Shown here one piece after another: positions 1-64,000 of a stretch of DNA of 64,000 nucleotides. Under the pieces are notes generated by a model. That model made no database searches. It was not told where the DNA came from and was given only the letters and a program-made list of their open reading frames with translations. The translations under genes were made by a program, and so were the position numbers. Positions within the stretch are counted from its first letter, which is position 1. The number at the start of each line of letters is the position of its first letter. Origin of the DNA: Oikopleura dioica (Eukaryota; Animalia; Chordata); the NCBI GenBank assembly GCA_907165135.1, contig OU015567.1:12958001-13022000 (forward strand), in the 5' to 3' direction.

Positions 1-292
1 GTTCAAAGTTTGAACTTCAAACGGTAAGCAGCTGTAAACGATGTAGAAAATCATGTTTGTAGGGGATTCCGAACAACAAAAATGGCGGTTGGTGAGCAAA
101 ATTTTCAGCAACCCGACGATTCTATCGGAGCTCAAAGAAAAACCCGTCCGATCATGCACGGGTTTTGCTGACACCATAAATACGATTGCAGCAGTCGGCG
201 TTGATTCTGCCCTAGAAAGCGGAGATATATTTTTTCAAACAATGACTTCGACTTTTGGCTTTTTGGGCAATTTTGATTATGGAAAAAAATAA
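1..292 (+). CDS. 5'-truncated paralog of the secreted peptide precursor at 530-940
   Basis: GT-AG intron 24-62 at the same position and phase as in the neighbour. Last exon GDSEQQKWRLVSKIFSNP...RSC...STFGFLGNFDYGKK* aligns with GESENKREQLMRKIFNEP...RSC...TSFGFMGNFNYGKK*. An in-frame TGA lies at 11-13. Confidence 0.55.
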
Positions 293-529
293 ACGTAACA
301 GTGTGTAAAATCTCAGTCTGCTTTACTGCTAACTAACGGGGTAGCCCATCAAAAGTACTGTAAATCGTCCAAAACTGTCGTCTGTCAACAAAGAGGCCCT
401 TATGTTAATACGAGGTTCAAGTGACTTGGTAGCTATCGACACGTGTTTATTATAAATATTGTATTTTCTTTTAAAATTAAAATGTCAGTATATAAGCCAG
501 ACAAAAAGTTATGTAAGCAGAATCGAACA

Positions 530-940
530 ATGAAAATTGGCAAAATTTGTCTTTTATTCGCGTCAGTGATAGCTTCTGGCCCAAGTTCTTATTTGGCTTG
601 CTCGACTGTTGAGACAATCGCGTTATTTACCTTGATAGACATTTGCTCCAACGGTAAGGAAATTCTAAAAATTCATCTCTCGAAATCGCTTTTAGGAGAG
701 TCTGAGAATAAAAGGGAGCAGCTGATGAGGAAAATTTTCAATGAACCAAAAATTCAATCGGAGATCGAAGAAAAACCATTTCGGTCATGCATGGATTTTC
801 TCAACGAAGTCAATCAGCTAATAGCAAATCCTACAACTGTTGCTGAAGCTGATCATACGCCGGAAGGGGAAGATCCTTTTTTGCAAACTTCTTATACTTC
901 TTTCGGCTTTATGGGAAACTTTAATTATGGAAAAAAATAA
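530..940 (+). CDS. Secreted protein / putative amidated peptide precursor (122 aa after splicing)
   Basis: ATG 530, hydrophobic N-terminus MKIGKICLLFASVIAS, 42-nt in-frame GT-AG intron 654-695, C-terminus YGKK* (Gly-dibasic amidation signal). Confidence 0.65.
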   Translation: MKIGKICLLFASVIASGPSSYLACSTVETIALFTLIDICSNGKEILKIHLSKSLLGESENKREQLMRKIFNEPKIQSEIEEKPFRSCMDFLNEVNQLIANPTTVAEADHTPEGEDPFLQTSYTSFGFMGNFNYGKK

Positions 941-1044
941 ATGTCATTCAAAGCATATTTTTTATTCACATGAAGAGACAAAGTAGAGGCTTTGTAGGTT
1001 TTCTGTGTTAATGAACTAGCATGAGCAGACAATAGCAAGTTAAT

Positions 1045-3870
1045 CTATAAATGGGACTGTTCTTCTTTAGCTGGCGCAATGTCCCGGAAAGCCGGATTTC
1101 CTAAGAGCAAAGAGATTACAAAGAGCAAGGGAAAGATTAAGACGCACCTGTTCCATGTTCTTCCTTTTCTTTTTGAGACATGAAATCGTCGGATGGCCTG
1201 AGAGATGAAAGGCCCTTCAGGAGAATGGACGCGACAAAGTAGACAACAATTATCACCGCTGGAGTCATCGACATCAGCATGGCTGGAAACATGATTAGGC
1301 GATTTTTAAAACAAATTGTTTACCAATTGTGTTGCTCCACTTAGGAAAAACTTGAATCGGGCTGTCTGGATCATCCCCAGTAACATCTCGGTAGGCGTTC
1401 GCGATGGTATCGTATCCAAGGAAAGCAGTAATGATTACGTAAAGCAACATGGCGGGGGTAATCAAGTACCACATTGGATAAAAATAACCCTTGGTAATGA
1501 CTGAAAGAGAGCCGACCATTTCTTCGAGGTTGGAAACAAATCGGAATTTGCCCGTGTAGAAGTTGTACAAGAAGTGTTGGACGACGATGAGGAAGAATGC
1601 TAGAATAAGAAGACCGTGGTAGGCAGAGTAGTCGTTGATGAGATTGAAGAACCAGTAGCCACCGTTAGTAAGGATAGGAATGCCGAGAAGGAAGCCAATC
1701 AAGCAGGTAGTAGAGAGAACAGCGACTCGTCGCCAACCATAGCGGCAACTTGGAAACTCGTCCAAAAGCCAGCGATGAGGACGTCGACCATGGCGAATTG
1801 TGAGTCGAGGCCGAGAGTGACCAGCATGATAAAGAACAACGCTGAATGGGTTAAAATAACCATCAGGGAAGAGAATTTTTACCTGAAAAAAATTGCGAAG
1901 CTGGAAGCAACGACATAGCTTCGGGATAAGCGATGAAAGCGAGACCAGGTCCGGATGCGACGACATCTTCGACTTTGATGCAGTTTTTGTAAGCCATGTG
2001 GCCCAAAAATGAGAAGACACCAAAACCAGCGAAGACGGATGAGAAACAATTTCCGCAGGATACAATAAATGTATCACTAAAATTGTTATGATTTACGAAT
2101 AAATGCGCTGTTATCTACCGTAAGATGTTGTTGTCGAACTCGTTGTAACTAGACATGACCATTAATCCACCAAAAGTAACACCAAGAGAGTAGAAAATCT
2201 GCGTGGCAGCAGCAGCCCATACGCCTGAATCGGCAAGTTTGGATACATCCGGTTTCAGGTAAAAGGTAATTCCATCTTTAGCGCCATCAAGCGTCGCACC
2301 AAAAATAACCAAGATCACCAAGACGACGTAAGGGAAGGTTGCGGTAACATAGACTACCTTGCCAACGGATTGAACGCCTTTGAATAGGCACAGGAAGACG
2401 AGTAGCCAAGCCACTTGAATGATTTTTTGTTAGCTGAATATAAACACTATTAAATCTCTTACCGAAGTTGGCGCCGACGAGCTCACCCAGTGGGACGCCC
2501 AAATTGTCCAGCGTGAATTTCATTTCTGGGTTGGCATCGGTTTCATCATTGTAAAGTTGAAGCACTCGACGGCTAGAATATTTTTCAAATAAATTTAACC
2601 AAAAATACAGTCGTTGTCGTATTTAACATGCATGGTATGTTTACTTACAACCAGTATTCTTCCGCTGGTTCAGAAGACTTCAAGCTTACATCCAGCAAAT
2701 CGGTAACTTGCTGATCACTCAAAAAATAATTATCCTGAATGTCAGGCATAACGGCGTCGGTGAAAGTCGAGTTCAACTTCCAAAATGTTTCATTGTTTCT
2801 GCAATCATTCATTTCTGGAGTGAGCATCTTGGTTATTTCGCAGTAGGCTTTTGTTTCGTTTTTGTTCCACCATGCATTACACTCGGTCCAAGGGAGGACT
2901 TTGTTGAAACCAGCGACGAGGTAGTGGAGGGAGTAGGCTATGACGATGTTGTAGTAGATCATGACGAAGAAGCTGACAGCAATCATGCCGTATCCGATTC
3001 CTTTTCATTAGGTCAAAAACGAATAACTCGGAAATTAAGAGTTAATCCTTAAGTTGAAATTGAAAAGCTTGGAGCAGCTCATCCGTAAAAAACAGCTAAA
3101 ATTTCAACCCCGCGGCTCCCCAGCGGCGCTCTTCCACTTCACTTATGACTGGTAATACCGAATTTAAACTCAAGTTTGAAGCGAAGCTGTCAATTCATCC
3201 TCTCTCCGAGTCTCGGACGCTGTTATTTCAGCAGTTCGCGTTTAGCTCTCGCCCTTCTGCACCTGATATCTCTTACAATTTTGAAAAAAAAGTGCGAAAA
3301 GTAATGCGGTCCGTGAAGACCCTCAACTTGTAATAATATTTTGACCTGTGTTCCTTTGAAGGCTGGGACAGTTTTCCAAACACCAAGCGTTCCCTCGCCC
3401 GAGTACTGACCGAGTGACAGCTCAGTCAGAAAAATCGGAATACCGCAGAGAAACAGCATGAGAAAGTAAGGGATGAAGAACACGCCACCTCCATTTTGAT
3501 AAGCTAGATATGGGAATCGCCAAACATTTCCAAGGCCGACGCAGTACCCTAAATTCTCAAGTTTGGGAAAATTCCAACAGGTCATGCACGGCCAAAACGA
3601 TGCATTCAGCGACCTTTTACGGGACGCACTCTTTGTGATGTCTGCTACTCGGTAGTTTTATACGCCTTTAAAACTGTTTCATTAGCTTTAACTCTCTATC
3701 TACCAGTCGAGAAGCTCAAAGGTGAATAAATATCTTACCAATACATGAGAGAAGGAATTCTAGCTTTCCTCCCCAAGTCTCTTTCTTCGGCTCTGAATTG
3801 CTCTCTCCCTAAAGGTTTTTATTAGTTGTATGTTGGTTTTAATACAAAAAAAAATGAGAAATATACCATC
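1045..3870 (-). CDS. SLC6 Na+/Cl- dependent neurotransmitter/amino-acid transporter
   Basis: Spliced motifs [89 protein letters not shown] and [10 protein letters not shown] at 3870-3868 directly before an intron, stop at 1047-1045. One frame break at A-run 1764-1767. Subfamily not resolved. Confidence 0.95.
3001..3353 (-). other. Non-canonical GA-AG intron of the SLC6 gene
   Basis: Removing 3353-3001 restores conserved TTC AAA G|GA ATC GGA TAC (FKGIGY). The nearby GT donor gives the wrong phase. Confidence 0.75.
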
Positions 3871-6800
3871 TTGGTCCAAGATGATCGAGAGTGAACGTAA
3901 AGTGGTGCTTTGAAAAAAAAAAATCCGTGGTTCGTGAAGACCCGACCTGCCGCGGGCGCTAGACCTTCTTTTTGTATCTATTTTATTTTTTCTAACACTG
4001 CCTCTAGCTTAAGCTAAACTACATAATTGCTAAAGGTTCTATAGACTATAGTACCGCCTAGCGGGGGGCTTTTTTTGTTTTCTTTTGATTCTTGTCTTTG
4101 TTTATGGTGAATATGTTACACAGAAAAACAGAACCATTTCTCTGGAAAATACGTACCATTTTTTCCAAACGGAACGTTATTTGAAAAAGATGGAAATGGT
4201 CGGTCGGAGGGTTTTTATACGCCGGTAGTCAAATATGAAAAATATAATAGAGTTTAGCTCAAAGAAATTTCCGGGAATTGAAAGCAAGGGTACCTTTTAC
4301 TTCCTCGTTAAGTAAAGTCTATATTTAATGACCCCTAAAAATGAAGAAGTTACCCTGAATTCAACCAATTAATAGGCCTTCTATTTACTTGCAAATTATC
4401 TCTTTGAATCTGCTCGACATCATAAAAATCCGATTTTCTGCCCATTTTTTCAAAATAAAATATTCTTTGGGAAAATTGAAAAAAAAACGACTGTCCAAAG
4501 ATTTTATATTGAGGCCTTTGATTCACGGCAAAAATGAATGGGAATTTTAAGATTGAAAATTTGCATGATTGAATAATTGACTGGGAACCAAGTGAGCTGG
4601 TGAATAAACCTTTTTGACTTTCTTGAGTGGAATCAGCGCATCTCCTGAGTGGAGGAAATCGCCTTGGCTGATATCTTCAGTAAACTCATCTCCTTTCAGA
4701 AGGGTACTCAATGTTCACCTTTGTTTCTCATGTCTAACTTTCGTATCCTTTCCTGAAAAACTCTCGGTTCCAGACTCGGAAATCTCTTCTGTCAAAGGCT
4801 TTGCTTTCATTCTTGAAATTCAAAAACGCAGAAAAATAGACCCAAAACTGATAACTTCTCAAAAATCGAGACTGACTGATTTCCGATCTGATGCTCGTCG
4901 CCGATTGTTTTTGAGAAAAAGTGGAACCTCCCGCTGTTCCTGACTGACCCGGTTACGGCAGCTTTATGGTACAGAGCGTCAACCCTTTAAGTATTTGACG
5001 CGCAAATAAGGGATTACAATAAACCCTTTTCATTGTGTCTCCTTTGGTTAATTCTGAAGAGACTCAACTGCTGAATACTATTTTCAAATCATCATGGATC
5101 ATTTGACCGATTAGATTTTAGTTCGTAAAGATGGCCAACAATTTCTTTCTTAAAGATGGCGAAACCCCTTCGCGGCTTTCGTTTTCATTTTAGCTCTTCA
5201 AAACCTGACTCAGTTTTTCTACACAGGTTGCCGAGCTCATATAATATGAGTCATATTTGTGGGCTTATTGGGCAGAATTGGGAAAGAGAGCGTTCCTTTG
5301 ATAGTTGACGAACAGTCTATCCATCTCTTTATGATTTTTCAAGTCCATGAGCTCCAGGAGCATTCGCTGCTTCATTTTGAACTCCTCGGTATCACACGCG
5401 GACAAAATATTAGGCATTTTTTTTGATCCCTCTTCTCAGAAACGCTCGCTGGTTACTCCTCGTTTCAAGCTTTTAAACGGTCGCTGTTAGCAAGAACAAT
5501 CCTTTGACGCAAAAGCGCATATTGCACCCGTCAAAAGTAGCAATTTGAACGAAAATTTAAATAAATATGTTTATTACAATCTTCTAAAAATCAATGGTGG
5601 TCATAGCTGCTTTTGTGGAAGTTAAAGCCAGGCATTACAGATGATTTACAGGCGGGGTCACTTTCGCTGACAATTTCATCCATATTTGGGAGTTGCCAAA
5701 TCGCGCAAATTAATGCATTTAAAATCAGTAAGATTCCCTTGAATAAATATAAATTTTGCATAACTAAAAAATAGTGTTCAACTTACTTGTGTGTTTGAAA
5801 TGATTGTCCATCCCCGAAGCTGTTCGCCACCTTTTCTCAGGGTGGGCAATTATTGGTCGAGGGGGTTGTGTGTTAATTGGGGAGGGAGACGCTGGTAGGT
5901 CCCCTGTTCGTGAAACATTTTTCGACCAACACAGCCTCTCTCCCATTTGGCAGCCCCTAGGGGCCCTTGAAGAAGGAGGGAAAACGAGTCCCTCCCCCTC
6001 CTACTGCCCAATTTTCAGCCTGCATTTTGCACACCCTAGCCTGTTCTGGCAAACACTCGCTTGTGCCAGAAAAAAGAACCGTAAGTAACGCCTCTACAAA
6101 AGAACCGTGTTATCAATATTTCCTCCATTTTAACCTTGCCCGTACATGTGGATAACGGTCAAAATAAAGACCACGAGAACATAAGAAAAGCCAGTCTGCA
6201 GAGATACTCTTCCACCCAACAAAAACGCCAAAGGAACACCGAGTGCGGTCGATAACATTATCATACTTTGCTGGCTCGAGGAGAGATAGCGCTCTAAAAA
6301 ATCTTAGCCCCGCGGAGCCGTTTCCTGGGACAAGAATAAGGCGAAGCCATTACTCTGAAGAAATGCGTTACCAAAACGATGAAGTAAATTAGCGTGAGCC
6401 ACATTCTAGCGCGAATGGCGTTGAGGTAGGGGCAGTTGATCGTACTGAAATTTTCTGTAAGAGGAATGACTGCTGTAGGATTCAATCCAACCCATGATGA
6501 TCTGAAGAATCATCACTGTTTGTGGTCATTTATCGATAAACTGCATCCTCAAAGCCTGTTATGAAAGGTGAATCTTCATAACTCATTATTCTAGAATTTC
6601 TATTTATCTGATCATTAGCTGGCAAGACCATCATCTGAAGGAATGATACCTCAGCAAATTTCAGAGTCAAAGGGCTTTTGCGACTTTCGGAAGCTTTTGC
6701 GTAAATATTTTATCGGCGATTATAAAATTAAATGTGTAGACGTCTCCTCGTGTGTATCAAGTGTGGGAAATCGAGGTTTGGCTTATTCGTCACCCACCCG

Positions 6801-6929
6801 CGGTCTGTTAGCTTGGCAAATGATCGGATATAGAAAAAGAAATTCTTTTCCATCTATCAGCTCATAAATCTATTGGAAGAGCAGAAGGATCTTTTAGCAA
6901 GTTGTAAATTGCCGTCCAAGTACTAGCTA

Positions 6930-8997
6930 GACAGAGAAATACTTGGCACTCAAAGAGATTACGTCAAGAAATCATGGAAGAGGAGAATTCCCAAGGAGAG
7001 AAAACGGGAAGATTTACTCAAGTAAAGGTTGATCTGAACTTTTAATCGTCCTTTTAATGGATTAAGGTTACAATCAATGAGACAGTTAATCGAATCCGGA
7101 CGATTACCGCAACTTCAATCGGCTCTGTTCCAGATTTGAATGGTAAAAAGAATCAGAAAATAGAAAAAAATTGACAGACGCAAATTGAAATCATAGAAGA
7201 CAACCATAACGAACTTGACAGGTCAATTACTGAGCCAAATACACATGATAAATAATTTCGCCATGACAATTTTGAGAACGGCTAATTCATCTTATTTCTT
7301 AATTATTGAGAAACTGCTTTTAAATCGTGGGGATGAGCCCGAAGCCCAGTAAATATTTTTCTCTGCCACGTGATCGTTACATAATTTGGCTTTCAATAGT
7401 ATAATTCTTGAGGATTCTTGAGCGCCAAAACCTTTAAGGTCACCAGGAAAGCCTCGTCTTTTAAGAAAACAGAGAGAAATTAGAAGAAGAAACATAAACA
7501 GTGAACTTCAAGGGCCGTGAGGATTTTCGCCCAAATAGGAAAGGAGCTGAACTTGAAATGTCACTCACAGTCGCCAATTTGACAATTTGATGTCAATTTG
7601 AGAATCTACCATGCATCAAGAGATTCATTTTGTACATATGCTAAACCCTAGTCTTTTGGAAAAGAGGAGAGAGAGAGAGAGAGCTTTGTTGGAAGATTAT
7701 GCGTGATTTTGTGTTTTCAATCATTGATGATTTTTCAATTGCACCGTGCAGTTATTTCCAGATCTAATATTAATTTTCTTCAGAGAGGTGAAAAAATGGA
7801 GTTTAGTATTCCTACTCTTTGGTTTACAGGTAGTTTTTGAAGCTCGAGTTTTTAGTTTTCTTTTCTAATTTTCAAAGAGTTTAATTTTAATCAGACACGG
7901 GCGTTGATGATGAACGAGGATCAACTGATGAGCTTATCGACAATTACGGCCCTAGAGAACGGATAGAAAGGATTAAACCCGTCATCATTATTTACAGTCA
8001 GCTCCTTCACAGGCTCTGAGGCAAAATTGAGCTTTTCTTAAATCAAATACTTCGCATAAATAATTGATTGCTTCCACACTTTTTCCGAATCTTTCAAATT
8101 GGCCACAGAGAAAACTGACTAGGAGTTTGCATTTATAAATAGTTGATTGTTTTCTTTTACGTGGAGTGATCACTTTTCACGCTCCAAAAAGATAGAGTAT
8201 CCAAAATGAGAACCTTGTCTCCAGTCGACATCGAAGAAATGAAAGAACAAAAAGGGATGAGATATTTACCGATTCCAGAGAAAACGCCAAGAAAAAGCTT
8301 TTTGAAGACTTTTGGTAGCTCGAGAATATCAAAAGCAGCTGGAACCGTTCGAAGAGCTTCCGTTCAAGTAAAACCGTGTCATAGAAAAGCTTGTAGAATT
8401 TCTTAGGTCCGAAGCTTCTTCAATGATATACACAGACTTTCCCCGCGCTATCCAAGGTCACGAAGATTATCAGAAATAACGGAGACCAATCTTCAGCTCC
8501 CTTCTCTTCAGAAACAGCGAATTCGACATAGGAGTCACTCCATTAATCTCGGAGAGCTTCATTTTCTACAGGATATCGTAGTCGATCCAATAGGCATAGC
8601 TCCCCAAAATACCAAGACACTGGTTGTATCATAGTAAATCTGATGACAGCTGGTTAATATCCTAAGTGAACGCTACCAACCTTGACTTAGAAAGGTGTCA
8701 CTTGGGCTAGCGATCTTGAAATGCACAGATCAGTGTCTTTCTCTGAATTATTCCTGTCAAGTACGTTATGGTTTGTCTCAATGTCTGCTTGAATTCTCTT
8801 GAATTTTGACTTTACCCTTGGGCAGATTTTATCTGGCAAAAGTAAATATTCTTTCAGACCATGGAACCGAAGAGTCACCATTACTTGCCCCAACCTGGTC
8901 GCAAACAAAAACTCTCCAAGGACTTGAAGCCGATGCCCTGGCAAAAGACGTGAGAGCAAGACGAGGAACAGTAATGCATAACGTAAGTCTTTCATAG
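6930..8997 (+). CDS. Probable multi-exon gene of unknown function (Ser/Arg-rich, apparently disordered)
   Basis: Several open segments flanked by GT/AG join in frame, e.g. VRSFFNDIHRLSPRYPRSRRLSE...NTKTL|KGVTWASDLEMHRSVSFSELFLS|NHGTEESPLL...RRGTVMHNVSLS*. The 5' end is not located and no family is recognised. Confidence 0.35.
7667..7683. repeat. (GA)n microsatellite
   Basis: gagagagagagagagag read directly. Confidence 0.8.
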
Positions 8998-9028
8998 CTC
9001 AATTATTATTGAATTTTTCGGTCAGTTT

Positions 9029-12000
9029 CTAAGAGCATGTTTCGATGCAATTTTGATCTATGAGATCGCCGGTTTCGAAGTCTTCGATGCAGACTTTGAG
9101 TTCGCACTCGAAATGAAGTTCATCATCATTTTCGTTGAAAGTAAAAGTATTGAAGTGGAAGGAAGCATTGTCTTCTGAATCCGAGTTTTTGCCAGTTAGA
9201 TCGGTGATATCTAATTCAAGGAAATGAGAGGAATCGGTCTCTTGGCATGGACTTGAAATAAGGTCGTAAGAGGCTCCAGTTTTGTTCGAATTTTGATACG
9301 TTGTACATTTCGTTATCTTCAAGCAATTATTTTATTTGTTTAAATTTCTTAAATTTTTCACCTGATAACTAAAGTTGAAGCTGCTTGTTTTATTCTCAGA
9401 AATCAGGCCGTAGATGATTTCACCTAATATAAGATTGGTTATAAAAATTAAAATTATATTCATTTTACCTATATTCAAATCAACCGCTTCACTTTGATAA
9501 GCTTCGTCTTTATAGAAATCTAGCTGAACTAAATCACTAAAACTTCCATTTCCAGGAGTAACGCAATCATTTTCAATAAGTAAATCATCATGGCAATATT
9601 TTATCTGTTGGACGTCAACGTGAGTTCCGACAGTAGTCGTGCTAGGATACACACATTTTGCATCAAAACCAAGTTTTGACGCAACATAAACACCATCTCT
9701 ACTTATTAGTGATCGTGAACCACATACTCTCCATTCAAAAGTGATGTCAGCTTTTTGTGAAATTTCTCCGCCACAAGTACCAAGTTCAAAAGTTTCGATA
9801 ATCCAACCAGACTCATGTTGTTGGGTTCCGTTGCATGTGCCGACTATCAAACGGACTTCATCCCACAGATCCTCGGGCAAGTTCCCATAGAGGTCGTTGA
9901 TATGAGCAGAGATGGTGATGGTTGTCGAATCACATTCGGTCACTGGGCCAGAGCTTTGACTTCTGCCATCGTTATTCTCGGTCGAAGGGGGCGAAGGGGC
10001 GGATGATGAGGGCGGTCCACTCCTGACAAGTTCTTGGATCCAGTCGTATGAATGTGCGATCGACGAGTAAAGTCCAGGATACCCTTCGTCAGCACAACCA
10101 TATCCTCGAGAAACGACCCCTGCTAGCGTTGCCTTCCCGTCAATCGCGCAGATAAGTGGCCCTCCGGAATCACCTTGACAAGCGTCAATTCCTCCATCGA
10201 TTAAACCGTTTAAATCTCGATCCGGAACTCCAGCACAAATATCGTCTTCGAAAAGAATCATTTCGTGTGAATTTTGAATACAGTATTCCCTATCCATAAT
10301 GTTAACACCTGCTTGGAGAAGCTTGTCTGAAAGCTGGCCGTAGAATTGTGTTGTGCCCCACCCAGCGACCCAGCAAGACGATCCGTGAGCAGGGAGAGCA
10401 TCGTTTATGCATGCCATTTTCACATCTTGGTCTGGATCTGTAGCGATAATATCTTCGCTAAAGTGGATCATGCAAATATCGTATCCGTTGTTTCCATTGC
10501 CGTACTTTGGTTGAACAAGAAAATGATCAGCTTCTAAAGTGTACTCGTTTTCCTCATTTCTGTTCGTTCTCAGGTCGCTGAAGGTACCATAAATTGTTCT
10601 CATTCCAACACAACAATGAGCAGCGCTGACAACCCAATGATTGTCAACTACAGTCCCGCCGCATGTGTAGCTTGCCCAGCTCCCCCAGCGAACATCGAGT
10701 CGAACAATATATGGCCATTGATTTTCCTCCGCTAAAGAACCCCCAACGATTCGATTTGTCCAGAAAAAGCGTTCCTCGGGAAAGTTTTCAGCATGAGAAC
10801 AAGTTTGTAGATTCGGAACAATGATGTTCGACAGACTTTGAAATTCAGACTGGGGCTCTTCGTCCTCGAAATCTTCTATTTTTTCAGCTCCAACAATTTC
10901 TTGAATCCAACTGTAGGAATGTGCGATCGAAGAGTATATTCCTGGATATCCTTCAAGCGCACAGCCGTTTCCTCGTGAAATGACGCCAACGAGTGTTGCT
11001 CGACCGTCAAAGTCACAAATCAACGGACCACCCGAGTCTCCATCGCAAGCGTCGACTCCGCCATCGATCAGTCCATTTCCGTCTCTATCCGGAACTCCAG
11101 CGCAAATGTCGTCTTCATATAATTCGTTATAATTTGAAAATTCTTTGCAATAATTTCTGTCAAAAATATTGACCGTTGCTTCTCTAAGCTTCCATGAAAA
11201 GTATCCATTATCTTTTCTTCCCCATCCAGCAATCCAGCACGCTGAACCATGGATAGGTAGCGTGTCTGACAAGCAAACAACTTCGGCGCCGGAATTTTGA
11301 CCATTTCCGATAATATTCTCTTCGAAATATACCAAGCAAAGGTCAAATCCTTGTCCATAGCTGGGATGAATTTCGAAGTGATCGGCGTTCATCGTGAACT
11401 CGCCAGCTTCGTTCTTTGAACGATGAACATCGTTAAACGTCGCTTGGATAGAATCGACGTCCTCGCAACAAGAAGCAGAAGTCAGAAGCCAATGATTTTC
11501 AATAATTGTTCCTCCACAAGTTTGCGTTCTTGATGACTCCGTTGCCTTAACACGAGCCATGAAAGACCAGTGATTTTTATTCGCAAATTTTCCTCCAAAA
11601 ATCCTATCAGCAGGGAAATTTATATCACTATCACAGGTTTGCAGGGCTGGCAAAGGAAGATTGGTGATATCCGCGAATTCTGGTTGAGTTGATTCAGTTG
11701 TCGATGTTGTCGTTGTTGGCGGTTGTGCTTGTTGTTCTTCATCGCCAAGCACAGTTTCTCGAATCCAATCCCGTGAGTGATATACAGACGAATATAGGCC
11801 AGGATATCCTTCGTGAGCACAGCCATACCCTCGTGAAACGACTCCAGCGAGAGTAGCCTTGCCATTGAATTTGCAAAGGAGTGGTCCTCCAGAATCTCCT
11901 TGGCAAGCGTCTACGCCACCCTCTGTCCTTCCGTCACCATCTGTATCCGGGAGTCCTGCGCAGATATCGTCTTCGTAGAAATGTTCCCAAGGAATATCCG

Positions 12001-12602
12001 AAAACTCACGGCAATATTCTTGGCTCATCACATTCACTCCTGCTTGACGAAGCTTATTCGAAAGTTTTCCGCCTAATTTTTTAGAACCCCAGCCGGCTAC
12101 CCAGCATGCTTTCCCGTGAAAAGTAGCGACATCGGGCAAACAAGCGATTTGAACATCTCTATCGGGGTCACTCTCGATTATATCCTCTTCAAAGTTGAGC
12201 AAGCAGAGATCATACCCATTTCCAAATTGCGGTTGGATTTCGAATTTTTTCACAGTCAGCTCGTATTCGTTGGTTTCCGTGAACTTTTTATTGAGATCGC
12301 TGAAGGTCGCTTTGATAGAATCGCTATTCTGGCAGCAATGCGCCGCTGTTAAAACCCAGTGATTGTCAACTACAGTTCCGCTGCATAGGTAGTTATTACT
12401 TCCTTGGGTAACAGTCAATCTCGCTATATACGGCCATTCATTTTCGGCGGCCAAGACTCCTCCTATGATTCTTTCCGCCAAGATTGATCGTTGAAATACA
12501 TCACTTCGGAAGTTAGATTCATGGGTACAAGCTGACAGGCCATGAGTCGGTGAATTAGTGAGCTCTTCGAAAGCAGCGAGTGGGTTCTCTGATAGAATTC
12601 GA
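9029..12602 (-). CDS. Polyprotease: three tandem trypsin-like domains plus C-terminal ZP domain
   Basis: Activation motifs RIIGG, RIFGG and RIVGG, three GDSGGP, TAAHCC/TSASCC/SAAHCC. ZP-type C-terminus FHFNTFTF...LHFECELKVC...CIETCS*. Two short introns near 9330-9470. Signal-peptide exon upstream of 12602 not identified. Confidence 0.9.
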
Positions 12603-14787
12603 CTAAAAATTTGAGAAGAAAAATATAAAAATGACTTTATCGTCATTTTAAAAAAATATATTTTTGACAAGCTCTTTGCAAATTTTGTTATTCGGCGTTA
12701 GAGAGCGACATTCTATTTCTTATCGAAAATTCGAAACGGTAGTTTTACAAACCGCAAGGTTAGAGATAACAACTAACAATAGACAATTCTACAAGCTGAG
12801 TATGTTCTAACAGAAGAACACACACGTCAATGAGAATGAAGGTGATAAGACAATTTTATAGCTTCGCTAAACAGGGTGCTCTGCACATTCTTCTGATAAA
12901 TTATCTCCTTTCAATACGGATTCTTTCTTATTCGAGCACCCCTGAGGCTCCTTTTGGCCAGTTCCCTTCGTTCATTCAAACACTTGACTACAAATACTAC
13001 AACCGAACGCAAGAATTCGTTGAACAAAAGACTTGCTTCTTTAGTTTACGAAAAAACACTTGAAACTATGGCTTCTTGGGAGAGTGCGAGTACTGATTTC
13101 AAAAGAGAAGTGAGTTCGAAGCAGAGTTAATTTCCTTCAGAATTTAACATGGTAACATTAGAAATATTTTTTTTTCTTAGAATCTAAAACTGGTTCGTAG
13201 CGGTCCGTTTGTCCTCCTGTCTAAAAGACCAGCCCCCTCCCATGATGCCTCTATTTTTTATAATTTCGTGGATTGTAAATCTTTTCCGGTCCCTATGACA
13301 TCATCCAGAGCGTTAATTTTTATAACTTTGGCGTGATCACAAGTTTTTTAATTGGAGTTCAGATTTCCATGAAACGAGAAAAATTATTCGAAAAATTTAG
13401 AAACAAAAGACACAGCTCTTATGAACCTTTTACACACCGAAATGAGGCGCTTAGGGATCCTTTTTTGTCCATCGTGAGGAATTTTTTAAATGAAAGAAAT
13501 TAAAAATGATTTTTAGCAAGAAAGTTCATCTACCGAGCCGCTTCTTTCTGATCCGATCAAACATGGAACATCTGAAACGAAATCCCTTTCAAGAACAGGT
13601 ATTATTAGTAAAAAAGCAGGGTTCAGGCTCACATGAGTTCACGCAAGGGCAGATCAACTCATAATCTTTGCTGTCAGTTCATACAGCTCGATTATTAGGG
13701 GCAATATAGAATATAAAGGGAGACATTCCAGAACGGGCCCAATAAAGTGCTCGAGAAACTTCTACAGCCGCAGTAAAACATCGCGAAAGATCTTAATTAT
13801 CGACGGAGGGATGAACAACTGGCTGACAGGAAGGTCTGCTGGAAAAGTGGAGAGAATTGAGAAAAGAAAAACTCAAGGTAAGCCGTTAAGTTGAAATTTT
13901 TATAGGGCAAGGGGGAGCATGGAGTGATGAACTTACTGTTATTAAGAATATGACCTTGTCTCTTAAAAATCTCATTGTCGCGTCTCATCAAAAATTGACG
14001 ACGGAAAATCTTTCAGTTAATTTTTTCTGCCAGCGACAAAGAGAACGACTCGAAAAACAGGTTAATTATCCGGAAGCATCTAAATTAGACAGTTACAATG
14101 CAATTAAATGCCATTTATTTTTGCTTTTATATCTTGAATGAATAATGCGTAAGCGTAAAGAGATAAAGCAACACAGACACTCAGAAATTGCATTACGACC
14201 TCATAAACGAGTCGGACGCTTGAAATTAAGCAGTTTTCAAAGTCACGATCCATCGTTTACGTTTAGAGAATCTCACATTTTGTGATGACAAAATCGCACC
14301 CGTGTTATTCAAGGTATAAAAAAGGGTTCAAAAGTGACCTCTGGTGAACACTAATCTTTCTCCAGACGAAGCAGACTGGTACAAATCCTAAACTCGAACA
14401 TAATTTCGCCCATTTCTGCGGCTGAACCCACTCGCCACAATCGCTTGATTAATCCCTAATTCTGCCCTAATGAATTATGCTGCACTTGCCTTTCATTCAC
14501 TCGAGCATTTTATTTATTTCATCAAAAATAATCGCCAGTAGCGTTCTACGCCGCGTCTTTTTTTACGTTTTTTGAAAGGTCGGCGACACCTATTAACATT
14601 TCATACGATTTTCTAGCGTTCATACGCTCCGTAATTTTATTTCTACAGAGAAAAAGGTTCGTACCTCAAAAGATGAAGAACAAATCAATCCTAATAAAGC
14701 AGGATAACTAATGGCCATCTGTTTCGCATTATTCGATGATAAAGAGTAACCTTAAAAATGCGTGTATTTTCATCTCTCCAGGGTGCA

Positions 14788-16389
14788 TTACTGTAATCTT
14801 AAAAATGTCCTTTCCAATAATTTCCTTTGAGAGCAGCGAATTACGCCTCCCGTAGCACATTTGCTGCTCTGATCCTTCATAATCCGAGCTCCTGGATTCA
14901 GATTTTCGCCACGTGACAAAGACAAATTCAATTTTCTCAGTTTATCATACACTCCTGTGACCCAATTGAATAGAATTACAGTAATAAGAAGCGTCTTGGT
15001 AGGTTCGGCCAAGAAAAAAATAAACATTTTTGAACATTTTGAAACGAGAGAAGCCGGCCAAGTTTTCTTTTAAAGAGTTCTCAAATACTGAGGTGGGTTT
15101 CTATAAAGTGCTTTCTAAGTAAAGAGAATTTTAATTTTGCTTAAATTATAAATCGTTGATCGGTCAAATCGTGGAATTGATATTTATATTAATCGCTAGC
15201 AGAATAACCAGTACACTTTGCACTTTGTGGAAAGATGAATATTTATCAGGGAAACATCTTTTGAACACCCTTGGACTGGCTCATCCTCAATCAAAGAGTG
15301 CCTTTTTGACGGCGAGAAACCCAGATTTAAAAGAGCACGACTGAGAATCTGAGATGCAGCCTGGCCGTTTTCGCCCTCCAGTTTTACGGTATAAAATAAG
15401 AGAAACTGAAATCAAGGAAGACATCGTTTTTTTTTGAACTTGTACGTGACTTTTTCTCGTCGCTTTTTGCCCATCCTCAGTCTTATCACATCATTCTTAT
15501 CATTTTTTCCTTGATCCCACGCTTTACGGCATTTTCCCATTTTATTGCCATTTATTCTCTTTTTTTTTCAATTTGTTGAACTTTTTTTAATTCAAAAGCG
15601 AGCACTTTCTTATCAGCCCTGAAAGTGGGTTACTATCTATGAGACACTTTCCAGACATGATCAGAGACAAGAGTATTTTTAAGCTCCTGCACCTGCTCGG
15701 AGCTATAGACATCCTTCACAGAGGGTCAGTCAGATCCCCAACCTTCTTGATTTTTTTAATGAGAGATACTTACGATGAATTTGTAGAAGAAATACAGTAT
15801 TCACATTCGCACCGATAGAAGAAGATACAGACGACATGGTGTCAGCTGGCGTTACGGCTTCAAGATGTAGAAGTATGATGCACCCGCTTGTAAAAGTAAG
15901 TTAGAATGAATAAAGCGGGACTAGAGACAATTCCTAAAAGCAAATGCCAAATTCGTAAAATTTTACACCAATTTTTAGAAGAAGAGAAATCAGTCGGATA
16001 ATATGAGCGGCCGATCGAGAAAGTCATCTTTTGTTTCGTTTGCAGAACATCAACAACATAGAAAAAGTATGCCTTGTCAAGGAATGGGTAGTTTTTAAAT
16101 AAGAAATAAGAATAAATTATGAACATATTATTCACCCTTCAAAAAAAGACCTCGAAGGTTCAATTATCCGAAGCGCCCCAGCCGTCGACGAAGAAATAAT
16201 CGACAATCCAATTGCCCGTGAAATTTTCGCGAGCATCCGACAAAGGGAGGCAGCAAGCGCTAGAAATGCCAGGAGGGGTACGTTGAAGCAAATATGGAAT
16301 TTACACGCCCCCAAATTATGCAAAGGGGTGATAAGGGGAGGGAAGTTCAGGCACATAGCAGGAGATGATTTGTGAGGCTTTAGCAACAT
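14788..16389 (-). CDS. Possible divergent multi-pass membrane (7TM-like) gene
   Basis: Hydrophobic ORF pieces in plausible order: ICFNVPLLAFLALAASL, WCKILRIWHLLLGIVSSPALFILTYFYKR (TM3-like) and KTLLITVILFNWVTG (TM6-like). No complete splice model was obtained. Confidence 0.25.
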
Positions 16390-18553
16390 GCTTTTTCTCA
16401 GCAGAAAGAGACAAAAGTGAATTATGGCATGTGCGCAAATAGCAAGTTGAGAATCATTTGATAATTGGGAACGAAAAAAAGGTTGAAAAAGATCTCATAT
16501 TTAAATTTCTCTAAAGTCTGACCCACGGCCGTTTATCGAAAGCAACTGTTTTTGTTTTTCCTCCAACTAGGTCTCTATATTTCAAGGACGTCAAGATTAT
16601 CCAGGGATCAGTTTTTGGCGGAGCAGCCCTTAGGCCCACTTCGTGCACCAAATTGGGGCACTGAGGCTTCTTTTTCCCTAAAATCATTATCATTATAGAA
16701 ATTTTTTAAATTGACAGATGGTGGTGGAGATTAGTGAGACCAGATTTCGCGCCAAATCGGTAGACTCGGTTCCAGCTAGATCTCCGATTCAATCGAGAAA
16801 AAAAGGTAGCTTTGGATTTTTGAATAAATGAATTTCAAACGTATGAATTCTTGGTACTCTGAGGATGAGTGTGATTTGACAGGTATTTCTATCATCTACG
16901 TAGTTATTAATTACCCTGTGAATAGGATAGTCGTAGAAATAGTAATATTCCCAGATTATGAACGTATTATATTTATGATAAGTCATTCATAAATAAACAT
17001 CAAATAATAAAGTTTTTCATAAAATCCACGATTAAAAAGTTTTCCCAGAAACCATCATTTTTCGGAAAAATCTCAATTTTCCCTGTGTAAGGTCGAATGT
17101 AAAAACTGTCAAACATGATTTCCGAAATCCGAGAAAAAGTCGTTAAAAATCGACTTGTCAAAGGGGTTGAGCTTGTCACCTGCTTCAACTCCGGTACATG
17201 ATCGATTGAGGGACTCTTTCGACCCCCTAAGGCGATGAGTAAGCCCTATTCAAAACAGAATCTGAGCTCCGAAAAAAGGAGCCTTGAAAAGATCCCCCTC
17301 GAGTTGGTTGATTGACGAAAAAAATATTCCGGACTTTTTTTTCCGCTTTACCGCGTCATTTTCAATTTTTCCGTGAATAAACAGAGCAGCTGAATATTTT
17401 TTTCGAATGGAGCTTCCTGTAAGACAGAGAAATACAAGCAGATTCACGATACGTAAAGCGCCGATAGAACGCAATGCTTCGGAAGAGAAATTGCTCTCAC
17501 CCTCTTCTGATGAATCTTACAGTATCAATGATAGGCTCAGTGTCTAAAAGTTAAGAGTTAATTACATTTCGTAAAATTCACGTAAAGCGCCTTGTTGAGT
17601 TAATCCACAGTTGCTACAGTAATATTTTTGACTGAATAGCCCGATTATCCTCGGTGTGAAAGGAGCGCTTTTAAAATTTGGCTCAATTTCGAGTAGTTAC
17701 AAATTTCTGACATGGGAGATTTGTCTAATGGGGATCATCCGAGATCCAGCTAATCTCAGCTCTGAGCCTCAAGAGAAGGATCACGCCGGACTCAGCTCTC
17801 GACTCGGCGTTCATGCTCGGCAGGCCTAAACTCGAAGGCTACCCAGCTACTATTCACGATTGTGGGGCCACTGGCTCGGGAGGTTATCGGAAAATTTTAA
17901 CAAGGAATCGGGTGAATAGCAAACTTTTACACAAGAATTCGTACTAAACGAAATTTGCTCTACTGAAATCCGGAAGTACGGTTTTTGTGATTTCATCCGG
18001 TCTTTGTCAGAATCTGAGATTCATGTAATGATCTGACCACAACTCAGCTTTGGGCAACAAAGGACCTCAAAGTGCTTTCTGAACGGCCGAGCAGTTCTCT
18101 ATCAGACTCCTCCAGCGTCGAACGATGGCAAGAGACGATTATCCAAGGCCGGGTCCATTTTTGACTTACAGAGAGACACATAACCGGTTCATTATTGAGA
18201 AAATTTTTTGAATATAAATGCCCTTATTTGGTTTCCAAATGGGATTATTTTCACCCGCTTACAGTCCCGGAAAGGGAAGGAACAGACACTTTTCTCCAGC
18301 TGTCTCCGAAGCTCTGCTTGAATCATTAAGAGATGGGCAAGGGGTTTGAACTTATACCAGAGATTTTATAGAGACATTTTATAAATTTGATCTTTTTCAA
18401 CCCTTTTTCTCGGTACCCAAAGTCGCGCATTGACAAGCTAGGCGATCTTATTGAGAGTTCCGATAATGGTAAAAATTTGGCAGGAGCAAGAGAATAAAAG
18501 TTATTGACCTTGAATTTCTAGGATCGAAAATTCTCAGAAGAGATATCTCGCGC

Positions 18554-20276
18554 ATGGTCCTTGATACCGGTGGCGATTATAGAGTCAGTCAAAAGGTTTG
18601 GAATAATGTAAGGGACTTTTCATAAGGAAAAATTGTAGCTATCGAAACATGGTCCTTCATATCTCGGAACATTGCGGGGAAAAGATCTGGAGATGGCAAA
18701 GCAGCTCTCCGAGCATACCAGGCTTGTGGACAAAAAAGGGAGAAATCAAGTCTCATTCAAAGATATGGAGGAACAATCTGCCATGTATATGAAGGATATC
18801 TTCACGACATTCGTTGATGCTCATTGGTACTATGTCCTGATAGCCTTTTTCGCTTCTTTCTTTGGTGAGTTCTGATAGTTATATAACCAGCCGGCTGCCG
18901 GCTTGGAAGACGTCTTTCTGGACATGCGTTTGAATAAATCAATTCATAATCATAATCTTCAAGGGCTTTGGCTATTATTTGGTCTGTTTTACTGGGCAAT
19001 CGCCTGGCACCACAATGATATCGAAGCTTATAACAATCCACAAAACTTCACCGATCATACGTAAGTCAACTCAATAACGAAATCAACGAACAAGTAACCC
19101 TCTTTTTAGCTCCTGTGTCGATCAAGTCTTTGATTTCACCACAGCCTTTCTCTTTGCGTTGGAAGGGCAGACAACAATTGGTTATGGCTTCAGGTCGACG
19201 ACCGAAGAGTGCCCAATTGCAATTATTCTTCAGTTCATTCAGTTCCTCACTGCTATCGCTTTGGATTCGCTTGTTGTTACGATTGTTTTTACTAAGGTAA
19301 GTTATGAACTAATAAAATTTTTGTAATATTCTGGTTTTAGCTCGCTCGACCAAAATACCGCGCAAAGACTGTCGAGTTCTCAACAAAAGCGGTCATTCTT
19401 GAACGCGACGGCCAATTATGCCTGATCGTAAGGGCGTGTAACCTCCGCAACTCGCTGCTTATAGATGTCAATGTATCCGGCAAGCTTCTGAAAACGCGCA
19501 GATCTCTTGATGGCGAGTGGCTGGCGCTGGAAGAGCGAAATGTGGAGTTCGCCAATTCGAATGTTTTATTTTTAACGCAGCCTGTTGATTATGTACATAT
19601 CATCAACGAGGAATCGCCACTGTATGAGTTGTCTCAAGAAGTTCTCAGTTCAGGAGAGCCGCTAGAATTGATCGTTATCATGGCCGGTGAGTCGAAATAA
19701 TCGATAACCATAACGTCAGTCCCTTTTTTATAACCCGGTCGATGAAATTGCGGTTTGACGCCGATTTGCAACCGTACTTATCGCTTGAGTTACCCCTCTC
19801 GTGGGTGATTCATCAGTAAATGTACGGTAAATCGAAGCTCAAAATTGCAAGTATCTAACAGCTCTTACCCCTCGGTCGTAGGATCTAACGTTTCATGACT
19901 GCAAACAATTTTCAAACTCGAAATTTCAGGAATCGTGGAAGGAACAGGAATGGCCTGCCAAGTTAGAACATCTTACGTCTGCTCCGAGATCCTCTGGGGA
20001 CACCGTTTCGAGCCGGCAATAACGAGGAATAAAAATATTAACAAATATCAAGTTGATTATGAAAAGTTCAACAGCATTATTGAGGTGAGTCTTCTTTGAT
20101 TTCAGAATTCTTGAATTTTTTTTTTGAAGATTTCTCCACCAATGTCGCCAAAGAGTGCGGAAGAGCGAGATAACGAAGAAGATGACGAAATCGTCGACGA
20201 GGAAAATGTAGTTATCAACGAGAGCGACGAGTCTCCAGTAGGTTACTTCCCGGACAATGTAAAAACTGTCTGCTGA
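18554..20276 (+). CDS. Inward-rectifier potassium channel (Kir family)
   Basis: [70 protein letters not shown]. Stop at 20274-20276. An upstream phase-compatible exon from ATG 17813 may extend the N-terminus. Confidence 0.95.
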
Positions 20277-20564
20277 TTTGGATCAAACTCGATCATCGAT
20301 TAATTTATAATTCGTTCAAACAAAAAGTGCCCTTCCAAAAAACTGTACATTTGATCTTCTCTCAGAAACACAAAAATGCCAATCGCTACATACAATCCAA
20401 CTTTAAAAATGCCTACGAAATGCTTTACTTGATTCAGAGAAAAACCCTGACAAGTGATGCTTTACAAATAAGATGAAATATTGCCAAAATAAAATATCAA
20501 AAAAATGATGGAAATGAGTGATTTGTCTGTATTTATTTCCTAAGAGACTAGTACATTTCGAGGG

Positions 20565-23500
20565 TTAATTAAGGCAGTGAAGAAGAAGTAGGAAGAAAAG
20601 TGATAAATTGATTACTTGAAAGGCACAGCCCGAGCAACCTAATTGCTTGGCGAAACTGACGCTTTCGACTTTTTCGATATTATCGATCATCTCTGTACTC
20701 TGCAGATCTTCAGCTTGATCTTGCGCAAGTTCGCAAAATTGCTCCTCGCTCTCTGCCACTTCCTGGGCTTTCAGCGTCTGCGTAAAGTTACGTGGCTCGA
20801 TGCAATTATTTCGAACTCCATTATTTGGCCCTTCTACCGTTTCGTCGCCAGTATCGCAGCATTGAACCCAAAGCATGAGAAGATTCGTAGAAAAGATTGG
20901 GCGAAGCGCGAATTTTCGCTCGTAGCATTGATCGATGGGATCTCCTGGAAATTTTGATGGTCCCTAAAAAAAAGACGGTAGATTGATTATTGAACTGTTC
21001 GTATTACCGGACAAACAGTAGTATAATCACTGGAAGTATCAGATCGTCGGTTGAATTGATAGATCGTGTAGTCTACAATTCTTTCTACCAGATGAGTCAT
21101 AGTATGTTCTTTACCTTTGATGCAGCTTCTATCGATATGAAAATCCGAATTGATCTGATCCTCCAAATCCAATAAAATGGGACTGTTGGTTTGGTTCTGT
21201 CTGCTGGTACTTTGATAATTGCGAAACTCGAATTTTTGAAAGAGTTTTGGCGGGTCGGTGATCATCGTTTCGAACAAAGTAGGGTCCACTGTTCCCAAGT
21301 GCTTACCAACCTCATCGGTTGCCCTCGAGCTCAGGTATACGTAGCCAAAGTCATCAATAACAAAACACCTATAACCACCCGAGCACTGCTCGTTTGGCTT
21401 GTTCCAGTCGCCGCAAGGACTTCCGCCAACCGCATCGAATATTTGCCGATGATTGAGTTTTTCCTTTGAAATATTAAGTGAACAATCAAAGTTGAACAAA
21501 TGCTTACTCTTATCATTCCCAGAAGGTACTTATTCTTGACTTGAAAGCCAGTTATCATCATTGGAGCATATTCGTTTTCCTGGATCTTAGAATTCTCGCC
21601 AACATAATACGCCCTTGTCATAAGAAACGAATCACTGATTGGAGACATCGTGAAGATGTAAGTTTTCGAAGGATATCCAACTGTCTTCTGGTAATACAGA
21701 GGATATCCAGATTTGGAAAAGCGTCCATAATCATCCAGAGCCGTAATTGATTTTTGTTGTCCCTGAGGCGAGTTGTCTGAAATGCGCTTTCGATATATTC
21801 TTCTGTACTTCACTTACCGAGAAATCTGATCAAGCCACTTCTGGTCAAGCAAAAGCCAAAGTCAATCATAAGTCTTGCGTTGTCATTTTGATCCCTGAAC
21901 ACATCAGACCAAATATTGATCAAGCTGGACGTGATCTTGACATCATACAGAAGTGCGTCGATCATATTTTCTTCGCACTCGAATCGCGGGTTTCTCCAAG
22001 ATCAATAGAGTGAGCATTTACTTATTCAAGAATTCAAGGTACCTTTCAGTCAAGTACTCAGTCAGAGCTTCTTTCTGAGTGAAATCGCGACAATCGTCAC
22101 GTCTCGTAGCCGTCTTCTTTCGAGAACAGTATCTTAAGGGACGCGGGCGAGCAGCGCGGAGCCGAACTTCACGCGCTCGCTATTATTCTTGAAAATGAGA
22201 TTTTTCAAAATTTCTTTTTGCAAATATCATCTACAACTCTTCAGCTTTCTATTCCAGTTCTCAGTTTGTCTCTAGCATTATTTACTGACGAGCTAGCGAG
22301 AAAAAGAGACGCGCAACTTCAAAAGGCATCAAGTCCTTCAATCTTCATTATTATTTCATGAAATTAGCACCATTGAAAAGCCCATGAAATTCTGAGCAGA
22401 TCATACGTATAGCGCTAAGCTGAAAATGTACTAATTGCGCAGAAAGCGCTGATAAACCTAGGAACTTAGCGCGCTCCGCACGGCAGGGCGCTCCGATTTA
22501 ACTATTTTTGGCTCCTTGGACATGATTCCTGCTGGGCGCGCGCTAGGTTACCTTGTTTATCTGATCATTATCGCTAATTAGTACATTTTCAGCTTAGCGC
22601 TATACGTATGATCTGCTCAGAATTTCATGGGCTTTTCAATGGTGCTAATTTCATGAAATAATAATGAAGATTGAAGGACTTGATGCCTTTTGAAGTTGCG
22701 CGTCTCTTTTTCTCGCTAGCTCGTCAGTAAATAATGCTAGAGACAAACTGAGAACTGGAATAGAAAGCTGAAGAGTTGTAGATGATATTTGCAAAAAGAA
22801 ATTTTGAAAAATCTCATTCTCAAGAATAATGGCGAGCGCGTGAAGTTCAGCTCCGCGCTGCTCGCCCGTGTCCCTTAATCAATAAATCAGCAAAAGAAAC
22901 CAAACTACTTGATCACCTCCATTGGTTTGGCAAAGAGATCTGATTGGCATTTCTTAGTTCCCTTAGAAGCTCACAGAGATAGTCCTGCCTTGGCGTACGT
23001 GTTCGATAATTCGAGTTGCATGTGTTCCCTCCAACAAAACTTGTTTTATCAGATCTAAACTTTCGCGACAAGCCAATATTCGTGTTCGCATGTTCGCTCG
23101 GAATCGCCTGGCCGACGATGAAACCACCGCTGATCTTTTGAAATTGAAATGTCGTCTGAGAAAAGAGGAATCTTTGGCAATGATCGTAGTAGCACTCTGG
23201 GTCCCTAAGATAATTATTTCTCCTTAACTTTAATCTTGAAGAAAATCACACCTTCTATCGCATGTTGGGTTTCCAACGCAATCAAGAGGCATTTTTACTG
23301 GAACATTTTTGAACTCAAGATAATTTTTTCTGCTCATTTTGTGTAGTATCAGTCGAAAATCCTGAACCCAGTTTGGATCCGAAATGTACTCGAGCTGGTG
23401 GAGAGACATGCTTCGATAGGATCGCCGAACGGTCATCTCATCGATGGTATCTTGAAGGTAGGGATGAATTATTACGAAGCCGCTTTTGTTGAGAAGAAAC

Positions 23501-25804
23501 TGCCGAGAATTCGGGGCCATGTTCATCGCCTTGAAATGCCTTGAAATTTTCCACAGCGGTAAATCGACTCCGGCCACTCCAAAGAGCCGTGTTATATCTG
23601 GCTTTTCCACGTCAGTTCTGTAAATTCCAACTGTGCTGGACAGTATCATATCCTGAACATCTACCCCTCCTATTGACGTTTTAGAGTAGACTTCGCTCCA
23701 TTTTGGGGCTAAGTGTCGGATTTTGATCAGTTTTAAAAAAATGGCTTTGAACAAGATCAAATCCATTGCTTGATAATAGGAGTTTTTGGCATTGGCAAGC
23801 TGTCTATTCATCACGTGGTAAAACTTCATGACATTTTCTTTCACATCAGCAGGAGAAGCGACATGCGAGAAGTAACCGCAATGAGTACAAGCTTTCTTAG
23901 GTTAGTTACAGTTTTTCCGCCTTATTTTTCGAGCACCGAAGACACTCAAGTCTTGATTATTCACTGGACTCATTAAACAAACCCGTTCCTATTTTTTTCA
24001 GGCGAGATGCATATTTGATGTCTTTCCCGATTAGATAAGTGAATATTCTTATATTATGCATTTCCACTTCCATCATTCCGATCGACTTTTTTACTTCATT
24101 GAAGCGAGCGAGATCCTGCGACAAAACCCCATCCGTTACGAAGAGCATGGCGCGCGATGTGCTCACTGGCCGGTTCGAGTTCTTGAGCACTCGGTAGCCA
24201 GTTTCAAGGGCAGACGTAAAATTTGCTACTCCCGTCGTTTCCACTTTCTGCAATCGAACGGCGAATTCAGCTTTGACTTTGTCCGTTGCACGGAAGAGTT
24301 TGTTCTCGTAGCACGGATGTACGAATCGCGTTTGATCATTGTAGCTGATGATTGTGAAGTAATCCTTTGAAGTCAAGCTCTCGATGATATTTCGTATCGT
24401 TAGCGTCGCTAGAATTTGACGATAACCTCATTTAAAGGTTGATAGCTATGATCTAATTAGACTAAGAAGCGGGTTTATACAAATTGCAATTAACTCCAGG
24501 TCGTTAATTAAATCGAAAGCGATTGGAATCGATTTGTCCTAGCTCCCCGAACTGACTATAAACCTTTTTCCTTTCATTGAGCCCGACGCATCGAGGGCAA
24601 TGACGACCTCTTTGGGGTAATTGATCGTCCCAATGTACCAATGTTCGAAACGCGCGTCGTAGTCGATAGGTCTGTCAAACTCGTCCTTCCTCTTCCACTG
24701 CGGAGTTGGGTAAAATCTAGTGAAGCCAGAAGACGAGGCGAAATATTGCCAGCTTGAGACGCGGCCTTTGCGGATGTTTTGATAGAAGTTTTGGTCGAGT
24801 TCCTTTCTTTGTTTCATCGATGAACATGGGAGATTAAAGTAAGAAATGAAGAATCCTGCGATTGATTTTTAGTGAAACATTCCTTAGTGTACGTCGCTCC
24901 CCTGACAACTTCGGTTGATAAAGAATAGACATTGAAAGGTACGTGGACTGCTGACTGGTCAAACGAAACATCTGTTTTTCGGGGTGCCTCGATTGTTTCT
25001 AGCGTTTTCTCACGATCTGCGGACAACGCAAGCTGTTAAATAAATCAGCGCCCGGTTCCTATCTCCCCATTCGCAAAGCATTTGTCCTGCTGCATATTCG
25101 AAATCGTCATGTTGCGCAGCGAGCTGTACTTATCATCTTCATCTTAAATTTTCATCCATTTACTTGGATTTCAAATGCATTATGAATGCATTTAAGAAAT
25201 GAATATGAATCCTAAGGAAATAAGAGATAGGCAATTTTAAATATTTTCTCGCTCAAGAGAAGATGAAATAATTTATTGGGGCCTATTTTAGATAATGAAA
25301 AATTACCTATAAAAAGATAAGGGTGCAATATTAACCTGTATTAACATAGCCGGCATTGTAATAAGTTTCATTTTCCCAAGCCGCGCCCTTGCTTGATTTC
25401 TCTGAAGACCAGTTGAACTTGCCAATACTTCTCTTCAGTGCTTCTTTGATCTCTTTTACGGCGGCTTCTGTGTTGGCTATTTCTCTGTCTACGTTCTTTG
25501 CAAGATCATCAAGCTGCTTTGTGAAGTTTGTGCGAAATGATGTGATTTCTGAGGACTCGGATGATATTGGATTGCGGATGTCTGGCCGCCATTTTGAGAT
25601 TTGATTGTTCATGTGCATTTCGACATTGTTGGATCTTTTACCAAATCCTTGCTGAACAAAAGTGTTCGCAGAAGACAGTTCTAATTTTGTACTAACCTCA
25701 ATTTTTCTTGTTAAATCTTCGCTCACAAATCCAACACTTTTATAAAGATCGATCGCCTCTGTCGCCTGTAAAACTGTAAAAATTCGAATGGGAAAGAACT
25801 TCAT
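20565..25804 (-). CDS. Voltage-gated calcium channel alpha2/delta auxiliary subunit (CACNA2D-like)
   Basis: WQYFASSSGFTRFYP, vWA MIDAS VVIALDASGSM, Cache-domain FLLNKSGFVIIHP and CFVIDDFGYVYLS, C-terminal hydrophobic GPI-type tail (GCSGCAFQVINLSLFFLLLLHCLN*). Confidence 0.92.
22138..22874. mobile_element. Fold-back MITE, 737 bp, ~299-bp inverted arms, TTAA target duplication (Kolobok-like termini)
   Basis: Arm 22138-22436 is the reverse complement of 22576-22874, with about 4 mismatches seen. Flanked by TTAA at 22134-22137 and 22875-22878. Termini are GGG...CCC and there is no ORF. Confidence 0.9.
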
Positions 25805-26121
25805 TGTCTGTCTCTGTATATTTATTTTCGTGTGGTTTCTGGTCAAGTTTTTATTATTCCTTGTCGAAAGTCGGAGACTCAGAAATTGATGCGCAAGCCG
25901 CGCATGTGGCGCCACCAGCTGACTTTAGCTCGCTATCAATTTTTCAAATTGGAAATCCCTAATAAATCATTTGCGGGAATATCTGCTGGTTTAGGTGGAC
26001 CATTCTATTGTGGTAGCAAGTTTTTCTGATATTATTTTTTATCCTGAATTTGAATATTTTGACTCATCACCAATAATGACTTCCGCTCCAAATCAAAATC
26101 AATTTTCAATAATTCTTCGAA

Positions 26122-27430
26122 ATGTCAGAGAACGTTCCCTCGATAAGCATCCAAAACCTCCGTCATTCTGCAGAAGAGCGGCAAAAGCTCTTCAAGGGTT
26201 TGACAAAAGTCGGCTTCCTGTACATTTGCGACCACGGTGTCCCAAAATCAATTACCGACCGAGTCAAGAGACTATCGCCGGACGTTTTTCTTGCTGACAA
26301 ATGGGAAAGACAAGAGCTCGCACAATGGAGAGAGGGAAAACTTTCGTACGGAGATATTTACAACGAAAAAGACCAACGCGTGGTGAATGAAAGATCCGAT
26401 GTCAAATTGGACAAGAAGGAAATCGATGAAGCGTTTTTCGATTATATTTCAGAAATGTACAGAGTTGGTATGTTTCGAGTTTTGGCAAAGTTAATTCATT
26501 ATTAGGGGAAATCCTTGTTTACTGGGTCGAAAAAGTCTTGGGACTTAAAAATGGCGCTCTTTCAGAAGCGTATGGAAAAGACCCCATTCTTGTTCAGGAG
26601 AGGATACTGAAAATAGCGATGTTCATTCTAGTGCTAAAGGTATCCTCATAAAAGCATATTAACTACTATCATACTAAGCCTAATGAACGATGGGCTTTTG
26701 TGGAACATGTTGATAGAAACTGGTTGATAAATGTTTTATTTCGCCGTGACTCTTCGTTGATTTCAACCAGAAAAAAGTAGTATTTTGACCTTCCTCATGC
26801 AAAGTGAAGTCGGCGGCTTGGAGATGGATTTCAATGGTAGATGGGAGGAAGTTCCATTTAGAGAGAACACCTTTACCGTCAATCTGGGGAATATACTTGA
26901 GCATGCGACTTATGGTGTCGTCAAAGGTGAACAATAATGCATCGAATAGAGTAGATTGGAGTAAATTCAGCGACCTGGCATCGAGTAAGAATGCCCGCAA
27001 ATCAAAAGCGACATCAGTGGCCGACTTTCTTCACGTTGAGCCCGAAGTCAACTTTGTTTCAAATTCAAGACTTTGCGTGGAACAAGGACAACTACCAGCG
27101 TCGTCTGATTGAGGCTCGTAAACAAACTAAACTGAGCTAAAATGAATTATTAATAGGAACGTGCTCGTATTATCGGCAACGATAATCGCCACCAAGCAGA
27201 AGTTCTTACACCGGATACAAATATTCTTGAGTGGCTAAAAGAACACTCAAAAGAATTCGAGGTAAAATTCTCCGATTGCACTGACTGTTATAATTTAAAA
27301 GGCGCGAAAAGATTTCCCGAAAGTGGATTCACAAATTTTGGAGATGGTTTCGCGGAAACAAGGGGATGAAATTGGATATGATGTGGCGGAAAACGAGTTT
27401 AGATATCAAAACTACGAGTCAAAAAAGTGA
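26122..27430 (+). CDS. 2-oxoglutarate/Fe(II)-dependent dioxygenase (IPNS/DIOX-like)
   Basis: DIOX_N-type start VPSISIQNL...VGFLYICDHGV, HVD, ILTFLMQSEVGGLE..GRWEEVP..TFTVNLGNILEHAT...TWHRV. 3' exons join via a GC-AG intron 27114-27156 to the stop at 27430. Confidence 0.85.
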
Positions 27431-27809
27431 TTATTTTTGCAGTTTTTTGTACAGCAGATGTAAAATAAATTTCAACAGTGAGAATCACGGTATTCGCTTA
27501 TCTTTCAAAAACCTAAAAACAAAACCAAAATGAGGCTAACTTGATACGCTTGTTACGACGATAGACTGACAGTCGGTATTTCTAGCGACACGAAAAAAAA
27601 TCTGATTTGGCCTCGGGTATACCGTATACGTTGAAGTTCATGTCTGGAACGGGTTTTTAAATTCGAAATTTATTTCGGGACGTTGAAGTTGAGCACTCTG
27701 AAGTTGACAGCTCTTGTACGCTGCACGCGGTTAAACTTACACCACCAAGAATGCTTGGTGCCCAGCATTATATAAAGACTATTAACGAGCTGATTTTCAA
27801 AGAGAAACT

Positions 27810-28866
27810 ATGAAAGTCTTTACCAGTTTGATTTTAGGCTCCTTTTTCGACCGGGCCCAATCCACAACCACTTTTACCCCCGTCCAAGGAATTGCTAAAA
27901 CTGCATTCGAAGGAGAGATTCGATGCAGAAAACTTGGAGGTCATCTTGCTTTCTTCCGAAATGCAGCTGAGTTCGAGGATTTCAACGAAGCAACAGGCCA
28001 CGGCGGTAGCAATCACTGGATCGGTGTCCAGCAAATTGGATCCTCATCAACCTTTAAGAACGTTGACGGAACAACACCATGGCTGAATTGGAACAACGGC
28101 GAGCCAAATAACTCAGAGGAACGATGTGTTGAGCTATACGTTCAGCCGGGTGATGAACCTGCTGTTATGAACGATAAATCATGCTCCGCCAGCAGATTGT
28201 ATAGTTGCCGAATCGACGATCCCCCAACTTGCGCAGACATCGAGCCTAACTGTAACGCGTCAAATTGCGCGACGGGCGGTTTCGAACAAATGTTTTGCCC
28301 AAAGACATTTGGGCTCTGCGACACTTGGACGCCTCAAACCATCGGTGATTTAACCTTTTTGGATAATTGGACTTCTGAAACCTGTGTTGACAAAAGCCCG
28401 GCTTGCGAAGGGTGGGCAAGTCGAAACCAATGCATGGTTAATCCAGTGTACATGCTGAAAAAACTGCCCTGTCAGTTGCAAGCAATGTGAGCCAACCTGC
28501 GCTGGATTTTTGGAACTACCTGATGACATAACCATGTCCTTCTCGAAAGCCAAACGAACTTGTGCTGTAATGGGAGGATCACTCGCATACTTCGACTCTG
28601 AAGAAGAGTACAATGTGTTCAGAGCTGGTAGAAGCGCTGAGCGTAATGATTGGATCGGCATCAAAAGGAATTCAAGACTTTTCAAGACAGTTGCGAAGAC
28701 TATTCCCAGCTGGACAAACTGGAAAGACGGCGAGCCTAGCATGGATGACACGACTAAAGCTTGTGTCAAGGCAGGATACACGGGTCGTTGGAACGATGAA
28801 GACTGCAACACCAAGTTCCAAGTCACGTGCAGATTCGAGGATTCTAGCTACTGCGAACTCTATTAA
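27810..28866 (+). CDS. Secreted C-type lectin - ShK - ShK - C-type lectin protein (one frame break)
   Basis: Signal peptide, CRD1 with EPN...MND, two ShK Cys patterns, CRD2 with EPS...WND. Removing one A from run 28458-28463 joins the two ORFs (MLKNCPVSCKQCEPTC). Confidence 0.88.
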
Positions 28867-29164
28867 GAATCCCTCATTTGAGCTCTAGCAAGAGGAAAAC
28901 TTGCTGCTTTCGATGAAATAAGATATTCTCAATAAACTGTTATCTTTGATAAAAAATGATTTCTTTTATTGCATTTGAACAGAGTAAAGAAGATTCGTTC
29001 GACTATAGGTAAGCACAAAGAGTAGGCGTCAGATACAGTATGTTGTTTTGCATTTTTTTCTTTCGAAATGATCAGGAATTCGGTCTCATGGCTTTGAAGA
29101 GATTCTGGAAGAGAAGAGGTCTTCTATGTCTTCACTGTTGAAGTCCATGTAGTTTTGTTTTTCC

Positions 29165-30053
29165 TTAGCAGCTATGGAACTTTACACAAGAGCAGCCGTG
29201 AGTGATAACATCCTCGATTTCTACGATTTGATGATTTTGCGTAATAAGGCGGATTGAACTTGTTGATGTGGCAGCGCATCCGACATTTTTCGAGATGCTG
29301 GTTTCATGAATCGAGTCATAGCTAAAAATGGAAATGAGAAAAGAACGATTCTTCCCAGACAAAATAGAAGCATCTGGCGACGGATGTTTATAGATAGATA
29401 TAAATGAGCATATTTTTACATAAGAAGTAGTCATATTTTTTGAAGGCTGAACTTACAGATGATTTTTGCCTCTGATCAGGGATCCAGGGCAGAATCCTCC
29501 ACACATTCCAAGGTTGAGGTACCACTTTCCTCTTATTTCTAGCACGGATGGGTGATTTTCTTTCCCAACCAAGCGGGCTTTTGTATACGATTCCATATGC
29601 TGAATATAAAAATTGAGAATTACTCAATTTGATGCTGGAATAATAACGAGAAGTTCAGGATGAAATCCGGTTAGCGCACGTGTCTCATTAATCAGTTTGT
29701 ATATAGTGTACTTTCTTACCTCGATGGAAAGATAAAGATCGTGAAGAGAACATTTCGTATTTTCGCAAAAATCTTGACGATGATAGAATATTTGTTTGGT
29801 GTTTCGGGCGGATCTTGCCAAAGAAAGCGGACTGATGCTTTCTGAGCTAGAAAAAAATTAATCTTCTTGCATTTTCTTTTTATATTTACCTGAAACAATG
29901 AGGTGGCACAACAAATTTATCCTGTTGACTTGGCAAACTGACTGGAGACTGATGGGCACACTCGATTATCTCCGATAGTTTTTTGACGAGTAGATCTGGC
30001 GTAGTTGCTGCAACGAGTTTTAAAAGAAGAACTGCCTTGACAATATTTGACAT
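29165..30053 (-). CDS. Divergent TGF-beta superfamily ligand (196 aa)
   Basis: Four GT-AG exons (30053-29890, 29846-29720, 29599-29457, 29321-29165) total 591 nt in frame. Signal peptide, RSAR furin site, CSLHDLYL, CGGFCP (CxGxC), NH, GCAATST and CSC. Confidence 0.85.
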
Positions 30054-31462
30054 TTTCCACTGATTATTTGGGATATTTTTGTTTTTCTTTGTGCGGAATG
30101 AGCAAATAAGTGGTGTGAGTTTTAGTGTTCCGAAATTGCTTATATGCTTTGAGAACTACAACTTAGGGGCGCTAGCGACGCGCGGTGTGTTTCGCGTCGA
30201 GGATGATGGCGCCCTGATTGACTTTTAGTCGTGATAAGGTTCTTTCAATTTCGTCTTCGACCACTGAAGTGCAGATTCTGGTATCAAAATTACATTCTCG
30301 CGCATGGATAGATGAATTCTCAGAATCTATCGAGTAGTTGCATCTGCATACAGTATGCAGCATACTGATGAATATTCTTCGGGGATCATTTAACAAAAAA
30401 CATATGAATATATAATGTGACGTATATTTCTTAATAACTTATTATTATTGAAAGAAACTTTTCTACGTAAAAATATAATGGAACATAACATAACATAGTT
30501 TTATGTAATGTGAATTTTCTGTTATCCTTCTTAATCATACCGATATAATCATAACTGTATGAGATACAGTGTATATAAAGACAGATTGTAGGTGTACCTA
30601 GCAATGTAAGTTTCGCCCATGTCGTCACACTATCAACTGATTGTATATCATAGCTATATATAAAAGGCTACATATTATATAGCCTACAAATCCTACTATC
30701 ATCCTGTGATTCTATAGAAGTCAGTCTATCAGTCTAATACAATCAGTAGTCTATCAGAAACAGAAATTTATATGTATAGACTATACAGTATAGTATATTC
30801 TATGTATAAGTATAACATATTCTAAAAAATCCTCAATAAGAATCATAGCGTTAGAATGAAGTGCGTCTCCAGGAAAGAAGCTTACTACTGTCGAAAAATT
30901 CTCTACCCTTTATCCGCCAATGACCTTTTATGGTCGGAACTAATTTTGATTCCCTTTGAAAATGTCATTAGTCAATAGTTACGACTGTCGCAGAAAATTT
31001 AACTCACTGTTACTTATTGCTTCTATTGCTCTGTAAAGTTGACATCGTCAACCAAATGATTAGTAAAATAACTTTTTGACTGAATAATTTCATGTAGGTT
31101 TATTAATGAAAGCATTCAGATTAGTATTGTTCTGATAGCATGCTCTCCAGTCACCAGACGAAGCGCAACTTTGAAGCCAGAAGATTGCCACATAATCTTA
31201 ATAGTATTTAGGCATATAGGGTATATGATATACCGTAAATCATATATTTAGGCATCTATAAAAGGCGTGTCTCTCGGTACGTCTCGTCGTTGAAATTCTC
31301 TTGACCGTTTAGGATGAGTCGAAATAGCTCGATTTTGACAAACGCGATATATCATATAGAATGGTATATGATGGGATATATCATATATGGAATTTTTATA
31401 ATTTATCAATAACGTAATGTTCAACGAAATCTCCTATGTGGACATTGAATTTCCATAAATTT

Positions 31463-34390
31463 TCACTTACTGATGCTCCAGAAATAATAAATGCTTCCCA
31501 CGATAGCCACAAAGCAATAGACATAAAGCTTACTTGGGATCCAGTCTAGCAATAAAATCTAGTCAATGTTATCAGTTTGATGTCTTTGGATCCCAAACAG
31601 TAGACTGTCTATTATCAGCGCGATGTACCTCCACTCATCACTTACAGTACTTTCATCGTCGTTTTGCTGCATCGTTGTAGTGATGAAATCTAAATGAACC
31701 GCCTCAACCTCTTGAATAGTAACGCACATTCTCAGTTTTAAAAGCCGCTTTCTGAATTTCTATTTTAAGTTCTCTCAGCAGCTGCGAATGTAATCATATG
31801 GAAACAACGCTTTTGAAATTGGGAGCAGTTCTTAAGTTCTTCAATTTGATTGTAATCGTTTTGGTATTGAATCAATTTTGAGATTAAGCTTACCGATAGC
31901 TTCTACCGCTGGCCTGAAACGGGCTTCTTTCTCTAATACCGTATTAACTTGTTTTCGTGAAACGAAGCCCGATTCCTGAGTTCTCGCGCTAATGGCCGTG
32001 TTGTATTTCGCACTGATGTCGACATCGCCTTTCTATCTTGAGAATAATCTTCAATTGTACCTCGTTTACGCACGTATAACAAAGAGATTAGACCTCGTGC
32101 TTTTTAGAACTTGATTTCAATGAAAATTACGATCCTGAACAACCAAATAGCTTCGAATGGGTGTTAAACATAATTTCTGACGCTACAGCTTTTCCCCCGT
32201 CTTCTTCAAGCTCTAGTTCGTAGCACATTGATGTCGTTTTCGCTAGAGAATCGTTAGATATAGAATGGAAGATGTTCCCTTACTATCTTCTCCGTGAGAG
32301 TTTCTTCTTGGCATATCAATTTCAAAAGGAGGGGGTCTCTTGATATTCAAATATCTCGCGATGTAGTCAATGAAGATGACTTGAAAATATCGAGGAAGCT
32401 TGTGAGTCGCGCTCGATCGGAAGTGTACATTACAAACGACGACGCTCATAATCACGGAGAAAGATACCATCATGATTGTAAACAGCAGATAGCTACTTTT
32501 GAAAGGCTCATTTAAGCAATTAGATTTTATCCTTTTAATAAATCTGTCTAAAATGGCGTAATAGTTTCTTGAATTAAATTTTTCAAGCCGTATCCTGAGA
32601 AGCGGTATTTCCATCGACGTTTCTGGAGTATGCTTACAAAGAAAATAAATCATAAGCTTCCGTCTGCCCTCACCTTAGCTAAGAGCGTAAGAAAGACTGT
32701 CTGTCCGATCAAAATGGAAATTGAAAGCGTCATTTTTTCGCAGGCATCCGTTGGGAGGTAGAAGACGAAAATAGAGAGGAAGAACATTAGCCATATAGGG
32801 AGAATCATGCTAAAAGATATCATTCGATTTTCTTTAAGGGCAAAGCTGTGACATAGCTATGGGTGTAAGCTGTGACATTTATCAAAATATTTGACAGATG
32901 CTCTTATGAGCGATGACTGAGTTAACGGAAAAAGCTACAAGGAAGGAAAAAGAATCTTCGAGGTCATACTTACTTCAGGATGTAGAATAGGGGCATTCGT
33001 TGGAAGTGATATTCAAAGTGAATCTCCTTGAAAGACAGGTCGGAGTCCATAGAATCGACAATCGAGATATTTGTTCGCAACTTTAATTGGCTTTTTAACA
33101 TACTTTTTTACAAACTTAAGGTACAAATGAATATAAGCCCGAGTCACAAAACCCACTCGGCAGAAACATTTGAGCCTTCAACATAAGAAGTTTCGCCGGC
33201 AAATGTTAGGTTGTAGTCGAGATATGAGTTTTCTGCTCAGGATAAAAAGTGTTCAACTACAAGTAGCTTGTTAGTAAGCAAGCAAAGCGTGTTAAAATGA
33301 TTGTCTTTCAGTAAGCCTTTCCAGAACCCATTCAGCGGAAACATTTGAGCCTTCTACATACGACGTTTCAAGAGCAAAGTCATAGTTAAAATCCAGATTG
33401 CGCGCGTCTAATTCTAGGGCTAAAGCAAGCGAGCGAGAGCAGGTTAACTTGAGCTTGAGCTTTATCCCGTAACAAAGTCGGTGGATCGGAAAATCAAACT
33501 GCATTTTTGTCGATCTATTTTTGATAAAAAATATAATTAGACTAGTAGCCATGGAGTTGACCGATTGATTCTCTAAGTCTATTTTCTGAAACCAATTATA
33601 ATTATCAAATCCTTTACAAAGGGAAAGACCTTGACATTCAGCGAGCAAGTAGATTTATAAAGAGCTGCAGATAATTCTTCAAGAATAGATCTATCATAGA
33701 TGTACAATTATATGAAACATAGTAATTCAATTTTACTTTGCCTTGGATCCAATACACATTATCCAAGACAATTAATATACAAGAAGCTTTTACGCATATA
33801 AATATCGTGAATAAAGGTAGATTTATGCAATCATGAATTATTCGCCGGCACTCTTATTTTCGAAGAACCTATCCTGGCGGCATCCATGAAATATATCCAG
33901 TGTTGTAGAGCTTCAACTTCGTTTTGAACTTAGTTTCAAACACACCGTCCTTGTTGTTGTAGAACACCGTTCCAGGCTTCCAAATTAATTGGCTATTGAT
34001 ATTCGTCACCGATATATTGCTATTAATTAATGAGAAAAACGAAAATCAATTAAAGGTACTTATAGTCTTCTGGATTCCAGCTAAGGCGTTCATCAGTCCA
34101 GTCAACCACGTTATATCCTATTAATTGCTTTAGATGAGCAATAAAATCGTATGGCTTACCGGCCATGACAATTTCTTCCTCTCGCATCTTTATTGTAAGA
34201 AGGCGTTGAACAACCATGGCTCAGGTGGAGGTTTTTTTTAATAGCTCTAATACAATTCACAAAGATTATATAAAGTGATAAAACCGTAAAGTGATTTTCT
34301 ACCGCGCTTGAATAGACAAGCATTTTTGATTATATAATAAAATCATCCGATGATAATTGAAAAGAAACGAGATGAACTTCATGGAATTTG
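31463..34390 (-). CDS. Nicotinic acetylcholine receptor non-alpha subunit (gamma/delta/epsilon-like M2)
   Basis: WTDERLSWNPEDY, IWKPGTVFYNNKDG, WMPPALYKSTCSLNVKVFPF(D)RQKC, QRMPLFYILN, M2 EKMTLSISILIGQTVFLTLLAK, M3 YLLFTIMMV..VVCNVHFRS, pre-M4 DEWRYIALIID. No vicinal CC in loop C. Both ends are approximate. Confidence 0.9.
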
Positions 34391-35148
34391 TATAACCTCC
34401 GTCCCGAAATTAACTATAATTGGCGACTGCATTCCATCCTCCATCATTTGATTTGAAAACGGAGCGATGTTCTTTTCTAATAAAATTCAAAACATAAAAT
34501 TTGCAAAAATTATTGAAAGATACCATAGCCGGAGAGAATCGTCTTTTGTAATTTATTCTCCCACCATCCAGGCGGAAGCTGAGGACGAATCATTTTCGCA
34601 ATATTTTGTGCATTTGCAAGATGAAATACGAATAGGGCAATTAGCGTACTTTTCATTCTCTTTCGCTCTTATTTTTTGCGTATTTTCGCACCTCCTAGTT
34701 AGCGCCCATGGCCAGCTGATAGCGCGATTTGCAGCTTTTTCTTTTAGGTAGAGGATGAAAGGAACCATCCTGTAAAAGACACAAGGTCTTAAGGGGATGG
34801 TGGTCGAGAATCGTATTTCTTTCAACAAGAAGAAGATCTTGGTCTTCTTAGTTGATGATCATGATTTTTCCTACCAACGCACCAAAAGATTATGGAAATT
34901 GACGTTTTTCCGTCAACGTTAAGTATTTTCTCTTCCTAATTTCGATGAGTAGAACTTGACCAAATAGTGAGGCGAATAATTTATTGGCAAAATCATAACT
35001 TATTGATGAAGAGGCAGCGTTTTGAGAACACTGTGGTATGAGAAGATCAGTTGTAGTAATGTGGCTTTATACCAGTATAAAGCAGAAAAATGGCAGTTTG
35101 AGAAGAGGGTAAATTTTTGTACAGTTTAGTTTAAGTGTGTTTGGATTA

Positions 35149-38100
35149 TTATTGTTTCGTAAAAAACTTGAGAGCGTAGCGTCGTATGTGAATATTGTCG
35201 GTGTAATTCCATTCTTAAATTAGGGCTTGGGAGCCAATAAGTTTCAGAAGCTCTTACCTATAGATATTGAAGTTTCCTTGGTATTGAGCAAATATGGTTG
35301 GTCGCCCGAATGCTCGCCAATTTGACGTTTTGAGCAGCCAAAGCCGGCAAAGATTCGCACGACATCAGAGGGGTCCGACCTGAACTCTTCGAAATCAAGG
35401 GTGATTGGCTTGCCATCGGGAGAATCAATTTTGTAGATGCATTTTCCTTGTCCTTAAATCAAACATGAAAGAATTTAGCCTCGTTTGTCGCAATACCTGT
35501 CCAGCTCTGAGGGTGATTTTCGGAAAATAAGAATCTTGGAGTTGCGAGCGCAGTTTGAAATTTTGGACTGCCACATTCGAGGATGCTCTCACAGTTTTCT
35601 TCGTCTTCTCCGTCCGCGCAATCATTGATACCATTGCAGACCTAACATCAAATGATTGCTGGATCTTTATTTAGGACTTACAAATTCCGGCGAGATGCAA
35701 TAAACTTGGCGCATTCCTGTGGACTTGCACTTGAACTGACCCTCGCATGGATAGACTCCATCGACAGCGATTTCTTCGCGGAAGCTTTCGAATCTCATGT
35801 CGAGCAAAGAGTTCTCCGTTTCCATATCGATTTGAAGAGTCAGCGTACCGCCTGGCGACGACGAAAAATACTTCGGCACGGTCTTGTAGACAAGCCATGT
35901 GTGGTTGATGGAGTCAAATGTTGAGACTTTGAATTTCCGGTCGGAAACAAGCTTGTCTATTCGAATGATATTGATGGAATTTGGTGAAGACGGAATGATC
36001 CAACGGCATTTTGTAACATCTGTTGATACGGATACCTTGTTTATAGATTAATTTATGTATTTCTACTACTTTTATAACTCTACAAAATAATATCTGATAT
36101 TTATTGGGGCCAATATTAAAATAAAAAGGAAAATAAAATCGAAAGTTGTTTTTTTTTTCAGACTTACTGATGTTCCTATTTTTTCAATCCAAGAACTGCC
36201 GCCACACCCCGAGTCACATTCCCGCTCATCGGTTCCGTCCGAGCAGTCGACTTGGCCGTTGCAGACGTTCTTCCGGTCGATACAAACCCGATCTTTTTTA
36301 CACAAGAATTGTCCAGGGCATTCTTGTTGAACCCATTTCGTGAGACCCTTAGTATCACGTCATCGTAAAGACCTTATAAAAGCTCTATTTCGTTACCTGA
36401 ATATCCGAGACAACATTGAGTCCAGCCCTCATACTTGGCCAAGTCGCAGAGCGTCCTTCTATGTCACCGTCATTTGGTTGCGTTATTCCAATCAAGTGCC
36501 ATTTTTGATTCCACGACTGACAAAAGAGTCCAGTGCCGTGGTCATCGTGAAATGGCTGGACAAGGAGCATTCTGTAACCAGCTTTGAGCACGTCTTCGTC
36601 GCTTGATGTTACTAAAGCGAGACATGAGTTTCTTAACGTTCTCGAATATTGTGTAACAGTAAGTAACGCCTGTAAGAATTTTTTACCTGGAACCATGCTC
36701 TGCCATTTCGTAAACGTATCCCCGAGCAGATCTCTTCTATGCCCAACAAGTTGGCAAAGATGCGGCTTCTCCAAAGCAAAGTCAAATCGATGCGTTTCAT
36801 CAAAATCGAAACAAACTGGATACTGCATGATCTCCTCCGAGCTTTCAATTCCAATTAAAGCCATATTGCCATGATCCTCGAGATCGGAATTATGCAGGAT
36901 AATTTGCGTTACTCGTTGAATTACCAAGTCGCCTTGAACGGAAAAGTGTTCTATTTTTGTTTTTTCAATTGGAGGTTATTATTGATAGAATCATATTCTA
37001 TTTGTCATTCAAAGACACGACGAAACGGAATCGCTCTGGAAAAAAGTAATTTATGAAAAAACATTCCTATGCTGAAGTCTTTCGTCGTGACGTTTATATC
37101 GTACTCATCATCGTTTTCCTCTTGACAGCCTCCATAAGACATCCATGACGTTTTCGATTTTGTCCTTGTTACTCCTTTTTGAACACATCTAGCGGAGGTG
37201 ATGTACCAGTCTTTTGCGACCATATGAACCGAGCATTCAAACTTACTTTCATCGGTTATAAATGCGCGTTTTGTGCATAATCTCTGTATCATAAAATGAT
37301 CTTATATATCATATATTATACATGTATATGATACATGTATATGATATATGACATTTTTTACATCAGATATGCTACATATCATATGTAATTATTTCATCAT
37401 ATATGGCTTAAAATTTGGATAATAGTAGATTTTCAAATCGATGCATCTCTAGTTGAGATCGGTCCATCAGTGCAATTATCTGATTTTAAAATAGAAAAGA
37501 GGTAGTTTCTGAAGATTCTATTTATAATGTTACTTTCTTTGAAGAAAACTCCATAGAAAGCCTCATCTTAATTATTTTATCGCATAAACTTACATTAACA
37601 TTCCAATATCAAATGGTTACATGTCTTAAAATAGATGCATAAACCGGCTCCTATTGAAGTGAAGAGATGCAGTCCAAGCCCATCTATATTGAACATTCAT
37701 GAATCTTGCCCTTCCAATAGCCCAACCCATAGATCTAATATAAAAATGATTGTAAACACGGATGTTAACAAGACGAACCTTGGTTCAGGATCAGGGAGCC
37801 CACAAACCGGCGATTCTGTGACTGTAGAGCAGCCAGCCTCATCGGCGCCGTATCGACAATCCCACTTTCCATCGCATAATTTTTGAGTCTCCTCGCCATC
37901 GCAGAAATTAACATAGTTGTCTTCTCGACAAGCGGCGAGATTCTTGTACGATTTATCCTCACAAAAAGTTTCATAAACTTCTTTAGATTCTTCAGACAAA
38001 CAGTTTTCCTCGTCCGCTGAATTTGGGCAGTCGGAGTAGCCATCGCAGCGGAACTCAGATAAGATACACGTAAAGGCGTCATCCTCGCAGTCGAATAGAC

Positions 38101-41100
38101 CGTCTCCCGTACAATCTCGGCATTTTCCTTGAGAAATTTTAATTTGGTCTAAGGCCATGTCGCTTCTATATCCGGCGCCCGCCTCGGCTTCCCAGACGAG
38201 ATTGAATTTGGTGTACGGATAGAACGTAAGAGACACTTGCTCCCATGGCTCTTCTTCTTCTTCGACTCGCTGTTGCCCATGCTGCTCCCAGAGTAAACTT
38301 TTCCGTCTGCCTTCATATTCTTCATTCACGAGAAACAGTCTCAGCGTGCCCATATCGCTGCCATACATATCGAAATAAAACTGAATACAGTGAGGATCCA
38401 GATCAAGATTAACATTGTCCGCTTCTCCGAAATAATCAATAGTGGGCGTGAATACTCGACCAAGGCTGCCTTCGTTCTTGTCTGTCGCTTCGAAATAAAT
38501 ATAATAGCCAGTAAGGGAAACGTCGTATGGAGGGCCAGTCTCTGAGGATGGGGTTCCATCCCGCATTCGAATCCACTCGGCAGTGTTGCCAATACCATTG
38601 TGAAAGTCGCACATGTCAAAGTCGAAATTGCAGGTGAAAAGAACATTCGCTGGCATTGGCGTTGTTGGAGGTCGTTGTATAAGCAGCACGTGAATTTCGA
38701 ACCCCTCGTAGCCGTGCACGTTGTCCGACAAAAAGTGCAGACGCGCTTTTGTGCTTCTGACTTCAAGTCGACTCGGGACTTCTTTGCCCAAAGCGCCACA
38801 AAGTTTCATGCCCCAGCCATTGTTTCCCTCGGAAATCGAGAGAGAATCGAATTGGCACTCGTTTGATTCTTCAACATGAAACTGTTTGACGTCAAGTTCC
38901 ATCATTAGTTCCTCATTGCTTATTCCAATCTCCCAGATACAATCGGCATTTGTCGGATAACCATTTGGAAATCCGGGGGATTTTAGAACAAGAACTCCAT
39001 TTCGAATATCAGATGTATAAGGACACGTCGCATTGTAGCTCGGCACAAGATTTTCCGCAGCGGTTGTATAAGTGGACGGAGCATTGGTACTGGTGGAATA
39101 CATGAAGGATGAATCAAACTCATTAGAATTATCGATGACGTAATCTTCAACGCGGAAGTACAGCAGAAAGCCAAGATGTTTATTCGTGTAATTGATGTCT
39201 TGATCGGTGGAGAAGCGAATAGTCACTGCTCCGTCAAATACCGGCTCCGGCGCTCCGTACATTTGAAGGCCAGGAGCGTATTCACGGCCGATTCGAATTG
39301 TTCCCAGTGAATCTGTAACGTCTAAATCGTCGTATTCGAACTCAAGATCCAATGTTTCGAACTCGAGGACCACTCGTTGATGCGCCTTCGCATCTATCAT
39401 CCAAATACATTCCTTATTTAGCGGTTTAGTTTCGAAGAAAATAATGTAGAATTTGGAGTCCAAATTTTGGACTCAAATGAACTTCAATGAGAATCGAAAG
39501 CGAATGATTCTTTAATATATTTTCTTTGCTGTGGACGAGGCTGAATCACTAAACCCTTCCTGATGCCCTGGGTAGGGATTCGGCCAGCTTGGGCTAGCTA
39601 TATAACCGGAAGTAGGGCCTAGTTTCCCGCCGCAGCTGCCGACAACTTCACTCGCCAATGCGTGACTTCGTCGCTGCTGATAGACCACATCGATGCGGAA
39701 GTAAGCCTCTACTTCAGTCAGCCCGACGAATTGAATGATGACCTGAGAACTTGTCTCAATCGGTGGCGGAAGCTCAGACCCAGAATATGAAGCATAGAAG
39801 TTATTTGGTAACATCTTGTCAAAATATATATGGAAGAGGCCGACGTCAGCTGGGATGTCGAACTCAGTAAATTCTTTTGAGGTTAGGTATGTTTATTCGA
39901 GCATTATTTACTTCCGGGGGAGACAAGACAAACTAATGCAACGTCTGGATTCTGATTCAAATTTCCGATATCTAACCTTCCTATCAACGTAATATACCCA
40001 TCTGCAGCTTTCGGTATAGTCCAAAGACATTTGCTCTCGGCAACGTTTTTCATAGATGTTCCCCATTCGAAATAGAAAGGCTCGTCTAGGAGAGGACCAC
40101 CACACTGGGAGTCAAGTCTTATTTGCGTATCTTCCATCGGCATTTCATCGAGAAGACGGTACTGAATTTGGAAACCAGCCCAAATATGCCAGAGCTACGA
40201 TATAGTTTTAATTTATGTGACATAAATTAGCTTCGTTCATATCATACCTTATGAGTACCAGACGTGAATCTGATGGTTATATCAGAGTCGTTTATATAAA
40301 GATTTTGACTGAATGCTGCATCGTCGAAGTGTCCGATTCCCGAGTAAGATTGAATAAGATTATCTGGCTGAACTTCACCGGCATAAATACGGAGTCTGCT
40401 TCTTGTTTCCTTAATTTCGGGTCATATTTATAAAAAATACCCTGTGTTTACCTCTTTAGGCAAAGCAAAATACAGCGGAGAGAGCTCAATCACACGTGCA
40501 GATTGCCTCATGATTTTTACCGTGCAGTCAATATCCGGTCCATATTCATTTGGCCAGCCGTCTGACTGGATAAAACCGGAACGTCCGCGTGCGACAACTG
40601 CACCACTACATATTGTACTCTCCGGTTTACGGGCAGTCAGTTCAGATGGTTCGGTATCTGTCTGGAAATTCGTCGTTTCCACAATCCAGTCCAAATATTT
40701 ATCAACCCTGGTCAATACATCAGGAGCATTCTTCTCCGCACACCCGCTTGACCAACTAACGATTCCTGTTAGGTAGAAGGTTCCGTTGTTTTCGCACATT
40801 AGAGGCCCGCCACTGTCACCATGACAGATTCCGACACCGCCGGTGTCCATCTTTCCAGCACACAACTGATTGTCTGTAATGGGTGAGCCGTTTCGAGCAA
40901 AATCAACATGCGAGTACTCCCCAACACCGCATTTCGAATTGGGAATAATGGGCGAAGAGACATCGTACATGATACTCGGGAACCCATTCACATTATCCTT
41001 ATGACGGGTAAAATATTATAACAACGAATATTCAAGAATTAAATTACCTTTGAGAGCTTTCCCCAACCAGCTAAATTACAAAGATTTCCTGGACCATGAA

Positions 41101-44100
41101 CGAATTTCAACGTTGGGAGGCATATCGGCTTAATTAAGTTCTATAGGTTTAATCAAGCTCGAATTCGAGTGCGAATAATTAGTCGGCACACATTTGTTTA
41201 ATTGCGAGTTTATGTTCTCTTAAACGCAATTCCAAAAACATGTTTTTGAACTTATCCTGAAGATATTTCGAAAAAGAGAGTTTTCTATCCAGCTGAACAA
41301 TTGCAATATCGTGATTCGGTACGTTCGAATCAGGGTAGTACTCTGGATGAATATAAGCTTGTTTCACACCACGACGAATAATCTCAGGAGATTTGTGATT
41401 GTTACCACCAACGAGGATGGTATGAACTTTGGGTAAATTCTTATCGAAGCAATGTCCTGCAGTGAGAACGAGTGAATCGCTTATGATCGCGCCACCACAG
41501 TTATGAACATTTCGAATTTGAAAGGACGCCATCCAGGGCCACTTGCCAAGATAAGTCTTTGACCCACCAACAATGCGGGTTACAGGGCGAGTGTTGACTT
41601 GTCGTTTGCCGCAAGCGTAGCTGGCACAATCTACTGTCCAGACCTTTCTCCCTGGACATGTTCCTGCCACAAGTTTGCCCTGAACCCAGTAATCTCCAGC
41701 AAGGTCATCAGTTTCAGGTAACGCGACAACAAAATTGTTGTTGTATGGAGAAACCAAGTTCTCATAATTAAAAGATGAAGCCGCCCAGAAGCCCATTTGA
41801 TAGCAGAGTCGATTAGCTATCTTTCTTGTGAAGTTTTTGTCAGCGCAGACTTGTGCCCAGCTTCCATCGATTTGTCGAACCTCTGCAACGTTAAACCCGT
41901 CGACTTGGTTCTCGCGAACGCAGTCAAGCTCGTCGTCTTCAGCCAAGCATCCAGGGTTTCCGTCACATTGGTAGTTGTCGTGAAGGCATTCGCCGTTCTT
42001 GCAAACAAACGAGCAATATGAATCATCGACTTGCTCGTACGAAATGAGCGGCATAGCATTTATCTGACCGTCGGCAGTAATCAAGACCAAATTAAAATCA
42101 ACGATTATAGTGGCTTCGTTGCTGTTCAAGAGATATTCTTTGACGACAGTGCCATTTATACCCTGCTCCAAATCGACAGAAACTCCGCCGTAATAAGAAT
42201 CAAGCGTTTTCAATCCTTCGAACATTGTCATGAATTTGATCTGATCAAGATCGCCAAACATTGTGACCTTCACAGCGATTTTCTTGCCCGGTCTTCCATG
42301 GATTCGCCACAAACACGAGGATCGTCCAGGCTTTGCTCCTAGACTTCCTTTAGTCTCGAAGTGTTCCGACTGGTCTCCACAGCCACTTGCGCAGCCCATT
42401 TCATCTGACCAGTCGTCGCAGTCATTGTCCGTGTCGCATAATTGATATGGCTCGACGCACTGTTTCCGATCACTTACGCAGGATAATTTTCCGTTACAGT
42501 TCGTAGCTGGACAGGCGCCATTTTGAAGTTCGATCCTAGACAGATAAGTTTCGTAGAGCCCCTTGTACTGGATCTTGGCCATGGCGCCCAGTGGAAACTT
42601 CTCATCGTCAAGTTTAACATCGATTGCCACGTCGACCCATGGATAGATCTTGTGCGGATTCGGACGTTCAAACTTGTGGAAAAGCGCTTTTTCGTATCCA
42701 TCGATGAGTAAATTAACCTTAATCTCGCCAGAAACGCGTTGTCGATAGCGGAATAGAACGCAATACTCGTCGTAAAAGGGCTTGCCGATGAAGAACTCGT
42801 CGGACTCATAAATGCTGTTCCATTGATTTTCTGATTTCAAAGTGATTGTATATCCTGGTTTAAGAACAGGAGCAAGTAATTCCGGATCAAATGGAGATTT
42901 CTCGTAGAGACGGTGTTGATGCTCGATGGTCAGTGAACCTTCATTTAGATGGAAGAAACAGTTTTCAATGTCCGCTATTGAGTTGAAATCGCACTTGTTT
43001 TGTCGAACAAAGCAACTTTTTTGGTCGATCGTAATATCGTCGACCAATGCAGCGCCGGACTTTCGCTCGGGCATAATTGCAATGAATGTCAAGTCATATC
43101 CAACTTTCTCAGTGGTCAAAAATTTATAGATAGTGAGATTTTTAGGGTTAATTGAACGAATCAATAAAATAGCCTTCATCAGCCTAGAACATCTGACTTA
43201 GAAGGGCATACCTTATATTAATAAAAAGCGCCCTGGCTAATCTAACGAAACTTCTTCTATAGAATTTCCTTTTATTAGATATAGATAATTTTATGACCAG
43301 CCCGATAGGCTTCGGAATATTGATTGCCACGTGCTCCCTAAACTCTCCAGTCGAGATTCCTTCAGACGACCATAGCAAATTTCCATTCATATTAACAACA
43401 AGCTCAGGCGTGAACACAATCGAGTATGAAAAACGTAAACACCATGAACTCGAATTTTCCGTCGGCTCCGAAGATTCTGCTGGTTGATGAACAGGCCATG
43501 TAAAGAACGCCATTCTTGGCTTCTTTGAGCCACTTCCCCAAGCTGAAGCAACGAAGTAACTGTATTCCTCAGCCGATGATTTAAGCTCTGGGACGTTCGT
43601 ATCCAAGCATTTGTATGACTTGACTGTTCGGAAACCTTTATCCTTTGCATAGCTGCTTGCGAAACTATTCACTTCTCTGAAGCTTCCATCAGAATGCTGC
43701 TTGTACGCGAGTTCCACTGGGCAAAATACAGTAACTGCATATGATCGAACATTCGCGCGACCTCCTAAGATTTCACAAATGTCGGTATGATGAGGGAATT
43801 GAATGTGTCGATAGACTCCTTCGCGACTGTCAGAAATGTATATTTTGAACTCATCGGCATTCTCTGGACATCTGACAACGCCAATCCAAACAGAATTATG
43901 CCGTTTGATGAACTTCGGATTCTTGCCCGTTCCACAACCACCGCATACATCTACATCATCTTCGTGAAAATCAAAGATGCGCCAGTCTGAGTCTTCTATG
44001 TTTCCAGTCTGCCAATCTGGCGAGACGATTGAATTTGTCTTACTTTAGTTCAGCCTTGTTTTCATATTTATATTTCAAAAAACACCTTATCTTTGAACCA

Positions 44101-47100
44101 TTTCCTTCGAAAGTCTAGGTGGTATTATCTTAGCAAAATCAGCTACCCAGGAAAAGAAGCTCTCCTGCGTATCTGGAAACTGAATACCGCAATCTTCTTT
44201 GGCTCCGAATGTACACTTCGTTTTTGCCTCACATATCCCGTTTTTAATTCTTATGTCGTCAATTGCAATATCCGAAGAGAATGTCCGCCCTCTGACCGCT
44301 GTAAGAACAATTTGGAAAGGACCATTCGATGGTATCACGCTTATTTCAGACTCCATCCACGACTGGCCCTGGTCTCCTGATTTCTGCCAAACGATAGACT
44401 CGACAGAATCAACTTCGTCACGACGTTCCACTTTCAGTTCTCCCATTTGTGCTCCATTCATCATATACTTGAAAGAGAGGCACACAGTTTGACTGATAAC
44501 GCTAGAAACCAACTCGGACTCATCGTCTTCGTTGATTTCCGAAGCTTCGAATAGAAGATAGCGATTGTTTTCATCGACGGAAAATGGCCCAGTTTCTTTG
44601 GATGGAGAAGGCTCATCTGTTAGCTTCCAGTTGATGGAACTCTCTCCGAAGTTCCATGTGCAGAGGCCGTCTTGAAATGTGCAATTTGACGAAAAATCTA
44701 GACAGTTTTGCTCGTCAGAACCATCGCGGCAGTCAAACTTGCCATCGCAGACAAGACTTTTGCTTTAATATAAGGTCAGTTTTATGATTTTCGTCAAAAA
44801 TAAAGAAAATGAAATCAAGGAAGAGAACGCATCATTAGACAAAATATGACCCCTTTCCTTATGCATCTTTTAGTCACATCACAAACAAAATCATCATCTT
44901 CTGTGCATTTTGGCTTTTGCGGGCATTCGAATCCTAGAAATTCCAAGTCTTCATCCTCTCCATACTGGCAATCGACGAACCCATCACAGAAATACTCTTT
45001 CGGGATACATTGTTTGCTTCTTGGGCACATTTCTTCCCAGACCTGGCAGGACTTGGAGCAGTACTCGTCATCCTTCGAGTCCGGGATGCAAACGTCATCT
45101 TGACAGAGGCCAACGGCGCATGGAAAGTCCATTTTTGGTTTGAGCTTCACCATCATCTCTGCATAATCCGGAGCATTGTAAAAGTCAACCCAGGTAATAT
45201 CACCAATTTTTCCAAGCGTTTGGCTAGCGAAAATGATTTATGCTTGGTTATATATTCTCAAAATATTTAGTATAAAAGATACCTAATTGACAACATATTT
45301 TCATCGGACAACGAAGCAGAAAATACTCTCCAAAGTGCCTTGCTTTTAATATCTTCAGCCATTATTTCAAAGTTATCGCCGTTTGAGTCGATTTTCTCAA
45401 CCCTGTTCATCAATGAGTTCCTCCAGCAGACGTCCCCGGTTTTCAAGTCAACGGAAAGTCCATCAATATCGGTATCACCAAGGCTGAACCAAATCATCCT
45501 CTGGCCTTTGCCATTCAAGTCCGACCGCGAGACACTTTCGAGAACGCCGTCGCGAGAGGACCAGTACAGAAGCCGGCGGATAGGATCGACGGCAATAAAT
45601 CGTGGAATTCCATTATTAGAGGTAATAATTTGCTTCGTCGCTTTAACGTTTCCCTTGAACATGATGGAGAAATTAAGCATAAATTTAGAGCAAATGACGC
45701 GGGATTATATAATTGATAGGAATTTCAAAAAATAATCTTTCTTCGCATCATTTCCTGAAGAGCAGCCGAAATAGACGCAACACCGATGGAATACGTCCAC
45801 TGATCAGTAAAATATAAATTCTCTCCATACTTGTCAAGAGCAAGCCCAAAAGGCATATCTAAATCTCCGACAAGAGTGAGGTGAGGATATCCGTTCATTC
45901 CGGTAACAAGGATTTTTCGGTCTTTTGGCTTTGCATAGATCATGTATTTATTCGTCATTCTGGAGATCGGCTCCCAGTTTTCATAGTAGAGAACAGCCCC
46001 AATTTCATCAGGAGTTGTGGATCGAATGTTTGACAAACATTGAACAGCATTGCCCAGGAAAGAAAGAACGCATACTCCTCCAGAGCCGGAAAGTAAAAGA
46101 TTGCGATCTGTGGGATGGTTATGATTAGAGTTAGTCATTTGTCCTGGAAGATTTTTTATCGTCAGAATGATGCTATGATTGATGAAAGTTTCAGCCTGAA
46201 ACTACCAGGCAGAGTTAGTCGGACATGACTAACCAGAGTGGAAATTTTCATGGTCAAAAGCCACAGGAATTCGTTATCCTAACGACGACTAGACGCTCTA
46301 CCCTTCAGGATTTTCACATTTAAATCATACTCAGTAATCGTAAAACCATTCCTAAAACTGGTTTCGTCGGACTGAGAGTAAAGCAAGATTCAACTTTAGC
46401 CGCAAGAGAGCTCACTCCATTTGATACTGTAAAAGTTTTTATCTTATAATGAGCGCCAGGAAGTAAGTTATCAAAGACCATCGTATAGAATTGGCCACCA
46501 AGAGAGTCCTTATCCGAAATCGTCGTGTTGTGTTCGGTCTTTCCAAAAGCAGAAGTGATTGTTATGAAAAAATAATCAAAGATTCCATTTTTAGGCGCAG
46601 CGAGCTTCAACTGGACGGAACTTTGTGTTATTAAACCAATCGAGATTTTCTCGGGCTCTTCAGGTGGCACAACTACTTTCCTCATGTTTGGGACGGAGAC
46701 GACGTTTTTGATTCCGACTTTGGTCATCTCAACTTGATATTGTTGACCCGGGGTCACAAGTTTGAAGAAACGATGATTTTCCATCATACCAGAAGAGAGC
46801 TCTGAAGTCACACTTCTTGACTTGTCTTCCTCAAGAGGAGGAGTGATTGTTAAACGAGCAATGGAATCGTCTTGTTCTTCGTCCCATTTGACTTCAAGGA
46901 ATGGTTCGTAAGTACTCTCCACGCAGGTTTCGGCACGAACTTCTAAGTTCTCCAGGGGATTTGACTCAGTTGAAAACATAATGATAATTGATTTCCCTGA
47001 ATCTCTCAATAAACAGGTTCAAAATCAGGTAAGAATCAAATGTTCATCTCATGAAATTTTGAACCTCATCTTGACAATGGGTGTTATTTCGAGAGCATAT

Positions 47101-48958
47101 GCAGTTCCAGGTCGCAGTCCTTTTATAATCCGTTCGGTCTTTGTTCCTTGCGCCTGTACCAGCTCGCCATGCTCAGGAGTCCAGCTCAGAGCATAATCAG
47201 TGACGAGATTCGAGTTTGCGCCGGCCCAAGTGATCTTTGCCATGGTTGCAATTGGAGTAACCATTATTGGTCCAAGAAGAGAAATGCTTTTCACGTCGGA
47301 AATTGAACTGATGTACGCTTTCTTCAATTGATCGTATTCTAGAGCAGCTTCGATGCCCGGGTAATTTGTGCTTAGCTCGCAAATAGCCGAGCTAACGGAA
47401 GCTCCAGCTAGTGGCAGTTCCGATGATCCACGAAGAGCGATTAAATAATCATCATTTTTTTCAGTGACAGATTTAGCAAGAAGTTTTGGATCGACGTCGT
47501 TATAGACGACGCTGATGATTTTCACGCCTTGTCGTAAAAGTGACTTTCTTTGCTCTAAAAAGCTATCCGCCGAGGGAGATTTCGTGATGACAACAACGAC
47601 TGTAAACTTGTCCGATCTCGATCCAAACTTAGGGTGGCTGATGGCAGTGTTGAGGTAGGAGAAAGCCTTGCCAAGAAAAGAGCGAGTATTCTTCGTTGTT
47701 TGTCCATTTGTCATCTTCTTGAGATAAGTGAGCAACTTTGGCTTGCTTGTTTGCAGCGGGAGATCAATGTTGGCCTGATTGCGATAACGAACGATGGAAA
47801 CATGTGTCTCATCCTTTTTCGAGGTCAATCAAATGTCTTTCTTGCGAAATAAGCAAGCTCATGGTTAGACCCAATCCTTAGCAACGCGCAAGCACTGAAC
47901 AACATTTCGAATCAGATCTTTTGCCTTATCAAAGCCCTGCTGATGGTCCGAAGTATCCACGAGAAAGATCAAATCAATGTCCGCCTTTTGCACGCACCGA
48001 GCCACCACATCAGGAGATTTACAAGTGTTAGGAACATCGCCCCGTGTGAATTTATCCTTGAAAGTTGTCTTTTTCGAAGATAAAAGTTTGATTTTTGGCT
48101 GATCAGCTCAATGTGTAACCAATAATGATGATTTCAAAAAACTTTTTGTGGGGCCGGAAATCGTAAAAAATCTGTAAGTGCAGTTTTCTTCAGCTTATCG
48201 AGACGAGTCGAATGATGGGTTTAGCTCCTGATAACTGTTAGGATTTACCGGTTTACCGGCTGGTTACCGGAAAATACGTTGTCACCGGCCGTTTTTGTTC
48301 TAGAAGTGGTAAACAGATGATCGACCCAGGAAATTGTTCCTTATAGTCGGTTCTACTCTAGGCTAAAAGATGAGGCTCTTATCAATACTTTGAAGAGAGT
48401 TATCACAAAAACAGTAAATTTTACATACATTTTGTAGTTGCTGCACGTTCCTGATTTTTAGTCCCATTTCTGCCATAAATAGTATTTTAGTGATAACTCT
48501 CTTCAGAGTATTGATACGAGCCTAATCTTTGAGCCTAAAGTAGAACTGACTAAAAGGAACAATTTCCTGGGTCGATCATCTGTTTACCACTTCTAGAACA
48601 AAAACGGCCGGTGACAACGTATTTTCCGGTAACCAGCCGGTAAACCGGTAAATCCTAACAGTTATCAGGAGCTAGACCCATCATTCGACTCGTCTCGATA
48701 AGCTGAAGAAAACTGCACTTACAGATTTTTTACGATTTCCGGCCCCACAAAAAGTTTTTTGAAATCATCAATGACCATGGACGTTGGTCTATTACTATTT
48801 TGAGCAACGCGAAATTGGGGCCACTTAGCGGTTCTATCGGTTTCAAGAGCACCTTTTCTAGTAATTAATTATTTTCACCTTCGTCCCTGTGCTACAGTCC
48901 ATCTTCCTGAAAGCAGGAGAAAAGTAGAAAGAAGCGTCCAAAGAGAAGTATTTCCCAT
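35149..48958 (-). CDS. Giant secreted mosaic serine protease (vWA, FN3, YWTD, LDLa, MAM, CUB, SRCR, active trypsin-fold domain, CUB/MAM/LDLa, inactive protease domain, LDLa/CUB)
   Basis: Signal peptide MGNTSLWTLLSTFLLLSG at 48958, vWA IDLIFLVDTS, FN3 pieces, YWTD-like LYFTDQW and LLYWSS, LDLa CDGxxDCxxGxDE repeats, MAM CTFQDGLCTW/CNFDFDMCDF, RIVGG...TAGHC...HDIAI...GDSGGP, CUB domains. Continuity was checked at several but not all junctions, so it could be more than one gene. Confidence 0.75.
48126..48770. mobile_element. Fold-back MITE, ~645 bp, long inverted arms
   Basis: 48126-~48340 is a near-perfect reverse complement of ~48556-48770 (one mismatch seen), with degenerate pairing continuing to ~48408/48491. 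No ORF. Target duplication is ambiguous (AATGA flanks 48129-48769). Confidence 0.88.
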
Positions 48959-49550
48959 GTCTTTGGTTGATCAAACTGGTTGTTTGTGAGTTTTGCCGTC
49001 ACTAGCATCCTCGAAAAGGCCGCATCGGGAGACAACCTTCCTTGTCCTAAAGTTTTTGTCCTTCCGACGAGATTTACCGCCCTCTAGCGATTCGTACTAA
49101 AAATAACCTACACGTCCAGTTCTAGTAACAATCTAAGAATAAAATCGAAAATTCTAGTAACCTTCAAGAATCGATTTCTGTTCCCGATAATCGGGGCCCG
49201 ATTTTTCTGTTAGAAAAATAGTTGAATTAACATTTTCGTGGGAGAATTTTGCACAATATTTTCATACATCAATGGCACTTTTTTGCAGACAGATCACGTG
49301 GATAAAGAACCCGCCGCGTTGTAATCCGCGGCTCAAGATGGCTGGATTATCCGCTCGTGCTCCTTTCTCACTGACCTGATCTTTCTTCAAATGCGTTCTA
49401 TCTTCGTTGCTACTTTTCTTTTGTGATCTCTTTAATTTTTATGCTCTCTTGTTCCGTGTTTATGATTTTTTGATGGGGTTTTGAGAAAATACGATTACAA
49501 AATAAGAAAAACGATCAAAAAATTGAATATGAATGTGAAAGGAAAAGGGA

Positions 49551-50290
49551 TTAATTTGGTGCTTTATTAAACAATTTATCGTATCCAGTATGATTTGGTG
49601 GTGCTGAGGCCCTGTGGGCTCGTTGGCACCACCACCAAGCGTCCGGTGACAGTGACGTCACCTCGGCACTGAGCAACTGGCACGAAGCAGCACGGCACAC
49701 TTGGAAGTACTTGGGAAGATGCACTTCGCTGGACAATCGGCCATTTAGAACTTCCCATACACAATGGTATTTGCCAGATAGGGAAAAATAGGCCTTTTTC
49801 GAATCTGCCTATAATCTATTTAATGGATAAATATGACGAGGAGAATTATTTATAGTTGAGATAAGAGTGCTAACTCTCCAGCAATAGCCAAGTGAAGGTT
49901 GTTTATGATGATGCAAAAGTGATGCTCGTTGTAGTGAATAACAAGTGTTTAGCTATAAATAATTTCGTGCGGACAAATAGACCCTATTTCTAAAGCATTT
50001 CGACCAATTGTTTTTTTGTAACCATGGTTCGGAATCCAGCTTTGGAAGATGGCTGACGAAAAATCGCAAGTTGAATTATTTGGTGCTCATATGAATCGAC
50101 TTTGAGCTGAACTTCATCGAAACATAGACGTCTGCATGAAAATAGAAAATAGAAGCTTTTGCACTAGAAATGCTTGTCTATGGAGTAATTTCCTAATAGA
50201 GCACAGTTTTTTTTGAATGCGGTGCTGCCCCGCAGGCAACAAATTGGCACACCAGCAGAGCACCAGAATCAAGAGGTGTCCTTAACATTA
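49551..50290 (-). CDS. Possible small multi-exon gene of unknown function
   Basis: GC-richer open segment 49551-49780 (…HLPKYFQVCRAASCQLLSAEV…WWWCQR) and phase-compatible open exons near 50030-50290. No family recognised. Confidence 0.25.
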
Positions 50291-50347
50291 CCTTTTGGGC
50301 TGTTTCTTTCTCCTAAAATACAGTAGGAGAAATTATAGAGAATAAAG

Positions 50348-51175
50348 ATGAGGCTCTTCTTTCTTATCAACATCGCTGCGGGTAAGCCAAGGGTTCACTG
50401 GGTTTTTTTTCATCTGTAAGTTGTTATTTTTGGAAATTCCGTGCAGCTCTGCACTTTTTGCGTTATTTTGTTTATATACGCAGCCATGCTCCGAATGACA
50501 CAGGCACGTAGTGACCAGTTTTTGGAACCACGAACTTATTTTAATCGGAATTTAAGCTTGCATGAATGCCCCGGATGGAGGATACGAGAGTGCCGAGGAT
50601 GTGCGCAGTCCGCCGCACGAGATGATTGAATATTTCACTGAGTGCGCCGATGGCCTCGTTGGCGAGATCGACATCATCTTCGTGACGATGAGCCAGTGGT
50701 ACATCGACACCGTCTATAAATGCGACATGAAAACTGCCTGCTGGAAGAAGTCGATCAAGAACAGCGACAACATTCCTCCTGAGATCGATTCTCGCGAAAA
50801 GATGCAAAAAGTAAAGCGGAATTAAATTTCATTACGAAAAAGGATTTTTTCAGATGTTAAAGTGCACCATCGACTTTTTCTCATCCGGATTTGCTGACTC
50901 CATCGACGCACCAGTCTCCAACGAGGACTTTCCTGACACCGCGAGAGATATTCTCCTTCCCCAATTCAACTTCTACGACTACTTCACTACTGCCAACGAT
51001 GCTTTGCCAGAGGGAATGCAGCATGGTGGAACTAATGATGCGGCAATTGAAGATTCTTTTTTCGGCGAACTAATTTACCCACGCTCATATGCTGCTCAGT
51101 GAGTGCTTTTATTTTTAGCTCTTTTCTGATAAATATTTTAGGTTTATTTCTGGCCGCTTTGGAAAACGAAAGTAG
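50348..51175 (+). CDS. Secreted protein (196 aa) ending in RFamide-type signal ...SGRFGKRK*
   Basis: Five GT-AG exons (50348-50381, 50484-50507, 50557-50810, 50854-51098, 51142-51175) total 591 nt in frame. Signal peptide MRLFFLINIAAAMLRMTQA and strong C/G-ending codon bias. Confidence 0.8.
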
Positions 51176-51266
51176 AAAATTATTTTAGAAGATCTCTGTA
51201 GCACCACGATTGTGGCGATCTTTCACTCACAACAATTCATAAGACATTAATAAAAGTTCACAAGGT

Positions 51267-51509
51267 TTATTTATTTGAAATCATGGAAGAGTTTTTTCGA
51301 AATCGCTCTGCTGCAGACTCTCGGAGTCTCTGAATGAAACGATATCTGCGGCAACTTCGTATATTGCGGCAAGGCTTCTGCTCCCTTGATTGAATCTTTG
51401 TTGCTTCGGCTCTAATAGCCTCTTCACAAGTTCTTGAGTAGTCTTCACATCTTATGACAGCAGTCAAGACTGGAGCAAGCAAAAAAGTAAGGAAACTTCG
51501 AAGTCTCAT
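51267..51509 (-). CDS. Small secreted Arg-rich 4-Cys protein (80 aa)
   Basis: Single ORF MRLRSFLTFLLAPVLTA|VIRCEDYSRTC...PCRNIRSCRRYRFIQRLRE..., with AATAAA overlapping the stop codon. Confidence 0.6.
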   Translation of the reverse strand: MRLRSFLTFLLAPVLTAVIRCEDYSRTCEEAIRAEATKIQSREQKPCRNIRSCRRYRFIQRLRESAAERFRKNSSMISNK

Positions 51510-51857
51510 TTTTGAAAAAAAAGTGAAGAGGTTGCTTCTTTTTATAGGCCTTATTGCGCAAAAAGAATCTGTTTTATTATCAAAATAAATAAAAATAATC
51601 TTTGTCCATCTGTCGAGTTTCTCAGAGGAAAAAGAATCATCTGCTCCATGACTAGTCAAATTTTATGATCGCTGAAGAATCTGCGTCAGTCAATTGTAAA
51701 ATGAAATTATGAAGGATTGATGCATTTTTATTTCCTCAACAAAACTGAATACTGACGCAATTGTTTTGCTTTCTTCTCTAGAATAGATGTTAGTTCCCTG
51801 AATTATCATAAGAACATGACCAGTTCGATTTCACTGAAAGGAGCGAAATCATTAAAA

Positions 51858-53232
51858 ATGTCCAACCCAGGCTTCCCAAGCTTCGGCACTGATGCCATCC
51901 ATGCCGGTCAGGATCCTGAGAAGTTTAACTTCAAATCAGCTGTTCCACCGATTACAATGGCCTCGACTTATCAACGAAGTGACACGGGAATCCCGGATCT
52001 AACCAATGGAAAGTACATTTACTCAAGGTTAATGATCAATCTACAACTCAGGCCCTTAAAAATATTCATAGACTCGGCAACCCAACTCGAGAATGTTTGG
52101 AACAGTGTATCGCTAAATTAGAAAATGCCAAGCACGGGCTTGCCTTCTCCTCGGGAATGGCCGCTATTACTGGCTGCATTCAAACTTTTGCTAAGGCTGG
52201 TGATCATGTGATTTGCGGTGACGATGTTTACGGTGGTACCAACTGGTATTTCAACAATATCGCCAACAAAAATGGGCTCCAGGTTGATATGGTCGACATG
52301 CGAAACATCGACGCCGTAGTCGCTGCTGTCAAAGATAATACACAGGTTATTCGAATTTCATTTCTCCTATTAAAAAAATGATGTCAGATCGTTTTCTTCG
52401 AGTCCATGACAAATCCTCTTCTCCGCGTCGTCGACGTAGCTGCCGTTGCTGAAGCTGTCCATCGAATCCGAGACGATATTGTCGTCATCGTTGACAATAC
52501 CTTCATGACTCCATGGAACATGCGCCCGCTCGATCTCGGGGCGGATATTGTCGTGCACTCAGCGACAAAATACATCAACGGACACTCTGATGTTGTTTGT
52601 GGTCTTCTATCGACAAACAGGTAAACCTGCAAAACACTTTTTTGATTGAAAATACGCAATTAGCAATAATATGCGAGAAGCCCTCTTTATGACTCAAATC
52701 ACCCTCGGTGGAGTTCCTTCTCCCTTCGACTCTTACTTGGTCAACAGAGGAATGAAAACACTTCATCTCCGAATGCCAAGACATGCCGAAAATGCGCTGA
52801 AAGTTTCAGAGTGGCTCGAAGCTAACCCAAGAATCGAAAAAGTCTACTATCCGGGTAAGAAAAACCAGTTTTCAAAAGACATCAGATCGAATTTCAGGCC
52901 TCCCATCCCATCCAGAGCACGAAACGTTGAAAAAAGTTGCACGAGGAGCTCCAGGAATCATTACTTTCTCCACTAAAGGTCAAGAAGAGCATGCCGTCAA
53001 ATTCCTCAAATCTACAAAAGTCGTCACTCTTGCCGTCTCCCTCGGTGGCTACGAATCTTTGGCCGAACATCCTGCTAGTATGACCCATGCAAATGTACCA
53101 AAAGAGCACAGAGAAGCCCTTGGTATCACGGACACAATGATCAGAATGTCTGTTGGACTAGAAGATGCGGAAGATATCATTGCTGACTTAGATAATGCGT
53201 TGAAACAAGCTCTTCCTGAAGGAAATTTCTAA
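51858..53232 (+). CDS. CTH: Cystathionine gamma-lyase
   Basis: FGTDAIHAGQDPE, AFSSGMAA, DDVYGGT, VDNTFMTP, HSATKYINGHSDV (PLP lysine), LAVSLGGYESLAEHPASMTH, IRMSVGLED. Confidence 0.95.
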
Positions 53233-53740
53233 CAACTGCAATAAATCAGTTTTCAATTATCAAATCAAGGGAAAGACGTAGATCCCAATTTGACTAGATT
53301 TTATATTATGAAACAGCCGGACAGATCCAGCTAGACGTTTATTCTAGCTTCAAGAATATCAATTATAAAAGAGTGTAGTTTAAAACCGACGCCAAAGTGG
53401 GTGAAGAATAAAATGGCGCGCGTTTATTTAAAAAAGCAAAATGATGAGAACCGAACTTTTTCAGATAAAAATAATTTACACCATTATACGTTTAAAACGT
53501 TAAAGTTAAATAAAATGGAACTGAGTGGAGAAGCAAAGAAGAATAAGGTGAGAAGTATGAAGAGAGAGAATAAGTTATTTAAATATTCACGATTTGGTTC
53601 GATGAAAACATTGTTTAAAACTTAGCGGGCAAGTTAGATACAGTGCTTTGCAGGGAAATCAAATCATACATAAATAAATAGATTAAGTTGAATCTTTGAA
53701 TCAAGAAAAAAGAGGCGTTTCAGCTGACCAGCAGCCGGGT

Positions 53741-56700
53741 TTAAGTTGAATGCCATGAGATGTAGTATGAAACGCGGTCGATGACTTTCTGGGCCACATT
53801 TCGGACAAACTCGTCGGTGTACTCGTAGTTGACGATTTCTTGGAGGCATTCGAAACCCCCTCTTCGTGGGTTAATTTGCAATACTACACGTTAATGATTA
53901 AAGACTTCAGAGTTGTAAAAAACTACCTTTTTGTCAGGATCACCGTGGGTTAAACTAGCAAGAGCCCAGGTGGCCCAAGTTTGCGCTTCTGGGCAATGGA
54001 AACACTTCAGTAAGTGAATAATAGGCTAGAAAGGCTTTACAAACGGATTGGTTCGTAATCCAGTACCTTTAGACTTCTGTAGTTGATATTCCGCTCAGCG
54101 GACTCATCCCAGCTCTTGATTGCTTCACACATCATTTCAGCGATTTCCGGTTTTCGCGCTAGAGCAGCGTTAATATCAGAAGAAAACGGGGCTATCTACC
54201 TAACAAAGAGTCTGGCCAAGGAGTGCTTGTGTCGCTCATCAGATGGGAAAGAGTTCCACAGGCATTGTACGCCACTTCCAAGCTGCTCTCGCCGCTTTCT
54301 GTCAACGCCATCGTGTAGAATCGTATCGTTTCCGTGCGAATAAGGTCTTTTCGCAGTTCAGGCACTTCAGCGATATTCCCTAGGAAAGATTCATTACCAG
54401 GAGGAACAGCAAAGGCATATCTCTTACCGACTAAGCCCATGATATTCCTCTTGAGCTCCGTATCTTCTGGGAATTTATTTAGACACTTGAGAAAGAGGTC
54501 GACTCCGTTGTGCTTGATGAAACGCTCCGAGTTCGCAGGAGCTTCGTCAGTAACGTTCCAGAGGCAGCTCCAACATCCCTTCAAGCTATCGTCCACAGAA
54601 TCGAATTCGAGGCGTTGTGTAATCACTACCATTATACTCTTTATAACTGATTGATGATGTTTCCGTACCTTGGCAGATAGTATCGATGAACTTGATCTTT
54701 TTTGTTGCTAGTTTGCGCTCTTGGTTTACTTGGCAGACGATTTGGTTGGCGATTTGTACGGCCATTTGGACCAGAAGCTCCGACTCGCGATCGGTTTGAT
54801 ATTTTGTTAAAATCTTAGACAATGATTAAGAGGTTCATTCCCTCTGAAGAGTACCTTTAACAAAGTGGAAGCAGAGGTTTCATAAATGAAGAGTAAGTCA
54901 GCTGGAATGCGGAATTTTAAAAGTGTAAGGAGGCAATTTCGAATCACTCTCATGTGATGTAGATTGAAGTTGATACATCGAATCAAGCATTTGATTGCTC
55001 TTTCTTTCATGGCTCTCACATGCTTGCAAGCTAGAAAAGATTAATTCGATTTTGCAAGAAAAAAGAAAACTTACGATGACCCTCGATAATAGGCGAAACA
55101 ACATAATACATATTTGCCGAAAGAATAAGGGGCAGCTTGTACTCATGATCGTTGTAGTATTTTTCGAAAATACCGATGCAGTCTTCCAAGAAATATGCCG
55201 GTTCATTTGAATTTTTAAGAAAATCGAAAATGCAATTCCAAATCGTTGCGGCCATTGCTGGTTCGTTTTGCCATTTGCGCGCAGTTATCAGCAGCTGTTT
55301 CGCTGATTTTGAGCCAGAAATATGGTTAGCCAGAAGGTGCATATTCTCGTAGTCGATTCCGCATCCCCAGAGGCCGAGAAAGCTCAACGGTAGGCGATCT
55401 AGCCAGCTTGGGAGGCCTGGTGACATATCGTTAGGACTTGGAGAGGGGATTTCTATCTTTTTGCAGCCATTTTCACCGGAAATTATGATCATCTTTTCAT
55501 CCTTCAATCCTCTACCGGCGCAAGTGCCAGAGACATCCAAAGAAATCAAGTTGGGCAGCATATCAAGAAAGGTGCTTATTTTATAGCCTCTTAGTCTGTT
55601 ATCAGAGATATTTTCCTCCTCTGTGTAACGATGCTCTCTCGGTACTTGGGAAACATCAAGGACCTCGAGAAGGTTGCATTTGAAGACTTGGGCTTCCAGA
55701 AAATTCGAATCAAACTCGGTCTCGTGGAGAATGAGAGTTTTAAGGGTGTTCCGGAGGCAGCCGATTGGAAATCTAATGAGGTCGAGGTGATTGAAAATGT
55801 CGGCTTGGTAGTTGGGCTGGACGATGTGCGAGAGATCCAGGTATGTAAGCGCTGGTGGGTTCGGATGGAATAGACTGAGACACGTAACGGAACCAACACT
55901 GAGCTCTTTGAGAGAAGGAAACGCTTCCTTCGACAAGGCGATAGTCCGAACAGTGCTGTAGTTGATCCCTGTACTAGTGTTGCTATCATCGGGAGTAAGA
56001 TTCGGAGATACGTCGGTGCAATCTATTACAAAAGTATTTACAGCTAGTCGAGCGGCCAATTGTTCGTTCGCTGGCGAGCGGCGGAAAGAGTAGCTCGCTG
56101 GATGGGAAGGAGGCGATTTATTGATGCAGGGGAATTTGATTGTTTTGCAACTTCTAGCGAGCTTGATTCGGGGACCACGCCTTTCGGATTTATTTCGCAG
56201 ACGCATTTCCATGCATCGTTCTTTCGGAGTTTCAATCGATAATTGATCAGTTTCCATCGTTTCGTGTCCGCTATCATTTGTTGGATAATCGAGATCATCA
56301 TCCAAGTCGACCATGTCAAGAACAGTAAGAGCGTTGTAAGAAATTTGCTGCGAAATTTTCATGTTACTCAGGTCCACTGATTTCAAGCGATTCTGGGGCT
56401 TCGCTAAAATGTCGAAGACAATTTCTTGATCAATATGAGGATATTTCTCCGTCGAGAATTCTTCGAGCATCAGCCCATCAAGTTTCTTGAGGCTTTCTTG
56501 GGCTCTGATGTTTGGTGGGTCGGAATTATTGCGATTAGACTGTGCATCATCATCGTCGTCGGAGTAAAATGGGTCAGGATCGTTGGAGAGACGCTTGTGA
56601 AAGTTTGAGCATATCATGTCGACGATTGAGGATGAAACAGCGCTGGGAATGGTGGTAGAGACGTTCTTTTCTTGTTGCCCCAGGGAGTGAACAAACGACG

Positions 56701-56743
56701 AGTTCGCGAGCTCATAAAGAGACTGGCCTTTTTGTCCCGTCAT
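53741..56743 (-). CDS. ZER1/ZYG11-family LRR-ARM CRL2 substrate adaptor
   Basis: N-terminal BC-box-like SLYELA, LRRs, CWSCLWNVTDEAPANSERF...NIMGLVGNIAEV, ISYRS, QTWATWAL, C-terminal AQKVIDRV. One frame break at C-run 53856-53860. Confidence 0.9.
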
Positions 56744-57039
56744 TTTATCCGATTTCAATACGGTCTGAAAAATTGATTACTGAAGGCGAGTTTTTGTTCG
56801 GAGACAATATTGGATTACTGTAAACAGGTTACTGTGACGGGTAATCTCGTACAGAGTTGTGAACTTGCGAAACAATTCGTAGTTCTAGATATTTTAGGTT
56901 TTTTGCCCAAAAAGGGCGGCAGTTGAGAAATTGAGAATTAAGATAATAATCCTAAATAATAAAAGGTCCAGGTAAATCAGGGTAGTTGTAAATATTGATA
57001 GCTAGCCGCTTCATGTCAGGATTTCGGAGTAGTGGCAGC

Positions 57040-59810
57040 CTACCACTGGCCGAAGTTTTGCTGGTCTTGATACCACTGAGAGTCGTCTTTGAATCGCTTG
57101 GGCCCTCCAGGGCCGCCTTGAAAGCCTCCAGGGTTGTTTCCACCGCCGCGGAAATTTCTCTTGAATCCTCCTCGTTGACCCCCGCCTCCACGGCCCATTC
57201 CACCTCGGCCGCCACGTCCACCAGGGCCGCCTCGGTTGAAGTTGCCGTTGAAACCGCCTTGAGGTTGGAAGCCACCTCCATATCCTCCGCCATAGCCGTA
57301 TCCGCCGCCATTCCATCCGTAGTCCCAGTTTCCTTGCTGCTGACGCTGGTTTTGACGCTGCATTTTTTTCGCTAAAAACGCCTGTTTTACTATCTTAGAT
57401 TAGCATCAATCTCTTACCTTTTAGGTTCTTGTCATTTGGCTTCGCAAGAGTTACATCAATAACTTCTCCATTGTCAAATTCTTTTCCATTCATCGCTTCC
57501 ATCGCTAGAATGATTTCTTAAAAACTCGAAAGCCGTTCATATTCTTGCCTTTCAGAGCCGATTCTCTCTCAACAAAATGGACAAACGAGAAGTTGTTGAT
57601 TTTCTTGACCTTTTCAACACTTCCATACGGCTCGAATAGCCCCTTTATTTCCTCTTCAGTTCGACTCTCCGACCAACCTTAAAATTATTATCCCATTTGG
57701 GCAGTTCCAGGGGCGCTAGAGAGCGACTACGCGTGCTATCACACTCGCCGCAGGGTACCTTTGACATAGAGGTTTTTCACAGTTGACATGACGGCATCAT
57801 CCGGCGTGTTCTCGGGATCAGCCCAGTCCACATTTTGGTAGTAGCGGCCGAAAAGGGCCAGGGATCGATTGAGAAGGTTTTTCTGAAAGCGCTGGTTCAA
57901 ACACCCAACCTCAAGACATCCCTACCTTGACAGTTGACGCGTCCATATGAGTTTCAAACTCGACAAAAGCAAATCCACGATTCGCTGCTCCATTGCTCTT
58001 CTGAGACTCCATCGGCTCGTACATGATGACCTCGGTCCACTAAATAAAAAATGATTCGACTTTGATTTGGTCAAGTTGGCATCATTTATAGTTGGCGCTT
58101 TTTGCGACTTTATTGTATCAAGTTTGGATCATGTCCAAGTAATGGGCCTTACTGTTGATTGATTCTATTTGTACAAACAATACTTTTAGCCCGTGAATTC
58201 ACGGCGAATGGAACTTCTTACGAGATATTCAAAAAAGAAATGAGATTTTTTGCTGTTCTTGGTTCTGCTCTTGCAGGTAAAAATAAAACAAGTCAGTCGT
58301 AAAAATATTCAAAATTGATTGAAGGTTATGTCCCGGAGTATTTCTGCGATCTGACGGCGAATGGAAACGCTGGATCGACTCCAAATGCGCCAGTTAATTA
58401 TATGTGCTTTGAATATCAATGTCCAAGACGAGAAAATATCATGCAACTGTATAACGGGCTACTTCAAATCCATGCTGGTAAGATGAACTGTTCATTTAGT
58501 CTTTCTAATGATTGTTTTAAAGATGAAAGAGGGCTTCAAGTCGACTGTAGGGACAGATCTTGTACAGAGACTCTGTACAATCATTACGAATTCTGCATTC
58601 CTGTAAGTTATCATCAATAAACCCCCCTTTTACATACAATTTAAGTGCTGCAACAGCCCCTACTCGAGGAACACAGACTACCGCTTTCCAACCTGCAAAG
58701 CGATTCGTACATTCTCTGATGCTTGTGATCACTTTCGCCGTTTTGGCAAATTCAATATCCGATATTACTAATAAAATCAAAGTAACACTTACCGTCGAGA
58801 CGCCCATATTTGTAAGCTCTTGCTCGAATTCTTGTTTTGACTTGTCTTTTGGAATCGAGCCGATGAAGAGGCGAGTTGCAGGGATGGACACATTCACGTG
58901 GAGCTTTTTCTCCATAAAAGGCTTCAAAATAAAGTTAAAGATGAGCATAGAGACAGTTACATACCTTGGTGTCAAGAAGAGCCTTGCATCGTTGTGCAGC
59001 ACCATCTTCAACGAAGCTGACAAAGGCAAATCCTCTTGACTTTCCATCGTAGCCCATCATCAAACGAATCTCATAAACTGTTGCTTCGGGAACTACTTCA
59101 AGCAGCGACCAGATTTCAGGTTCAAAAGCATCTCGATGAAGAGAACCAATGAAGCATTCACCGTTGTTTTTCTTCTTTCCGGAGAAAACGCTCTCTGGAG
59201 GGGGACCTCCGAACTTTCGCTGGCCAGTAGTAATTGTCAAGTTGTAGCCAGTCTTAGCAATTAGTTCTTGAATCGGCTCAGGGTCGGGCGCATGGTACGA
59301 CCACTCGATCGGGTCTGATCCACCTTGCTCCAGGTCTGAAAATTAATTTCTTCTCTTTTTGGCGGGAAGAATGCGTTTACCTTGATTCTGCTGGTGGCAG
59401 GCAATGATGTTTGCAAAGAATTGGCTGATTTTCTCGATAGGCGCGCTTTGCGCAATTCGATCGAGCTCGCTCAAAGCCTCTTTGGCGTGTTTGGCGTTGA
59501 GATTCTTGAATCGAGTGATGGCGAATTTGTCAATAGTCTGGCCGACGACGTTTGGGTAAGCAAGAATCGCCTCCATCTTTTCCCGCAGCTCGGGATCGAG
59601 GTAGCCCGCAATATCATCAGAGAGCTTCGCTTCGCCAGAGCCGTTTTCAGCGCCATTTTCGACTCCGTTTGCTTCAGCAGCTCCGTTTTCCTCCTTGACT
59701 TCACCCACAATCGCCTCCGGTTCGACCTTCAAATGAGTTAAAAAAAAAATATATTTTGAAGCAGAACTATAAGCCCTTACCTTAACCTCTTCCTGTTTTA
59801 TCTCGTCCAT
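57040..59810 (-). CDS. hnRNP Q/R (SYNCRIP-like) RNA-binding protein
   Basis: Acidic N-terminal domain, TITTGQRKFGGPPP, RRM1 CFIGSL..RGFAFVSF, RRM2 RLFIGSIPKDKSK..NRGFAFVEF, RRM3 FEPYGSVEKVKKINNFSFVHF, RGG/Gly-Tyr-rich tail. Confidence 0.92.
58240..58620 (+). CDS. Small secreted 6-Cys protein (95 aa) nested antisense in an hnRNP intron
   Basis: Three GT-AG exons (58240-58276, 58325-58477, 58523-58620) total 288 nt in frame, with signal peptide MRFFAVLGSALAG. It lies wholly inside host intron 58040-58792. Confidence 0.75.
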
Positions 59811-61149
59811 CTTTCCAGACGCAAACTAGGTACTGAAAAAGTAACTGTGTTAGTATTGAAAAAATCGGCGAAACTAGAAAAGAAAAGAATTTGAGATAGT
59901 CGAATTTTGAAAGATTTGTTTATTAGAAAACGGAATGGTTGTGACTTTTGCGGCAGATTTGGATTAATTTCGTCCTTTCGTGAAATTTTTGACTTTTACT
60001 GGCGAAATTTTCTCGGCAAATGGCTGAAATTTGCGAAAAACAAACTGTCGAAATTGAAGTGTGTTGGAAATTTTTGGGCAAATCGTCGGCTCCAAGATTT
60101 TTAGGGACATTTCAAGCTGCGAAAATTTGGAAACAGAAAACCTTGAAAAAATTTTCGTTGTTGATTTCAGCGCGCTAAGTACTTACTCGATGCAGCAACT
60201 TGTACGATTTTTTGGATTTGCTTCATACTGTTATCACTCTAGAAAACCAATTATATTAAGAATATTGCTAAGCTGCGTATTCTGCGATAATTCGCGGTCC
60301 TTTTCCCCTCCGCTTCTCGGAAATTCCGACCCCCGGGCACGGTCAAAATTTTTTCAACCCCAGAATTTCAACCATGAAATTTTCGTGGAAAGGAAGACAA
60401 AACAAACAGATATGGCTTTCGAACGTTTATTCCATTTCTTCGATAGTACATCTAGTCCTCCAGTTATTACTATTTTTGTATTGAAAGGTTCAGTCCAAAC
60501 ACAGTGGTACGCACAGTACAAGTTGCTCGTAGAAGTTGCCCAGCTCTCATAGAAAATCAGAGCATGCGATAGTAGAAGTTCGTAAATGAAGGAGAAATAG
60601 TAAAAATGACAAATGTTTCGTTAGTACGCGAGTTTGTTTTTTTCGAATATTCGGAGGTGATTACGACCGAAGGTAAAAGAAAGAGTCGGGAATCATATTT
60701 ACAGAGAAAGTAAGGACAAATGTGGAAAATATGACAAAAAGTAGAAACTTAAAATTGAAAATTTCAATGTTATCAGTGAATAGTTGAGTAGAACTTAAAG
60801 TTTGGATTCTTTGAAAAATGGTTTTTGACGAGGTTGTTGCATTTTTTTTTGAGATTGAGAATGAAAATTTTTTTCATTTTTGAAAGCTTGTTTGAATAAT
60901 TCAAAACTCATGTTTCTTGGAAATGTTGAATAGTCTATAAAAGATAATAATATGAAGATTTCAGATTGTTAAATTGGTCACTAATTCGCTTTTCACTGGT
61001 AAGGAAAACTGATCGTACGAATGCTGTGGGTAGAAAAAATAACAAGAAAGTAACAAGGTCAATAGGTTGTGTAAAGTACGTTATCTTGGGGGAAAGAAGC
61101 AGATAAGGTTGAGATTGAGGGGGAAATTGGGTACTAGAAAAGGCTTTTT

Positions 61150-64000
61150 CTAAATGTTTTGGTGGAAATTCGACATTTCCTGTTGGTGGTTGACGCGTTT
61201 TTGGGATGCGCGGCGCACGGGTTTTCGCCCGTTTCCGCCGTTGTTTTGCCCGTCTCGTCGGACAAGGGGCTTTTTCTCGGGAGCTTTCAGTCGCCACATG
61301 ACAACCTAAAATTTGTTTGAGTAAAAGGTTTTCGTAAAAAGGTGACAAGCGCTCATAATTATTAACTGAAACTTACCACGCTGGAATTGGTTTCAGCGCG
61401 CTTGAACTTCGTGGAAGCAACATATGAAGCCTTGACGGTTTGAACAACAGCATTCATCAGGTTCTTCGCAGCCTAAAAGAAGTGTTATTCGGCTGATGCT
61501 GCAAGAGAATGGTACCTGAATGAGGGATGTGGCGGAGTCAAGGCCGGAGACAACCAGTTCGCCTGCGATATTTTGCACTTCGGCCTTGACCTTGGCGCAC
61601 ATGTTCAGCTGGTGGCAGTAGAACTTGATTTTGTTGATGTGAGCCATGAGCTCGTTTCGCGCCCAATCTTCTGGGCAAGCCTGAATCTCGTTGGAAAAAT
61701 GGATGTGTCGTAAAATCTTACCTCGGCGATCTGGGAAGCAAGCGACTCGAGCTGATTACCCAGGTGAGCGATTTGAGTGGCAGAACTGATCACATCGCTC
61801 GTGCTCTTTAGTGGACCTGTACCACGGGTAAAGTCCGTCATCTGCATCATAACCATGCACATCTTTTTCGCCAAGACGATAATATCGTTGGAAGACTCGT
61901 CCCACTTGCCAACCTAAAATAATACTTTGAGACTTGAAATCTCTTTGAATGTTACTCACCTCTCGATCCATCTCAGCACGCTGCTCATTAAACTCCTTGA
62001 TGTTAGCATCAATAACTTCTTTCGCTGGCTCAGGAAGGTTTCTGAAAATGAAGAGACTAAAACAAAGATGTTTGCTTACTTGAATGCTTCTCGGGAGGGA
62101 TCGCGATTGAGAGTGTCGGTGGTTTTGTTCGTGGAGGCATGTGAGTGAGTATCAATATCCGAGTCGATGTCGTCGTCGTTGGGATCTCGCATTTGAAGAA
62201 CAGAGCGTCGGACGTCTCGAACGCCTTCGTAGACCATTCGAGCGGCCTCTAAAAGATCACTTTAGACGGGAAAATGAGAGAAAAGCTTACCAATGAATTC
62301 GTTCTCGTCAATTTCCTCTGGTGGGTCCTTGTCGAGAGCTTCGATAACAGCCGAAACCCGCTGGGTAAAGATTGGAGTGATCTCTTCCAAAAGCCTGTCT
62401 GTTTCTTCACGCACTTTGTCGGTGTAAAAGTCTGGCTCGTAATTGTCCATTTCCGCCATGACAACTTGATGAACTCGTTGGACGCGTCCTTGAATCGCCC
62501 CAGCAGTTCTATCGAGTTGATCGAGCTCTTTCGATTGTAACGCGGCGACGCATTGAGTGACGTCTTCCAAAACATGAGCTTCCGAAACCGCCAAAAAGTC
62601 GCCGATCGTTACAATTTCATCAACAGCGTCGGTTAAGTTTTGCACTTCTCCTTCCCACTTTCGTCTGAAAGCTTCCATATTTTCCTGAGCAATCTCCGAA
62701 TCCGTCCTTGCGGCGAGAGTGAGCGCTGCGTTGATGACTTGTGGACACAAAGTTTCGATTTGGTTGCACGCTAGTTTCACCATTCGTACGCCTTCCTCAT
62801 TATTCGACATCGTCGTCGCCAGTTTCGCCACTTCTACGAGCTTCTCAGCGTGCTCTCGGAAGACCTGTGCGTATTCCTTGACTTCTTCTTCGTTTCCCTT
62901 TTTCGCAGCTTCGATCAGGACGAGCAGAGGTACTGAGGTTTGAAGATAGGTGTCACTGACGTGATCTACGACGGCCTTTCGCAGTTGTCTCTTCAGGTCT
63001 TTATTTTTCATGACCATTGCGTCGATCGCATTCTCCAACATCGCTGATCTGTTTGGATTACCAGAGTTATTGATGTACTCGTTCAGCAGATCCTGAAGCG
63101 CCTGGCGAACATTATTGGCTTCTTCGACGATTCGTTCTCGTCTGTCCTCTCTCGTGCAATCGGCATCTGCCATCAACGCAGCTCCGGAAATAATTCTTTC
63201 CAGTTTTTCCTCCAGGCTTGGTCGGACAACGCTCTCTTCGAATTTCAACGGCGAAAAGTCGATCTGCTCCTCGAACTGGTCAAACGCATCGGCTAGGTTG
63301 TTGCCTGTGCCATCACGCGCCGACAATGGCCCAGTGCCAGTCACGGCTCGCTCGATTCGCTGCATGGCGTCCTGAACTTTTCGCAGGACAAAGTCACGGT
63401 TTTGCTTGGCGGCGGCGACTTCAGGATGTTCCAGCGCAGCTTTCGAAGCCGTGTAGAGCATCAATGAATTGTCTTTCAAGTCTCGTCGAGCAGCGGCGAG
63501 CTCGTCTCGTCGTGTTGGATCCTTCAAGTCTTTTTGTCGGAAGCCAGCGGCTGCTTGAAGCTTCGCCACGTCGGAGCCGAATTCTTTGAAAGTCGCGTTC
63601 AATTCGTCTTGGGTGCTCGCTTCTTTCACTTTTCCCAAGCTTCCCTTCGCGATTCTCAGCTTTTCCAAAAGTCGTTCCACATCAACCATATCGGCCAGAA
63701 CCAGCAATCGAGTAACAGCAGAAAGGACTGCCCGAGCATGGCGAACGACCTTCTCTCTCTTCTTAGTTTCGAATGGATCGCTGACGAATTCGCCAGCGGC
63801 GGATTTGAGGCTCGCGCCAGAAGTGGCAATTTCTTGAAGAATGCCGTTCATGTCATTTCCCAAGGTGCCGTACTTGGATGCAATTTGCGAGACTTCATGG
63901 CCCACTTGCATAAATCCGTCCAGCGCCCTGTCAACTGCCTAATCAGAAGATCGTCAGAACGGAGTTATTTTCAGCCTTAATTTTTACCTCAATCAAGACA
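61150..64000 (-). CDS. CTNNA: Alpha-catenin (5' end outside window)
   Basis: ARAVLSAVTRLLVLADMVDV, RPSLEEKLERIISGAALMAD, LRKAVVDHVSD, CPQVINAA, KWDESSNDIIVLAKKMCMVMMQMTDFTRGTGPLK, SGLDSATSLIQAAKNLMNAVVQTVKASYVAST, LKAPEKKPLV. Confidence 0.97.

Follow-up and report, generated by a model that had tools for sequence, protein, structure and literature searches.

The first cysteine of the C-C pair forms the interchain bond in the TGF-beta family, and the ligands carry a wrist helix between the CxGxC motif and the next cysteine. Several accepted members (GDF9, BMP15, GDF3 and Lefty) are missing the interchain cysteine. The finger-1 motif G-W-x-x-W is likewise missing in AMH and in the GDNF-family ligands (GDNF, neurturin, artemin and persephin): the latter are distant knots of the TGF-beta superfamily, with precursors of ~160–220 residues that lack the large latency-type prodomain (TGFb_propeptide). 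Eight-membered knot rings are also found in small secreted proteins of the CTCK, DAN and glycoprotein-hormone type (sclerostin, gremlin, norrin, GPA2/GPB5), whereas Noggin, also secreted, has a ten-membered ring without CxGxC. Oikopleura dioica serves as a model of extreme chordate gene loss and is reported to lack Nodal; which signalling ligands remain in it, or have been reinvented, is central to how a chordate body still gets built. Here we describe a gene of this species, encoding the protein CAG5113554.1, that is probably a divergent and lineage-restricted member of the TGF-beta superfamily.

The gene lies in a stretch of 64,000 nucleotides of O. dioica DNA (the window), on the minus strand from 30053 to 29165, where four GT-AG exons read from the sequence splice to 196 codons (Table 1). 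The initial annotation took this gene to be hidden. When exon 3 by itself was searched exhaustively against proteins, however, it returned the public 196-residue protein CAG5113554.1, in which exon 3 makes up residues 98–144, and whose full sequence equals the spliced model letter for letter. This entry (UniRef100_A0ABN7TCR7; ‘Oidioi.mRNA.OKI2018_I69.chr2.g7648.t1.cds’, that is, O. dioica OKI2018_I69, chr2, g7648) occupies the identical 889-nt span of OU015567.1 in GCA_907165135.1; it is an automatic gene model, unnamed and without a Pfam domain. Because the identical product is already annotated, the gene is uncharacterised rather than hidden. The four-exon, 196-residue structure itself stands, both by identity with the public product and by the phases and splice sites kept in three further lineages. 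The gene model was thus known from public annotation; what is added here is the evidence of selection, the cystine-knot framework, and TGF_beta as the best, though sub-threshold, family. Our literature search found no description of the gene and no list of O. dioica TGF-beta ligands.

Table 1. Features of the CAG5113554.1 gene, in window coordinates.
Feature	Position	Strand	Details
Exon 1	29890..30053	-	164 nt; residues 1–54 and 2 nt of codon 55; ATG at 30053-30051; identical to CAG5113554.1 residues 1–54
Signal-peptide-like N-terminus, residues 1–16	30006..30053	-	Sequence reading and hydropathy
Conserved pro-region helix, residues 20–36	29946..29996	-	Four-lineage alignment and AF2 model
Intron 1	29847..29889	-	43 nt, GTAAAT..TAG
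Exon 2	29720..29846	-	127 nt; residues 55–97, which close the pro-region, hold the putative cleavage site and open the mature part (Cys82, Cys87)
Candidate proprotein-convertase-type site R66-S-A-R69	29804..29815	-	Sequence; cleavage putative
Intron 2	29600..29719	-	120 nt, GTAAGA..CAG
Exon 3	29457..29599	-	143 nt; residues 98–144 plus 2 nt; holds CxGxC and the long stretch of finger 1
C130-G-G-F-C134, then Pro135 (CxGxC half of eight-membered ring)	29489..29503	-	Sequence; CGG[FY]CP invariant in all lineages
Intron 3	29322..29456	-	135 nt, GTAAGT..TAG
Exon 4	29165..29321	-	Residues 145–196, then the TAA stop codon (29167-29165); covers the predicted helix, finger 2, CxC and the last Cys
G159-C160, in the place of the family C-C	29276..29281	-	No first (interchain) Cys; V-G-C shared by A, C and D
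C188-S-C190 (CxC half of ring)	29186..29194	-	Residue 190 aligned with the last position (104 of 104) of Pfam TGF_beta
Cys196, extra C-terminal Cys	29168..29170	-	K-F-H-S-C kept in A and D; possible partner of extra Cys82
Candidate poly(A) signal AATAAA	28965..28970	-	~195 nt 3′ of the stop; sequence only

Three further lineages, recovered from marine metagenomes, keep the four exons, the intron phases 2/0/2 and the GT-AG sites, together with RS[AG]R and the full set of ten cysteines. We refer to the window gene as lineage A and to the others as B (contigs L006–L008), C (L004/L005) and D (L001–L003). Exon 1 has an orthologue with the same phase-2 donor in B, C and D, and two homologous metagenome ORFs end at the same exon 3 donor. 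The locus is syntenic, since contig L001 of lineage D retains the adjoining nAChR gene. Indels within exons are in all instances multiples of three among the lineages; the introns vary in length. Between A and its nearest lineage, B, dN/dS is 0.12; for A and C, where dS is saturated, it is ~0.11. The pair C and D behaves differently, with a dN/dS of 0.63 that approaches 1 in exons 3 and 4, and with introns at least as conserved as exons.

Reads and contigs from RNA libraries tell of both selection and transcription. All exonic differences found in them (9/9) are synonymous third positions: four of four in X1, a metatranscriptome contig of 234 nt from the window's own lineage, and five of five in the X6–X8 reads of a sibling lineage over 29485–29541. 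Intron 1, which X1 retains, carries three substitutions and two indels, and indels are confined to it. Oligo-dT RNA-seq reads of the sibling lineage, translated in frame, give the same protein across the exon 3/4 joint, and reads of run X6 have a loose end, ...CTA T, that matches the spliced joint of lineages C and D, where unspliced sequence would give ...CTG TAA. X1 is the sole contig of the window's own lineage and is unspliced at intron 1, and splicing is absent from that lineage's reads, as might be expected of a chance chain of open reading frames or a mis-predicted model. Such a non-functional locus is nonetheless highly improbable: conservation speaks against it (four lineages retain all exons, phases, splice sites and cysteines, with exonic indels preserving the frame), as do the low A–B dN/dS, the uniformly synonymous differences and the apparently spliced reads of the sibling lineage. 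With the exon structure, the frame, RxxR and the cysteines all retained, and with substitutions strongly biased to synonymous sites, chance does not account for the model. We take the locus to be a real O. dioica gene that is under selection and transcribed, the transcription being observed in sibling-lineage reads.

The encoded protein is most likely a secreted cystine-knot pro-protein, secretion being suggested by its N-terminus. There the 11-residue Kyte-Doolittle maximum is 2.25–2.7 (lineages A, B and D), and small residues (VAA, VSS or VSA) precede the presumed signal cut. Some 53 residues would separate the signal from RSAR. This putative pro-region includes the block LSEIIECAHQS, invariant in all four lineages, and AF2 predicts a helix over residues 20–35 with a pLDDT of 63–67 in the block. 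Directly before the mature domain stands the candidate convertase site, which reads RSAR in lineages A and B and RSGR in C and D, in each case inside a conserved S-L-x-R-S-x-R-N. The signal-like N-terminus, RxxR site and short pro-region proposed at the outset are supported. A longer prodomain encoded upstream was considered and rejected: the minus strand from 30054 to the 3′ end of the nAChR gene is without coding-like sequence, and translation begins at this ATG in the public model too. Pfam gave no match to the TGF-beta prodomain (PF00688, TGFb_propeptide).

The 127 residues that follow RSAR contain cysteines at positions 82, 87, 130, 134, 160, 188, 190 and 196. Among these are the six knot cysteines of the TGF-beta pattern (C87, C130-x-G-x-C134, C160 and C188-x-C190), invariant in lineages A–D wherever the contigs reach. 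The cystine-knot pattern of the initial annotation, which is of the eight-membered-ring type (CxGxC plus CxC), is borne out by the cysteine positions and by their retention. The same is true of its further features: G-C replaces C-C, removing the interchain cysteine (V-G-C in A, C and D); two extra cysteines, Cys82 and Cys196, flank the knot; and the supposed long insertion in finger 1 appears as a longer spacing from C1 to CxGxC, by ~14 residues relative to the TGF-beta family. The RxxR site lies 13 residues before the first mature cysteine. After CxC a tail of six residues ends in Cys196, five residues beyond CxC. Read against the family pattern, the motifs C-x4-L-[YFL]-L-x-[IV] after C1 and C-x-x-T after the middle cysteine follow that of TGF-beta, and G-W-x-x-W is absent from residues 88–129 in all lineages.

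The absence of the interchain cysteine does not exclude membership, because the accepted members GDF9, BMP15, GDF3 and Lefty are without it too. With these proteins (GDF9, BMP15, GDF3 and Lefty1/2) CAG5113554.1 shares the six-cysteine knot with CxGxC and terminal CxC, the single cysteine in place of C-C, and RxxR before the mature domain. It differs from them in scoring below the TGF_beta cut-off; in a pro-region of ~53 rather than ~250 residues, with no TGFb_propeptide; in the ~14 extra residues between C1 and CxGxC and the lack of W-x-x-W; and in its extra cysteines, one before C1 and one in the six-residue tail. The short pro-region and the precursor of ~200 residues would place it, in architecture, nearer to GDNF-family ligands than to the precursors of BMP or Nodal. 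The likeness is one of architecture only (short pro-regions, furin-type cleavage, no finger-1 W-x-x-W), and our searches gave no sequence or structural match to GDNF-family ligands; these, unlike CAG5113554.1, retain C-C and dimerise through a disulfide.

Among sequence profiles, Pfam TGF_beta (PF00019) was the sole family matched by the whole protein and by six sub-ranges, with 17.1–18.8 bits and E-values of 0.0029–0.0099. The alignment covers profile positions 26/27–104 of 104, and it stays in register between a point slightly ahead of CxGxC and the terminal CxC. The profile check proposed at the outset returned the predicted family and no other, but at 17–19 bits it stays below the gathering score of 27 bits. 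Single exons gave no relevant Pfam match. Cys_knot (PF00007), DAN (PF03045), Sclerostin and Hormone_6 were not matched at E ≤10 by the whole protein or by any of the six sub-ranges. No TGF-beta chain was found in the PDB even at E 10 (phmmer by exon, with the whole protein, with the C-terminal 77 residues and with two profiles). Exon-3 matches to GH43, ankyrin and heterodisulfide reductase were set aside as short chance hairpin or C-G-G-F-C-P matches.

Nearest in fold to the ESM Atlas model (pTM 0.64) are TGF_beta clusters (TM 0.50–0.53), and for residues 70–196 the five nearest family sets are all TGF_beta clusters (TM 0.48–0.53). AF2 models built from the four-lineage fragment alignment are poor, with mean pLDDT of 51 for the full length and 47 for the mature part. 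The full-length model places a helix at residues 148–158, between CxGxC and the next cysteine; its pLDDT is below 50 and it is absent from the mature-only model. In a Foldseek search with the low-confidence AF2 model ranks 1–15 are filled by chains of BMP, activin, GDF or TGF-beta, aligned over 97–128 columns, none of them significant: E-values of TGF-beta-type matches are at least 0.3 (0.3–1 for the top 15), TM is 0.2–0.34 and rmsd ~10–12 Å. The AlphaFold check gives the TGF-beta family the first ranks, at low model confidence and without significance. Of 48,161 chains compared by VIA the best is pro-myostatin (Z 2.8), residues 77–190 of the model lying on its growth-factor domain, in a tie with unrelated helical matches. 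Against the Atlas, the AF2 model gave noise only.

Some of these comparisons also bear on whether the protein is instead a stand-alone knot of CTCK, DAN or glycoprotein-hormone type, such as a BMP/Wnt antagonist or a component of the ‘house’ matrix. Mucin Cys_knot, DAN/Sclerostin and CTCK clusters follow at TM 0.46–0.49 to the ESM Atlas model, slightly below TGF_beta; a CYR61-like Cys_knot/CTCK protein (TM 0.31) is the first Atlas row of the AF2 model; and SOST is among the VIA matches at Z 2.4. These knots typically have a cysteine soon after CxC and another before C1. The position of Cys196 fits, as do the eight-membered ring and the small secreted form, and the fast evolution of the mature part between lineages C and D would suit such a protein. 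The pro-region with RxxR before the domain does not fit: a conserved site 13 residues before the first mature cysteine, together with a conserved pro-region, is foreign to DAN, CTCK and glycoprotein-hormone proteins, which also lack a predicted helix between the finger pairs. Their Pfam families are unmatched where TGF_beta appears in every sub-range, none of their chains occurs in the Foldseek top 50, and the motifs after C1 and the middle cysteine, in our reading, follow TGF-beta. We consider this explanation quite unlikely.

A language-model feature search, whose scores serve as leads only, put Noggin first (0.87–0.88), with NGF, Spaetzle and IL17 knots also returned (0.83–0.88 overall). 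Noggin is of similar length and has a secreted C-terminal knot ending in closely spaced cysteines; it is, however, absent among the structural neighbours, Noggin (PF05806) gave no Pfam match, and the ring of CAG5113554.1 is CxGxC plus CxC. The PDGF/VEGF and NGF/Spaetzle types were rejected on unfit spacing, the absence of C-x-G-C-C, and a ring of eight rather than 14 members.

Every similarity score lies below accepted thresholds, and the feature search mixes knot families. It could accordingly be argued that the protein is cysteine-rich, secreted and specific to its lineage, that it serves, for example, in the house, in reproduction or in defence, and that its knot spacing is convergent and owes nothing to true knot-family homology. 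In keeping with this, the only relatives recovered in the exhaustive exon 3 search were metagenome ORFs resembling O. dioica, and two scans of JGI metagenome contigs (exon-1 and exon-3 alignments) were blank. The C–D dN/dS near 1 in exons 3 and 4 is a further point in its favour. Set against convergence are the first rank of TGF-beta by three independent methods, the correct Pfam register from CxGxC to the terminal CxC, an RxxR site positioned as in the TGF-beta family, and knot cysteines invariant across lineages; we hold convergence to be unlikely. A word-index protein search gave CAG5113554.1 and, beyond it, only two read-through ORFs from a near lineage. Within the window, tblastn with each exon revealed no paralogue, and there was no Rfam match in 27000–33000.

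The reading of CAG5113554.1 as a TGF-beta-family ligand, put forward in the initial annotation, thus stands in so far as this is the best-matching family by Pfam HMM, ESM Atlas neighbours and Foldseek ranking, but all the signals are sub-threshold. On this reading the 196-residue product would be a secreted pro-protein made up of a signal peptide, a ~53-residue pro-region built around a strongly conserved amphipathic helix with two cysteines, a furin-type RS[AG]R site, and a 127-residue cystine-knot domain. Cleavage after R69 would free the growth-factor-like domain. The knot would be closed by C87–C160, C130–C188 and C134–C190, with a fourth bond, C82–C196, joining both ends. With no interchain cysteine the domain may form a non-covalent dimer, by analogy with GDF9 and BMP15, or act as a monomer. 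Its role would be that of a ligand for TGF-beta-type receptors or that of a competitor.

A conserved, expressed and secreted knot protein missed by standard domain annotation would be a candidate ligand or antagonist in a TGF-beta toolkit that has been depleted. With its ~53-residue pro-region, its lack of an interchain bond and its extra disulfide at the termini, it would also indicate how far the reduction of such a ligand can go. For now this value is limited by the sub-threshold TGF-beta membership. A broader conjecture, which we rate as doubtful, is that O. dioica has one or several miniaturised TGF-beta-type ligands with a short helical pro-region and the interchain disulfide lost, serving as non-covalent ligands or competitors at the remaining TGF-beta/BMP receptors; if so, CAG5113554.1 would be the first testable member. 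As read from the sequences, the rate at which lineages C and D have diverged is unlike that of a conserved developmental morphogen, and fast evolution between the two suggests a role outside core patterning.

The initial annotation described the knot gene as hidden and spliced four exons into a 196-aa product. That product is identical to the full sequence of P0001, a public protein which was recovered by an exhaustive HMMER protein search with exon 3 alone (residues 98–144) as query, and which serves as reference for all whole-protein analyses. The gene is not hidden, since a public unnamed automatic model already exists: P0001 is CAG5113554.1 / UniRef100_A0ABN7TCR7, 'Oidioi.mRNA.OKI2018_I69.chr2.g7648.t1.cds [Oikopleura dioica]', recorded on OU015567.1 of GCA_907165135.1 with the same 889-nt span as in the window. 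The entry has neither name nor domain, and no Pfam family is on record. A literature search found no paper that mentions the gene or lists the TGF-beta ligands of O. dioica, an animal that reportedly lacks Nodal.

Features of the knot gene (window coordinates) and of its product (P0001 residue numbers)
Feature	Position	Strand	Details
Exon 1	30053-29890	-	ATG at 30053; sequence reading
Intron 1	43 nt, between 29890 and 29846	-	GT-AG, donor GTAAAT, T-rich acceptor
Exon 2	29846-29720	-	sequence reading
Intron 2	120 nt, between 29720 and 29599	-	GT-AG, donor GTAAGA, T-rich acceptor
Exon 3	29599-29457	-	sequence reading; residues 98-144
Intron 3	135 nt, between 29457 and 29321	-	GT-AG, donor GTAAGT, T-rich acceptor
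Exon 4	29321-29165	-	sequence reading
Signal-peptide-like N-terminus	residues 1-16		Kyte-Doolittle 11-residue maximum 2.25-2.7; small residues before presumed cut
Pro-region	residues 17-65		core L-S-E-I-I-E-C-A-H-Q-S, invariant in 4/4 lineages
RxxR site	R66-S-A-R69		directly before 127-aa C-terminal part
Cys of C-terminal part	82, 87, 130, 134, 160, 188, 190, 196		P0001 sequence

Two neighbouring genes or exons for C-type lectins (27810–28866, plus strand), publicly annotated as Lectin_C proteins of 226 and 110 aa, run towards the knot gene's 3′ end in convergent orientation; the first carries a weak ShK-like tail.

ENA marine metagenome ORF fragments (P0002, P0003, P0005 and P0006) led to eight contigs from three lineages besides the window's own (A). 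Amino-acid identity to the knot protein is 91–93% in lineage B (L006–L008), about 60–77% in C (L004, L005) and about 50–65% in D (L001–L003). The neighbouring nicotinic-receptor gene is also present on L001, so the locus is syntenic. All three lineages keep four exons, intron phases 2/0/2 and GT-AG sites; exon lengths differ by multiples of three (24, 12 and 3 nt) and intron lengths vary freely. The presumed cleavage site, RS[AG]R, lies within a conserved S-L-x-R-S-x-R-N and, wherever the contigs reach, both pro-region cysteines, the eight of the C-terminal part, the G-C and the K-F-H-S-C end are retained. Orthologues were entered in the alignments (A1–A4) as separate exon rows rather than as joined full-length proteins. 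In lineage B, intron 2 (L006:1100-1342) far exceeds its length in the window and repeats the motif GTCCCA[A/G]ACCAGGATTATTTTC twice, which suggests a small inserted repeat or a MITE.

The ratio dN/dS is 0.12 between A and B and about 0.11 between A and C, where dS is saturated. The overall value for C and D is 0.63, with about 1 in exons 3–4, and exons (74–76% identity) are no better conserved than introns (80–81%); frame, splice sites and all cysteines are nonetheless kept. Such a pattern fits either a surface that evolves fast on a scaffold held constant or a pair of recent paralogues, and it calls for caution against a core patterning role. Intron 3 of C and D (L004:562-771 versus L002:1316-1539) is 81% identical, above its flanking exons, and an extended block (...CTCGCCATATAAGTATATATCTTCACAGGCG...) is common to both. 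The identity may reflect a conserved element within the intron, or C and D could be recent paralogues with fast-evolving coding parts.

Two sources bear on transcription. X1, a contig of 234 nt from a poly(A) plankton metatranscriptome, spans 29759–29990 at about 96% identity; its exonic differences (4/4, codons read by eye) are synonymous third positions, while the 43-nt intron 1 carries three substitutions and two indels. Because this intron is retained, X1 may be DNA or pre-mRNA. Oligo-dT RNA-seq reads from three runs filed under O. dioica (X6–X8; 16, 3 and 3 reads) match 29485–29541 only, and all five of their differences from the window are again synonymous third positions. Read in frame, the loose ends encode a sibling protein (V-G-R-D-S-H-P-S-V upstream, C-P-D-S-L-I-R-P-K-H-S-L downstream) and continue ...CTA T, the spliced exon 3/4 joint of C and D, where an unspliced gene would give ...CTG TAA. 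These reads match the knot gene at under 90% identity and leave the adjacent lectin exon wholly uncovered; the laboratory strain they come from is therefore a cryptic lineage distinct from that of the window's assembly. Neither X1 nor the X6–X8 reads provide spliced RNA from the lineage of the window itself. Together, conservation, dN/dS, synonymous read differences and spliced ends show that the gene is under purifying selection and that at least one sibling lineage transcribes and splices it.

The short pro-region, RSAR site and 127-aa C-terminal part named in the initial annotation are read directly in P0001, the pro-region core being the best-conserved stretch of the protein. The longer finger-1 stretch is likewise there: 42 residues separate C1 from CxGxC, against about 28 in the family pattern. 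Within this finger, N-H-P-S-V-L-E-I-R-G-K-W-Y-L (residues 111–126; 29515–29560, minus strand) weakly resembles a GH43 beta-propeller-blade hairpin and a repeat, in three stretches, of the 1126-aa prokaryote-like protein P0004 (E 8e-6), a likeness that is probably chance or hairpin-level.

As judged from spacing, C130-G-G-F-C134 and C188-S-C190 would close an eight-membered ring, the size common to TGF-beta, CTCK/DAN, glycoprotein-hormone and PDGF knots. The NGF/Spaetzle knot has a ring of 14 members and Noggin one of 10, and both types are excluded by the eight-membered ring; the PDGF/VEGF spacing (C-x-G-C-C, then six residues to the next Cys) is also unlike that of the knot protein. Language-model features favour Noggin (0.87–0.88) and NGF/Spaetzle/IL17 clusters (0.83–0.88), all cystine-knot cytokines; feature scores below 0.9, as all of these are, serve as leads only. 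The protein very probably adopts a growth-factor-type cystine-knot fold.

Descent from the TGF-beta superfamily is the best single reading, and a probable one. TGF_beta is the only Pfam match of the whole protein and of six sub-ranges (17.1–18.8 bits, E 0.0029–0.0099), sub-threshold against the curated cut-off of 27 bits; its alignment starts just before CxGxC and ends at CxC, position 104 of 104 in the profile. Cys_knot, DAN, Sclerostin, Hormone_6, PDGF and Noggin were absent from Pfam matches even at E 10. Judged against established family patterns, five motifs are those of TGF-beta: RxxR 13 residues before the first Cys, C1 followed by x4-L-[YFL]-L-x-[IV], C-G-G-[FY]-C-P, C-x-x-T after the mid Cys, and a C-terminal [VI]-I-T-H-G-C-x-C. 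Finger 1 has no W-x-x-W, and neither do AMH and GDNF-family members. PDB sequence searches with the protein, its parts and two family profiles were blank, and the exhaustive exon-3 search gave no annotated relatives in any other assembly. An orphan protein with convergent cysteine spacing is an unlikely alternative.

The nearest neighbours of the ESM Atlas model (pTM 0.64, pLDDT 0.65) are TGF_beta clusters (GDF10, GDF6-like, AMH; TM 0.48–0.53 over residues 72–191). Our AF2 models are of low quality (mean pLDDT 51 and 47). For the better model, Foldseek ranks 1–15 are all BMP-2, BMP-6, activin, GDF11, TGF-beta or myostatin (97–128 columns), with E only 0.3–1 and TM 0.2–0.34. VIA, run against 48,161 chains, places pro-myostatin first at Z 2.8 (model 77–190 on the growth-factor domain), a score that unrelated helical matches equal; pro-TGF-beta2 and SOST come next (Z 2.4). 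The SOST match would also suit a CTCK/DAN-type knot protein, as would the mucin CTCK and DAN/Sclerostin clusters that come close after TGF_beta in the ESM Atlas (TM 0.46–0.49) and the CYR61-like CTCK protein ranked first when the AF2 model is set against Atlas models (TM 0.31, a comparison that is noise); with its Pfam profiles unmatched, however, we regard this origin as unlikely. The initial assignment to the TGF-beta family is partly supported: that family heads the Pfam, ESM Atlas and Foldseek matches, with sub-threshold or weak scores.

As a TGF-beta-type ligand, the protein would be a secreted one that a convertase cleaves after R69, with putative knot disulfides C87–C160, C130–C188 and C134–C190; the extra Cys 82 and 196 may pair, tying the N- and C-termini together. 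The missing dimerisation cysteine was correctly read: G-C replaces C-C in every lineage, making the canonical interchain disulfide impossible, so that a non-covalent dimer or a monomer is predicted, by the earlier analogy with GDF9, BMP15, GDF3 and Lefty. In TGF-beta prodomains the first helix stays bound to the mature part; by analogy the invariant pro-region helix (20–35 in the AF2 model, pLDDT about 65) may do likewise. By architecture, with a short pro-region and a precursor of about 200 aa, the protein comes nearest to the GDNF-family ligands among accepted members.

Follow-up and report, generated by a model that had tools for sequence, protein, structure and literature searches.

The question that this locus raises is whether one nAChR gene of Oikopleura dioica carries two alternative versions of the same coding exon, and whether both of them are used. 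It comes from a sequence-only reading of the window (the whole 64,000-nucleotide stretch of DNA that was analyzed, taken from the Okinawa O. dioica assembly OKI2018_I69), in which two tandem duplicated exons of the ligand-binding domain (LBD) were proposed to be spliced mutually exclusively. The gene is the following.

31463 to 34655, minus strand: nAChR non-alpha subunit gene, defined by Pfam domains, by tblastn of the public proteins P0207 and P0152 onto the window, and by open reading frame pieces

The gene encodes a beta-type nAChR subunit

The exons were searched singly, and full-length comparisons were made with the public proteins P0004, P0152, and P0207. The gene starts with a methionine and signal peptide near 34655 and ends with a stop codon near 31463. 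In the Pfam search, exon pieces match PF02931 (Neur_chan_LBD; E values of 3.7e-10 and 0.012) and PF02932 (Neur_chan_memb; E values of 2.2e-11, 2.6e-11, and 0.063). The PDB matches of the exon pieces are exclusively nAChR subunits, with human beta2 (5kxi_B) scoring best, and the closest named relatives in the public protein collections are vertebrate muscle beta1 subunits, which are 38 to 42% identical. These domain, PDB, and database matches bear out the earlier identification of the gene as an nAChR subunit. The downstream exon at 33080-32974 contains no cysteine, which leaves loop C without a vicinal Cys pair, and for this reason the subunit is assigned to the non-alpha class. Judged from its sequence, the O. 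dioica gene is a beta-type (non-alpha) nAChR subunit. A search of the OKI2018_I69 assembly found no further copies in the same genome.

The public models depart from this gene in several places. P0207 (OKI2018_I69.chr2.g7649.t1; 34217-31119) maps to the locus and covers the gene in part. It begins at an internal methionine, without the signal-peptide exons near 34655; it reads in frame through the intron region 33588-33408, which destroys the Cys-loop; and it has a wrong C terminus where M4 (31558-31466) belongs. The Bergen model, P0004, is a 254-amino-acid fragment in which the Cys-loop is likewise skipped. Farther downstream, a 41-nt GT..AG intron (32673-32633), confirmed by 5 junction reads, separates M2 from the PETSMEIPLL exon, which is just 35 nt long (32632-32598).

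Exons A and B are tandem copies, and only one of them fits in a productive mRNA

The region around the two candidate exons is laid out as follows.

33467 to 33514, minus strand: constitutive exon upstream of the pair, carrying the second half of the Cys-loop (...DRQKCSLIFRSTDF..), placed by sequence, lineage alignments, and homology to P0152, with no RNA read across its junction
33408 to 33466, minus strand: intron upstream of exon A, holding the conserved GCTCGCTTGCTT element at 33437-33422
33322 to 33407, minus strand: exon A, 86 nt, entered in phase 1 and left in phase 0, placed by 12 junction reads, the public proteins P0207 and P0004, and four lineages
33233 to 33321, minus strand: intron A-B, 89 nt, with a GA start (gaaagg), a match to the TACTAAC branch site at 33276-33270, a pyrimidine tract, and cag before exon B
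33147 to 33232, minus strand: exon B, 86 nt, unannotated, entered in phase 1 like A, placed by gapless alignment to A and by four-lineage conservation
33081 to 33146, minus strand: intron between B and the next exon, 66 nt, with GGCTT at 33138-33134 and AAGCC just before the acceptor
32974 to 33080, minus strand: constitutive downstream exon (LRTNIS...FQRMPLFYIL; loop C region to pre-M1), for which the loose-end consensus of the RNA reads matches the Bergen copy in L002

The upstream exon ends in phase 1. Its likely donor is a GA donor (g/gataaa, with the slash marking the splice point) at 33467/33466, which is kept as G/GATA in four lineages, and an alternative end at 33473 is possible.

Exons A and B lie in tandem, are equal in length at 86 nt, align with no gap, and share entry phase 1. 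The sequence and the alignments confirm that the minus strand carries two homologous coding segments in tandem, located where the sequence-only reading had put them. The last 16 codons of A and B specify the same amino acids, and all seven base differences between them are synonymous; in simulations, 7 random changes are all synonymous at P = 1.5e-5 to 7.5e-5, which agrees with the earlier statement that the shared part differs at synonymous sites only. About 10 residues differ within the first 12 to 13 codons. When the 29-residue segment is aligned to human beta2 (5kxi_B), it corresponds to the end of beta8, loop F, and the start of beta9, the same assignment as had been made before alignment. 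A and B diverge in the first half of this beta8-beta9 stretch and are identical at the loop F tip and in beta9.

Because 86 is not a multiple of 3, exactly one of the two exons can be present in each productive mRNA. Inclusion of both A and B leads to a stop after 8 codons of B, and inclusion of neither copy leads to a frameshift. The earlier claim that including both exons shifts the frame thus holds with the corrected borders described below. Mutual exclusivity of the productive mRNAs follows from the frame alone. According to a statement cited in PMC1919356, tandem exon duplicates are usually spliced mutually exclusively.

RNA reads define the end of exon A and its GA donor

RNA runs X5 and X6 derive from a population of the North Atlantic type, the reads of which are 90 to 95% alike to the window and identical in sequence to the Bergen assembly copy. 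This degree of divergence places introns and many exon parts beyond read mapping. Twelve reads (3 in X5 and 9 in X6) join exon A at 33322 to the next exon at 33080 and skip B. In these reads ...EWVL passes directly to LRTN..., a junction that is shared by the public model P0207. Since the reads join 33322 to 33080, exon A ends in phase 0 and is followed by a GA-start intron (ctg/gaaagg), and this GA start is kept in all lineages. GA-AG introns are frequent in O. dioica (PMC7072748).

These results change several details of the sequence-only reading. It had placed exon A at 33413-33317, and the junction reads, together with the acceptor conserved among lineages, move it to 33407-33322. The acceptor of A that is kept in four lineages is ttag/ac at 33408/33407; a second in-phase AG, at 33414/33413, is present in Okinawa-type sequences only. 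A GC donor had been assigned to A, which is incompatible with junction reads that cut after 33322 at the GA donor. For exon B, placed earlier at 33232-33148, the start stands and comparison with the other lineages and with RNA reads shifts the end to 33147. Both exons do start in phase 1 as proposed, but the phase 2 end does not survive, as the RNA reads show A ending in phase 0.

Read depth is about 18 reads on A versus 2 on B (one each in X5 and X6). The two B reads lie at ~33147/50-33190 (a range taken from depth bins), and the X5 read reaches the last base of B. These two reads may represent either mRNA that contains B or unspliced pre-mRNA. No read in X5 or X6 spans a junction from the upstream exon to B or from B to the downstream exon, no A-to-B junction is reported among the RNA reads, and the single-cell RNA run X1 has zero reads on the stretch. 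The public protein collections that were searched yielded no protein with B, and B is missing from the public annotation. The sequence-only reading had proposed looking in RNA for isoforms that contain only A and only B: the A-only form is seen in the 12 junction reads, and a B-only form has no junction read in X5 or X6.

Both exons are conserved as coding sequence in four lineages

We compared the window with three further O. dioica-type lineages: the Bergen assembly GCA_000209535.1 (L002, found via P0004), a lineage represented by L011 and L012, and the lineage of L013. An environmental metagenome contig, L010, is identical to Bergen L002. The L011/L012 lineage is ~87% identical to the window, introns included, and L013 is a Bergen-like yet distinct lineage. 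Both A and B are present in all four. The orthologues cluster by exon and not by lineage, which implies that the duplication is older than the lineage splits and that no gene conversion has occurred since.

Across the lineages, exon B has no gap in any pair, has no stop, and is 80 to 94% identical. This identity is on a par with that of exon A and higher than that of the constitutive next exon. In the deep pairs, by contrast, identity in the flanking introns is 44 to 59% and gap columns are numerous, and intron A-B in particular is weakly conserved, with many indels among lineages. With 71 of its 86 positions identical versus an intron level of 0.60, exon B gives a binomial P of 6e-6. Its acceptor AG is at the identical aligned position in all four lineages, and its split first codon reads GAA or GAG, both Glu, throughout. 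The last 15 residues of B are invariant, with synonymous variation in 3 of the codons. Along the two recent branches, B has undergone 6 synonymous and 4 nonsynonymous changes (P = 0.013 to 0.047 versus neutrality) and the RNA-confirmed exon A 4 synonymous and 6 nonsynonymous changes; on these branches B is at least as constrained as A. As judged from these substitution patterns, the four-lineage comparison shows protein-level purifying selection on both exons, and the constraint bears out the earlier suggestion that both are under selection. A pseudo-exon would not be expected to stay open, free of indels, and biased toward synonymous change beside nearly unalignable introns in four lineages, and for this reason we regard B as a functional coding exon.

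We also considered a reduced synonymous rate as a mark of alternative exons and rejected it: pS in A and B is 0.34 to 0.43, versus 0.81 to 0.92 in two neighboring exons, but it is also 0.43 in the M1-M2 exon.

One alternative is that B is a relic duplicate that is no longer spliced in these lineages, or has very recently ceased to be. Such a relic would be unannotated and without junction reads, as B is, and the A-type donor has been lost from B in all four lineages. However, in every lineage the donor region has already diverged, which would make a loss of function old, and yet B has remained open, free of indels, and conserved like A while the introns around it have become nearly unalignable. 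We therefore consider a relic very unlikely.

Another alternative is that B is a poison or decoy exon, either included after A or recognized without being included, which would produce a premature stop or tune the splicing of A and would be conserved at the RNA level. The stop that follows 8 B codons in an A+B transcript, the lack of an obvious donor on B, the small number of reads on B, and the short conserved intron motifs beside both exons (GGCTT, AAGCC, and a GCTCGCTTGCTT-like element) are all consistent with such a role. Nevertheless, the variation in B falls at the third codon positions of the frame in which B replaces A, and it does so across the whole 3' half of the exon, beyond the stop of an A+B transcript. 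Constraint on RNA only does not predict that A-like amino acids would be kept while synonymous sites diverge, and the A-to-B junction that inclusion would create is absent from the reported reads. A poison or decoy function is, in our judgment, unlikely.

Marine-metagenome open reading frames of other appendicularian-type organisms (L005, L006-L008, and L009) have a single copy of the segment and are partly intronless. The duplication therefore appears to be specific to the O. dioica complex. Conservation in other appendicularians had been put forward as a check on the proposal; both copies are present in the four O. dioica-type lineages and one copy in the metagenome relatives. In the related subunit genes at L005 2074-3222, L009 225-1355, and L006 6001-6579, which are ~60% identical, the region is mostly or wholly one open reading frame, which indicates that appendicularian-type species differ strongly in the introns that they have in this gene.

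The 3' end of exon B and other noncanonical junctions

Because an in-frame stop directly follows 33147, exon B must end at or before this position. At the position equivalent to the A donor, B is followed by TG (Okinawa and L011) or CG (Bergen and L013), neither of which would begin an intron with G. We enumerated all donor/acceptor pairs for B in the four lineages. The only donors that are productive in all four are phase 0 donors joined to the main acceptor, namely, TGG/GTTTTG and the A-equivalent TTG/YGA. TGG/GTTTTG is weak and conserved, and no other G-start donor of B is productive in every one of the four lineages. The one B read that is informative extends beyond TGG to the final base of B, which fits the A-equivalent site or unspliced RNA.

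Two other candidates were rejected. Splicing of B as TT/G(T or C)GA to an AG 10 nt upstream of the main acceptor is productive in the window, Bergen, and L013, and it meets an in-frame TAA in L011/L012. A conserved GA donor lies one base after B (T/GA or C/GA), and no acceptor gives it an open frame.

The stop close behind B also allows a reading in which B terminates the coding sequence, with retention of the following intron giving a truncated, secreted N-terminal fragment. An in-frame stop does occur soon after B in all four lineages, as a TGA directly in the window and L011 and 1 to 4 codons farther on in Bergen and L013, and the X5 read runs to the last base of B. The product, however, would be missing beta9, beta10, loop C, and every membrane helix and would probably not fold as an LBD; neither the position nor the codon of the stop is conserved, and in an AT-rich intron chance would be expected to place a stop close by. 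Such a truncated product is extremely unlikely.

Noncanonical junctions are found elsewhere in this gene. The Cys-loop, C-x13-C with FPFD-x-Q-x-C, is present and is formed from CSLNVKVFPF (ending at 33618) and DRQKC (from 33514) via a noncanonical junction. The constitutive Cys-loop intron (33618-33514, minus strand; FPF / DRQKC) starts with GT and ends with AG, yet the frame and homology need a junction that is one base off. The options are TTT G/T(A or T)A...ATAG/A and /GT...ATA/G, and in-register removal of GT..AG leads to a stop or to nonsense. The one-base-off junction is found in the window, in L011, and in Bergen L002/L010, where both sides were read, and in L013 for the acceptor side only. 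Its geometry is the same as that of TTG/TGA at B. In addition, at least three introns of the gene appear to start with GA: at 33874/33873 (g/gatagg), at 33467/33466 (g/gataaa), and at 33322/33321 (g/gaaagg). The first two are placed by frame and homology and are kept in other lineages, and the third has junction reads.

A bolder proposal can be built on these junctions: the loop F exon swap would give two subunit isoforms, with B spliced one base off GT/GC (TTG/YGA...AG) in the same manner as the Cys-loop intron (TTT G/T..ATAG/A), and the two together would suggest that Oikopleura has a class of register-shifted introns not described before. We regard this as possible but doubtful. The B junction and the Cys-loop intron junction nonetheless offer two concrete places at which to gauge how far Oikopleura departs from GT-AG splicing.

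A model for exons A and B, and its relation to known systems

Based on the frame, the RNA junctions of A, and the conservation of B, the explanation that we favor, and consider probable, is that A and B are mutually exclusive exons of a beta-type nAChR gene that arose by an ancestral tandem duplication, with A as the default and B as a minor or restricted form. Under this model, one exon together with a few flanking intron bases would have been duplicated in tandem in an ancestor of the O. dioica species complex. The two copies would now be alternatives, each encoding the 29 residues that begin at the end of beta8, span loop F, and reach the start of beta9, and each mRNA would carry one of them. 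The A form would be the default in the sampled RNA, and the B form would be either minor or limited to a stage or cell type. Use of B would alter ~10 of the first 13 residues and add an N-x-T sequon, which is present in three of the four lineages and lost in L013, and would leave the loop F tip and beta9 as they are. We infer that B is spliced in, and likewise the point at which it ends; the case for its use rests on the selection described above. The A and B forms may differ in assembly, gating, or ligand response.

The nearest published parallel is the insect nAChR alpha6 gene, which has mutually exclusive exons 3a/3b and 8a/8b/8c (PMC1919356; also PMC6393475 and PMC5111602). As in Oikopleura, there are tandem duplicated exons in an nAChR gene, conserved orthologous copies, and one dominant copy, and the outcome is isoforms from a single gene (PMC1919356), as would be the case in Oikopleura. 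The insect gene, unlike the chordate non-alpha, beta-type gene of Oikopleura, encodes an alpha7-like alpha subunit, and its exon use is proven by RT-PCR, whereas use of B is what we infer here. The alternative exons of insect alpha6 cover parts of the subunit other than beta8-beta9/loop F.

Insect RDL, a GABA receptor, has alternative exon 6 variants over the loop F/loop C region. It resembles the Oikopleura pair in having alternative exon versions for the loop F region of a Cys-loop receptor LBD, but it is an arthropod anion channel in which electrophysiology shows functional differences, while the Oikopleura pair is known from sequence and RNA reads. To our knowledge, a loop F exon swap in a chordate nAChR would be the first known outside arthropods.

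In vertebrate muscle, the gamma/epsilon switch exchanges whole subunits encoded by two separate genes. The hypothesis, put forward in the sequence-only reading, that the Oikopleura gene might make two pharmacologically distinct subunits draws on an analogy with this switch. The likeness is that two non-alpha forms could give receptors of different properties; the difference is that a single Oikopleura gene would swap 29 residues.

Mutually exclusive nAChR exons are already known in insects (PMC1919356), and the exon pair in this Oikopleura gene is new. Our literature search turned up no paper that treats nAChR splicing in Oikopleura or mutually exclusive exons of this gene. Owing to noncanonical introns, the public gene models for Okinawa and Bergen omit exon B, which is conserved and coding, and get the Cys-loop wrong. 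The beta8-beta9/loop F stretch lies at the subunit interface and, in other Cys-loop receptors, is tied to gating and to the response to ligand. Should B be used, a single gene in a compact chordate genome would make two versions of a non-alpha nAChR subunit that differ in this stretch, which would be a natural experiment on its role and a counterpart in chordates of the exon swaps in insect nAChR and RDL.

Sequence elements that may bear on exon choice

In all four lineages, A and B are each followed by GGCTT, and AAGCC stands ahead of the downstream exon that they share. RNA folding pairs GGCTT with AAGCC and loops B out. The fraction of shuffled sequences that form an after-A duplex at least as stable is 0.003 in Okinawa, 0.018 in Bergen, 0.20 in L011, and 0.20 in L013, and folds of the whole region are not unusual (z-scores of -0.67 and -1.42). 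Long-range RNA pairing that loops out B is thus suggestive in the window and Bergen and not in L011 or L013, and we did not retain it as an explanation; with a duplex that beats the shuffles in two of four lineages, GGCTT/AAGCC pairing as the control of exon choice is a lead and not a finding.

Exon choice after tandem duplication has been modeled by competing RNA structures of docking and selector sequences (PMC6071210). The Oikopleura arrangement resembles this model in that the duplicated exons took intron flanks along with them and in that GGCTT and AAGCC are complementary, and it differs in that the conserved pairing core is merely 5 to 7 bp here. Steric hindrance is an unlikely cause of exclusivity, given that intron A-B is 89 to 158 nt long in comparison with a median intron of 49 bp in the O. 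dioica genome (PMC8008620).

A GCTCGCTTGCTT-like element that is rich in YGCY lies upstream of both A (33437-33422) and B (33290-33277) and, in L002, at 5514-5536 and 5699-5713. It is kept between lineages inside otherwise diverged introns, and it could serve as a splicing-factor site or mark a branch or pyrimidine region.

Follow-up and report, generated by a model that had tools for sequence, protein, structure and literature searches.

The question raised by this locus is whether a small gene of Oikopleura dioica encodes a secreted protein whose last, 34-nt exon provides an RFamide-type C-terminal signal and, if so, which product would carry the amide. The sequence analysed, hereafter the window, comprises 64,000 nt of contig OU015567.1 (positions 12,958,001 to 13,022,000 of the forward strand, assembly GCA_907165135.1). 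The gene lies on the plus strand at 50348-51175 of the window, to which all coordinates given below refer unless stated otherwise; the further features described are on the same strand, with one exception that is marked. Searches were run separately for each exon, while the public protein CAG5113558.1 served as the full-length query. Word searches with each exon yielded exon-sized open reading frames on marine-metagenome and Logan contigs, and these contigs were fetched. The genomic copies found on them, together with three JGI contigs, formed the comparison set, which represents about seven lineages of the O. dioica complex; six lineages (nine contigs) reach the 3' end of the gene. Synonymous sites are saturated in comparisons of the window with the far lineages (pS 0.5-0.8), so the splits between these lineages are deep.

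The gene is real, single-copy (one copy in the 64.28-Mb, 19-scaffold Okinawa O. dioica assembly), larvacean-restricted and already present, unnamed, in the public annotation. Its model there, CAG5113558.1 (188 aa; OKI2018_I69 chr2.g7652.t1), is listed by NCBI as 'Oidioi.mRNA.OKI2018_I69.chr2.g7652.t1.cds [Oikopleura dioica]' and corresponds to the same four-exon reading that is obtained from the DNA. Exon 1 (50348-50381) starts with ATG and encodes MRLFFLINIAA, the first 11 residues of CAG5113558.1, plus one base (phase 1). Exon 2 (50557-50810) encodes a conserved core with four Cys residues that is predicted to be helical, and exon 3 (50854-51098) an acidic, aromatic-rich half with one Cys, ending in CA|GTGAGT. 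It is followed by intron 3 (51099-51141; 43 nt, GTGAGT...TTTTAG) and by the 34-nt terminal exon 4 (51142-51175), which completes a Gln codon and reads (CA)G TTT ATT TCT GGC CGC TTT GGA AAA CGA AAG TAG, that is Q-FISGRFGKRK-stop. Arg-Phe (51155-51160) thereby stands directly before Gly (51161-51163) and the basic residues KRK (51164-51172), with the stop codon at 51173-51175; the whole GRF-G-KR-K-stop unit occupies 51152-51175 and is invariant in six lineages. Both the junction and the exon, as proposed in the initial annotation, can be read directly from the DNA and recur in CAG5113558.1, and the tail is indeed hidden in the list of open reading frames, where the exon 3 frame stops at 51102. 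The OKI2018_I69 annotation was produced by AUGUSTUS, with intron hints drawn from RNA-seq reads (PMC8008620), which is consistent with RNA support for the 34-nt last exon, without proving it. Spliced, transcript-derived full-length proteins were found for none of the lineages in the protein collections searched. A poly(A) signal, AATAAA, is located at 51249-51254 and has a counterpart at the corresponding place in the 3'UTR of all lineages whose sequence extends that far.

By eye, the N-terminus resembles a signal peptide, with MR, a 10-residue hydrophobic run and AAA|C, and the same type of N-terminus is found in other lineages (MRLLLLVNFAA in L003, L008, L009 and L019) and in a distant orthologue (MKEKVLFLLTGCTLA). 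It is therefore regarded as a putative signal peptide of the secreted type. The length of 196 aa claimed initially depends on an additional, uncertain 24-nt micro-exon (50485-50508), which does keep the reading frame; the public model, at 188 aa, skips it. Its counterparts in L003, L004 and L008 are 18 nt long, in frame and followed by good GTAAGT or GTAAC donors. In the window, the donor is a weak GTAGTG, in the closest lineage, L007, it is GC, and in the distant orthologue exon 1 is joined straight onto exon 2. Just the end of the signal peptide is affected by this choice. Counted over 175 whole codons, the protein contains 30 Asp and Glu against 16 Lys and Arg residues, together with five Cys, in agreement with the acidic five-Cys body described before. 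The strong codon bias that had been taken to suggest high expression was not recovered: the bias is weak, with an ENC of 54.8 and a GC3 of 0.58, compared with a GC3 of 0.45 in the neighbouring gene.

The reality of the tail was judged from its evolution. In all six lineages that reach the 3' end, intron 3 retains its GT and AG as well as a length of about 40-45 nt, and the terminal exon reads (Q/E)(F/H)ISGRFGKRK. The nonapeptide ISGRFGKRK is invariant; 6 of the 27 nucleotide sites encoding it vary, all of them at third codon positions and all synonymously, a distribution whose chance probability is C(9,6)/C(27,6) = 84/296010 = 2.8e-4 by our own arithmetic. The position of the stop is constant, while the stop codon itself varies among TAG, TGA and TAA. 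No nonsynonymous change was found in 20 sites of the tail, as against 8 in 19.7 sites of the nine codons upstream (one-sided hypergeometric p = 0.0016, own arithmetic), and in comparisons with L004 and L008 these last nine codons of exon 3 showed a pN of 0.41 and a pS of 0.55. Among the deeply diverged lineages, identity has fallen to 34-43% in intron 3 and to 48-56% in the first 19 bases past the stop, as opposed to 77-87% in the terminal exon. Because intron and early 3'UTR have diverged while the exon was kept, the constraint is on coding and not on a DNA or RNA element. The substitution pattern thus demonstrates purifying selection on the tail, with its last junction and RF-G-KR-K end, throughout the O. 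dioica complex.

The same observations bear on the notion that the terminal exon is noncoding. If intron 3 were retained, translation would stop at TGA (51100-51102), the protein would end in ...SYAAQ and the 31 conserved bases would represent a 3'UTR element. In favour of this notion, the 3'UTR contains another conserved block (see below). The notion is, however, hard to reconcile with six variable sites that all fall on third positions, with a stop that stays in place while its codon changes, with splice sites kept in a diverging intron and with a hint-based public model that includes the exon. Retention of the intron as the main form is consequently unlikely to judge from these alignments, and a wholly noncoding terminal exon appears barely credible.

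Two noncoding features accompany the gene. Within intron 1, a block at 50431-50484, containing the palindrome TGCAGCTCTGCA followed by a T-rich tract and CAG, is 83-93% identical between lineages, whereas the intron on either side of it reaches 33-49% in the diverged lineages; the block may serve as acceptor of the optional micro-exon or as a regulatory element. In the 3'UTR, the block at 51188-51225 (GAAGATCTCTGTAGCA...GATTGT(A/G)GCGATCTT) shows 67-72% identity in diverged lineages, against 48-56% just past the stop; it may form a hairpin of 6-7 bp and folds at -8 to -11 kcal/mol, without covariation. Scans of 48900-51700 for tRNAs and Rfam families returned nothing. A small, secreted-looking open reading frame on the minus strand (51267-51509) was discarded, being conserved in no lineage.

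Which product would carry the tail depends on where, if anywhere, the protein is cut upstream of it. The proposed peptide SYAAQFISGRF-NH2 requires cleavage at the Arg codon at 51082-51084 (YPR|S). Only the window, L006 and L007 have this residue; L003, L004, L005, L008, L021 and L058 have Tyr instead, their corresponding sequence being FPYAHVAQ-H or FPYGHVA(Q/E)-H without a basic residue. In these six sequences, no basic residue occurs over the 57 residues that separate R31 of exon 3 from the tail. R31 (50944-50946, DTAR|D), located 57 residues before the final Phe, is the sole basic residue of exon 3 that is invariant in all seven sequences compared. The Ala-Arg site concerned corresponds to residue 127 of CAG5113558.1; the argument for monobasic cleavage there is weakened by the lack of a basic residue at positions P4, P6 and P8. 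Closer to the tail, no N-terminal cleavage site is conserved across the compared lineages. Since the upstream Arg is confined to the window's clade, SYAAQFISGRF-NH2 cannot be the conserved product and was abandoned as such, although an extra 11-mer is possible in the Okinawa-type clade.

These results also affect the view that the gene is a classical neuropeptide precursor, in which the body serves as a spacer and this 11-mer, released at the single upstream Arg, is the sole active product. Cleavage at single Arg residues is known for RFamide precursors, the Arg is available in three of the sequences, an intact RF-G-KR signal is conserved, and genes for amidating and convertase enzymes are present in the genome (see below). 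Yet the replacement of Arg by Tyr in four other lineages removes the required site, and the N-terminal half of the putative peptide evolves nearly neutrally, with the pN and pS values given above for the linker. The body, moreover, does not behave like a spacer. Exon 2 has a mean column identity of 92% over six lineages and a dN/dS of 0.03-0.10 (with saturated synonymous sites), and exon 3 is 83% identical, with the conserved motifs DTAR-D, FNFYDYFTT and IEDSFFGEL, FNFYDYFTT being an example of its invariant blocks; its final approximately nine residues form a variable linker. A peptide that stays conserved while its precursor drifts is thus not what is seen here, the body being equally or more conserved than the tail. 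As exon 2 is conserved as strongly as the tail, and as it is the only part that is recognisable in the distant orthologue, which keeps the body without the peptide, the description of the protein as a precursor with a spacer body had to be dropped. We consider release of the 11-mer as the sole active product improbable. Over the six related lineages compared, exon 2 contains invariant 9-mers as well, and the invariance of the tail therefore indicates function but not specifically peptide signalling.

Relatives outside the complex bear on the history of the tail. A HMMER search with an exon 2 profile against 1.84 billion representative proteins recovered, besides the O. dioica cluster, a single protein of 86 aa (E = 1.5e-19); none of the matches lay outside the larvaceans. 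The contigs that encode the 86-aa protein are 3-45 kb long and stem from Tara and other marine metagenomes. In exon boundaries and phases, the gene on them agrees with that of the window; it shows 45% ungapped identity in exon 2 and, in exon 3, keeps the Cys as well as an AR-(D/E)...FNF-DYF motif at the matching place. The gene order is shared, too, with a large MAM/LDLa/FN3 protease gene lying upstream (tblastx; L022 1-4200 aligns with 45328-48062 of the window, then the gene follows). On the basis of exon structure, exon 2 identity, motif, Cys and neighbour order, this gene is a positional orthologue in another larvacean. Its C-terminus, ...FNDLLNRKGDNSVSKK-stop (...SVSKK), has no Gly-amidation signal, and AATAAA follows about 45 nt later. 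A search of the forward frames over 1.6 kb downstream detected no coding string of the type hydrophobic-Gly-dibasic. One string, YEYRFGSKKL-stop, was noticed about 770 nt downstream but rejected, as it lacks an AG acceptor, has Ser between Gly and the basic pair and lies in the territory of the next gene. The conservation of the tail in orthologues, which had been named as a check, therefore holds for six lineages of the O. dioica complex and fails in the second larvacean, whose syntenic orthologue lacks the tail. Judging from these two gene copies, the tail would be either specific to the O. dioica complex or lost in the other larvacean. The Cys-containing domain is, on the strength of its conservation, the family core, and since the body persists where the tail is missing, this core function needs no RFamide.

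Searches by family and by fold gave no informative match. With the full CAG5113558.1, no Pfam family was matched at E<=10, and the exons searched separately gave one glycosyl-hydrolase match, at chance level, in exon 3. The PDB sequence search returned nothing at E<=10, and the ESM Atlas contained no usable match to either exon 2 or exon 3. AlphaFold2 predicted helices from the exon 2 alignment (pLDDT 63), whereas the model from the full-length alignment was unusable (pLDDT 39); Foldseek comparison of these low-confidence models with the PDB gave no match below E = 3.7. Taken together, the protein consists of a putative signal peptide, a probably helical Cys domain, an acidic, aromatic-rich half, a variable linker and the invariant end ISGRF-Gly-Lys-Arg-Lys.

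Amidation of this end presupposes the corresponding enzymes. The sequence x-Gly-Lys-Arg is the canonical signal for the successive action of convertase, carboxypeptidase and PAM. A bifunctional PHM+PAL gene is located at C5:4.793-4.796 Mb, where Cu2_monooxygen, Cu2_monoox_C and then NHL repeats are encoded on one strand, and the P_proprotein model gave nine matches at about six loci (at least five) in the genome. The 7B2 Pfam model had no match in the genome. With amidating enzyme and convertases both encoded, formation of an Arg-Phe-amide is plausible from the gene content, and the reading of RF-G-KR as a processing signal, put forward initially, gains support. The motif by itself carries little weight, because the genome has about as many RFGKR-coding strings as the control (302 versus 289); its weight comes from position and conservation. 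The strings formed no clusters among the matches listed, and hence there is no sign of a multi-copy RFamide precursor.

A protein with a conserved and probably folded core may instead serve a structural, matrix or gland function, for instance in the house or in digestion, with its basic tail left un-amidated as a charge patch for an acidic partner or trimmed by a furin-type enzyme as a short pro-tail and its resemblance to RF-G-KR being incidental. The basic end of the distant orthologue (...SVSKK, without Gly), the restriction to larvaceans, the lack of Pfam, PDB or Atlas relatives, as for many house proteins, and the control-level frequency of RFGKR strings all agree with such a function. 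A charge patch, on the other hand, should tolerate exchanges between Lys and Arg as well as changes of Ile, Ser, Gly and Phe, and all nine residues are invariant. In addition, the exact order Gly-Lys-Arg is the one that PAM processing requires. Four of four peptide strings of the protein were absent from the 11 supplement files of the house proteome paper (PMC3390340), files that may hold no sequences. To judge from the residues retained, invariant Ile, Ser, Phe and Gly beside a freely changing linker fit a recognised end better than a charge patch. An un-amidated structural or gland protein is, on balance, somewhat doubtful.

We tentatively favour, at a little less than even chances, the view that the protein is secreted and that its tail, an RFamide-type signal under selection, is amidated to ...ISGRF-NH2. 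According to this reading, a proprotein convertase would cut after Lys-Arg in the secretory pathway, a carboxypeptidase would trim the basic residues and PHM-PAL would turn the exposed Gly into the C-terminal amide. The carrier of the amide may be an acidic peptide of 57 residues, cut at the invariant Ala-Arg, or the whole disulfide-bonded protein of about 170 residues, although an amidated protein longer than 100 residues would be a rare case. The product would act as a secreted signalling protein or long peptide. Since the syntenic orthologue ends in ...SVSKK without a Gly-amidation signal, the secreted protein may be the older, larvacean part and the RFamide tip a later addition in the O. 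dioica lineage.

A bolder version, which we regard as unlikely, holds that an RFamide hormone was born recently in this way: the secreted protein of the ancestor of the O. dioica complex would have captured the 34-nt exon through a phase-2 donor overlapping the old stop region, thereby gaining the Gly-Lys-Arg signal, and the tip would signal through a lineage-specific GPCR or a DEG/ENaC/ASIC-type channel. On the receptor side, orthologues of the NPFF/GnIH, QRFP, PrRP and kisspeptin receptors have been reported to be absent from urochordates, based on Ciona (Elphick and Mirabeau, PMC4062910), and any receptor would therefore be non-canonical, a point that also counts against the reading favoured above. 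The genome contains about 30 rhodopsin-type GPCR loci; the two that were compared look somatostatin/opioid-like and serotonin-like, and neither was identified as an RFamide receptor.

No description of RFamide or amidated peptides from Oikopleura or any other larvacean was found in the papers searched, in line with the earlier statement that no well-characterised RFamide precursor is known from appendicularians. If the tail is amidated, it would end the first RFamide-ended secreted product described in larvaceans, members of the tunicates and thus of the sister group of vertebrates, and would provide a dated example of a signal attached to a pre-existing protein by means of a single tiny exon. 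If it is not, what remains is an ordinary finding, namely an unnamed secreted protein, conserved and specific to larvaceans, whose C-terminal motif is under selection.

Compared with known systems, the protein shares the RF-Gly-Lys-Arg unit with protostome precursors of the FMRFamide-related and sulfakinin type. In contrast to the multi-copy FMRFamide-related precursors, it carries one copy, at the very end of a folded, conserved protein, and it matches no FARP profile. With NPFF/GnIH, PrRP and kisspeptin it has in common the Gly-plus-basic signal of a C-terminal Arg-Phe-amide, the amide being a prediction here; it has no PxRF or other family motif, however, and no profile match. Long RFamide peptides as such are represented by PrRP31 and kisspeptin-54. 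Granin-type proteins (chromogranins, 7B2, proSAAS) are acidic and secreted, and basic residues delimit a C-terminal segment of them; the likeness to them lies in this arrangement, the acidic character, the size of about 20 kDa and the small number of Cys residues and does not extend to sequence or profile similarity. Like the oikosins, the house proteins of larvaceans, the protein is of the secreted type, larvacean-restricted and without relatives elsewhere. QRFP (26RFa/43RFa) of vertebrates and amphioxus has one C-terminal RFamide followed by Gly and basic residues, with long amidated forms extended at the N-terminus and a single basic residue for the shorter form (see also PMC4062910). One RFamide at the extreme C-terminus is thus common to both, without homology by Pfam at E<=10; the end is SGRF here instead of FxFRF, and the body is a conserved Cys-containing domain. 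The gene is accordingly classed as an orphan among RFamide-type precursors in the broad sense; unusually, the signal sits on a conserved protein, to which it is added by the terminal micro-exon.

Within the first intron of the gene (50348-51175, plus strand; CAG5113558.1), a 54-nt block at 50431-50484 was found to be conserved between lineages at 83-93% identity, a level that matches the most conserved coding exon and greatly exceeds that of the flanking intron sequence, which is only 33-49% identical in the diverged lineages. The palindrome TGCAGCTCTGCA is followed in this block by a T-rich tract and then by CAG. One possibility is that the block serves as acceptor region for an alternative micro-exon, another that it is an element controlling transcription or splicing.

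Conserved non-coding sequence was also detected on either side of the coding region. A promoter-proximal block, GCAGGCA(A/C)CAAA(T/A)TGGCACACCAG(C/T)AG(A/G)GCACCA (50240-50275), lies ~75-110 nt upstream of the ATG and is common to the window and to L003 and L008, contigs of other lineages of the O. dioica complex; the remaining 5' flank is ~50% identical. In the 3'UTR, the block GAAGATCTCTGTAGCA...GATTGT(A/G)GCGATCTT (51188-51225) is conserved across lineages and could form a hairpin of 6-7 bp with a predicted folding energy of -8 to -11 kcal/mol, for which covariation evidence is absent because the stems are invariant.

Further downstream, the sequence of the closest lineage (L007) is wholly divergent from that of the window from ~51285 onward, which suggests a rearrangement breakpoint directly after the gene. 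An 80-codon ORF (MRLRSFLTFLL...) is located on the minus strand at 51267-51509, tail-to-tail with the gene, and had no counterpart by tblastn in any other lineage compared, including the closest one. Its product resembles a small secreted basic protein with four cysteines.

On the upstream side, the mosaic protease gene of the other larvacean is separated from the orthologue of the gene by an HCN-type channel gene (Ion_trans_N and Ion_trans domains; 6500-9400 of its contig L022, also present in L023-L026), and this channel gene is absent from the 1.4 kb that lie between the two genes in the window. A stretch of 10 codons upstream of the gene, inside a local GC-rich bump (49600-49900), is shared by the window (49609-49638) and L022 (5583-5612) with 90% identity (tblastx). 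Scans of 48900-51700 for tRNAs and Rfam families gave no match to this stretch. The neighbouring protease gene may have its first exon here.

When the whole O. dioica assembly (G000) was searched for the RFGKR pattern, one 14-mer was matched five times in contig C1 (93331-128283), and the spacing of ~8.73 kb indicates a tandem array of ~8.7-kb units near the contig start, possibly rDNA. A bifunctional peptidylglycine alpha-amidating monooxygenase gene, encoding PHM domains followed by NHL/PAL, is located on the minus strand of contig C5 (4792913-4796164). Cu2_monoox_C was additionally identified at two loci on contig C4, at 3.930 Mb and at 12.418 Mb, the latter having dopamine beta-hydroxylase as its top PDB match.
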